Shown: piece after piece, positions 1-64,000 of the stretch | How positions within the stretch are numbered: the first letter of the stretch is position 1 | How the letters are laid out: the number at the start of each line of letters is the position of its first letter | NCBI GenBank assembly: GCA_951406725.2 | Contig: OX597825.1 | Span: forward strand, 2,728,001-2,792,000 | Source of the DNA: Octopus vulgaris | Taxonomy: Eukaryota | Direction: 5' to 3' | DNA length: 64,000 nt | The notes under the pieces: generated by a model | Seen by the model: the letters and a program-made list of their open reading frames with translations, nothing else | What the model was told of the DNA's origin: nothing | The model's database searches: none | Position numbers and translations under genes: made by a program

Positions 1-245
1 CAACTATTCTTTATTTAAACGTTCTGGTACAGAAATTGCTTCTTTGCACTGGTAGATGGACAAAATTGTGATATTTGGTTGGATATTACCTACACATCTC
101 TCTATGTGTTTACTCAAAGGAATATGTATGTATTGTGGGATATATATAGTGTGGTTATCCGTCACAGTATCATACTTGTATGTCGTATATAGATATGTCC
201 ACCGCCTGAAGCGGTTATAACATAAATTACAAAGCTCAAATTACA

Positions 246-326
246 AAGTGAAGTTGGTTTTAATTGTGATCCTCTCTCTGCCTTGCACAAGTGAAGTCGG
301 TCTTAATTGTGCACTTTTCTCCTTGC
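246..326 (+). repeat. Diverged tandem duplication, ~43-bp unit
   Basis: aagtgaagttggttttaattgtg...ccttgc at 246 recurs as aagtgaagtcggtcttaattgtg...ccttgc at 289. Confidence 0.7.
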
Positions 327-2256
327 TGGAATAGGAATTGTCAGCCTTCCAGTGAGTAGAGGCATGTTCCATTTTTGAACCGTTGGTTTTGTGGTTGTTG
401 TGTAAAGCTTCGCATTTGTTAGACGTCTATTCAGCAATTTGTGATGCTTTTTGTTCACTTGTGTTCATAGGTAGATTGTGTACAATAGTGCTGTATGCCT
501 CATTGTTTTCTAGGGGTTGTGAGGTGATATATACGCTAGTGTTTGAGTTCAAGTTGAAGCCGAAGATGATACTGAAACGATGGTTTTGATAACAAATGCG
601 TCTACACACACTTTGTCGTCCGTATCAGTCTTTCAATATATACTCTATGTGCACCTTGAAATTCCGGACGTACATGCAACACGAACGCACGGCATCGTGG
701 ATGACGCCTGGTAGCCATATGTTGTAAACGCCCTTCATGTATAATACGCACTACATCTTTTCTATCATGATTACGTCGTAATGAATCCGCTGTTTATATT
801 TCTCCTACTTTCTGTAAAGAAAGGTTTGGTCTGAAATTCAGTCCGGTTTTCTCTTTTGTATAATGTGTACAAACTTTCATCGTATGTTAAGGGAAAAATG
901 AATTAGTTTAAGATTAATTTGCACGCACCCCTATGGAGATATTCTCACGGCTTTGTTAACTCGAGAAAATAAAGTCAACCCAGTATGATGTAACTAGATG
1001 ACATTTTCAGAATAACCACGACTTCTTAAATTTACTTTTACATATATTTTGATCTTGCGTTCAAAAACGCTTTCTTATCCTATTTAAACTGCCATATGAC
1101 CGTACACACATGCTGAACGAGGCTAAGAGTGTATATTATATATATGCGTTCTGCATACACCTCCAAACACCTTCTCGTAACTGGTTCATTAAGACATAGC
1201 GGCGTATCTATAATTATACTCATATCAACATGAACGGTCATAACACTTAACCTGTCAAAACACAGCCAAACCTAATGCTTATAACTGATGACATATATAC
1301 CTACAGCAGTAAGCAGTTATAGTTGGTGACAACCAGACATGTAGAGCGGTTATTATATATATATTAAAGTCAGCCGCCACATCAAAGTGGCTGTTGAATG
1401 TTGCTACTATTTTAACCCTAGGCAGATTCTCTGCAAGCTGGTTATCGCTGCGGCACTTTGCACGGATGCATGTATCTCACCATAATGTATGTCGGTATTT
1501 CATTGACTTTCGCACTGTTGTCACAAACTTATTTTCTTATATATCCCTTATCAAATGTGTCGTTCGCAATTTCAGGCGAAAAACTACAATTTCAATGCTA
1601 TTATTAGCTATGTAAAGTGACGTCATACCACAAAGTACCGTTCCTTCATGGTTATCGTCAATTTGCGATAGCTGTAATGGTTTAATACGATTTCCGTTTG
1701 ATTCAGGAAACGTCCAGAAATTTTTGAATGTGTGTATATCTGTTGAATATAACACAATGCGTATTTTCACAGAAAATTTATAATATAAAATGAAAGGGAA
1801 TTTATCGACATTTTCATCAAATTCATGCGTATTATTTTAAGTGGGTACTCTTAGAATCGAAGAACATGGTATTTCTGAAAGATAGAAAATGTAAGGGTGA
1901 CTGCATCAGCTAGCGCTGCATTACCCTCAGTTTGTCTACGTATTCCATAGTATCATATACAAATTTATTTAATTTCTAATTACCATAGTATGTGATTGTT
2001 TCTTATCATTATATATTCACAATTTTCAAAAAAGTTAATAATGAAGATTTTGTAGAATTTTAATAATAAAATGTTATTCCGGCATTCAAGAAATTATCAA
2101 AAAATTTACAAATCATGTTTGAGGACAAAAGCGGAATATGGATTGGTTCAGCTTCAACTAATAAGGATGGAGAAAATAAAGGAGGGCAATATCAAATAAA
2201 TTTTTGTGACGTATCTGCTGTTATATATTTATCTCCGTAGTATGAACCCTACGATT

Positions 2257-2595
2257 GGAAGCGCAATGGCCCAGAATGCAGATTCGATTCCCAGACCGGC
2301 TTTGTGAGGGTTTATTTAACAAAAACACCTAAAGCTCCACAAGGCTCCGGCAGGAGGTGGTGGCGAGCCCTACTGTACTCTTTCACTACAACTTTCTCTC
2401 ACACTTTCTTCCTGCTTCTGTTGTACCCATATTTTAAAGGGACAGCCTTGTCACACACTGTCTCTAGCTGAGAACTACGTTAAGAGTACACGTGCCTGTG
2501 TAGTGCTCTGCCATTTGCACGTTGATTTCACGAGCAGGCTGTCCCGTTGATCGGATCTACTGGTACCCTCGTCGTCGTATCCGTCGGAGTGCCGC
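2257..2595 (+). mobile_element. SINE-like interspersed repeat (family A)
   Basis: tRNA-like head remnant (gattcgattccc, B-box-like); internal blocks ctgagaactacgttaa and tttcacgagcaggctg recur inverted at ~29545-29590 and ~42815-42850. Confidence 0.6.
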
Positions 2596-2716
2596 GAAGA
2601 ATCCTACGAAAGGTAAAACATAGATACAGAATACACAAGAGCAACATATATTAATTCATACACATATACACACGCGCACGCATACACATATATTTGTGCA
2701 TACACACACAGAATAT

Positions 2717-2900
2717 TTAGCACGGCGGACGAAATGCTTGGCGGTATTTCGTCTGCCGTAATGTTCCGAGTTCGACTTTGCCTTTCGTCCTTTAGGGGTC
2801 GATTAAATAAGTACCAGTGATGCACTGGGGTCGATGTAGGCGACTGAATCCCTCTGTTTTGACCCCTCTGTGTTTAGCACCCTGTGGGCAATAAAGAAAG
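2717..2900 (+). mobile_element. tRNA-derived SINE with Nin-like core (family B)
   Basis: gaaatgcttggcggtatttcgtctgccg...gactttgcctttcgtcctttaggggtcgattaaataagtaccag is the reverse complement of the copies at 51725-51957 and 58519-58745. Confidence 0.85.
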
Positions 2901-2901
2901 T

Positions 2902-2905
<4 letters not shown>

Positions 2906-2965
<60 letters not shown>

Positions 2966-3012
2966 TGTGTGTATGTTTGTGCGTGTAAATATAGACACAC
3001 ACACACACACAC
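2906..3012. repeat. Compound (TA)n(TG)n/(CA)n microsatellite
   Basis: Direct inspection. Confidence 0.95.
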
Positions 3013-4494
3013 ATGCAATCATGTTTTGTATAGCGTAGCCTAAAAGACAAGTATGACATCGATAACGTTTGTCATGTGACAGCTGAAATAATTTATTTCT
3101 CAAAAAGTTATTTTCTAAGTGTTCCTAGTATTTTGTCAAACTTGCGTTTAAGTATCTTCTTGAATTTATGTATGAAAGTTGTCGTTTCTGATGAAAATTG
3201 ATAGAGCTTAAAACGATTTCCGCCGAATCCTATGTAACACTCAGAAATTGATTTGTTGTGTGTAAATATATCTGCTTATTTACAAATTCTTGAAATAATT
3301 GAAAATATACGGCAAGATAATTGCAAGATGGGAAAGACGTTTAGAAGCTGTAGGAGTTATTTTCTCTGTTAGCAAATTATGTAAACATCAGAAAGATAAT
3401 TTAACATTAATCCTATTGAAAATCTGACACATATTATATTCGTTTTTAACTTAATCTAATAAACTCTACAGTGTCAGAAAATATGGCAGACACTCCAAAA
3501 CGGTAATCTTGTAGTAAATTTGCTGATGCAATAAATTTAAGAAAAGAAAAATATTTATTACATCATTTACTCCATCTTTTCTTTTCCTCCTATGGTCCGG
3601 TGTCGTTCACTGTGTGTGTCTGTGTAACTTCCATTACTCATCGTCTGACACTACGCCTAGTATGTGCATTGACCTGCATATCTCTATATCTCCCTTTTAT
3701 TCCTTCTCCCGTTCAGCCCATTAGATGCAAATCGGGTCTGGGGGAAATGAAGCGAGCTTCAGCATTTATATCAGCAGCTATTAACTAGAGATTTTGAAAA
3801 CTGCGCACCAAAAAATTCAAGCAAATAATGAAGCAATCACTGGCATTGTCAGTAAATGTGGCATTGAGCCAAATAATTTTCAGTCTTTGTATTATATTAG
3901 TGACACAGAGACTTGTTTATTACTATTACTTACATATTCATTTTTCTATAAAATAAAATAAAAAAAACACTGCTTTATTATGATAAAAGATGTTTTGTTC
4001 TAAAGAAGAAACAGAAGACGACTTACAGAATAAGTGTATTTTGCCTCGCTTTAATAAATTATTGATTATGGCCGCCGGTGGTGGCGTCAGAATATTTTGA
4101 AATTTGTAAAGGTTAGCAAACAGATAAATGCAGGACATGTTGATATTTTCTGAATGAATCAAAATGATGTTGTTTTTTTCTTTTTGATACCAATTGTTAG
4201 TATTCGTTACTTTTGTTGCTCTACGTAGTTCTATTGTGTTTCAGAAATTAACATACCGTAATGGTTTCGATTCCTGGCCCAGCAGGTCACTAAGTTTCAC
4301 ATTGCTCCAGGCCACGCTTAGAGCAGTATTTCCTGTTTTACATTTACAATGTCACTGAAACTGCGGCGTTTTCCGCCAATGTAGCAAACTTGCCAGCATC
4401 AATGCCATTCTAATCTCAGTTCCTAAAACGCCATAGAAACCGGATTAAGCTTCAGTTTTCTGAGTCTCAACTTTGTGGTTTTATGTAAAGGTTG

Positions 4495-4600
4495 TGCATC
4501 AGTCACATATGTCAAATAAAACAAAATCATGCCAACGTGAGTCTGTTAGACGTTTCACCGATATATGATTCCGAGTTCATTCCCATGTATACATGTAACT
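4495..4600 (-). repeat. Dispersed repeat abutting (TA)n, copy 1
   Basis: Reverse complement of 10451-10563 (gttacatgtatacatgggaatgaactcggaatc...tgtgactgatgca) with small indels. Confidence 0.85.
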
Positions 4601-5829
4601 ATATATATATATATATATTCATACATACATACATACATGCACGCAGGGACTTTTATAAGAACTATGATTTTTTATTTTTACTTGATTTTTCTCAATTTCT
4701 TATTTTGATACGGACACCTCTTTCAAGATCCTTGAGATCTGATACAACCATCCGTAGAGATTCAATCCATTTTTGTATGCTTAATTTCTACTTCGGATTT
4801 ATATCTACGTCTGGCGTTATATCACCAAACTCCAGTACTCACAGTCAGTAATATACTATTCATCTATATCTGTCATTCTGTCTCTATTGGTGATTAATAT
4901 TCCATTTATATTCCCTGATATTTTCCAGGCGCGCAGTGCATGCTGCATGAGTTGTACTGTCGATCTCCGTGGGAATATCCGTACGGACTATGCAAATAGT
5001 TTACAGCAAGAGTTTCACCAGTTTTTTTCTGATTTTGCTAACAGCTTAAGATCATAAACAACGCTAAGCTGAATAATGACCGGCTCTGTTTTATCCAAAT
5101 GGCAACATATTCCTTTTTTTTTTCTTCGAAACACCCTGTTCAGAGGAATTAGATGAACACCGAAGAACAAATAGTAAATATGATAAATGCTATTTCATGT
5201 TAATAATGTAAAGCTCTCGCTACATGGGAACTACTGTAGTTGTCCCATTTTAAAAACATTTCTCCGCCCGTTCAATGAATCAACGTCAAAAATATTTATG
5301 ACCTGGTGTCACAAATATTCTTGGGCTGGTGTCATAAATACATGTGATCATCATTAAACTCCTATAGTCCTATAATACATGAGATATTATTAATACATAA
5401 GTTTAAAAAAGCTTAAGTGTCTTACGCTACCATAATCATACCTGTATGTGTTAAATAGGTTCATATAACAATGGTCTGTTTCCTTTCTCCCATACATCTT
5501 TCATCAAATATATTCTTTCGAAGTAACTACCTTTTCTATCTTCAACTTCTACTTCGAACGCTATTTGAAGAAGAAGTTAATGAAAGACTGGCCTGGAGGA
5601 AAGAACACTAATGATTTGAATAAAAAAGAACAATGACTTTGATAAAGATGAGGATGAATTGCACGATAATTGTTTAAACGGATTACGATAATAAGTAACA
5701 GAAACTGTAGTTGGTATTTTCCTCAATTTCGATTGCTAATAAATGAATTTAGATAACTGTGTGGAACAAACGTATTTTGTTGAACTACCTCCAAAACCAT
5801 TGCGTACCACATTTTGTTGGTAAATAGTC

Positions 5830-5832
<3 letters not shown>

Positions 5833-5889
<57 letters not shown>
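5833..5889. repeat. (TA)n microsatellite
   Basis: Direct inspection. Confidence 0.95.
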
Positions 5890-5893
<4 letters not shown>

Positions 5894-6067
5894 GAGAAGG
5901 AGAGAGAGAATATCGATAGATATACAAATATATCAAATCTGAGCTATGTAACAAACACAACAGCATCATCTTAATCAACGAACATAAAAATAGGATAAGA
6001 ACCGCAACATTCAAATTAATCTCAGATATATTTCATAAGTAAAGGATATGTTTGCTGCAAGAATTAA

Positions 6068-6098
<31 letters not shown>

Positions 6099-7633
6099 CG
6101 TTACTCCTAGATATATTATACTTTAAAAATTGAGGGGCATTATGATTGCTGAAATATCATTCATCAAACCTCCTTTAGGACTAAACATCGTCAGTACACT
6201 AGAAACTACTTTTTAACAGCCAAAAGTAAAACAAATCTACATAGATAGAACCGGATTACCAGTAATTTATTGCACTACTTAATAAGAGTTAGCTTCCGGC
6301 TTAACAGAGATTTACGCTTCTATGACCAAATTCGTAAATGTTGAAGGCACCGCAACATACTTTGTCGGGTGAGTATATAAATCAAGGTAGATTATTAACC
6401 AATAAATTATGAGAAATATAAAAACTGAAACGGCGAAACAGCTACTGAATAAGTGTATCATATTTGCGATACATTGGCGATACTGACAGAGTTCATTAGT
6501 TCAGCGAGGGATAACCGTACCTAACACGTGTGCCGTATCAGCTTGTTACGGATTTATTTTGTATTTATTATGGGTTGATATTTAGCAATTATCTCGCACG
6601 ATCTGGTGATATGCTCTTTAGAACCACATTTAATAATCACCAGCAAACGGTTGATGGTGAAACATATTCAATACATGTAACGTGTTGGCGCGTGCACTTA
6701 TCTGAATTAGTTTTAACGCCTTATTAATAATTAATTATGCATCATGAATGTGTGCATGACATTCACGAAAAATCTTGAGATGCGGATGGAATTTGCAGCT
6801 TCTGTCACAACTGAAGACATCAAATGAATGATTGAACAACTTGCCCTTCTCTTTAAACGCAAATCCGGAGCATGACTTAAAAAAGAAATACGATTCTACG
6901 TGTTCCAACAATGGAAATACCGCTTCCTTCTGAAATATTGCGTAAATTTATATTCATTAAATTAGTATTTATTCTACAAGACACAGGGGTGTATATAATA
7001 TATATTTTCCATTCCTCTAGGCGGTGGAGTGAAGATGGTATTTTCAGATATCTCTATGCATACAAATTATAAAGAGGATTCTGCATGTATTTAAATTTTT
7101 ATAAGTATCCAGTTAACTTAATATAATATATGTAAATCTATCCACATATGGTTATATGCCTGTAGTCACACCAGAGCATATCACCCAGAAGTCATTAAAG
7201 AGATATAGAAGGCTAATGTATTGGGTTTGGAATGCTTGCTCAAGCGTATTATACGATCACATCCTTATATTGAATACAAGTTTCATGTAGATTAGAATTA
7301 AAATACGATAAAAATAAACGTGTTTGTATGAAGGTGAAGATGATGATGCAGAAAGGAATAAGAGGGATGTTGATTTGGAGGAGGGTGATAAAGGCGGAAG
7401 GAGGGGTTGGATGGTGGTGGTAATAATAGGTTTAATTTCCATGAGAATGTAAATAAGCGGGGTGAGAGATGAAGGATATCGGTTGTCTGGAAATATACAC
7501 ATGGGCTTACACATTTCGCCATATATATTTATGAATATATAAATAGATATAAATAAGTGTATCTGTCAGCTGCATCCAATTATGGATATCAGAGAGCACA
7601 CTCTGGCAGACAGGCAGATCAATACACAGAGAC

Positions 7634-7676
<43 letters not shown>

Positions 7677-7689
7677 TATAGATAGATAT

Positions 7690-7767
<78 letters not shown>

Positions 7768-8080
7768 GGATGGATAGTTAGGTAGGCAGATAGATAAACA
7801 TACAGATGAATATAGAAAGGAAATCGCAGATAGATATGGAGACACACATAGAATGAAACATACACATAGATAGAAGATGGCCAGATACAGAAAAAAACAC
7901 ACAGAAAGGCGGTCAGAGATTAGATGGATAGATAGATAGATAGATAGATACACACAAAGACAGGCAGACGCACACACAGACATGTAGATAGATATATAGA
8001 TAAATAGATAAATAGATAGATAACTATATAAATAAATAGATAGATAGATAGTAGAGAGAGAGAGAGAGATAGACAGATAG

Positions 8081-8147
<67 letters not shown>
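7634..8147. repeat. (GATA)n tetranucleotide microsatellite region
   Basis: Long GATA runs at ~7634-7766 and ~8030-8147; explains the IYLS ORFs. Confidence 0.95.
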
Positions 8148-8148
<1 letters not shown>

Positions 8149-8558
8149 GCGAACAGACATTCCGGCAGACAGCTACATAGTGCTATAATCCTAAAACTAA
8201 TATATCAATAACGCATTCAACGAGTAGCAAAACATCAATTGTTAGAAGAATAGAATGGAGGATACCAACTGACTTTTTAATCAATTTCTCTTATTATAAT
8301 CATTTACATCTAGTATTTGAACCTTGACACATGTCTCTTGCAGCTGCTATTAAATGCATTCAGAATAGATTTGAGCTTTGGAAGAGAACCAGAAGCTATA
8401 CTGGGAAATAATGCTAAATACTTTCCAGAACAATTGATGTTGTTCTTCCGAATGATATTCAAAGGAAAATTAAGGAAAATTGGATAAAATTAAAGATTCT
8501 AAGTGTCTGTATAGTTCACAGCTTGTGTAAATGAGAGTTCGTATGAGTGTATGTGTGT

Positions 8559-8594
<36 letters not shown>

Positions 8595-9348
8595 GTGTCC
8601 GTGTGATTTGTGTGTGTCTATATATGTGAGTGACTGTGTGTGTGTGTGTACGTGAGCATGAGCGGAAGGGAGAGTGATAGTCACAGGTCTAAAAGACGGG
8701 AAAGAGAGGAAGACAGAGTATTACTTTGAGATGATTTATTGTTGCATTTGCGGAACGTGTGTGCGTGTGCGATTTTATATGAGGGTTTTTTGGAGTGCGT
8801 AAATGGAATTTTATATTCTATACATGTGTGTGTGTGTGTATAATTATAAATAAGTATGTGTGTGCATGTATAAGTATACATATGTGTGTGTGTGTGTGTG
8901 TACATATATACTTATATACATGCACATTCCTATGTGTGTGCATGCGTTCCTCTATCTATATAGACACACACACAATGTACACACACGTGCATGTGTACAT
9001 ACATGGACACACATAAACGCATAGATAGAGTATGGTTATGGAAGTGAAGATGAAAGCCTGTCTCAACACATATGTCGAGATCTATGATTTATCATGCTTG
9101 CAGAGACGTAATAGTGTAAGCTTTTCACACACATACACACACACGTATAGGCAGACCTGCTTTCTTGTACCAATGAACTAGTCTGTGCTTTTATATGAAT
9201 GCGTATTTGACTATGATATGCGTGGTAAGCAGAGAAAAAAACAAAGATGCAGGAGCATAAGTAGAAAAAAAGTGTAAGAGAGTGGTACGGATGAAAGTAT
9301 GAATCTATAAGTGACAGACACAGACTGGTGGAAAGTAGAAAGAAAGAG

Positions 9349-9352
<4 letters not shown>

Positions 9353-9410
<58 letters not shown>
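9353..9410. repeat. (GA)n microsatellite
   Basis: Direct inspection. Confidence 0.95.
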
Positions 9411-9412
<2 letters not shown>

Positions 9413-9657
9413 TATGTGCGTGTGTGTGTGTGTGTTAGAGGGCATGTACAACATGTGTGCAGAAATGGTGAAACGTTCGAGCACATGTAAGATTATGGAT
9501 ACATTTCGGCTTACGTTGTATACTCTGTATGTGAATAGCAATATGTCTCCGCTTGCCTGGTTCTTACATATCGTTATTTGGTATGTGTTGAGAGGCAAAT
9601 ATAATATTCTCTCCCTTTTCCTCTCTCTCTGTCTCTCTCTCTCTAAGTGTACGCGGG

Positions 9658-9667
<10 letters not shown>

Positions 9668-9744
<77 letters not shown>
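9668..9744. repeat. (TA)n microsatellite
   Basis: Direct inspection. Confidence 0.95.
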
Positions 9745-9749
<5 letters not shown>

Positions 9750-9759
9750 AATATATATA

Positions 9760-9945
9760 GGCGTAGGAGTCGCTGTATGATAAGAAGTTTTCTTTCCAAC
9801 CATATGGTTCCGGGTTCAGTCCCACTGCGTGACACCTTGTGCAACTTTCTTCTTTTATAACCTCCCCCACCATCTCTTGACAACCGATGTTGGTATGTGT
9901 ACGTCCCCGTACCATAGCAGTTCTGCAAAAGAGCCCAACAGACAG
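9760..9945 (+). mobile_element. tRNA-derived SINE (family C), internally deleted
   Basis: ggttccgggttcagtcccactgcgtgacaccttg head and cttgacaaccgatg block shared with 15569-16008. Confidence 0.8.
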
Positions 9946-10181
9946 AGCACTAGCGATGGTGACGTGATATCTGCAATTTCTGACGCTTTTTTGAAGAACA
10001 GCATGACATCTTTTTCACCACAGCTTGGCTAGCCAATTATATGTTCAACTGAGCTTCGTACATGTCACTTCTAATTTCTATATTTATCTCTCTACAAATC
10101 ATTCTCACGTACGATTCCCTCAGCAGAGGTAACTCAGTCTTCACTGTACCTACTATAGTTCCGGTGTGTCATTGCAAAGTT

Positions 10182-10240
<59 letters not shown>

Positions 10241-10330
10241 TATATTAAATTAGAGATAAATCCACTATTAGGAAAATCAAACAGTGAAAATCATAAGCCA
10301 ATACATAGAAAAATATTAATTAAAAAAATA
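10241..10330 (-). repeat. Homolog of the 3' tail of the hammerhead element at 12563-13250, within (TA)n
   Basis: Its reverse complement tatgtattggc...tgtttgattttcctaatagtggatttatctctaattt aligns with ~13105-13170 tatgtattgga...tgtttgatttgcaaaatagtggttttgtctctaatt. Confidence 0.7.
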
Positions 10331-10414
10331 TAAAATATAATTTTTTTTTGGTAATTTATATAACTATCAAAAAGTATAAAAAGTTTAATATAAGATAAAT
10401 AGTATATATGTATG

Positions 10415-10450
<36 letters not shown>

Positions 10451-10454
<4 letters not shown>

Positions 10455-10563
10455 CATGTATACATGGGAATGAACTCGGAATCGTATGGTCGGTGAACAA
10501 ACGTCTAACAGCACAGCCTCACGTTGGCATGATTTTGTTTGTTCGACACATGTGACTGATGCA
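10451..10563 (+). repeat. Dispersed repeat abutting (TA)n, copy 2
   Basis: Inverted copy of 4495-4600. Confidence 0.85.
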
Positions 10564-10952
10564 AAACCTTTTGAAACACCAAGTACAGTCGAAACGCCAA
10601 AGTATTGTTAATCAAGGCGAGCGTAAACAAACTGGGGTACAGTAGAATCAGTAGTCCCTGAAAATACTCTTGGAAGTCAGTGTGCTGGTGTATACCAAAC
10701 TGTAACCCGTCAGTGCGATTGAAGCAGAGAGTGAAGGCCTTATACAAATCTAGGGCTTGTTTACCAGAAAGTACCAGGCAAAATTTCTTATAACGGTGCT
10801 GACTCAAAATACAGAGATTCCATCACGTTTGATGAAATATTTGGGCCGTCTTGTTTTGGTCAGTCATGTGCTACCACCAAACGCATATACTTCAGACGTA
10901 CTTATGAAATAAGAAAATGTGATTAGCCTAACATACACACACACACACACAT

Positions 10953-10992
<40 letters not shown>

Positions 10993-11205
10993 GCAGATGT
11001 CATTAAAATAAAACTGGATCTCTTCTTGTCAGGTGTCCCAGATGAACCAACTTCACGGCAGGAGGTGCAGATGAGGGCAGCTGCATCGAACTCTCTTATG
11101 CACCAAAATGGCAATTGCTAAAAAGCATTCGTGAAGTAAAATCATGTAGCAACACCAAATGGCGGTGCCCCAGCATGACCACAGCTCGTGAGCTGAAACT
11201 AGATA
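10993..11205 (+). mobile_element. 3' end of a CR1-group LINE (ORF2 C-terminus + 3'UTR)
   Basis: Frame reads DVIKIKLDLFLSGVPDEPTSRQEVQMRAAASNSLMHQ, matching the K.LD.FL..VPD.P...RAA.SNSL C-terminus of invertebrate CR1-group ORF2; tail ggcggtgccccagcatgaccacag...ctgaaac. Confidence 0.7.
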
Positions 11206-11210
11206 AGATA

Positions 11211-11249
<39 letters not shown>

Positions 11250-11574
11250 TCTCCCCGCTGATTCAAATATATATGTAAAGGGATTTGAGAAACTTCGTAA
11301 TTATAGGGCCTGGAAATTGAAGTTTGAAAGATGGGAATCTGTTCTTGCTGTTGTGGGTGTTAATGATATGATTAAACAGGAATTTCGCCAACATTGAGAT
11401 GCCAGGGGAATGATGTCACATACAAATCAAAAAGGCTTTGTTGCATTTTATTATATGAATGTATTTCTCTAATGCCTTCAGCGAGCTTTCAGTTAATTAT
11501 AAATATCTATTAAGACCTAGGGGTATTTGGAGATACCCTGCAAGTGATTGTATCAAACCGGCAAAAAGAAAAGA

Positions 11575-11775
11575 ATGATGGTGTTGGTGATGGTAATGGT
11601 GGTGGAGGTGGCGTTGGTGTTAGTGATGATAGTGACAATGGTGGTGGCGAGGGTGATATATGTGGAGGTGGTGGTGATGAAGGTGATATAAGTGGAAGTT
11701 AGTGGTGGTGATGAGGATTATGACGATGATGATAAGATGACAACGGCGATAATGATGATGATGATGATAATAATT
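11575..11775. repeat. Degenerate (GGT/GAT)n trinucleotide tract
   Basis: Direct inspection; source of the His-rich ORF. Confidence 0.85.
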
Positions 11776-12243
11776 TCTAGTGGGAAATGATAAAGGAAAT
11801 ATCATTGCTGAGCAGGATTATTAACCTCATTAATTTCTGATTCATAATCCAACGCTGTAGAATTATTTTATGAAGGGGGACCTCTTTCAAATTTTTACAA
11901 CACTGTACAGTCCGCAAAAGTGAAAGAGGAATTATAGGGTTTCGATAAACGGGAAGACTATTTAATTCGGTATTCAAGAATATGCGTTCATTATACGTTA
12001 CCTTTCCACAGTTAGCACCTAAAGCTAGTTCACACACTTGTCTAGAACTTATGATTTAAAACAGAAGATTTCCCTTCACAGAAACGTAAATCGCATAAGT
12101 AAGTTCATCCAGTGCACAACCATGTTAACCACACTGATATTTAAGATAGATTAAACTTCCTATGTAAACGTTTCATGCGGATTTTCCGATTACCTATGAT
12201 TTTTTTTCCTTCTTTCTTCAAATATATTTCTGCTTCTAAATAT

Positions 12244-12289
<46 letters not shown>

Positions 12290-12296
<7 letters not shown>

Positions 12297-12547
12297 AGGG
12301 TTTTTGCAACAAGTTGCTTAAGCCACATACCGAAAATTTTAGAAATAGCATCCAAAAGACTACTATTTCCTTTTGTAGTCTTTTGGCTGCTATTTCTAAA
12401 ATTTTCGGTATGTGGTTTAAGCAACTTGTTGCAAAAAAAACCTTGTTATTATAATCATATAAATTTTTACCGAATATGGTCCTTTTCCATACCGAAATAC
12501 TACTAGGTGAAATTTGTTTATTTTATTAAATTAATTATATTTCACCC
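12290..12547 (+). mobile_element. Fold-back element 1 (~75-bp inverted arms + tail) within (TA)n
   Basis: Arms 12290-12363 and 12375-12453 are near-perfect reverse complements, 11-nt loop; tail ends aaattaattatatttcaccc; TA runs on both sides. Confidence 0.85.
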
Positions 12548-12703
12548 TATATATATATATATAACTTATAGATAAGGGCAAAGGAAAATCTTTCTAATGC
12601 CAAATATACCGAAAATTGGACATATTGTCCATTACCATATAATTTTTCACCATACGCACGCTACTCGAAAAAAGCCGACAGAAATCTCTAAAAAATTCCG
12701 TTA

Positions 12704-12763
12704 TTACCATATCGGACCGATTTCAGGGTTAGTTCGTAAGAACCCTCCCTTCGCCAGTGATAA
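12704..12763 (-). ncRNA. Antisense copy of the type I hammerhead, core variant CUGGCGA
   Basis: Reverse complement reads ttatca ctggcga aggg ag ggttc ttac gaact aa ccct gaaa tcggtccga ta tggtaa. Confidence 0.65.
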
Positions 12764-12770
12764 TTGTCGT

Positions 12771-12830
12771 TTATCACTGACGAAGGGAGGGTCCTTACGA
12801 ACTAATCCTGAAATCGGTCCGATATGGTAA
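12771..12830 (+). ncRNA. Type I hammerhead ribozyme
   Basis: Stem I ttatca/tggtaa; core CUGACGA 12777-83; stem II aggg...tcct; GAAA 12810-13; near-palindromic stem III tcgg-t-ccga; AUA triplet, predicted cut after 12824. Confidence 0.8.
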
Positions 12831-13013
12831 TAATGGAATCTTTTTGAAATTTCTGTCGACCTTTTTTTAGTAGCGTGCGTATTGTGAAAAAATTATAATG
12901 GTAATGAACAATGTGTCTAATTTCGGCATATTTAGCATTGTAAATTTTTTCGTTTGCCCTTATTTATAAGTTGTTTATAAGTTTAACCATTAAATGTAAT
13001 TTTTAATATGCTG

Positions 13014-13068
13014 GCCATTGATAAACTGATGAATGTCCTGAGAAGAGACATGAAACAATTGTAGTGGC
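13014..13068 (+). ncRNA. Type I minimal hammerhead ribozyme with 7-nt insertion before the core
   Basis: gccat[tgataaa]CUGAUGA atgtc-ctgagaaga-gacat GAAA caattg UA gtggc; palindromic stem III caattg; GUA triplet. Confidence 0.7.
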
Positions 13069-13337
13069 GAATATAATTTTATTTAATTTATATTAACATT
13101 TTTTTATGTATTGGATTAAATCTGTCTTTGTTTGATTTGCAAAATAGTGGTTTTGTCTCTAATTAATATTATATAATATTTTACTATAAAATTGGATTCA
13201 ATCCTAAATCTGATTTTCCCTGTAAATTTGGATTTATTCCCTAATATTTATTATATATATATATATATATATATACATAAATATGTGTGCGTGTGTGTGA
13301 AGGAAGTCATATAGAGGAAGTCATATGTATGTGTGTG

Positions 13338-13411
<74 letters not shown>

Positions 13412-14659
13412 TACAGACACACATGTACTCATATATAAGAGCATTATATATACACGCGTATTTGACATTGGTATCAAAGAAGGTGTTTAGTTGTACGTAA
13501 CTTTTCAATTAATTGTAATTTGGTTTTGTTCTTTATTTTGTTTAGAGATCGATTTTTAAGCACTATTGGTTTTTATACCTGAGGAATTATGTACGTCTAC
13601 GCTGGCAGCCAGCGCACCATTTTCACCCCACCCCCATTATAGCCCCATTTTTCTTCAATATCTCTTGATCTTGCCTCCTTCCCCGAGGAGGGATAGTATT
13701 TGCCAGTTTGCGTAGCTCTACTTGTGAGAACTCAAAACATAGTACTTTTAATCAAGTGAAATATGAATATCAATAGATTTCAGATATGATATAATTGGAG
13801 AACATTTTTTGTTGTGACAGCCTTTCTGGAAGTTCTGTTTCATTAACGATTTTAAAATGAATAATGCCAATTATCAATTATATTTGTTCTTCAAAGAGCT
13901 TAGTCACACTAGAGTAAAGAACAGATAATCTAAGCAGTCAATTGGTTAACTGGAAATAAGAGTGAATTCTCTTTTAGTTCACATCCTACATTGTGAAATA
14001 ATGTTGAACATATGGACTAATGCAATGGCTTATATTTTATATAAAAGGAAATATCCTCGCAACAGCAACATCATCATCATTCATAATATTTCCTATTCCT
14101 ATTATCGGCTTCATACGGATCGATATAAAAACCATAATGCTGGGTATTGAACATACAAAAAAAACCCATAGTCCGAGCGAGTCAATAATATTATGAAATG
14201 GTAAAGAAAATAAACATAATCAATAAAGGTGTTTGTTCCCTATTGGTTTAGTTAAAGGAAAAACAGTGATCTTCAATCTATTATAATTATATTCTTCTGT
14301 CTTTCTCCGTCACAACTTATGAACTATCTATGTCCAGTATATGCGTGTGTATGTAATAGGGAGGTTTGTGAACGTGTGTTTGTGTGTTTGTGTGTGTGTG
14401 TATGTGCGTGTGTGTGTGTATCTGTGCAATGGAAATGGGATGGGGAACATTCGACGCTGAAAAGAAAAATCAAGCAGCATTTCAACTCAGTGTGAGTATA
14501 TGTGTGTATATGTGCCTAATTCATTAATATTAAGAAATGTATGTAATAAAGTTTGAATAGTTAGTTATTATAACATCAACTATAAGTCACGGTCTGCTTT
14601 TTGTTGTTTTAAGTCGTATGAGTTTAGGTTGGATTCAGTAATGGAGAGCGCAATTGAAA

Positions 14660-14830
14660 GGATACGTCGCTGCGAAAAAGTTGGTATTTTCTTGCCAGCT
14701 CCTGTATTTAGTCACGGCCAGCTTCATGTGGTCCTTATGTCATACAAGAAGAACGGACAACATAAAAATTCTTTTGAAGGAAACCAGGGTGTTAATTTCG
14801 GATAGATTTTTCACAAAAGCAAATTAGCTT
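14660..14830 (+). mobile_element. Helitron PIF1-like helicase C-terminal relic
   Basis: From 14674 reads EKVGIFLPAPVFSHGQLHVVL, matching the conserved KVG..LP.PVFSHGQLYVALSR motif; frameshifted afterwards (TDNIKILL). Confidence 0.75.
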
Positions 14831-15568
14831 AATAAAATTATTAATCTACAAAAATGGTTTTGTATCTTATTTATATCAAAATACTACAATTAGCCGTCAT
14901 TTTTGACGGCCCGCAACCCTCTAATATTCACATAATTACCCTCAAACTAAAGATTAAATACAGAAGACGCGCTCTAAGCTAAAGCAACTTACAGACATGT
15001 GTTGATAAAATCTGTCAGAGAAAACTGTCCTATCAAAAATGGTGTCAGCCTGATTCACGGTGATTTTTATCTTTTTTTTCTTTTCCAGTCTATGCAACGA
15101 CACGGAAGATACTTCGAACTGAGGATCAGGTGAAATATATTTTCACAAAATGCTACAACGAAAATGTGTGCATAAATGTATTTATGAGTTCGTCATATTC
15201 ATATTTTCATCCAATATTAATATTCACGTTCAGAAAATATTTTCTCCAATTTCTTATGAATCTTGTAAATCTAGACGTAAAACAAAAGTGCCATGAAGCC
15301 CAGTTTTTATTTAAAGGTAACTAATGTGTTTTACCAGGAATTTCAAATACTATGGATACGTTTGTGGTGTTACTATTTACCGATAACGTACTTCTATGTA
15401 TTTCCCCATTTATCAAGTAAACTATTATGCTTGTGTTGTAAATAATATCCGAGATGATTACACAATTTCTCTTATGTCATTCAAAAGCCGATGATCTACA
15501 TAAAACTCGTGTAAACAAATTTGCAGAAGAGTAACATTTTAAAAAATGTTAAACATAAATTTTTATTA

Positions 15569-15710
15569 AGCGCAAAGTGGTTGTGTGGTAAGTAGCTTGC
15601 TTATTATATACTTGGTTCTGTGTTCAGTCCGACTCCGTACCACCTCGGGCCGACCAAATCCTAGTGAGTGGATTTGGTAGACAGAAACTGAAAAGAAGAC
15701 CGTCGTATAC

Positions 15711-15780
<70 letters not shown>

Positions 15781-16008
15781 GTGTGTGTGTATGTATGTAT
15801 GTGTGTGTATATGTTTGTGTGTCTCTGTTTGTCCCTTCTACGTCGCTTGACAACCGATGGTGGAGTGTTTTAGCGGTTCGCCATAAGATACCGATAGAAT
15901 AAGTACTAGTCTTACAAAGAATAAGTCCTGGGGTCGATTTGCTCGACTAAAGGCGGTGCCCCAGCATGGCCACAGTCAAATGACTGAAACAAGTAAAAGT
16001 GTAAAAGA
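15569..16008 (+). mobile_element. tRNA-derived SINE (family C), near full length with internal (TA)n/(TG)n
   Basis: Head gtggttgtgtggtaag...gttcagtcc; gtgagtggatttggtagacagaaactgaaa; tail aaggcggtgccccagcatggccacagtcaaatgactgaaacaagtaaaa. Confidence 0.85.
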
Positions 16009-16999
16009 GCAATAGTGTAGTAGCCTCTAATAAATTGAAACCCAAACGTCGACCAATTGAAATAGTATGACTGTCACAATATTAGTAAAAATGTACGATA
16101 AAATCGATAAAATTCCTCATATTTGTTAACGGAGTGATACTGAACAGCAGCTACTTTCTAGTTTATTAAAAGCTGTACTATAAAGAAACATATTTCAAAA
16201 AATATTGATAATATTAACTTTTAGAAAATCATTAGCAAAATCTCAAACGACAGACCATGCAACGAAGAGGAGGCAAAAATGAGTAAGACAAGATTCTTGA
16301 AACAGCTGCATGTCAAATTATCACTCGTTGGTTGATGATGAATAAAACGCGATCACCACACACACGTCCACGTAACCCTTATACTTTCATTAGCAACCTG
16401 AGCATATGTTTTCAGACACACAGTAAACTACGCTATAATATTCTGTTGTCGGTCATTGCATGTCTGACAGATAAAATGGAAAACATATATCGCTAGTATT
16501 AACGTAAAACACTCTAAATACTTTAAACCTAAATAATTGTATCTTGCAGTAAGTTCATTAATGAAACTGTTAAACAGAACAAAATAATATGAAGGGACAT
16601 GACAAAAAAATAATCACAGACTAAACGTTGTATGGAATCTTTACATAGATAATGAATAAAAACTCTCCTTGCTGTTTATATGTTCATATCTTCTGTTGAC
16701 CATCCGTTTATAAAGTAGTTTATGGACCATTACACTGATAATGCATTTTCCACGCGAGAAATCATTATTATTTCGAGTTCATACACATCATTAAATACGA
16801 CAGATAGTTTGAAAAGATTTCTTCTTTTACCTAAACAGTATAAAAGAATTTCCAATGTGAGTCTAAAGCAAATCTTATTTTAAATTTATCTATTTTCAGA
16901 TGTTTTTTTCTATTCTTTGTAATCCATTAAATGAATCCCACAAAGTAAACGTCTTTACGTCTTTTGTACCTATACACAATACAGCGGATAGATACAAAT

Positions 17000-17003
17000 G
17001 CAC

Positions 17004-17046
<43 letters not shown>

Positions 17047-17128
17047 CATATGTATGTATGTATATATATATATACCTGTATGCGTGTGTGAGTGTGTATG
17101 TATATATGCATATGTATATATAGGTATG

Positions 17129-17173
<45 letters not shown>

Positions 17174-17345
17174 ATAGATACAGATGTATGTTTATATATA
17201 CATATGCATTCACATATATATATTTATATATATATGCATCTCCATATAGAGGCATATATATGTATAAACGTATTTATATATATGTGTCTATGTGTATATA
17301 TGTGTGTATATACATATATATATGCCTACACACACACGTATATGC
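17000..17345. repeat. Degenerate (TA)n/(TG)n tract
   Basis: Direct inspection. Confidence 0.9.
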
Positions 17346-19722
17346 ATCGGTGTGTGAGTAACATGTGCTTATACGTGTGCAATGGCTGTAGAATGCTAGT
17401 ATGCAAGAAGTGAATTTAGACAAATATCCATATGGATTGTTGAGAATATAAAAAAAGAACTGACGATATCAGCGGAGAAATACTACTCGTCAAAGTTATG
17501 AGAAGAAATTTCTCGAACATGAAAATTTTGTAATGATGCCCATTGTATATGTCTGCATTTATAATGCTGTAATGGACACATTTTATTTTGTTGTCAACGA
17601 ATATAGATTTCCCCATATCGTTTATACTCTTTTTTCGACTAATGTACGCTTTGCTTTATACACAAACGCATAAACTCATAAGTATATGTGTTGGCGTGTG
17701 TATGTGCAATTACTTCTTTGTTGTATATGGACGACCAAGTTTGTATAAATGTCTACATATTTCATATATACTTGTAGAAATTCCATACATGCATTCAAAT
17801 CTCTCTCACTGTCTATCTATCTATCTACCTATCTATCTAACAATCTATCTGTTTGTATGCCTGTCTCTCTCTGCCTATTTCTCTCTCTCTCTCACAATAT
17901 ATATGTATATATATCATGCAAACATCTATACGACGCAATATAAAACGGGAAAAGTGTTTAAATAAAATGTTACTAGTTGTGGCTGAGGGCCCAACATACA
18001 TATATACAGATCAATATATGCTTAGTGGTAATTGTGCATATGGAAATAAGGAAATATATAAATGAATTTCTCCTGTCACGACTCGATCAAATGATTAGAC
18101 ACTCGTTATATACGTGTTTACTCAGTCTTCAATATTCTAAAGTATATCAACAGGCATTAAACCCGCTGAGAATGAATTTTGTGTTTCTAGTACGATATGT
18201 GTGAGATTGTGCATCTTTATGCTTATATTCAATACCGATTTACGAAAGAAACATTTTTTTATTTGTAACTTTTCATCATTCAGTCGGCCTTTCCTTGTAT
18301 GGAAGAACCTGAAGATTATAAAACAATGATATGTATTTTCCAAAGACATTTACTCCCTATATGCCCGATTCTGATTCCTTATATACGTTTTAAGTAATTG
18401 TAAAAGATAACTTTAATTTTTATTACACCTGATGTGTGATGATAATGCTAAATTTGCAAGGCATTTGTCTAAGTCAGTAACCCTGAGTGAGGAGATGAAT
18501 ACAAATGTGAATGCGATTGCATTAAACAATGTGGGTGTAATACAATTCGTAAAGATAATAGAATAGCCCTACAGACAATGGAAGAGATATCTCACTTTGG
18601 CTTCTCTTTATGGGGCTCATGCAGAATAAGGCCTATTAGGTCAAACCAATCATGGTATTTTAGACACACAACGTTTGCACTGAATCACATGTATACGTTG
18701 GAAAGATCTGTCCAAGGGTAAACATTAGCCACTTCTCCACTGGGTCATGCAGTGATTATAGAAAGAATGTGATGCCCAATGCACACACACGCACAGACAT
18801 AACTTATATATCTTTTGCGATGTGATCGTTTTCTGTCAGGATATGTCAAAAGAGAATCGTTGCACCGTTCTTTCTAAACACTGTGAAACTTGAAATATTA
18901 GAAGAAATGTTACATGGATATGCGAAGTGATCAGTCACCTTCTCCATTATAAACCACGGAACATTACTAACAAAAAAAGAAAGCAGAAAACAATCATCTC
19001 TAATTTAGAAATCTATTTTAATCTATTAAATTGTAACAAAAGATAGCAGAAACGTTGCATGTGAAACTGCAACTTTTCTTTCAAATTTGTCACTGAAATG
19101 AATTCTAAATATTGTAACAATTTAATTTAATTGGTTTATCGACTCTGTATATGACACAAAGTGAGATGATAGATGCCGTTAATCTCGGCAAAATAATAGA
19201 ACTTATTTGAATTCCAAACAAGAAAGGCTAGATAAGATTTTATCAATATGTTTTCTATTTTCATTCTAAATATTTGATTCGTGATTAACATTTGCTAAAA
19301 ACAACATTTTCAAAACTCTAAATAGCATTCCGTCAGGTATGTAGTAATAGCCACCATCCGAACATGTATTGATTCGAGACCAGTATATAGTCGATTGATA
19401 TGTTAAATATTACAGCTAAAAGGTATTAAGATTTTTAGATCGAATATACTGGCGGACACACATCGTAATTTGATACATAGTTGACCAAAAGTGTGGTTGA
19501 GCCGTGATAATGTGAGACAAAAGGATACCAGGATACGACATGATCTTCCGAGAGCAGAATTTAATTTGTTAACAGTTGACTCCACCAAGACTAGAATATT
19601 ATAGATACGAGTGATAAATTAGAGCTAGAGTCAGGAGTAAGATGAAGAGGATTAACTTCGGTAGAAACGTCCAGAGTGAGGAGGACTGATCGCTGCATAA
19701 ACGAAATACAAGCACATACCAA

Positions 19723-19789
<67 letters not shown>

Positions 19790-21819
19790 AATAATACGGA
19801 TTCCAACGGTAAATACCACTGTCAGATATGGGAGAACGTACAATATCCTGTAATTCCATTTTTATTCTTTTAATATTAGTGCTCGGTCATATGTCTTTAA
19901 CAAATTATATGGACAATTTGATAAAACTCATTATATTGAAAGATTTATGCGCTGCATGTTCTGCTTCCAAAGTTTTATATATTTGTTCTGTATCATAAAA
20001 CAGTTGCACAATTCGATAGTTTTAGTATAGCATATTGATATGTACTTTTATTTGAAAATTATCTTTTCAGTTTATAAAATAACAACAGGTTTATTTCTAT
20101 AGCTTTATACAAAACATTGGTAAAACCATGGAATTCTTGTATAAATTCACTGATTTCTTGTAACATTCGTTTCTCTAAACTGTATGCTTTGTCTTCACTC
20201 AGAAAGTATTTGCACAATATTTTGGTGAATTACAAAACAAAATACAAACCAGTCTAAGTGTAAATTCATTTATCATATTTTTCTAATTTCAATTATATTG
20301 ATTAATTTTAAATTATGGAATATCTTTACACTTCATATGTTTATTGATGTTTCTGTATTTAAATATATAAATATTTCTAAAGTAAAGTAATGCAAATAGA
20401 ATTGAAAAATTCTTCCTGAAAATAGTTTCATTGTTCAATTTAATATTGTAGCGAGTTGTCAGTTCTGTAGAAACATTTTGTAGTAGAAGCAGCAACGAAA
20501 CTACATTGCGGAGTTGGTAGAAATAACGAGTGCAGAACAAATAGCTGATTGGAATTTCAACACTTATTATTCAGAAAATATATATTTACATAAATGCGTG
20601 TGCAATGCTTTGTGTGGATGCATTTGAGTGCACACGCATGTTGTATTTTTCCTGCTAAGCCAATGCAGCTAGAATCCAACGCAAAGCTTCAAATAGCCAC
20701 AATGTGGAAACACATGTGTTTATCATGATTTCTCCTATATATGCTTTGTATATCATAGCTATTAATACCAGTAATTAGAGTAGTACCCAAGCCAGTTGTA
20801 GCACATTGGAAATCAATATATTACGTGTCAGGTTTCATCAAAATCGATAAAACAAAGTAGGAGGAGTTAGCTAACAACTCCACAAACACACCCACAGACA
20901 GAATTGCCCATTTAGGTAGTAGATATTTCTGCTGATGATTATTATTGTCCGTTCAAAGCTGACTCAGGTCGAAGCTGTCTGCCATCTTTACTTTTACTTG
21001 TTTCACTCAATGCACAAGATATATTATATGTGTGTGTGAATGTATGTACATGAGTGTGTTGTGTGTGTGCTGTGTATGTGTTTGTGTGTTTATTTGGTTC
21101 AGGTGGCGAGAGTTATCCACAATATGGAAGAAGTTAATCCATTTATGCTATTTATTGAAGGAGAGAAAAGAAACGATCTAAAATAAATTTAGTTATGTCA
21201 TTCGAAACGTAAGTTTGATTCTGCCGTCGGGAAGAATTACTTGCGTGAGACGGAGTTCGTGGAAATGGAGGTCATTGAATATTTTCCTACGCCACCACGT
21301 TCTAAGAAAGCAATAACACGTGATACGCGCACACATACGCACAGTATGTTTGGTAGGTCTTGAATGTTTACAGACCGATGAAAGAGGAGACATATATGTA
21401 CCCATCCAACAAACGACTTCTCTCATCGATACCAGGGTTGTTTTAGTTACGAAACATGACACATGAGTAGACCTCATACGTGGAAGCCACATGGCATACT
21501 CAGATTGTTGAAAAATTCGAGAATAGGGCTCCTGGAAGGGCTCCTTAAATATCTTATTTCATTTTATCAGTCAAGGTGTATAACCCGTTCGACCAGATTT
21601 TAACAGGCAAGAGAAATACCCATTCATTTTCCTAAATAATTTGGCATATATTAAATTTAGTATGCTTATTTCTTAGTGTCTGAACTGTTAGAGTTATTTT
21701 TGCAATTTATCCAGTACAACCCTTAAACAACTAAATAGTATTTTCCTAAACAATAGATCCATTTATTTCAGTTAGTGACTTACTCACGAATATACCAACA
21801 CTAGCACCGCTGAGGGTAA

Positions 21820-22093
21820 TATTCTCTGGGAACGCACAAAAAACATTTTCAGAGTTATTCACTTTGAATTGTTATTATCTCATATCTGATTAGCATTTCA
21901 TTACGTAACATGCTTCACGAATTTAGCATACATACCTTATTAATATTTCCTCTTAAGTTCTATATGCTCTGGAAACGCATTAAAGCCTTTTTCGGGGCTA
22001 CTTTATTTGAATTCTTACTATCACGTAACTAATTTCATGTTATTACATAACTGATTTCACAATCTGGGCATTCATAACATATTGAGAATTCCT
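21820..22093 (+). repeat. Old tandem dimer, ~143-bp period
   Basis: ctctgggaacgca (21824) and ctctggaaacgca (21967) are followed by collinear blocks tttgaatt..tta.tatc, attac.taac, gcat.cata, ttcct. Confidence 0.75.
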
Positions 22094-22586
22094 AAGAACA
22101 ATATCCTGTACATGGCAGTTTTGTATTCCCTGTAAATACACAAAAACCGTTTTAAGGGCTACATACTTTGTATTGTTGATATTGGATTAGTTAAAATAAT
22201 GGGGACAGAAGCAAAGGATAAGCCTCGCTTTCCTGCGAATTACGAAAAATATGATGTAACAGCTTGTTACTTCATATCTTGTCCGAATCATTTTAAAATC
22301 TGTTATGCTCGTGTATCTGTGTTTTTACGCATGTGTTTATACAAATGTATGTGTGCATGTGAACGTGAGTGCGTGAGTATGTCTCTGTCTAGTGTATGCA
22401 CATGTATATATATATATGTGTGTGTGTGTATGTATATATATGTAACAATGCTAACTTAGAATCATACATACATGCATCTACCCATGTGTCTCTCTCTATG
22501 TATGTGTGAGTATTTATGTGTGTCTATGAATGTATGCATGGATTCATAGATAGTTACATGCACACAAGCGCACGCGCTTACACACA

Positions 22587-22652
<66 letters not shown>

Positions 22653-23643
22653 AAACTATAGTTGTCTTCCATTTACTTAGAATAACATATAAATTGCAGA
22701 ACATAAATCGCAAGAACACTTGTGATGGCGATAACACTTTAAACATGAAACAAATAACCCTCATCCATATATTTGTAGAGACTTGTAAAATGTTTTTCGA
22801 TTTAAAATTTTTTACAAGATATATCTGAAGATTGTATTCGCAAATACATTAAAATTTTCTGCAGAAACTATTTGTATTTGAAATGAGTAAATACCATGAA
22901 TTAGTAAATCTAAATAGATGTGTTCTTCCCTCAACAACTCCACCACTGCCGATACCACTAAAACAGTTCTCCTAATATCTCCACTCTCACAGTTTAAAAC
23001 TCTATCACCGTCAACGCCTTGCCATCTTAACCATCATATCCACAATCAATTATTAGTTTTCTCATTTCTTCAGTATAAGAATCAACATCATTTTCATTTA
23101 TTGCCTGTGATATATGCGTGCGCGAGCGCGTGTTTAATTTTTCATTTTGCATATTTATTCCTCAAACAACAGCAGATAATTTAAATAAAAATAACAAATA
23201 ATAAAATCATAGAATATCGGTAATTGTTCTCGTCTGGGATCCCGAAAACCAGGAGATCTAACATCATTACATCTCCATCCAAGTCACTGCATCTTCCTTC
23301 TCTAAAGTTACTTATTGGTATTCGTGAAAATCAAAATATTTATTCGTTAATTATGTGAAGACCATACAAATTAAGTATTCACCTGTTCGCACTACCACCA
23401 ATAATTGCCTTCATTATCCAAATAAATTCAGATCCAGCATCAGACATTTCGTGTTTGGTTTTAACATTTCACATTCAACCGTGGCAGAATTGAGTCTAAA
23501 CGAATCTACCGCTAGGCAAGATACAGTAAATCTTGGCACTAAGTTATATAATGCCGTAACAATTAACCTAACGCCATTTGTAAAACAATATGCATTCCGA
23601 TAATACACCCCTCAGGGATAGTAATTTAAGCTGTCGACTTGAG

Positions 23644-23850
23644 AATAATCTTTTCTACTATAGGCTCGAGGACTGAAAATTTTGGGTGAGGGCTATAGGA
23701 TTACATCGGCACCCCGCCCTTTAACTGGTACTGTTTTTCACCAACCCCGAAAAGATGAAAGCAAACTTGACGGTATTTGAACTCAGAACATAGAGCCAGA
23801 AGAAATGCCGGTAAAAGGTTTATCCCGTTTTTCACAGATTCAACCACCTC
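23644..23850 (-). mobile_element. SINE family B (Nin-like core), diverged
   Basis: accccgaaaagatgaaagcaaac...atttgaactcagaac matches other copies. Confidence 0.7.
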
Positions 23851-24658
23851 TTTGCTTATTGATTTCAAAATCAAGGAACGCAATAAAGTGACCATCATTG
23901 AACTTAGGTCATGAAGTGTCAGAAAAAGCTCAATATAGCCTTTTGGTTGATACTTTGAACACTTCTTGTGGCAGATGTGTCCGTGTAATTGTATTGAATA
24001 AGAACCAAATAAGAGAGGCAAATACAAAATATTTACTTACAAATAATCTTTATGCAGGCGATATCTATAGTCTTATATAGAACTACCCGGAAAACCACAT
24101 TCCGTGCGGATTTTTAGCTAACTCCTGTTGAGGGATAATTGGACTTGTAGCTCAAAGCTATTGGGAACGATAATATTAAAGCATTTATTGGAACACTGCC
24201 GATATGTATTACTTTAAATTCAGTTTAAATGAAAAACTTGAATGTTCACAAAATTGAGGAATTTTTAAAAAAATTGTATTTTCAATGTTAGCAATAACAA
24301 AACTCATCCAGACCTGATCCCAATGCTGGATGTTCAAGACCCAAACGAAGAGCTGATTTTCAATCCGGGTATCTTCCTGATTCCTAAAACAATATACGTC
24401 TGTGTAGAACAAATATAACTTGAGTTACTGGGATCACGGACGAACAGACAGGATGTCTGGTTTATAATAGATATAGTACATTTTCGATGGTATTACATGA
24501 ATTGTTGATAATGTTTTATAGAGTTCATAGATAGCTGAGGTGAATAATTAATTATCATGTGTATAGTTTATTTCGATAAACTAATGTAGAAATAATTGTT
24601 TTCGATAATTGAACAAGCTTAGAGAAATTCCCCTTACGGTGTTCTTGCACTTTACGCA

Positions 24659-24838
<180 letters not shown>

Positions 24839-26009
24839 GTGTGTCTGGGTGTATGCGTGTGCGAGTGTCTGTGTTTGTGAGTGTCCGTATGTATGCATAT
24901 GTAGCTGTGTATGTTGGAATATTAAACATTTCAGCACTGGTACATACAGAGGGTGATCGTATACACAAAATATTCACGCACTCATACACGCATACAACCA
25001 AACACACCAATGCAAATATAAAATACATTCCAGTATGAACGACATTATTAAGTGTGGAACTGGCCGAATCGCAAGCAAACCGGACATAATGCTAAACGGC
25101 ATTTTTTCGTCTTTATGTTCTTATTTTAAATTCCACCGGGGTCAAATTTCCTTTTCTCATCTACATTTTCTTGACTTTAAGATTTCCTGCCGTTCGTTCG
25201 TAGCATTCAACCACCTGATGTAAGCTTTCACCAAATCTTCCATAATTCCATTCACCTCCTATGGAAGTTCTTTCATAAGTCATCTGACACCTTTAGAGCG
25301 TTGGCATCCCTCTAATGCACCATCTGTTTGTAGCAGCACAGATTTCTCTCTTCTATTTAAATAAATTATTTGCGCTCCACCGCTCAGGTTTGCATCTATG
25401 CATCCAGAATCACATATTGAACCCATGTATTTCTATATTACCTATCTTTGCATTCAAGGACTATATTTGGCAATAGTTCAATATTAGCCTTTTTACATAT
25501 GCACAAAAACATTTTTCATGAAATGGAAAACGGATTTGCCTGCATTCGTATACATATTTTCCAATTCCATGTATTGATTCCATTACACTGGCTACACTGT
25601 CTTAGGAAAACGTACATCACGGTCCCTTATACCCTTTATATAAGAAAAAACTAAGGATTTTTCAATCATGCCGGCATTTTGACGAAAGCATATTATAGCT
25701 GTTTTTCTTTGTACTTTCACCTGTTCATCTGCTCTAAAGCCCTATTCTGTGTTATACACAACTATTTATCTGATATACACTGTAATTTACCTTACATCGT
25801 ATAATATTCATATCTGCATGTTTACTGCATAAAATGATGGTCATTTACTAGATGGTTTTATACCTTTATATTTCTTCCTAATCCTTCTTATAGAATACAA
25901 ATACTGTCGTTACTAGATTTCCCATTAGCCGTATTGATTTTTAGGTCCATCAATGAGTTTCTTTGTCCAGTGAGCCTTGAAGTCTGGTATGCTCCGAACA
26001 TTGATAATT

Positions 26010-26547
26010 ACACTGAACGGTTTACAAATAGTATCTCTGTAATGGTGTGGGGAACTGTCACTAGCAATGTCTGTTCTGAGCTGATCGAATGTTGGAACCA
26101 TAAACTCTGAAAAATACATCGAAATACTTAAGTAAGGACTACTTCCGAGGTATCCACACGCACGATAACATAAAGAAACTAAAAGGATTCAATAATGGCT
26201 AGCTGAAAATGGGATCCAAAAGCTTCCTTGGGCGAGCCAATCTCCTGATATGAACCCAACTGTAAATCTTTGGAACATACTAGATAAAGCTATCCGAAAA
26301 ACTCGACAGAAACCTAAATCTAAATCGGTGTGTGAAAAGTGGGCAGAAATTCTACAAGAGACAATCACAAAGCTCATCAGACCAATGCCCAAAAGAGTTT
26401 ATGAATTAAAAACTGCAAAGGTAATGTCAACTAAATACTAAAGTATGTAGTGCTACCTATCGATTACATTTCAATTGTTTGCTTTGCGTATTAAATAAAT
26501 GATTTTGAAAATTAAAGGTGTCCATTTACTTCCTGCATGTCTGTGTA
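26010..26547 (+). mobile_element. Tc1-family transposase 3' relic
   Basis: SVMVWG, GTINSEKYIEIL, LPWASQSPDMNPTVNLW (WP.QSPDLNPIENLW), PMPKRV...STKY stop at 26441; disrupted frames. Confidence 0.85.
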
Positions 26548-26902
26548 TACATAATGTAAGTGCATGTTTTATGTTCAGTTATAATATAAAGAATTTTGCT
26601 TTAATCTTATTGGTTACTCCATACTTTTGTAGAGTACAAATTATATTCTGAAATACGATTGTTGTTGACACTGATACTTGGAAGTTTCGACCTGTCATGC
26701 AGTAAATTGATGTTAGTTTCCGCTGAATTATACCTAAGAAATGCACATACTCACTTGTTTACCAAGTCATATATTCATGAATAAAATCTCCAGATCAATC
26801 CAGTCTAAAAAGCTGAATACCATTACACTCAGAACTACACGATCAATGAAGATTTTTAATGAGGACAAAGACTAAATATTATATATCGCGACAGTGGCTT
26901 AA

Positions 26903-27119
26903 CCCATTCGTGCCGAAGTTTTTCTTGTGGCTGAAAATTCACAGATACGATTATTTTAACCTAAATAACAACTGAAAAAATATCATTGAAATCCATTTGC
27001 TACAGATTGCATACGTGTTAAGAACATGTTTTATTCTTTGATATATACTTGATTGTATCAAGTATTTGTTTTATACCCTTAAAAATTGTCAGTTTAAACG
27101 AACGAACAGCATGAATGAG
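26903..27119. mobile_element. piggyBac-like MITE
   Basis: TTAA|cccattcgtgccg ... cagcatgaatgag|TTAA: imperfect 13-bp TIRs with TTAA on both sides. Confidence 0.5.
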
Positions 27120-29539
27120 TTAACTGGCCGAAACTTCAAAGCCACTGCCAAAATCATCCGTTTCTTAGAATAATATATTAGCGTGTGTGTGAGTGTGTGT
27201 GTGTATGTGCATATATAAATTGACAAATCAAAATCGGTTATTTTTCTTTTGCAAAATAAACAAAATTATTTTTTATTCATACCTATATAATTACTTAGCT
27301 GTGTTTAATTAGTTTCCGATATATTTAGACCGATATCTGTGTAAAAATATCCATATAGTGTCGATGGCTAGCTTCTAATAACTTATGATGTAAACTGAAT
27401 TGGTATTGAGAAATCCGTTTCATATACTCAGCAGCGTTTAATCGCTTAATAGTCGTTAACTAATAATGAAATACAAAATAGCTTTTAAAATAACGGCTTT
27501 AAGAGGAATCTAACACATAAAAATCTACGGTTAAAGGTAATAAAATATCTTGTAGATTTATACCACTATGTTAGAAAAACTTTGGGATCAAGCTGCTCTT
27601 TAGCTCTTATCTTAGATTGCTACCTTTGAAGGTAATAGTAAATCCTCTGTAGATAGGGATTAGTGAAATCCCTTTATCCATAAATGGGTCCAAATGGAAT
27701 TGCGCGTTATATTACTCATTAGTTTTGAAAAGTTTCGTACATAGTTTAATGAATTCTTCTTTTTCGATAATTTAAGTCTATTACAACATACGTTTTGGGC
27801 TGCAAAATGTATGTTTCATTCTACTCACTCTTGATATTTTATTATCATTGAAACAACCAGGGAAGTGGTAGTATGTTGATTCAGCTTTTCACTTGCTTAA
27901 TATAAACTTCCTTTTGTGTCGGAAATGTATCCTTCTTCCTTTCACGGGAATTATAGTTTACACGATGGTCAATCTTATGTTTACACTTTTCATAAAATAC
28001 ATCCCAAATGATATTGCATCCTTGTTGATGTATTTGAAACAGCATTCTTTCTTCAGCCTGTATAATAGTTTGCTAACAAGAAAGCAAAGCTGCGAAAACG
28101 AATTGAAGTTTCCAGACAATTTTGAGAAGGTCCTTATTTTTGTGTCTGTATTAAATTGGAAAGCCACAAGCGCTTGCTCTAATATTTATTTGGTAATTTT
28201 CAAAAAGTGTTAGTAATCTTTTTATGTCAATTATCACTGGTTGTGGTAAATCAAAATTACAGAGTGCCATGATACACCGTTTTACATTTTATATTCAGCA
28301 CAGAATATATGTGATTTTTCTGATAGTATATCACGAGTTAACTTCATATACTGAGATATTTTTGTTCTTATTTACTTCGAAATGCTTTTGGTTAAGTTTG
28401 AAGACACATACATCTTGTGATGTAACTCCAGTGATCAAAAAGTTTTGTGAATAATTTTGATTTAATTCCACTCTACTGAAAACAGTATCCAATAAATGCT
28501 TTCCTTTCGTAGCACTCGAGAACGGTGCCCTCTAATCTACGGTACAATGACAAAGCATGTAGGTATAGTTTATATTTTGTTTGAGGTTTCAATATGAGTG
28601 CATTCTCTGCAAGCATGTTTCTCAAATATGAAATTCTTGACCCCAAAGTTGCAAGAATTCGCTTTACAACATATTAGCATGAGATATTATTTGTAATAAT
28701 ATTTCATTTTATTATAAATGCTTTATATAATTGCTACTGATGTTGCCTTGCTCTACTGAATAAACGTTTTATTTTGTTGGCAATAATTAATAATACATTT
28801 TAGTTTATAAATAACGTACCTGTAGAAGACAATTTTGAATGTCTGAAAAAATATAGTGAGGTCACTTATTTTTGAAATACCTTTTCTCGAATTTAATCAG
28901 AAAGTATATATAATATAGTATACTATATTATATTTATATGTGTATATTTATGAAAAAACAAATCCGAAACCAGTTGTTTTGGAAGGAAAAAAAACGAAAA
29001 GAATAGTGGAAAGAAATCAGTATTCTATTATAATAAAACAATAATTGAATTTGTACATCATTATCTTCGTTGTGACATTTGACCGATATGTTTTCTTCGT
29101 TGTAAAACTGTTTCAGTCATGAATGAAATGGTGACAAAATATTGTTCTGTAATAAATAATATTAATACGCTAACTTTTTGTTTTTGTATGTACCTGTTGT
29201 GTGTGTAACACGTACTTCAAAGAAGTGGCAAAGCGAAAGAGAGTGGAGGACAGAGAAGTAAGAGGCAGAGAGAGTGAGAGATAACGTGGGAGAGAGAGCG
29301 AGAGTGAAAGAGACAGTGAGTGGTAAGGGCATTCATCGCAAGAGAAGTAGATACATAGATATATATATATACATTGTAAAATCAAAAGTGGAAGAGAAGA
29401 GGGACACAAACTAAGTGAAAGAGAAAGAGAGAAACTAAAAAGACGGTAGATACATAAATCGAAACAAACTTTGAGAAATAGATACAAACACACAGCAAAT
29501 TTCACTTTTCATTAGCACCCGAGGATAAAATTAACTCAA

Positions 29540-29690
29540 AAATGGCCGAGTACTCCACAGACATGCATAACATTAACGTAGTTCTCAGGGTTTCACCTAT
29601 TCAATAAGTCCAGGGTGAATTTCTTCGACTAAAGGGTGGTGCTCCAACATGGCCACCGTCGAATGACTGAAAGAAGTAAAAGAATAAAGG
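29540..29690. mobile_element. SINE fragments: inverted family A piece and family C 3' tail
   Basis: taacgtagttctcagg is the reverse complement of the ~2470 block; gtggtgctccaacatggccaccgtcgaatgactgaaagaagtaaaag is the family C tail. Confidence 0.7.
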
Positions 29691-29879
29691 ACTGCCATGA
29701 AAAACGTTCCGTACCACTAAACCAAGGAGGCTCTTTGAATATTTACGATGTATTTTAATGCTAAATAGTAATTCCGTTTACGTTTGTGTAACTAAGACAT
29801 TTTGGTTGGATTTTATATTAAATTGGTGTTACATTGCTTTCTATATTCTGTAACTGTCACAATATACTATTCTATGTCT

Positions 29880-30012
29880 GAAGTTTGTGTGGGGAGGGGG
29901 CCTGTTGATTAGATGACCCCAGTACACAGCATGTACTTAATTTAGTGAACCCCGAAAGGACGAAAGCCAAAGTCAACCTCGGCAGAATTTGAACTAAGAA
30001 CGTAAAGACAGG
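29880..30012 (-). mobile_element. SINE family B fragment
   Basis: cccgaaaggacgaaagccaaagtcaacctcggcagaatttgaactaagaacgtaaag. Confidence 0.8.
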
Positions 30013-31369
30013 CAGTCATAATATAAAAACTGTTCTCATGGCACTAGTACACTGTTCACAGGTGCTTACATCTTTTATGTTTTCCGGGAATTTTAATGGG
30101 TCCAGCTAGTAATCATAATTCCCGAGGAAATAGAGTCGCACCTATTCAATAGATTCTAGGAGATTTTACAGAAAACCGAGCAGGAAAACTATCAATATTT
30201 GTTGACACGTCGTCATGAAACAGAACTGACAGACGTAGACCATAATTCGCGATTAAATAATTCCACTGGTGTCATGTTTCAACCGGTCGTTACTCCTTTT
30301 TGTTAATCTTCTAGTGAGAACGTATTTAGCAGAGTATTTATGTCATTTTGTTTGAAATAACATTGAATACCAGCTCGGAGAAAGGAAAATAAACAAAGAA
30401 TTATATTCTCCGCTATTGCACGACCAAATGATTAAATAAGTAGCAACATTTATGCCGTGGTGTATTTCTAGAACATTCCACTTATTACATTGCTAAAGGC
30501 TTGAAAATTATTTTGTGCATGAAATATTCATAAATTACATAGTTCTCTTTATTGTAATGGTACACGTTCTACTTGTGTTTCGTTTTAACTTTTTTATTCA
30601 TGGCAATTATTATGATGATATTTTGGATAATGTTTTGCAGAATCATAGTTTTGCATTTCATTCTCTACATTTATTCGAGAGTCACCACATCAGCAGCAGC
30701 AATAGCCGCAGCACTATCAACAGTGTAACCCTAACCCAATAACAACAACAATAACAAATAAGTGTAATTAGAACGTTTATTGCCTGCAATTTCTTGATGT
30801 ATAACAGAGAAAGTAGTTGAAGTTTCTCTCCGTTACAAAGCAATAGTTTTATCTTTAAATGTTTAGCTGGAAACGAAATATGGGCAATTACACACAATTG
30901 AAAAACACACAATTTGCAGTGAATGGAATTTCAATTTCTAAAAAAGAAAATGGAAAAATATTTATGATTAAAGTCGAAATACTTTTATCTTTTCAGAGGA
31001 AAATAACAAAACAAACTGACATTGAACGCTATAACTGACAAATTAATGTTTTTTTTCGTTTTCTTTCAATTATGGTTTTTGACGTTGGTGATATTATTCT
31101 TCATTTATGGAAATTTACATAATAAAGGTTCTTACTACCTATTTCAGTCTGTGTTTTGCCGCTCAGGAAATATTTTATATATGAAAGAATGTGTATCTGT
31201 TGTAGTGTGTGTATGTATGCATGAGTATCTAACATTTACTTAACGATTTCTATGCAATATAGACTCAAATAGTTATAAATGTGAGTATATGGACGTAGAT
31301 GCGAACATATAGTCAATCTACATTACAGCATGTAACTGGTTTATTGTCTCTCTGGCGTATATATTTCTT

Positions 31370-31535
31370 ATCGACAGGACGCCGGTCCACCGCAGGATTA
31401 CTCATTGTTGCTAGCTGAAGGGATTGAAAAAAAGGTGATACGAAGTGTCTTCCACAAGAACACATAGCATCGCACTGGCAAAGAATCGAAAGTGCAAACT
31501 TGCGATCATCGTGTCCAACACCACAAGCACTAAAC
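31370..31535 (-). mobile_element. SINE with V-domain-like block
   Basis: Reverse complement: ttcgattc...tgtgttcttgtggaagacactt...aatcctgcggtggaccggcgtcctgtc, resembling the V-SINE cctgcgatggactggcgtcctgtc block. Confidence 0.45.
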
Positions 31536-31559
31536 CACGCAGCTCCACCATATATCTTA

Positions 31560-31815
31560 TATCTTTTATTTTTTTAACTTGTCGCAGGCATTCGACTGCA
31601 GCCATGCAGTGGCAATGCCTTGAATGGGTTGAGCCGAACAAACGACCTTCTTTTTTCAAGCAAAGTGCTTATTCTTGTAATTTATAAGTTGTCAATCGGA
31701 CCGAACAGACACAAATATGTATATGTATGTATGTATATATATATATATATATACAACGGATATTTTTCAGTTTCCGCTTAACAAATGCACTTACAAATCT
31801 TTAGTCTGCCTGCGA
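31560..31815 (-). mobile_element. SINE family C, diverged
   Basis: Reverse complement of the tail (ttcgactgcagccatgc...gcctt) and of the gaaactgaaa block. Confidence 0.65.
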
Positions 31816-31819
31816 GTTA

Positions 31820-32050
31820 AAACAGATGATGAGAAATTTGTGAACTACCAAAAGTTAGAGCCGGAAATAAAAAGAATACTCAGGTCCTCAAAAGTGAGTG
31901 ATGTATGTATCGTGATTGTGGCATTTGTACTGTAGGAGCAAAAAGCAATGTTGTGGCATCAAAAGCTGCAAATAGGAAATTTGTCAAGATGTATTCAAGT
32001 CACAGCAACTCTTGGAACTGATAATCTATAAAGTTTGACGTCTCTAAGCT
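31820..32050 (+). mobile_element. R4/Dong-type LINE restriction-like endonuclease fragment
   Basis: EKFVNYQKLEPEIKRILRSSKVSDVCIVIVA resembles EK..KY..L..EI.RLW...V.PIVIGALG. Confidence 0.5.
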
Positions 32051-32139
32051 AAAGAATGGAGAAGAGACGTGACATAGCCATAGATAAATCGGCAGTCAAC
32101 TGAATATGAATTATGGTAAAACGGACAGATCTATACGGG

Positions 32140-32853
32140 AGAATTGCGAGACAGATGCACGAAATAGTATCATCCGAGTACCGGTCTGGATGACAAAAAG
32201 AAGAACGGTAATATACCAGAAGGGCGCGAGTGACGTGAATGCGGTAGGAAATTTCCGACTAATTTCGTGTTTGCCACTGATATGGAAACTGGTGACGAGC
32301 ATCGTATCAAATAGCATCTATAAATAACTATAAAAAATTGGTACGACCACAAAGCTGAAGGCATCGTTGAAAATGGAAATGCAAAGGCCCTATGGGATTT
32401 TATAATTCAGTGCGACCATGGGATAGAGAATAGGAAGCCAAACACAGGTCTTAATTGAGAAAGAAAACAAGCTATGCTGGTTCATAGATATAGTATGCCC
32501 AGCTGACAGCAAGGTATGCGATAGGGAAGAAATAAAATCCGAGAGATATGACAGGTTAGCTTGGGAAGTTAAGCAGTTGTGGTCGATGAAAATGGTAGCA
32601 GTAGTACGAATAATTGTCGGATCTCTGGGAACAGTGAGCAAAAAACTCGATAGGTACGCGGAATAAATAGAGACTGTATTATGGGTGGAGCACTTGCAGG
32701 AAACAGCACTGCTTGTAACCGCTCGAATACTCGGGAAGGTGCTCGAAAAATAAGAGGTGTTACCTTAGTACAATGGTCGTGAACAGCTGACACCGTAGTA
32801 CATCTTCAGCGTTAGAAGCTGTAAAAAGGCAATAATAATAATGATAATAATAA
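32140..32853 (+). mobile_element. R4/Dong-clade non-LTR retrotransposon relic (RT N-terminus + RLE, internally deleted) with (AAT)n tail
   Basis: VPVWMTKRRTVIYQK...NFRLISCLPLIWKLVTSIV; then ENGNAKALWDFIIQCD, CWFIDIVCPADSKV...RYDRLAWEVKQLWSMK...IIVGSLGTV; aataataata tail at 32831. Confidence 0.85.
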
Positions 32854-32904
32854 CAGAACGAACTACTGAATAGAACAAACTACATTTACAAAATGTTTGA
32901 CAAC

Positions 32905-32960
32905 ATCATCTCACGCACTTGCTGTACTTGGACGATGTGAAGTCATTTGCCCATGACCTG
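32905..32960 (+). mobile_element. Reverse-transcriptase active-site fragment
   Basis: HLLYLDDVKSFA (HLLYMDDLKL-like YxDD motif). Confidence 0.55.
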
Positions 32961-33454
32961 AAAGGGCTGCCAGTAACAGTGAAAACAATTCAATGATTGC
33001 ATCAATAAAGAATTTATCCTTGACGGTACATATATGCATACCTATCTTTTAGAATTCATTTAACGTTCTTCGGAACACACTCAAAAACTTGCGAAACCTG
33101 AACTCCATAAAAAAATAATTTTGGAATAGAATTTTCCAGTTTGTATGTGGCTACAACAACTAAGAAAACTTACTGAAATAACAGCAATCACATTTTTACT
33201 GCCACATCTGATTATGCTGCTTTCTTTTTAATGCTTTTCTTTTTTTTTTTGGTCACCGGTTATGTAAAAGCGAAAATCGATGACGCGGCTTTCACCTAGA
33301 AGGAACGCTGGATATTCACGTTGACATTTTGAATTTCTGTATTTTAGGTATTTTTTGTTCATTATTCATCTTGCGCTCGAGGAAAATAACATATTTTCGA
33401 AACATTGTTCAACTCCAAAAATAGGTTCAATCACTGTTTATTACAAACTCCGCT

Positions 33455-34260
33455 TTTGCTATTATTCTTGATTATTATTGTTATTTCCCTTTCATTAATC
33501 GTATCTCTTGATTTCCCTTCCTCCTGCTAATTCATTAAAAGTGAAGAAAAATATGTTGCCAAGGATCTCGCAGGGTACTTAACACCCAAGTACCGATCTC
33601 AAAATACTTGTTGTCTCCAATACAGAATTTTGCTAAGCATGATCTACCCTTCTGTCAATCTCAATTTCCCCAGCATCTTTTTAAAATTCTGGTTGTTAAC
33701 ATAAGTCTCCTTGCCCTCATTGGTTCAAGTTCATCATTTAGTAGATTGTACTTTTCAATTTTTTTCTAGTTCTTTGTTTTCCACTCGTACATGCCCAGAT
33801 ATGGTAATGTCTATGATGTTAGTTTTTCTCAACATTTTTCAAACATCATTGTCTGCACTCCGAGTATCAATCATTTAATCGCAATGATTGTAAAATCGCA
33901 CAAAATCTTCCACTCATCATTCTCGGTGATCCCTTGCTTGTTTATGCTCATCACATTTCAATGGCCTTTCAAGATCGTACTTATTGCACATACTCCACTG
34001 AACATAACTTAGCTCCGTTATTCATGCCTCATTTTTTATTCTGTCTGTGCCATTATGCTACACTCAGTCACTACATGTGATATTGTTTCATTTTGTTTAC
34101 TGTCACACATCCTATGACATGGAAATTTGAAACTTGATCCCCAGCCAAGTGCATCACCCCTTCAATTGTATAAGTTTTTTTCCAACTGGATATCAATTTT
34201 GAGCAAGCATCATGCGAACATTAAGACATATGTCCCACACACTTCAACTGAATTCGCTCA
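33455..34260 (-). mobile_element. R4/Dong-clade LINE 3' relic (CCHC zinc finger + RLE)
   Basis: Minus strand reads RMCDSKQNETISHVVTECSIMAQTE*KMRH and GITENDEWKILCDFTI; AAT-rich tail at ~33460-33485. Confidence 0.75.
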
Positions 34261-35772
34261 TCACAAAGACATATGGCTATTACACATAGTCATAACAACA
34301 CATACTACGTATATACAGACAAATTTATAAGTACACAACGCCACGAATTTAGAAGTACATGGACCACGTTTGACCTCATACTTTGTAAAACTCCACAACT
34401 CTATGCATACACAGATATATATTTCTGGTGTATACACACACATACACACACACCACGCACAAACACACACACTCACACACATGTATATATTTATCAAGAA
34501 AATTCAATAAGCTCAAAAATTCTGTATTATTATTCTGTATAATTTCAATGGAGACTGCATGTGTTTTCTAGTCAAGCAGATCCGCTGATGTAATAATAAA
34601 TCAAGGAGCGGAACGCAGCTAGCGACTCATCAGGCCGAGTATAACTTAGTTATACAAAGGTTACACTGGCGTTAAGGCGACACACCATAAACGTAATTAA
34701 GAATGAGTGGTGTAGGTGGGAGAACAGAATTTAGAAAAAGGATTGTTGGAGAAGTGGTCAATAATTAAGGAAAAGGAAAAGAAGAGGTCAAATATTTGGC
34801 AACAGGAAATGTATAAATTCGTTTCGCCTTTTCTTTCTTCTCAACACACTTCTTGTTTCTTGTCAAGTACATCATTATATCATGCTTCGTGTTCACTGAC
34901 TACAAGCTGACGTATCTGTTATTAGCTCATATCTATAGACATTCTGGATGTTTTCAACATTTTTTTGGCAACATAATTAAGAAATAATTGCAAGTCTCAT
35001 TAAATTTTAAAGTTGGACATCTCCATCAAAATAATTTCCTTAGATCAACATCACAAAATTATATTTTAACGACTCAGACTCTATTCTATCAGCATCTGAT
35101 TGTAATTGGTTTTCGTGGTTTTTCATAAGTTATTCCAAATAGCTGTTATTTCGAAAGCTTTGATATAAATTCTATAGTCAAAAATATCAACTACATTGCT
35201 TTTGCTTTATGCCATGTGGCAAATATATTGCATTGTATTCTAATAATTATATGCGGCAGTTATGTGAACGGATAGAGATAAACATGTTGTTCTTTTGTTT
35301 TTATTAATAAATAGTTTATGCTAGATTACTAGATACCCTCTCTTCAGGCACAAGACGTTCACAAGTTGATTTGTTATCAGTTTGAAAATAAAACAAGGAT
35401 TGAATGACGGAAGTACAGAACGACAGGCATTTTTAAAATTCAGTTTGTACGTACGCCTCTTGCATATTTGAAATTTCCGACATTCCATAGCTACAATGTA
35501 CTGACTAAACTAAAAACAAAATATGAAAAGCGTAAATTGTAAGTGAAATCTTCTATTTTTTGAATCTTCAAAGAGTGTCGGACAAAATGGCTTGCTTTAC
35601 CTCGTTACGAACCTATCAGATCTGACTTCCGATCCTGTTTTCTGTAAACTACTGTTTTGATATAGTTGGTAACAGACAAACCACTTTACTCAATTTCGAA
35701 AGCTTTATATGTCCTCGGAACTCAATCATTGATACTAAATGTATTGATGAATCAGATTGCTATGCATTTGTA

Positions 35773-36680
35773 TATAGGGTCGGTGAAAAGTAGGTAGGTA
35801 TTAAAAGTTGGCCATAAAATACCTGTATCCTTTTAACATTTATTAAAACAAATGCTACATGTTCTTTATTAGATGGGAAAATTAAAGCAACTCTTCATAT
35901 TTAAACTTAAGTACCTGTGGCATCACCTAGTTTGCTGAAACAGCCAGAGATGGTTTGAACAACCTTCTGAAGAAATTCGCCTGTGATATTATTGGGAACC
36001 TCCTGGATCCGCGTCCTCAAGTCCTCCAGTGTGCGAGGTTTTGTCTTTCACACCTTTTTTGTGTAACCTTACAGGTACAATTCACATGGTGTGAGATCTA
36101 GGCTTCTTGGAGGCTATTCCATATTCCATTCTGCGGTCAGACTTCAGGTTTTAGCTCCTGCACGTAATAGGGATTTCATGCACGAAAATTCAATTCATTA
36201 TGCTGTACGTATTGTGTGTCTTGTTAATCCACCTTTCCCGAGCTGCTTGGCGTGTTCATTTTTGCGGGCTGCGATTAAAAGTTTCCTGCATTGTTGCCAC
36301 GCATCCGCTGATGGAGATGTGGTTGGACGGCTACTTCTTCTTGTATCATTCACAAATCCCGTGATCATTAGCTTTGCATGATGACTTTTTCTTCTTTCCA
36401 TACGTAGTGTTGCACGCTTACCTTTCCATGCACGCCATCATCTCTGAAGCAAAACAATGGAATTCCACACTTCATAGCGTGATGCTATCATAGCTAACTC
36501 CCAAACAGTCAAGAGGCCGACCGTCTGGAAGATAAGAAATAAGACAATACGAACATGAAAAGAAAAAGTACCCCATTAGAGTTGCCTGTTTAAAAAATGT
36601 TTTTGTCCCGACTTTAGTGATACTAAAAATTCTACAAGCAATTTGTAATGCCTAGTTACTTTCCACCCCACCCCTGCATA
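35773..36680 (-). mobile_element. Tc1/mariner-superfamily (maT/DD37-like) element, internally deleted, with degenerate TIRs
   Basis: TGFVNDTRRSSRPTTS (TGSV.D..RSGRP); E*PPRSLDLTPCELYL*GY (WPPRSPDLTP.D..LWG); TKPRTLEDLRTRI; left end tatagggtcggtgaaaagtaggtaggtatta versus right-end reverse complement tatgcaggggtggggtggaaagtaactaggcatta. Confidence 0.8.
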
Positions 36681-39237
36681 TTTATCACCTTTGCCCTTTT
36701 ATATTTCAACACTTTGTTTTGCTATTGCCATGAGTTATTGACCATTGTACTGTTATTAACGGCTGATGAGGAGATGAGCATTTTACCCTTCGTTGTTTAA
36801 TTGATGAAAATACTTGTATGTTAGAATCTGTACGTAATGACTCAACATCCGTTCCAATCTATTAATTAAAGACATTACGTATATTTGTTTCTCTTACAAT
36901 AAGAGTGACGCTGTTTACAGACTTGCCTGTATTTTGAACGTGTGTTATATTTTATCCTTTTAACAGCTGAAAAGTCACATGTAAAAATCTGAAGAGTCAT
37001 ATGAGACACGAAATTAACTTGAATGATTTTTCATTTGTACGAACACACAGAAATACACACACACGCAGGTACGCACGCACACACATACTTAATACATACA
37101 TACAATATATCTTACTACGGTTCTATCTCCGTCTCTCTTTCTGTCTACATATATGTACACACTCACACACACACACACACAGATACACACACACATATAT
37201 ACTTACTTATATTTTGCATAATATAATTAATAAATTGTATCTAATTTATATGCGCGCCTACATATTTCTCATCATTTCTCGCCATATATAAATACACAGA
37301 CACCAGACACACATGGAGACACAGACACACACGGAGACACGGGCACACACATACACACGCATATATATATTTACATATGTGTGTGTGTGTGTGCGTGCTT
37401 GTGTGTGCATGTATGTACATATATGTTCTTTGCCTATATGAACATATATTTAAGAGATCGAAAACAGTCTCCCAAAGACTGATAAATACGTACATTTTTA
37501 TGCTCCACAAAATATTTGCAGATTTTTATTTGTGTATTTGTCACGACGTTAAATATAGATTCCTCTTTGTGTTTTGCACTCACGTTCAAGCACAAACACA
37601 CATACACACATATACATATACACTCACATACATACACACCATCATGCAAATATGAGAGAATATTCCTGTTGTTCTAAATATATATTTATGTATGTGCATA
37701 GAGACACACACACACATACATACTTCAATATATTTATTGTTACTCTTGGAAACATCTGTAACTTTTACAGCAAATAATAATTATTATTTTTTTTGTTATA
37801 TTAAGTGATTATAGTTTACCACCGCAACGAATATGAACAATTTCCAAGACTTTCTGATTACTTTATAATTAAATTTCTTTAATGAAATCGTTTTTATTTA
37901 TACTTTTACCATTAAATAGCCAGTATTTAATACCACTTTCATTAATATCTGATGGAAGACAAATTCTATTTCACTTCCAAAATCAATTTTCCCAACTTCA
38001 TCGTTGAATATAAAAATGTTTTGAGATTCTGACTTATTCAATGAAGTTCGTCTTCTAATGCAACTTTCAATATTATTTCGCTCTATTTGCCTTTCATTTT
38101 GTATTTCTTACTTCCACCTCCAACCCTCAGTCATACTCACCAAATTTCTGTGTAATTTGGATGTTCGTGTATATTTATACACATATGCACATATATGCGT
38201 GTGTGTGTGACTATATATATATATATATATCTATATATATATATATCTGCATGCATGAATATATCTTTGTACGTGTACATACATACATACATACATACAT
38301 GCATATATATACGTAGATATATGCATACACATATATATGTACGTATAATTAGATTTCTGTAAATTATGCAAACGAATTTAAAAGAGAAAAATGATATTAA
38401 AGATTTTTTGTTTTCATTTGCTACATTGATTTCTATTTGTATGTCCGGAGATACACAGGGATGCGTCGTGGTTTTTGCACCTATATATTGCCATTATTCC
38501 GTCCCGTCATTTTCTTGTTTATTTAAATGAGACTGAATGGCCCTTCAAATACGCCATGCTCTTTTCCACAGCGGCGATGCGGGATTTAAACGGGATTTAT
38601 GACTTGTTTCAGGCCGATAATTTACCGATGTCTTTTAGCGACAATGGCATAGGATAAAAGAGATCGTTCCAAATATGACCATTTCCAGCATATTTCAGAA
38701 ACTATTTCGTCATGTATTTCTATTTCTTTATTCGCCACACGGAGCAGACTTAGGTACAAACGCCTTTAGGTTTCTTATAGATGCACTCTTTGTAATCATC
38801 TGGTATTTATATTCCTGAATGTGCTAATATTCTCATCCAAATGTATTGGTGATGGGAATGGATTTGAGCGAATCCTCTTTGACTGTAAAGTCATAAACGT
38901 AGTTGCTATAGAATCAGCCAAACGGTTTCCATTGTCTGAGAGGGGAGTGCTATGCACTTCTACTAAAGTATCTTGTCCATATGTTTACATTTGCTGAAAT
39001 TTCTGATCTGTATTTCAAGGGAACGGTGGGACTCATAGATATAAAAATGTATGTACAATCTTTCAGCAAAGCATAGTTTGCATTATTCAGATCAACTACC
39101 ACTTATTTTTTGTTCGACATCCCTCTGGATTGTATATTCCATGGACTTGGTCTTTAACAACGACACAGGGCTATCCAAAGTATTGCATTTACTTTTTCCC
39201 GTCTCCCGGGAACACGAGAGATGCTTAACATCGTGTT

Positions 39238-39339
39238 TTTTGAAGTCACTCTCTCACAACTCGATGGAATTCTTCTTTTCCATGATAACTTGACCAATAA
39301 GAAATAACCACATCGGTATGTGAGAAAGCGACTTCAAAA
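39238..39339. repeat. Imperfect inverted repeat (~29-bp arms)
   Basis: ttttgaagtcactctctcacaactcgatg / catcggtatgtgagaaagcgacttcaaaa. Confidence 0.75.
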
Positions 39340-39669
39340 GGTGCTAATCTAACACTTCATAACTATATAATGTGTACATTATGTTTTATCTAATGTACAG
39401 ACACAATATCTAATATCACAGTCACACTGCCACATACCCAGAAACAGACACACACAGACACACAAACACAACGCACACATACATGTACATTCATATTTTT
39501 ATATACACATATATGGAGGCATATTAACCTACATAAGCAAGAATCTAAAGCATATTAGCTGAAGGTCACCTAGGAATTATAAACTGGATACGAACTACTG
39601 TCCTTGGGTTAAAAAGCCGAAACATTTGCCCATGAAGAACCAGTAACGTTCAGGCCATGTTCGAGATTC

Positions 39670-39677
<8 letters not shown>

Positions 39678-39720
<43 letters not shown>

Positions 39721-39799
39721 TAGATATATATATATATAAGGATGTATATAGCAGCTTTGACTGTCCAGCCTTACATAACCTTCTAGGCTTGTATGAGTC

Positions 39800-39852
<53 letters not shown>

Positions 39853-39912
39853 TAGATATACATATATATATATATACATACATTTGTCTATATATATATA
39901 TACATATGTATA

Positions 39913-39977
<65 letters not shown>

Positions 39978-40043
39978 CTAGATAGATATAGATATACATA
40001 TACATATATATATATATACATATGTATATATTTACATATATAA

Positions 40044-40104
<61 letters not shown>

Positions 40105-40142
40105 GATAGAGAGAAGAAAGAGAGAGAGAACGAGAGAGAGAG
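39678..40142. repeat. Compound (TA)n/(GA)n/(CA)n microsatellite cluster
   Basis: Direct inspection. Confidence 0.95.
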
Positions 40143-41489
40143 ATTTATGCGTGGTATTTTATATCTGTTCTTATTACTTACCTTCAGCTATGTTTTGTTT
40201 GGAAGAATTAAGTTGTTATTTATTGACAAGAGGCATTCCTTGTAGCTGCAACATCACTCTATTTCATTACAATATGTTTAGGAGCTACTTCCATAATATA
40301 TAAGCTATTCTGTTTTATACTTATATTATGTGTTAAACTACACAATCTAATTGATGGTGAAATGGGTTAAATATGTTTTCAAATTCTGACATTCGGAGAA
40401 ATTAAACATCAGTTACGTTTACAAATTACTCTGTGATGGACTCTGAACAAATCAGCGATGATTTATGCACTTAAAAATAACTAATGCTTTTGAATGTTGC
40501 ATACAATTTTATTTTAAAACCAATCGTCCATTTTGTCTTCTTTTTCTCCTGTGTTTTATCAATGCATTCTGAAATAAAACCACCGTATTTTGCAATACTA
40601 GAAATCCATATCCAAATCCAATATTCCTTATGAAAACAACAAGAAATAAAATAGAAATTTAACAACAACAACAACCGCAACAGTAGCAGCAACAACAAAA
40701 TCAAATGTAAGAATATATTTCCTAGCTTGAAGTTGTAATAGAATCTAAGAAACGTTCTACTTAAGAAAACTTATTAGACAGAAAATTATATTTTGTTTTG
40801 AAAGCCTTAAATATCTAGTTGAAATTAAATTGTAAAAACAAAACAAATATGGGAAAGAAAGAGAAAAACGTTGTTTGTTAAATGAGAAGAAGAAAAGGAA
40901 TAAAAACGAGGCAAGATTTCAGTTTGATTCTCTCCAGGCATGCCTTTATTCTTGAAGAAATCAATAATGTGAAATTATTTGAAAATACGAAAAAGAGAAA
41001 TGTTAGCATTTATATTTTCTGTCAAGTTTTCCCTTCTGTTATATTCATTGGCAAACATAATTGTACAACTCAGCCATCTCCAATTGAGCAGGAATGCATT
41101 GTCTCCTTCAATATATACGGACATCTTTTTTAGAATAACAGGGAAGACAGAGTGGGATGTTAGTTAAGCGAGAGGCAAAACGGTGAGTAGCGGGGGGGGG
41201 TATATACAGAATAAAAACAACCACAACAACGAATACCACACAATAAATCTTTAATTTATTAAGCTATTTTTATATTGTACTTTATGTTATTTAATGTAAA
41301 AATAAATATTACCAGTTATCTCGATATGAAAAAAGAATATGAAAAATATAAAAAAAAGGAAAACAAGTACATCGAACGGAATATCTGCTGGTATCTGGGA
41401 ATTTAAATTCTTCTTGTTACTGAAAGGTAAACGTACAACAATTAGAGTTAGTGGTAGTTTTCATTTATAAACTATTGAATAGAGCTAAC

Positions 41490-42160
41490 TGATGAATGGA
41501 AAACAAAGAAAAGAGATATAGAGATGAGTGAAATAAAGAGAGATAGAGAGATAGAGAAAGGGGGGAAAAGAGAACGATAAGGAAAGGAAAAATAGAGGGA
41601 GAATAAATAGATGATACTAAGAAAGGAAGAAATAAGAAAATTCAAGTTCAAAAGATAAACAGACAGAGAGAGATGTGCAAATAAATGGAGAATTATGAAA
41701 GAGAGAGGGATAGAGAGAGAGAAAGAAAGAAAGAAATAAGGAAAGAAAGAGAGGAGAGACAAGAAAAGAAAAAAGAAGAGAGAGAGAAAGGAAGAGGAGG
41801 GAGAGAAAGAGTGAGAGAGGGAGAGAGAGGGGGGATTCAAAGAAAGCACAAGAAATGCGGAGTAAATAATTGCGAAGAAAATGATGACAAGAAAACAGAG
41901 AAAGGGAGATGTGCAGACTCAATGAAATAGAAAGCAAAGGAAAAGAGCAAGAGAAAAAGAGAGTGAGAGAGAGAGAGAGAACAATGGAGAAACGGACATA
42001 AATTCATATTTATATTTTGAGAGGAATAGTTAAAAAGAAAAACAGCTAAAATGGTGGACACGTGAAAGAATGCGGAGAAAAATAAGGAGAGAGTAGTTTT
42101 GTGAAAGTCAGTGAGAAAGAAAGAGAGGAAAAAATAAGGGAAATAAATGGAGGAATGAAT
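41490..42160. repeat. Polypurine (GA/GAA-rich) low-complexity tract
   Basis: Strong purine bias on the + strand. Confidence 0.9.
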
Positions 42161-42382
42161 ATAAAAAATTAGATTTAAGTAAATATATAACTATTTGTGA
42201 AACGTGTAACATTATGGTGAATTGGTGGAAGACATTTTACGGTGTGAATGAGCCAAGGAAATCAAACAAAGAACGGTTTTGTTTGTTTCAATATTTACAA
42301 AAATGCGATACATTAAGCGTGCGCCTGTATGTGAGTGTTAGCATGTAAGTACGTGTGTGTGCATGCGTGCGTATATATATAT

Positions 42383-42465
<83 letters not shown>

Positions 42466-42624
42466 TACACCAATGAACGGATCTATAGAATAACGTGGCT
42501 ATTACAGAAATCTCTTTGTCCGTATCGTTATCTGCCCTCGTGGTTAACATTTTGCACTCACGACTCAATTGCTAGATCAGATATTGCATTGTGTTCTCGG
42601 TCAATATACGTCATCTAACATTCT

Positions 42625-42780
42625 TCTGAGACTACTACGATACCCGACGTGCGGCCCACTGTGTACCTGTTTCGACAACGTCGACTCCACGGAGGGAGTG
42701 TGCTAAGGTATGTCACATGGATTTGATCCATAGAAACAAGGCAGTTGTGCATACATCGTCTTCGACGGGAGACTCCATTA
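42625..42780 (+). mobile_element. Possible RTE-type LINE 3' end
   Basis: YPTCGPLCT resembles the start of the C-terminal CPxCGRxC zinc finger; ends catcgtcttcgacgg. Confidence 0.35.
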
Positions 42781-44000
42781 ATTCGTGTATATATATATAT
42801 ATGTACATCCAATCACAGCGGATCAGCCTGTTTGTGAAATTAGCGTGCCTGTGCGTTGGTGGCAATCTCCTGCAACATTTACTGTGCACGATTTGACTTT
42901 CATTTGGTAGAGGTGTATGCAAAATCCTGAGAGCAGAGGTCTTTTAATGTTCCAGATGCAGTCAAAATCAATTTTGCGTTGAAGAGAGCCTAGGTCTACG
43001 GGGATGAACTTTGAAATTGCAAAAGAAACGCACTAAATCCATTATCAACGACACAGGATGTACTGATGAATAAATTTATTAAAAGACAAATACACTTCTT
43101 CAGTTTCTGTTAGTCATAAACGTTCAAAATTGTCCGGATCCAATAAGTTCCGAAAAATCTGAAATGAAACGGCACAACGAGATTAATCCTTTGTTTAACG
43201 CTTCCTTTTAGAACAATTTCGTTATTCCGTTGTGACTTTCTCCTTTAGCATAAATGATAGAATCAATTTTGAGAGAGATCTTGCCTTATTTCTAACTTGT
43301 TGACTGACTACCTAGAAGCAGATTATTCTCAGTTTTACTTTATACTTTACTGTGGAAAGTAATGGCGATCTTTCATTATTACATGCAATCATTCGTTACA
43401 GATATCCTTACAAATTTATTTGTCGCTTTTCATGCATTGAACGTTACTTCAAAGCCTCTGTAGTGCCTTTGTTAATTCAATTGTAGTTGCACGTACAAAT
43501 TGATTTCCAGCATTGATTACCATCAATTCTACAACGCACATAGAAATAAAGTTTCAGTATACGTTACATGCAAGAAGATAAGTCGCATGTAGACATATCC
43601 TTACATCTCATACCAAAAACAATTCCAAAACGTGGTTCGAAACAACATAGACGCAGCTAAATCATTTAGTACATCAGCAAAATGCGGAGCAATCCTAAGT
43701 TTGATTCTGATTGATATTCTTTCTTTCGGTTGTTATTAACATTAATACTACTACGAAAGCGGTCAGCCGAACAGCATATTGTCCCCCATTGAGTTATGAT
43801 GTCACACAACCACCTTGATTTGTATCCTTTCTCGACCAATTCAAAAGACCGATTGTAAGTTGAGATCGCTAGCTTGTACCAATATTTGAAATCAATGTTA
43901 ATCCTACCACTACAGCAGATATCATCGAGAGTATAATGTATGTATGTGTGTATCACGTGGCTGTGTATGCACACACACAAACACACACACATACACACAT

Positions 44001-44081
<81 letters not shown>

Positions 44082-44139
44082 CAGTGTTCATGACTACACA
44101 GTATAGCAGGCTTCGTTGGACACTGTCTGAAAGAAAAGC

Positions 44140-44655
44140 AGCATCATGACGCAATTCGCTCTGCCAGAAATTTAGAAAAGCCATCCTTTACTGCATTTTA
44201 TTCCCGCCGGAAGCACACACAGAACAACATATACCTTGCCGTGTCCCCAAAACATGTAGCGAGAGTGATTTAAAATCAAATATCCAGTAGACATCAAAGT
44301 GTTTGGAGTGATCACTAGCGATGGAGATGTTATGCTTCTAGTCATCTTCCGTCACGGCTTCGGACTGAAGACGAAGGCCTGTGCTAAGTGCCTGGGGGAG
44401 GTCTGGAAACAGGACTCCGCACCATGCCACACACGCAGGAGAACCCAGTCATGGCTGTCAAACAATTCCTGCTGCCACACCGCCCCTAACATCTAGCTAC
44501 CAAACTCACCTGATTGCAACTCGCTTAATTTTTATGTGTGGGGTGCATTTGAGCGAGAGCCAAACAAAACTCCTGGTAGCACCAAAGATGAATTGAAGGC
44601 AAGGATTATAGCAGCATTCACTATCTTAAACGCGAAGACCGTCCAGAAACGTTGT
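44140..44655 (+). mobile_element. maT (DD37D)-type transposase relic
   Basis: VFGVITSDGDVM...VWKQDSAPCHT..RTQSWL...*LPNSPDCNSLNFYVWGAFERE...KDELKARI. Confidence 0.85.
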
Positions 44656-44709
44656 ATGTACATATATATGTGTGTGTGTTTGGGTGTGTGCATGTGTGTG
44701 TCTCCGTGC

Positions 44710-44748
<39 letters not shown>

Positions 44749-47700
44749 TGTGTGCTTGTGTGTGTATACAGAAATAACAACACTACACTCGTAGACACTT
44801 TCGAATTCTCTCCCATACCGACTCCCCCACACACAAAACACATACGTAATATATTTCGGAAATATGCTTCCCTGGCAAGTGCTTTAGTGCGAGTCCGTGT
44901 GTTGAAATGAATAAAAACCTATCAGCGGTTTGTATACAGGAACTGGCCATCCAAATAAACACAAAAGTAGTTAACCTCTCTTAGAATATTTGCTATTATT
45001 TAGGATGTGCTCACTGTTAAGGAATTCCACAAATGTGTTTTAATTCTACCGCATAAGTAAGAAGGTTGTATTTAATGCGAGAAAATTTTGAAAGCAAGAG
45101 AGTTGCATTGTTTCCGAATACAGTTGCCAGAGATAGAGCAAAACACATGCATTTATTGTGTCCAAGTGCAGCACCATACGCGCTCATGTATGCGATACAC
45201 ATGTTTGTGTATTGGAGGCATGAGTGAGGTTTTTCACGCTTGGCAAGTTGATATGCATTTCTATACAGACGCAACACGCCCACAAATTTATGAATAGTGC
45301 CTCCAATTTGAAGAAGTGGTCCTCTCTTCAGAAATATAATGGAAGATTTTCTGAAATATGAACACAAATGTTGGTATATATGCAAAAGTCTGTTATTAAG
45401 GAAATGGATGAATGAAAGAGACAGGAGAAAATGGCTCGTGAATTATAGTTGCATCTTACAATTTGAGTCAGAGTAGTATCGAGATCTCTTTTGGTTTATA
45501 ATTGTATGAATATAACCCCATCCAACACGCAGACAGACCCACAGGCACATACACATGCACATATACACACATTCACACTCCCACACACAAGCACCTATTG
45601 AACTTTTAGTAGTTACTTGTTATTTCTGTGAATCTTTAAGTATACGGCAATGCATCGTCCCATTATAGATATTAGCTGAAACGGTTGTTTAGGTAATACC
45701 CCAAAATAATACTACGATAAGTGAATTTCAAATCCATTTACTGATAAGCATTATGTGAATATTACTCCCGTCATTGTTCAATTCTGACATGTAGGCAGAG
45801 TTACAAAATTAATGTAATACATAATTATATCCCACAGACTTCCTTAATTTAACAGTTTCCCTATCATTGATTTTCGTAAGTATTACCTCTTGTTAATAGG
45901 GCATGAAATTATCCACATTCATTTCATTTTATGGTTGATAAGCATTTCGCAAGAATATCAGCAATGACTAAATTTTTCCCAAGAATATTTCTTAAGTGAT
46001 GCTTATATTCGTTGGTACGATATTGGTGGCTGAAAGATTAAAATTTTTGTCAATTGTTTTTTTTTTTGCCCTCTTATTTTATCAAACGTCGGCCATTATA
46101 AATATGGCATTAATTAACCAACGGTGAGTGCAATGAAATCAGTTTCACTATTACTGAAGTTCAGTCATTCAATTTTCTTTCTATGAAGAATAACAAGGGA
46201 TTCATGAAATATATCATAGAAAAACCCATTCACTGGGACCTCGATTAATAAGTTAGAATCTTTAGAAAACAAGTGAGAAAATAATATCAAGTGTTGCAGA
46301 TGATGTCAGGAATTTCTGGATAAGAATTTCTCTCTGAAACAATTGTGCTCTCGGGTTGCATCCGACAGACCGAGTAAGTTTAGTATGGGATTTCTAGTAG
46401 ATTTCTGAATAGTTGTGTGAGCGAACGTCGGGGAGAAAAGCAACTTCTTTTGGATACAAGTCGATATATCTCACTTCTGTTGAATTATACCTAACACAAT
46501 TCGTATTTGAGAAGAAAAAGAAAGATAAACTAATTACACGTAAGAGAAAATTTAGCCCAACAAATGTAAGTAGGAACATCAGATTGAATACATGTTCTCA
46601 ATTGTAAAATCTCTCGTTATTTCAGCTGCAGAAAATGTATCAATCTTTGAGAACTCATGTCTTATAAATTCAAATAAGGAGACATCTTTGTTTCAAAAAG
46701 TCGATCACCTGTTGATCATGAAATTTGTTTTCGAATAAAATCTATGCAAAGAGTATTACATTGGGCAACGGAAATGTATCTTAAGAAACAGAAACAATAT
46801 TTATAGGTAATACATCTGACATTCTATTAATGTACAAATTCCTTTAAGTGAATACTTACATTATTGCTTTAAAGAAATACCTCAAAAATAAATCCATCAA
46901 AACCTTCCCACTTTAAGCAGTCTTCTGATAAAACTAATGATTAAATCCGGGGAACTAAAGGAAATGGGTTTCAGAAGTGATTGAGGAACAAAATAAATAG
47001 GCGAAAACCTGTGTAACCAAAAGGATTCAACAAAACATCTTTTAAATAACATAGAAAAACAGAAATACTGATATCAATAAAATATTAAGCAAGCAAGTAT
47101 CACAAATAAAGATGTGAAACCTTTGGTTAACAAAAAAAAAAAAAAAACAACAAAAAAAGGAAAACAAAAAATAATCAAAACGATCTTCTAAATTACGCAA
47201 TCAACGAACAATGGTCTGTTATGGGTGAAACAGCAAACTAACTGTAACTAATGAGGGTCAGAGAATAATTAACTACATTCTATAAATACAGTCGATGGCA
47301 TAAGGAAAGTAACAACGAATAAAGATTCTTCGGGGCGAATTTTAAAATATTTGAAAATATCCATTGCAAAAAGAAGACAAGTAATATAACCAACTGTTAC
47401 TTCAATTAGATTACAGTGGTAAGAATAGACGGTAAAATCGAAAAAACTACCACATAATCCATTTATGATAAACAACCACATAAATGTACACAGAAAACTT
47501 GGTATATACCGAACATGTTCAATATCACACTCTCATCGAAAATCATGAAACATAGAACAAGGAAGTGTAATTTCAAATACTTTATGTTACTGTTCATATG
47601 TGCGTTTGTGTGTAATTGTATCTACGTGTTTCTTTCCCGCCGTCTGTGTTGGTTATTTAATATCCCGAATTTATAGGGCTCGACAAAAGAAGGCGATGTA

Positions 47701-48284
47701 ACAAGTATCAGATATAAAACATGCTTGTACTACAGTCGCTTATATCAATGAATGATCTTAACGCGGTGCCCCACAGTAGTACGCAATGGACCGCTGTAAA
47801 AATGGTATAAGAATACAAGAATAGAAAATATCAGGAAATATTAGCTGCACTACCAATTAACAACACATGAGATTTCGAGAAATTTTTCCGATAATTCTTC
47901 AGCACAGATTTGAAGTCAATGATTCTTCCTGACACTTTTAACTGGAAATGAAGGAAAGGTTTTAGACTTACATTTTCATATTTATTAGAGCTAACACAGC
48001 GCCATTTTCAATATGTCCTTAGAATGGAAAGTCCGTTATAATTGTGGCTTACGAAGATTCTTTCGATCGATTACCAGATGGCATACCAGTGCCACCAAAC
48101 AAAGTCGAATAATGTAGAAGGTAGAAATGGTTGAATGATCAGTTTGATTGCAATACCAGCAACCATTAACAGTTAGTTATATAGGTGCGGAAGAGAATCA
48201 TAACGTATACATGCACATTTATATATAAAGATTATGTGGGCGTTAACATGGGTGTGTGTGGGTATATATATCTATCTATACATC

Positions 48285-48525
48285 TATACATAAATATAAG
48301 AGAGTGACCACTATATGGTCGACTCTAGCGCTAAAAATAGATCCGCTATGGTATTAGCCACTAAAAATACCATAGCGGATCTATTTTTAGCGCTAGAGTC
48401 GACCATATAGTAGTCACTCACTTATATTTATGTATAAATTTTTATTGTATCCCTGTTTTTTATGCGCTAAGCCACTTGGTGTTAAATTGATGGTATTATC
48501 AAATTAATATCTAATTTTTCACCCT
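48285..48525 (+). mobile_element. Fold-back element 3 (71-bp inverted arms + tail) in TA-rich context
   Basis: Arms 48285-48355 and 48366-48436 differ at 2 positions by my count; 10-nt loop; tail begins aaattttta and ends aaattaat...tttcaccc like element 1. Confidence 0.88.
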
Positions 48526-48666
48526 TATTTGTAATTATCTATACATCTATATATAAGCATATAATATATATATATAAATACATACCTGTATATTATATAT
48601 GTATATGTGTTTGTGTGTGTATGTATACATGCGCACAAACACACACACACTCTCTCTCTCTCATAT

Positions 48667-48709
<43 letters not shown>

Positions 48710-49350
48710 TATATACATTTTATATAGTCATAGTATGTGTGTCGAGTGGATACATGCATATCTACAAACACATGCACTAATATACGATCATCGACATGTA
48801 CATATATATTTATATGTATATGTTTATATAGATGTATGCGAATGTGTCAGTGTGTATGTGGGCAAACTTATGTACATATGTGTGCATATGTGTGCAACAG
48901 TGGGTACGCATTTGTATACGTGTGTATGCATTTTAGTTTCGAAGCATTTTTATCTCTATGTAAATTATTACATACATATGCAGGCGTTTATGTAAATGAA
49001 TGTAGAAAAGCAATCTTTACTACTTCAGGCTGATACATAAAAACAAATGGCGAATCTGTGCATGAATTTTTATTTGTGCAAATATTGAAGGCTTTGGACT
49101 GAAGGCTGCTCTTCCTTTTCGCTCTATGCTCTATCTTCATCACCAATTCCTTGTACAATCGTATGCAATGGCAGTGGATCCTTTATCTACATTTATCAAC
49201 ATTTGTGTGTTTCGCAGATCAGGTTATTTGTTTCTATCTGGATATATTTATGTTCGTGTATACACACACACAGACACACACACACGCACGCACACATTTA
49301 AACTCACGTACACACAGCGACAGACATACACATACACATATATACATACA

Positions 49351-49402
<52 letters not shown>

Positions 49403-50033
49403 CATACACACATTCATATATATATATGTATGTATATATGTATGTGTGTGTGTATGTATGAATATGTATATTGTATTGTAAAATATATCCTCATTCATAC
49501 AAATTTTTATGTTCATTTTCTTCATATTCTCGGTTGTATGCATGTGTATGTCTGCATAACTATCTGTTGCTTAAATATCTGTTGTTTATCTATGTTCTTC
49601 AGTCTCTAATATCGTCTTATCTCTGGCTGCTTGAATTAGTATTGCATACTTTTGAATTTATGAAGATTATTCCAATTTTTATCTGATCTGCTCTGCAATG
49701 AAATCTATAACTGTCATGGAGTTTCGTTTCCTTGAAACTGATATAGTAAGACAAGGGGAAGATCATCTTCAAACGTTGACATACAATACTCACTTGCATC
49801 CGCCATATCAACACACATCTCCATGACCTCTTGACCTGTAAAATGGAACGACCAACTCACTTGCAAAGACGTTACTACTATCATTAAAATGAAACAAGAC
49901 CTTATTACAAGTAGCACTAGATAATTATCGTTTCAAATCTTGGCACAAAGCCAGCAACTTTAAGGCAGTGTTCAGCTGCTTATACACCTATATGTTGTGT
50001 GAATATATAACCGGGTCTCTTTCTCTCTCTCCC

Positions 50034-50068
<35 letters not shown>

Positions 50069-50089
50069 TAAGTATATTGTTACTGATAG

Positions 50090-50137
<48 letters not shown>

Positions 50138-50149
50138 CCACATATTGGG

Positions 50150-50300
50150 GTTCTTCACAATTTTTGACAAATGCGCTCACAAAGCACTGGTCGGCCATAT
50201 ATTATATATGTTGTTATTTGCAAGGTGTAACGCAGTGGAACGGATCCTGGGACTACGTGGTGTCAGTTTGATTGTAACAACACTGCTAGGTTGCGCCTAT
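50150..50300 (-). mobile_element. SINE family C 5' part, diverged
   Basis: ctcacaaagcactggtcggcc and gcaaggtgtaacgcagtggaac...tacgtggt are reverse complements of family C blocks. Confidence 0.6.
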
Positions 50301-51570
50301 AATTAACAATTTCCTATCTTTCGCCGATTTCTTTTCTCAGGCCAACGAGAACTGAATTATATAATGACACCATCGTATATTTACATTGTTACAGTTTACT
50401 GTATTTTCCACAATAAAATTAAAACATTTAAACGCTATGCGCAATGTCCATATGAGGTGTAAAGTTTTTCATGTTATACATTTAAAAAAAATCATATATA
50501 TGAACCTAAGCTATTTAACTACCTCAAATCCAATGCATTGTATATTGTTCGGTTGAAGACTCTCCCGTGTGTCCATGGTGCAATGTTTCGACGAAACAAA
50601 GAAATAAGTATGTCGGCTCACGTCTTAGGAAACTTAGGAATATGGAAACTGTAAGGAAGCCGTTATAAATGAGATTTGCCATTTATTTAGAAGCAGAATT
50701 ACATCTTTATTTGTAGAATTATTTCCTTGGTCAATTTCTCATCGCTATTGACCGCCTGGTGCCTCTGCGTTGTGAACATTGTACTGAAAGAAGTCTTTGA
50801 CATCATCTCCATTGTTGATGAATCATGTTTTCGTATATCAATTAGTTATGCCTTAGTATTATAATTGGGCAGATCAATTTGCTAAGAATAGGGACTATGT
50901 CTACTACAAATTACTCTTTACTGTTCGAAAGTCAACAGCTACAGTCGATAAATTAGGTTTAGGAAATCTATGCAGGTAAAAGAGGTCACTCAGTCAAGAG
51001 ACACAGACTTTGCGGTACTTGCAATGATAATAATGGGCAGAGTCAAAAGATATTGATCAATCGAATATTTTCTGGATGGGTCGAACCTTTTGTAAGAAAC
51101 GTCGACAAATAATGACATATATAATTAGAAACACAGTGACGGCAATGCCTATGTTGTGAAAAATTCATGACTGACAAAACCATATAAAGACATAGAAATA
51201 AGGCAGTAACAGAAATTATGCATTGACAAAACAGCTGACACATTAAGCAGCGACGACACCAGATATAACCTTTAACATTAGTGAGTAGAAATTGGATATA
51301 GTCTAGAATATAATTTGTTAGATGATGTCCGGAGTAATACTTCTAGTCATTATGAGATTTCTTGAGTTAAGGGTACAAATATAACATCAGAACCATACAG
51401 AGGCAACGTAGGCGATTGTAAGTACGGATAACGTATTTAATATAACCAACAGCCTCACCTGCATTAATATCAATTTTAAACGTTTGAGAAGTTGACAGAA
51501 TATCGTCATATATAACAAATAGGAGAAGAAGTTATAAATTTCGAAAAAAAAAACTGTAGGGCGTAATTAT

Positions 51571-51957
51571 TCTTTTCTTCTCTAGGCACAAGGCCCAATT
51601 TTTTTAGGGAGGGGCCAGTCAATTACATCGACCTCAGTACTTAATTTATCGACCTCGAAAGGATGAAAGGCAAAGATGACCTCGCCGGAATTTGAACTCG
51701 GAACGTAAGGGCAGACGAAATACCTATTTCTTTACTTCCCACAAGAGGCTAAACACAGAGAGGACAAACAAGGCCAGACAAAGGGATTAAGTCGATTATA
51801 TCGACCCCAGTGCGTGAGTGGTACTTATTTAATCGACCCCGAAAGGATGAAAGGCAAAGTCGACCTCGGCGGAATTTGAACTCAGAACGTAACGGCAGAC
51901 GAAATACTGCTAAGCATTTCGCCCGGGGTGCTACCGTTTCTGCCAGCTCGCCGCCTT
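51571..51957 (-). mobile_element. Two adjacent SINE family B copies
   Basis: gaaaggatgaaaggcaaag...gaatttgaactc occurs twice (~51655, ~51840); second copy is complete to its head aaggcggcgagctggcagaaac. Confidence 0.9.
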
Positions 51958-53084
51958 TATAGAGTGAAATTATTGCATATCCACAGGCATAAGGTAGTAA
52001 TTGTAATCGTCTTTCTCTCTTGCTTAATGTACGCTGGAGTAATATATGACTACCGTCACAGAAGCAAATATGTTTGTGTAGAATTTTGCAGTGCACTCAG
52101 TGTTCTATGTCTACTACGATACCCTCAGATGTAAAGCAAACTGAAGCAGCTAAATTCAGTTTGGATGGTATAGTTATAAATTAGATAATGTGGCATTCCG
52201 TTACATAGTAATAATTTTTAGATTATATGGCAACTATTTCTGGTAGATCATAAAACTATGCAACGACAGTGTGAATGTTACGTAACAAGAAAATAGAAAT
52301 TGGTTCAAGTAGCTAGGAACAGCAACCGCATTTCTTACAATTCATATATCAACAATCTTAAGGAAAGTATACACTCTAACGAAAGTGATTGTCATAGTTA
52401 TCATACGTCTACCACATTTATAAAGACTCTTTCTGCAGTTGATTTTCCGTGTTGCATAGTTAAAAATACCCTAAAACGTCCCCTCGATCCCGAAGAAAGT
52501 TGTTCCATTTATGTTGTGTGTGTGTGTTTGGCTGTCTGTTTCGCTTTAGGTGAATGTCTTCATGTATCCTGTTATAAAGTGTTGCATTCTTCATACCCCT
52601 ATACTTAGTGTTCATAATCATATCTTCAAATGTCTTATATAACGTTTGTTTGTCACAAGGAAAGATTTGGCTATTCTTTCTAGTCGCTTGAATGACCACT
52701 CAGAAGTTTCTCCGTTAGCTCGCAATAGTTTATGCAATGTTGAATAATTATATGATCAGAGACATTTTTACATGCATCTAAGCTTAGACTCTCATAGTGA
52801 CTGACATTTTGAACTAAAGGTCATCAGTACGATACAATACATAGAAAAGTTTTTTTTTTCGATTCCCTTTGTTGTTAGAAAAACTGAATTGAGAATCAGC
52901 CAAATCAGTAAGTAAAGGCATTGAATATTCGGGTAAATAGTTATAGAAGAATTTGCAAAATGGTGCACCATTATTCTTAGTGTTGATAACTTTTTAAAAT
53001 TTTTATGCATATTTGCTAGCGGGCAGTTCACTTTTTTATAACATAGGTTTGTTTTGATGTGGCCTAGGTTTTATACGCATATAA

Positions 53085-53315
<231 letters not shown>

Positions 53316-53789
53316 TCCTTTCTACTATAGGAGTCACAATTCACCACGATATTTAAAACAATCTAAATGGACGAAATAAAACACAAATAGCGCTGGTCTG
53401 GATCTACGAGAAGGAAGTAAACATCAAGTAACATCTGTACTTAGAAATCCATACTCAATGATGCCAATTTTGGATTGTTTCCGTCTCTGCACTTTAGGGC
53501 TTCAGAAACTGATTGAATTCCGCTTGAGCATTAAGGACCGATGTAATCGAGTAGCATGTAATTGAAACTTACCCCAGGTTCCTTTGTAATGGGGTTCAAC
53601 AAGAAACCACTCCTTAATTAAATAAATTGTGACTCAAATTGGCAGTAGGTAATTTGGTTGTAATTTAAATATTGCATATAATATTAACCAATACTCTCTA
53701 CATAAAAATACATTCTGTCCTTTCAAGATGTGTTTAGTAATATCATGAACCAACAAAGACTACCAGACAGTGGCTACAAACTGTGGCTC

Positions 53790-53960
53790 TTTGATGACTG
53801 ACCTACAATTGTGAGCATCCAATTATGCGTTGGCTCATACCGATCGGCTGATAAGCTACACCATGGAATCTGGTTGTATTCTGCATGAATACATAGCCGG
53901 GACATATTTTGGTGATGGATCTGTTTGGTATAGTTGGTCGGTAGAGGATCTGGAGCACAA
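53790..53960 (+). mobile_element. Possible Tc1 transposase fragment
   Basis: HEYIAGTYFGDGSVW weakly resembles the Tc1 ECI..T..FGGGSVMVW segment. Confidence 0.3.
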
Positions 53961-54949
53961 CAATGTCACTAAGACTATTCCATATCACGCGTTTATTTTT
54001 TTATTTCGTAGACATGAAAGATGAAAAGTTTGAGTAAATAAAAATTATGTATGTTTATAATTGCAGCCAAACATGTGGAAATATAACTTAATATAAAATA
54101 TGTAGAAGTCAGAGCAGCAGGCTGATTATGTTGAACATGACAGAGATATTTTATTGCATCAATATGTACGGAAAGAAAATGAAGAGATCGGCGCGCTAAC
54201 ACACACACACACACACACATACACACGCGCACACACACACACATACACACACGCACACACACACCCACACACAAATACACACATACGTATAAACACATAC
54301 ACACACTCATAGACACATACAAAAGTGTGCGTGCTTACATGCACAGCTGACAAAATTTTATGAGTGTCCCTTTGTGTCTATACATATTTCTGTGTGTGTA
54401 CGTGCGTTTATATGTGTATGTATATGTAACGAGAATTTTGGAAGTAAAATCAAGCAAATAAATATACCATGAGCGACCGAACAAAACAAAACAAAGCACA
54501 ACCATTTTGACTTGCATCACAAGAAAAGAATTATGCCAGAAAACATGTTTTCTAGAATAATTTTGTGTTGCTTGTCATATATTTCCAACTTTCTGATAGG
54601 AAATAGTAAAAATGACCGAACCTATCAATTAAACATGTGCTGAACTCGCTTGTTCTGTTTTCTTCAAAGGCTAAGAGGAATCAATTATTTATTGCTTGAT
54701 GTTAAGAGTTTGACATAGATCTCGCCCGCCCAGTGCCAAGTTCTTTGAATTGTCAGAAACATTGTACAAATACTATGTCATACCCAAATGTTGTTTTCTC
54801 TTCTCTGAGAAATATATAATTATATTATGGTTATGTTTCTTGCTGCCATTGGAGAATATTCAATATTTTATCTGCTATTTTTGTTCATATTTTTGTCTTT
54901 GTTATTAGTAATATTCTCTCATATCAACAAAACACAATAAAATACGATT

Positions 54950-55049
54950 TGGATTATACATACATATGTACATATATGTATATATATTATATATGTGTAA
55001 GTATATATATATACACATATATATATATATATATGTAGATAGATAAATA

Positions 55050-55098
<49 letters not shown>

Positions 55099-55360
55099 TA
55101 CATATATATATGTGTGTGGGTGGGTGTTTTGTATGTGTGTAAGTAAGTTTGCATATATGTACCTCTATGGAGAGATGCATATTACGCACGCACATATAAA
55201 ACTGCACACATAATTTATGTAATACACACACATGTGTATGGATGTGCATCTTTCTCCCTGCGTGCATGTGGGTGCGCCGGTAAAAGTCTATATATACGCA
55301 TACTACCTACAAGTAAAAACATGGAGTGCATGCATACATACATACATACATACATGCATA

Positions 55361-55393
<33 letters not shown>

Positions 55394-55435
55394 TATATAT
55401 AAATATATAAATATACAATTTTTTTGAAATATCTA

Positions 55436-55496
<61 letters not shown>

Positions 55497-55619
55497 TCAT
55501 TCTCCATGTGTTTGCTATTTCTCTGCACATTGGAGTTGAGAAATATCCAAATAAAATATATGTACATGCACATACATGCAAGGCATATTTTCGCCCATCT
55601 ATTTTTCTATTATGTATAT

Positions 55620-55661
<42 letters not shown>

Positions 55662-55761
55662 CGACAAATCTATATTACAAATATACTCATACATAAATGC
55701 ATATTCATATAAACTAGATACATATATATAAATATATATAGATAAATGAAAAATATATATG

Positions 55762-55817
<56 letters not shown>

Positions 55818-55858
55818 TATATCTATATATGCATCATTTTCTCTATATGTATATATAT
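54950..55858. repeat. Extended (TA)n/(CATA)n low-complexity region
   Basis: Direct inspection. Confidence 0.9.
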
Positions 55859-55859
55859 A

Positions 55860-56026
55860 GAAGACGAAGACGGATGTATAAAAAAACAAACAAGTGTGAT
55901 AGGTTGTCCTTCGTAAAAAATAGAAAACTCTTTTTACGTTTCGAGCCCACGCTTTTCAACTGAAAGGAATACGAGAAATAAACAATGAAAATTACTTGTA
56001 GACGTTCAACGGCCCAGCATGGCCAA
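55860..56026 (-). mobile_element. Short TA-embedded element with degenerate hammerhead-like fold (family of 57361-57551)
   Basis: Reverse complement ctttcagttgaaaagcgtgggctcgaaacgtaaaaag and ...gtcttcgtctt align with the 57361-57551 copy. Confidence 0.7.
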
Positions 56027-56148
56027 TATATAGATACATATTTATATATTATAGGCATATATCTATATGTGCTTGTGAGTTAGTGAGTGCATGCGTGTGC
56101 GCGTGCTTCTTTAAAAGGACATGGCCAAATATTAATGGTCTAAGATTC

Positions 56149-56815
56149 TACGAGGGTGTCCTGAAAATTTCATACACTGATTCGAATGAGTGATGCTAGG
56201 GCAGTGAAATCATGCACACGGAAACTCATCTTATAAATGACGGCATTGCTTTTTCTTCCGGTAAAGCGAAATTTGGCGGATCGAAATATGTCGGTAAACA
56301 TAACTACTAGTTGCGATTTCTCTTGAAATGGGCCAAATTTGGAATCCTGGTGTTATCAGTACTTGTAAATAAACGACATAGCATCCGACGTCATCAATAC
56401 TGTAATTTATTTGCTACATAAGGAGATGACAGCCCATCTTTATCAACGTTGCCAATCTGAGTTGTTGAATTTAGGAGAGAAACTTGAAGGTGACCCTAAG
56501 TTTGGACGTCCTGCGACAGACACTTTGCTCATCATCACATAGTGATGCATGATAGGTGCTGGAGGAATAGCGAATGCGATTAGCGCATGCTTTGAGGCAT
56601 ATGAGAATATTCGACGGTCATGAAAGGATATGAACAACAGTTATGAAAAGCTATCAAGACTAAACAACCAGGAAAACTGACAAAAGGGTTGTAGTTGAAT
56701 CAGGATAATGGCCCAGCAAAAAGGTTCTTCCTTTCAATGGCTGATGTACGTCACTGTGTCTTTCGACTCGATCCTCCACCCTTTTTCCTTGATTTACCTC
56801 AGTCTGTATACTTCT
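56149..56815 (+). mobile_element. mariner transposon relic
   Basis: TA|cgagggtgtcctgaaa is a mariner-type TIR start; LEGDPKFGRPAT (LEDDPRSGRP) at ~56485; decayed HPPYSPDLAP-like codons at ~56770-56805. Confidence 0.7.
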
Positions 56816-57053
56816 TGAGATGATTATAATAACTTTTCTTATATAACGATGTTATATTTTCCATTTGATTTTCAACGTTACTTTTGTAATATAAAATTTA
56901 CATTGACACATTCTTGTATATCCAATGGCTGCGATAAACATCATCTTTCACATGCAGCTATTTATATGAAGTTTCGATCGGTATACACATGTCGGAAATA
57001 TGTACCGAGGTATGTTCACAGAAACAAATATACACGCACACGCACTCATATAC

Positions 57054-57111
<58 letters not shown>

Positions 57112-57159
57112 ATCTATATATAAAATTGATCAAAATAAAAACATGATGCCAAGGATTCA

Positions 57160-57237
57160 GCGGTACATATGTTTCGGGCCTTTATTAGACAGATTTATAA
57201 CAATGCATAATGTATGTTTGTGGCCTTCTTCAGCCGC
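57160..57237 (-). ncRNA. Type I minimal hammerhead ribozyme
   Basis: Reverse complement gcgg CUGAAGA aggcc [long loop] ggccc GAAA catatg UA ccgc: stem I gcgg/ccgc, palindromic stem III catatg, GUA triplet; lies in a ~170-bp island (57121-57290) between microsatellites. Confidence 0.8.
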
Positions 57238-57295
57238 GCACAACAGCTTCCACAAGGACATGTGTTACATCAAGTACTCACCCCGAATTTCTATA

Positions 57296-57334
<39 letters not shown>

Positions 57335-57360
57335 ATGGCCAAATATTAATGGTCTAAGAT

Positions 57361-57551
57361 GGTCGCCATGATAGATCGTTAGCCACTACACACATTTTTG
57401 TCTCTCCTTGTTTCTTTTTGTGTCCCTTTCTGTAGAAGAGCGTAGGCTCGAAACGTAAAAGATTTTTTCTATTCCTGGGCGTTATACTAATACATCTGTT
57501 TGGTTTGTACACCATCTGTCTTCGTCTTTTGTTTTTTCGTAAACTCTCCCT
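57361..57551 (+). mobile_element. Short TA-embedded element with variant hammerhead-like fold
   Basis: 57426-57461: cttt CUGUAGAA gagc-gtag-gctc GAAA cg UA aaag; inverted homolog at 55860-56026. Confidence 0.7.
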
Positions 57552-57562
57552 ATACATACATG

Positions 57563-57605
<43 letters not shown>

Positions 57606-58518
57606 CATTACAGACAGAAACCCCCATAAATTCATCAAATCAGAATATAAATTCAACCATGTCACAAAATATTGTATTTAATACTTACTATTCATGTTCA
57701 AAGTTGTCGACTACACGTGTTTCATGAAGTTGCATATTATGTTCTTAGGACACCCAAAATGAAAGTGTCAGGCAAGAAGACACACGTGGGACAGAAACTT
57801 AGCGAAGAAGACACAGAATATATGACGAAAAAACTCTAGACATTGAACACAAAAGAATAACGATAATAAAATAAATCCGAAGCGAACATTGAATATATAG
57901 AGCGAGTAGTTATCTCGTAAGAAAAAATGTTACTATCCCGAATTATAACCATATTAAATCAAGTAATCCACAAAAAACATAAAAATTGATCAAAAAAGAA
58001 AAAGAGATGGGGGAACATGCAGCAGATGATGGGAGGGGTGGATTTACAGGTTGTACACCACAGACCAAATGAAACGTTCCGTCGTGCCCAGTGGTCATGA
58101 TTGCAGAGGCGTTGCCCGCGGAGAAAGGGCAGGTGCGCTCACTGAAAAAGTCACCCTACATCGCGAGACGGATTTCTCTGCCGGATCGCAATTAACCGAT
58201 TTTGCTGAAGAAATCAGTAATACGGGATTCTAGAACACCTGAGGTCTCGACATCGACTGACACAAACTGATCGCGCGACTGGTCAAACTCCCGCATTTCT
58301 GTCTTCATCTCCTCTGCGTTTCGTACTGCAATCCCCATGACTACAGCCGATGTAGTATGATTCGATCAGGAAAATGTGTCATTGTAATGCGTGTCCCAGA
58401 TTAGGGATTCGACTCCCACGTATGGAAAGAAATTTATCCAGTCAAGATGCTTGCCATTGACACGCGGAAATTCTAGTTGCCCCATCGGCGACTGGAAGTC
58501 AGCCGCATCAGCCCTTCT

Positions 58519-58745
58519 TATTTCTTTACTGCCCAGAAGGGGCTAAACACAGAGAGGACAAACAAGGACAGACAAACGGATTAAGTCGATTACATCGACC
58601 CCAGTGCGTGACTGGTACTTATTTAATCGACCCCGAAAGGATGAAAGTCGACCTCGGCGAAATTTGAACTCAGAAGATAACGGCTGACAAAATACCGCTA
58701 AGTATTTCGCCCGGCATGCTAACGTTTCTGCCAGCTCGCCGCCTT
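58519..58745 (-). mobile_element. SINE family B, full length
   Basis: Closely matches 51725-51957. Confidence 0.9.
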
Positions 58746-60593
58746 GGATTGTATAAGTTCATACCATCCTGTTTCTGTTTTACTTTAATGCTTGTTGCTT
58801 TGTTAGCCCTCATTGGCAACTGGTACATAAAACTCATAAATAAAGCGTGCAAAATTCAACCATCATATTAATAGCATCTTTTTCCCCAGTATACGGCCTC
58901 ATCCACCACATTCTATTTCAAATACTTTAAATACTTAATTTAAATATTTTGAATATTAACTCATTAGTGCTGGTTTTATATTAATACCAGAAGATTACAA
59001 ATGCACACTACACAATTCAGTGCACATTACTAGCACCCAGTTTTGCAGTGGGATTATGCTTGTATCCCCACACCAAATTATTTATGTAACTGAGTTAAAC
59101 ATCGTCAAACCTTGATGAAGTATTATACCTTTGAAATAATTAATCGATGATTTCACGCGCTATTCCTTTGAATATTTTTTCTTTGATCTCCATGGATTAT
59201 AAAAATACTCAATAATATTGAAAACATGGCAGCTTTCGCATTCAACATTAAGCTGTTTCTTCAAGCCGCTCCTAGTAATCTGGAGATTATAAAAAAAAAA
59301 AAACTTTAAAAAAACCCCAGCTAAATATTAAGAAAAGAAAAATTAATTTCCTTTTTATTTCCTCTCTGAGAGAAAGAGAAGTGAAATAAATCAATCCTTT
59401 TAGAAGTGATGATGACAGGGAGACATTTAAGGAATGGAAAAAAAGAGTAATTTAAAAAAAAAAACATTTCCATTCTGATACACTTCATCATCTACTTAAG
59501 AAATAGATTTATAGGTAAAATTAACATTATTGCATGGAACGATTCAGTTGTAAAACTATAGAATAGGACATCCATATTTGGATTTCTATAATTCATCTTA
59601 TTGTGCAATAATCTTCATTTCAGGATTAATTTTGAGTTTTCGAGAAGAAATAGCTTGAGCAATTCTATTATACCTAGATGTTTTTTTTTCATGGTTTTGG
59701 TGTGAACAAGGAACTATAGACCCTCCGACACCGGTGAGATCGATGACTTTGTAGTGTGTATTACATAGATCTAGGTGGATGGTAATGCATAAGTAGTGGC
59801 AAGCAAACTGGTGTGTATATGAGCGGTAGCTAGATTTGCTAGAAATAACAGCCATTTCTTCCTACAATTATAACCTAATGTCTTCAAAAATAAAGAAAAA
59901 GGAAATATTAGAACTTATAATTCTAGCTAGTACATGTTTAGAAAGTTGTGTTCGTCCCGCCAGGAATACCTTTAACATGAGGCCCGCTCAATTTCAGTTG
60001 ATGTGGAAGTACATTATAAAAACGGAAGTAATTCCAGAGACATTTACTGGAGATAAAAAAAAGAGATTAACATGATTATTGAACGAACTGATTTCCTTCA
60101 CGATACGGTTGACGATGAGATACGACTTGGGGATTGAGTCGCCTCGTGTGTCTAAGCTTTAGTGACAACACAAAACATAGCTTGGAGATGAATATGTCAC
60201 TGAAATCTAGTTTTATTTCTTATATGGTTACCACTTATCAGCAAAAAGATATGATTTTTCAAATAGTTAATTAAAAACTGAAACAATCAGTAATTAACTC
60301 GACCAACTAAGCGTCATATTCTTCGACAAGAAACTGTAAAATATTACGCAAGATCAGTTTAATGAAAAGCGACCACTTTCTGAGTGACTTACTTTTACAT
60401 TTCATATTAAAAAATTAAAGATGTATTCATGTGAATCGCGTGCTAAATTCTCAAGAAAAAGTACTGAATAACCAGAGGAAGTAAGGCGAATTAAATATTT
60501 AATACCTATTTTATTTTCCTCACTGATCATTCTACCGTAAATCAAGAATATGGTAAATACCATCAGAGAGATAAGGACTGGAAGAGAGAAAGC

Positions 60594-60632
<39 letters not shown>
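60594..60632. repeat. (GA)n microsatellite
   Basis: Direct inspection. Confidence 0.95.
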
Positions 60633-60637
<5 letters not shown>

Positions 60638-63600
60638 ATGAGAGACAGAGAATACTATTGTTATTAACTTTGAATGTAAAAAGTTTTTTAATGTAAAATT
60701 ATGTAGTATTATGTATTTACATGCTGAGAGTATTTAAGAATTAAGCCTGATATTATTATTTCTAAGTGATTGCCCGGTTTAGGTACAAATCAGAAAATGG
60801 AACACAACACACACACACAAATGATCAATAACATGGACTTAGAAAAGTCAGTCAGTAGAAGTACACAGAGAATGAAGTTTCGATGAAAGTTCAATTGTTG
60901 CTCGCTTTGAGTAAAACCACGATGAACGTTCAATTCTTACTGGAACTGAGCTTTGCCTATTTGAATTGACTGCAATTAATTTCATTGAAACTTAATATCT
61001 CTCTGTTAACCACGAGTAACAAGAAACGCGAGTGTCATTACAAGGGATATCGAAAACGTTATATACGATTTATAGATGCTCGTTTGATGGAGTCCATTTG
61101 CTCTGTAGAGGCTTTTCAACTTTCTGTAAGGTAACAGTACTATTGTACTCGAAATATTGTTACTGAGGGACATACTGGGAACATAAACATTTTCTTTATA
61201 ATCATGTGAAAACGCAATACGTTCGTGGCATTTAATTGTATTGTAAATATTTTACCAGTTATTTAAATGACACTGACGCATTTTACGTCCTTATAAAGAG
61301 TGATATACTCCATTAGTAATGAAACCGAGTATTCTATGTACAAGGTATATGCAAGTTGGTTGTGTTCTAGAATGTCCATAATACACTTGCAAATTAACTG
61401 CCATATTTATTCACTGAGAATTTTGTAATGTCACTGTAATGAATTTTTATATTGTCTTATAAAAACAAAAGTTCTACTGAGTTTGTCCAGTTATACAGCT
61501 ATATGTGCCAGTACATAAAATGAATACTTACAATTGCTGTCAATAAGAGTTTGATATAATACCACCAGTATTTTTAATTCTGGATAGAAGGAAGATAGTC
61601 CAAAATGGCAACACAACACAACACAATTCTGCTACTGGTGATTCAAACTGGTAGCCCTTCGCAGCACAAATGGTATTCCGTTCTACCCCGGCTCTACTCC
61701 TATCCTTTATGGTAGAAATCTACTTGAAAGGGCACAAACACAGTCATAGACAATTCCAAAAAATTTTCGGTGTGACACGTCTCCCGAAAACACACAATTC
61801 TCACTAAAATGTGAGTCTTTTAGTACGACCACTGACAAACAAATGTCTGGAACACAGTAGAGACCCTTATTCGAAAAAATAATAACCATACGGACAACGG
61901 GCCTCACTATGACCCCAAAAACAAATGCTTTACTTGTGGTCGTGCTTCAAATGTTCAATTTTTCAAGTAGGATGTGACTTCCGCCGTGACGAAAAACAAT
62001 ACGACAACTCGTTAGCAGTAAGCAAGCAACTTACCACATAGCCACTCCTGTGCATAGATAAATAAAAAAAAGTCAACCCTTCTCAACTTGGGGTCATGAC
62101 ATCTTTAGATGACATTTTGTGAGTTATTTAATATCAGACACAATGATTTGTTCAACGATATCTACAGTAAATATTCATATTTTCATGTATTACAAATAAT
62201 ATTATTCGAAACCCTGCGCTAAGTTTTGAAATGAACGTCGTTGCAGTAACCAGAATTATTTTAATGAAGACGTGGTTGTCACTGGACAATGTATTTCTTT
62301 AAGTTAATTTCCCATTTAATGTCGGTGAATGATTAGGATGACACTAATTTGAAACTATAACAACAAACACAGAAATTGTTTTGTCACTTCAATGTGCAGG
62401 TGCATCATCTGACAACCAATAGGCCGATGCTTACATTGAAATAAATCCACATCGGGGAAGTGTCATCCAGTATCGCTAATAAAAACCGAGAAAATTAATT
62501 TAACTTCATTATCCGTTAACTGCATGGAGTAAATTCTGAGAGAAACCAAATTATTTGGTATTTTTCACTTGTACGTTATTTCTGTAGCACAGCAAATTTG
62601 AAAATAGTCATATGACGTGGAAAATGGCAAAGAAAAAGAAAGAAAGAATCAATGTAACTGTAGCGCGAGATTAACACAAAACTGACGATCTTGTTTTGAT
62701 AGGGTTGGAGAGAGATTACAGAAATTATGTGTTTGGAAAATCACTGGGAATCAAAAATATTAAAGGAGCATACAATGAAATAACAAAAACAAAACAAAAA
62801 TACTCAAACGAAACTTAAAATATAATTTAATTCAAATAATAAAGAGAGAAATCAATTATGAAAAAAAAAAAAGATTTTTTCCAGCATGGTAGCTAATTAC
62901 ACAATAACATTGTTTTAAATTACTATTTCCTTTCAAAGAAATTTCCCACTAGAACATGGGAATAATATCCAAATAAGAAACAAAACAACATATTACGCTG
63001 AGAAGCAGCAAAGCTACTTTTATTAAAAATAGTTTTCCAAAAATGTAGAACAAAATAAATGAAATAAAATATTAAAAAATCACATTTTTTTTTTCGAAAT
63101 TCCCTTTAGGAGACTTCTAGTTGCAAATTTCTACAAACATAAATGTGTGCATATGAGAATATATGCATGTGTGAATATGAATGTATATATACGTGTATAA
63201 ACACATACATAATGTGATTAAATGAAATAATTTGTTAATAATCCAATATGGCAGACATAGAATGTAAAGTAAACCAGAATAAACATAAATTTATTGCAGT
63301 AAACATATGCGTGATTAGATTGTATACAATGCTATCAATATCAAAATTGGAATTAAAATTTGATGGTAGAGTCATGTATGGTCTCTTCGAGAGAACGGTT
63401 GTTCGAACATGTGATTGATTACTAAATAATCTGTGAGGATGATGTTTCGATGCAGCCGCCATATTATATTGTAGACACAACATTCAATTTAACACTGGAC
63501 TTTTTTAATATTGACAGACTATTTTAATGTAAGGATTATTTCGTAATGTGGACAGAGGTTTTCATTGCAGACTGGACATTTTAGTGTACATAGAAAGATT

Positions 63601-64000
63601 TAAAATAGCGCATTGTATTGTAAACAGTAAAAGTAGTTGCTGACAGAAAAGTTTAATGATAAAAGGTTCACACTATGTGTCGGCTTACCCCAAAGGAGAT
63701 TAGCGGTTATAGACATTTCAATGAAGTTAGGTTGATATTTTATGCGTATATGGCACGTTTATGTGCACATCAAATATTTCATGGATCTAAGCTATCCCGA
63801 TGTCTGAATGATTTATTTCAAGGAACCTGTGAAATCGTTTTCCTAAAATGCCATGCTTACAATGTATGTTCTTCCAATCCGTAGAAAAATTTACATTGTA
63901 AGCAGAGCACTAAAGTATTACATAATATGTAGGAGACGCGCACTGATCGATGTCAAGAAGTGTTTTCTGGTCATCATAATGAGCTGGCTGTTTCTAATAA

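Follow-up and report, generated by a model that had tools for sequence, protein, structure and literature searches.

A hammerhead-bearing palindrome in the Octopus vulgaris genome: probable Penelope-type insertion of two head-to-head, 5'-truncated repeat copies

The window analyzed here is a stretch of 64,000 nucleotides of the Octopus vulgaris genome (assembly GCA_951406725.2, contig OX597825.1, positions 2,728,001 to 2,792,000 of the forward strand), and positions are counted from its first nucleotide. It contains a long palindrome that consists of two copies of a repeat denoted family A and lies between copies of two other repeats, families B and C. In unit coordinates, 0 is C3 of CUGA. The features are as follows.

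12290..12548, no strand assigned: family C fold-back, with a short-end left arm and a long-end right arm carrying a tail of about 100 nt
12549..12562, no strand assigned: (TA)n run between the family C long end and the family A left arm
12563..12767, minus strand: left arm, a 5'-truncated family A copy, unit -10 to about +200
12699..12766, minus strand: left hammerhead, core CTGGCGA at 12757-12751 (A6G)
12764..12770, no strand assigned: head-to-head junction, a 7-nt 'loop' of family A sequence contributed by both arms
12768..12835, plus strand: right hammerhead, type I, core CTGACGA at 12777-12783
12770..13025, plus strand: right arm, a 5'-truncated family A copy, unit -7 to +248
13026..13250, plus strand: family B copy, from another, younger repeat with a hammerhead, joined to the right arm and ending in (TA)n

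Local alignment of 12556-12763 with 12771-12979 yields 182 matching and 25 mismatching positions plus 3 gaps (arms of about 207 nt, 88% complementarity). The stretch 12556-13025 folds into a single hairpin whose loop measures 7 nt and whose energy is -265.6 kcal/mol (z -27.8; none of 100 shuffles reached so low a value). The inverted arms of about 200 bp with a 7-nt gap that were described in a first-pass annotation, made from the sequence alone, are thus confirmed; the palindrome was, however, taken to end at 12972, whereas family A sequence continues to 13025. The junction 'loop' is no separate spacer but unit sequence (-10 to -7) in which position -7 carries a private change, and the 5' ends of the arms meet within 2 nt, without a TA target between them. 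The left arm has a 3' end of the 'short' type, followed by (TA)n; the right arm passes the short end into the tail and stops at +248 instead of the usual long end at +292, its outer end having been lost to family B. The (TA)n run at 12549..12562 is likely the insertion target of the family A pair. The closest genomic matches are 92-95% identical to the left arm and 90-95% identical to the right arm, and the 88% identity of the arms to each other excludes a sequencing fold-back artefact.

The right arm had been annotated as carrying a complete type I hammerhead with an AUA site, and the core, the pairing, and compensatory changes agree with this assignment. The extended stem I pairs 12768-12776 with 12825-12835 (TATCA/TGGTA); helix II spans 12784-12809 and is followed by GAAA (12810-12813), helix III is TCG-gtc-CGA, and AUA occupies 12822-12824, with the predicted cut after 12824. 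The core of this arm matches CUGANGA, GAAA, and NUH, and the core is intact in 43 of 58 sampled copies. Across family A copies, variation is 1.5% at the 13 core positions, against 5.9% in the remainder of the motif and 6.2% in the sequence downstream of it; 20 of the 21 helix pairs are kept in 89-100% of the copies and the remaining pair in 77%. Double (compensatory) changes occur at -1/48, 9/30, 14/25, and 15/24, possibly representing few events. Taken together, the core sequence, the base pairing, and the compensatory changes make a convincing case for the family A motif being a real type I hammerhead.

The label 'minimal', which had also been applied, does not fit: helix III consists of 3 bp with a 3-nt loop, so that the motif is not a min-HHR. 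The search with Rfam hammerhead models proposed earlier gave no match, either in the whole window at the gathering threshold or in 12200-13200 at E<=10; generic hairpin (miRNA) models alone appeared, below threshold. The hammerhead fold of the isolated right-arm motif has an energy of -1.9 kcal/mol against a minimum of -11.4 kcal/mol, and that of an intact family copy -9.9 against -16.5 kcal/mol; we give these results no weight because the energy model omits core contacts.

The same ribozyme is present on the minus strand of the left arm with the single core change noticed at first pass, A6G, which, presuming established hammerhead chemistry, is likely inactivating; stem I has also lost its outer pairs -8 and -7 there. 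In the right hammerhead, helix II has decayed, with a C-A mismatch and a new G-U. Judging by these changes, both ribozymes at the palindrome are decaying. Hammerheads of Penelope-like elements (PLEs) described in PMC4209133 (2014) are similar in being type I, in forming opposite-strand pairs (100-700 bp apart in Schistosoma), and in having a near-palindromic helix III suited to dimers; the family A motif differs from them in its 3-bp helix III, bulged extended stem I, and long helix II.

Partial tandems give family A a period of 478 nt, with one hammerhead per unit. Unbroken segments of 801-868 nt span two hammerheads, and there are direct tandem copies of 1.3-1.8 units, 1.8 units being the longest seen. 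The longest open frame has 69 aa, the GC content is 33%, and the unit, when assessed as an autonomous PLE, contained no ORF with reverse transcriptase (RT) and GIY-YIG domains. The genome yielded 2208 first-look candidates, and a 22-mer from the family A 3' end has 741 exact matches; the palindrome is one of hundreds of decaying insertions.

By the unit definition of non-LTR retrozymes (PMC7229834; bioRxiv 10.64898/2026.07.22.740005), the family A sequence fits a non-coding retrozyme of this type. Like the animal non-LTR retrozymes of these two accounts, it is a non-coding, low-GC tandem unit with one type I hammerhead that coexists with PLEs, and its 478 nt fall within the reported 51-972 bp. 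Unlike them, family A occurs mostly as dispersed, truncated inverted pairs rather than long arrays, and it displays a clear PLE insertion signature that the available text of those accounts does not describe for animal retrozymes. Mobilization of retrozymes by PLEs is argued, in the available text of the retrozyme papers, from co-occurrence and pLTR homology. Our literature searches found no paper on family A or on two-template PLE insertions; the family is possibly already catalogued in Repbase or Dfam.

For the junction survey, we took the first 100 of the 741 22-mer matches by chromosomal position and merged these into 82 loci; three repeats of one insertion and one apparent duplicate were removed, and the window's own locus was left out. 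A locus was included if one arm matched +176 to +198 exactly, irrespective of the ribozyme. A head-to-head junction is present in 57 of the 82 loci (59 junctions in all), and none of the 82 has a tail-to-tail junction. Of the 59 junctions, 43 pair an arm ending close to +200 with an arm ending close to +292, and the outer ends mostly run into (TA)n. Family A thus carries, as far as sequence can tell, the PLE insertion signature, namely, an inverted 5'-truncated copy, a one-sided tail, and (TA)n targets, and this family-wide pattern of inverted copy plus tail supports the link to Penelope-like elements suggested at first pass. Target-site duplications are unreadable within (TA)n flanks, and the right end of the palindrome is lost to family B.

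Insertions of EN+ PLEs have been characterized by an inverted 5'-truncated copy, a tail at one end, and a (TA)n bias (PMC8557442), with the head-to-head arrangement being the most frequent and junction palindromes read as products of self-priming (PMC3846280, 2013). Family A resembles them, as these sources describe them, in the inverted copy, the one-arm tail, the (TA)n targets, the partial tandems, and the junction palindromes, and differs in having no ORF and a tail of about 90 nt instead of 30-40. PMC8557442 treats the question of how PLE tandems and inverted structures form as unresolved.

The arms overlap by at least 1 nt in 29 of the 59 junctions, and the short-ended arm extends further 5' in 24 of the 34 asymmetric short/long pairs (p=0.024), so that often neither arm contains the other; among the 43 short/long pairs, 21 are strictly non-nested and 3 have no overlap at all. 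Barring later trimming, non-nested arms favor two priming events over hairpin copying. There are, however, 16 symmetric junctions among the 59, compared with 5.4 expected by permutation (p=2e-4), and this enrichment implies that self-priming, or annealing at self-complementary ends, also contributes. Self-priming may make many symmetric fold-backs.

Two loci on different chromosomes, L248 and L250, share the same junction, in which -2 is joined to +23 via ACT/AAC microhomology; recurrent events or propagation of one fold-back are possible explanations.

The family C fold-back, which ends 15 bases to the left (1966 genomic candidates), has no hammerhead core that we could find in 12290..12548 and is a ribozyme-free control with the same architecture. 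The family B copy begins exactly at its CTGATGA core, having lost the 5' strand of its own stem I, and has GUA at 13061-13063; family B has 1023 candidates, with 97-100% identity among the top matches. Three families of PLE type are stacked within 1 kb.

The genome also harbors an autonomous GIY-YIG PLE, for which all 150 scored matches are 100% identical to the query, many of them in 775-aa frames; it has two 3' ends in (TA)n and many minus-then-plus pairs. From its sequence uniformity, this element appears to be very young and active. In the comparison with this one PLE family, we found no sequence match to family A or C.

Elsewhere in family B, head-to-head pairs with variable spacers are common, and the hammerhead has a palindromic helix III, CAATTG, and a GUA site. 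One minus-strand locus, L226 (G000:C1:27840600-27850500), contains the young autonomous PLE in 4.27-kb tandems, with a 775-aa RT/GIY-YIG frame that has CX4CXXC before the nuclease and is preceded by a separate 454-codon stop-to-stop frame; this repeat also includes a candidate hammerhead-like variant (CCGAAGA core and GAAA-GTA).

The two arms of the palindrome belong to different subfamilies. The left arm has the haplotype G82 T84 A136 C141 and the right arm A82 C84 G136 T141, which are the two commonest haplotypes, found in 37 and 43, respectively, of 173 other segments. The top genomic matches of the two arms are different loci, with up to 95% identity, as against 87-88% between the arms; the partner arm ranks 111-117 of 131, and the arms fall in separate parts of the tree, with one starred branch on the path between them, the inner branches being mostly weak. 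Of the 7 columns that separate the two match sets, 6 (two of them indels) divide the arms in the expected way, and column 126 does not.

In a marker test of junctions with at least 3 substitution markers, drawn from 162 loci that include sets chosen by similarity, the number of discordant markers was 0 in 42 of the 65 junctions, 1 in 17, 2 in 4, 3 in 1, and 4 in 1. The single junction with four discordances is the palindrome in the window, where 4 of 9 markers differ, the maximum among the 65. Had arms been paired at random, 34 of the 65 junctions would be expected to have at least 3 discordant markers. At two other loci, L185 and L250, the fold-back arms differ at the linked markers 82 and 84 alone, possibly through partial template switches or conversion patches.

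Since the arms come from different subfamilies, plain self-copying of a single strand is excluded for the outer arms. Subfamily markers are absent from -10 to +81, and self-copying could therefore account for the inner part of about 90 nt. The mixed arms would stem either from integration of two RNAs or from later conversion of one arm. It is conceivable, albeit something that we would sooner doubt than assert, that the palindrome is the fossil of one Penelope-type integration using two RNAs, one for each nicked target strand, which would match a dimeric RT-endonuclease. If so, this case and the non-nested arms at other loci would show that the inverted structures of PLEs arise by twin priming at two internal start sites and not by hairpin self-copying, and that hammerhead retrozymes are carried by the PLE machinery.

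On the whole, the palindrome very probably consists of head-to-head, 5'-truncated copies of the 478-nt hammerhead repeat that were likely inserted by a PLE protein. From the tandem unit, the two fixed 3' ends, the scattered 5' ends, the fillers (short inverted duplications described below), and the mixed arms, we infer the following course of events. The PLE endonuclease would nick both strands of an AT-rich (TA)n target, and each nick would prime reverse transcription at one of two internal starts (+200 and +292), producing one short-ended and one long-ended arm. Both cDNAs would stop early and be joined by microhomology, in many cases snapping back briefly at a small palindrome. As a rule, one template would serve both arms; here, either two subfamily RNAs would have entered one event, or ectopic conversion would have overwritten one arm later, after which a younger family B copy likely replaced the right-arm tail beyond +248. 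The ribozyme likely processes the source RNA and, in this copy, would be a decaying passenger.

A biochemical parallel is Poseidon PAc of Anolis, whose protein in vitro cuts and extends both target strands, with two internal RNA start sites defining the tail and hammerhead cleavage unneeded (PMC11167929). Family A is similar to this system, as reported there, in the two RT starts that define the tail, in both-strand cleavage and extension, and in AT-rich targets; the differences are that PAc is autonomous and that the available text of PMC11167929 does not demonstrate formation of the inverted join. Several findings count against the PLE explanation: among the PLEs of this genome, of which one family was compared, no autonomous element with family A sequence was found; 59 of the 65 marker-tested junctions have 0-1 discordant markers; symmetric junctions are enriched; and fillers exist.

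In L1 twin priming, two primers on one target give rise to inverted, microhomology-joined pieces that do not overlap. In family A, by contrast, overlap between the arms is usual, and their starts lie at two fixed internal sites.

The strongest alternative, which we consider rather unlikely, is that the cDNA, or an antisense template, folded back and primed itself at a small self-complementary site, not because of the ribozyme, and that conversion from another subfamily later replaced the outer part of one arm. Besides the symmetric junctions, the short fillers at CCATGG, TCGA, and ACATGT speak for such self-priming, which was proposed for PLE palindromes in PMC3846280; furthermore, no marker distinguishes the arms in their inner 90 nt, and the allele of the left subfamily is present in both at marker 126. 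However, a second event is required at the palindrome, the non-nested (21/43) and non-overlapping (3/43) pairs demand extra trimming, and PMC11167929 reports two RT start sites in vitro.

An improbable alternative posits an assembly chimera or, instead, two independent insertions placed back to back at a PLE hot spot. The origin of the arms from different subfamilies and the crowding of three PLE-type families would be compatible with this, but the arm 5' ends meet too closely, within 2 nt and with no intervening TA target, and the pair shows the usual combination of one short and one longer end.

A further proposal, based on the first-pass reading, is that the 5' edge of the folded ribozyme stalls RT and so triggers the fold-back, the resulting duplex being a selected off-switch for the ribozyme. 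At the palindrome itself, both arms indeed end at -10/-7, next to the stem I edge at -9, and the duplex is very stable. Across the family, in contrast, the inversion points are scattered: only 2 of the 59 junctions have both arms within 5 nt of -9, the majority of arm 5' ends lie at +80 to +180, and the centers of the 16 symmetric junctions range from -13 to +170. Arm ends within 5 nt of -9 number 7 of 118, compared with 2.7 under a uniform spread, but 48 of the 478 equally wide windows hold as many. Local tests near the edge gave p=0.059 for junctions (5/20) and p=0.012 for ends (7/24), the ends not being independent; slight local enrichment of arm ends around the ribozyme edge may exist.

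We further scanned the genome for exact patterns of motif, gap, and inverted motif at the ribozyme edge and at three control sites. Such patterns were found at 6 loci for the edge, 4 for +23, 12 for +92 (13 matches), and 14 for -44, and long symmetric fold-backs (at least 80 nt) at 2/6, 3/4, 8/12, and 3/14 of these, respectively; hence, the earlier expectation that fold-back axes would cluster at the ribozyme 5' edge finds no excess over the control sites, where long fold-backs are at least as numerous. This holds although conservation is highest for the edge motif (kept in 49/60 copies, compared with 35/64 at +23, 52/89 at +92, and 32/47 at -44). The A6G change leaves the window's own locus uncounted by the edge pattern. 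Two of the three long -44 fold-backs belong to a sister family.

Among the 36 pattern loci, 17 are inverted fillers of 11-26 nt, mostly at small palindromes such as CCATGG, TCGA, and ACATGT, and 3 of the 6 edge matches sit in a subfamily whose G at -6 creates ACATGT. An apparent hot spot of full fold-backs at CCCATGGG, suggested by the raw pattern counts, was rejected, most of the matches being such 11-26-nt fillers. Nascent DNA of family A does snap back, but the place appears to be set by short palindromes and not by the ribozyme; of the cDNA self-priming tied to the ribozyme that had been proposed, the short snap-back fillers occur, but the position of the axis across the family does not follow the ribozyme.

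Stalling at the ribozyme thus faces scattered arm ends, control sites with at least as many long fold-backs, edge matches of which half fall in the ACATGT-creating subfamily, an adjoining family C fold-back without any ribozyme, and, at the palindrome, two decaying ribozymes in arms from two subfamilies; we consider it very improbable, and the turning point of the palindrome likely adjoins the ribozyme by chance. As to the off-switch, folding indicates that both ribozymes would be hidden in the duplex of any read-through RNA, but there is no sign of selection for this, as both cores are decaying and most fold-backs hold no or one ribozyme (0 in 27, 1 in 26, and 2 in 6 of the 59 junctions). No host gene was recognized by eye among the 19 open frames of at least 130 aa in the window, exons not being excluded by this inspection, so that read-through transcription finds no support. 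An off-switch coupled to a ribozyme would have been a novelty, but these data lend it no support.

Finally, a MITE or fold-back DNA transposon with terminal inverted repeats of about 200 bp and an incidental hammerhead-like motif, which many copies resemble as TA-flanked inverted repeats, is refuted by centers that vary from copy to copy, outer ends that differ by about 90 nt in 43 of the 59 junctions, and the direct tandems of 1.3-1.8 units.

With a Penelope-type insertion as the preferred reading, the palindrome belongs to an ordinary class and offers one useful mechanistic clue, the arms of mixed subfamily. Family A is a good natural data set, that is, a protein-free hammerhead repeat with the full PLE insertion signature, in which markers tell one-template from two-template events and snap-back fillers are visible; subfamily markers over thousands of copies make the twin-priming question countable in one genome.

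Several minor observations concern related repeats. The 3' ends of families A, B, and C share a CCCT(T/A)A-like motif immediately preceding the TA run (12575-12581, 12953-12970, 13228-13245, 12290-12300, and 12540-12550), which, by its sequence, is possibly a shared RT start signal and may resemble the telomere template CCCTAA. A sister family at L251, L252, and L253 has the -44 motif of family A and diverges around the ribozyme (…GCCGCTGA…). At L111, a PLE RT fragment (1122-1192) immediately precedes a family A segment starting at +59, either as a chance neighbor or as a trace of a parent element. An unrelated repeat at L157 (around 1037, minus strand) contains a type I hammerhead with CTGATGA, a palindromic helix III (CAGCTG), and GUA.
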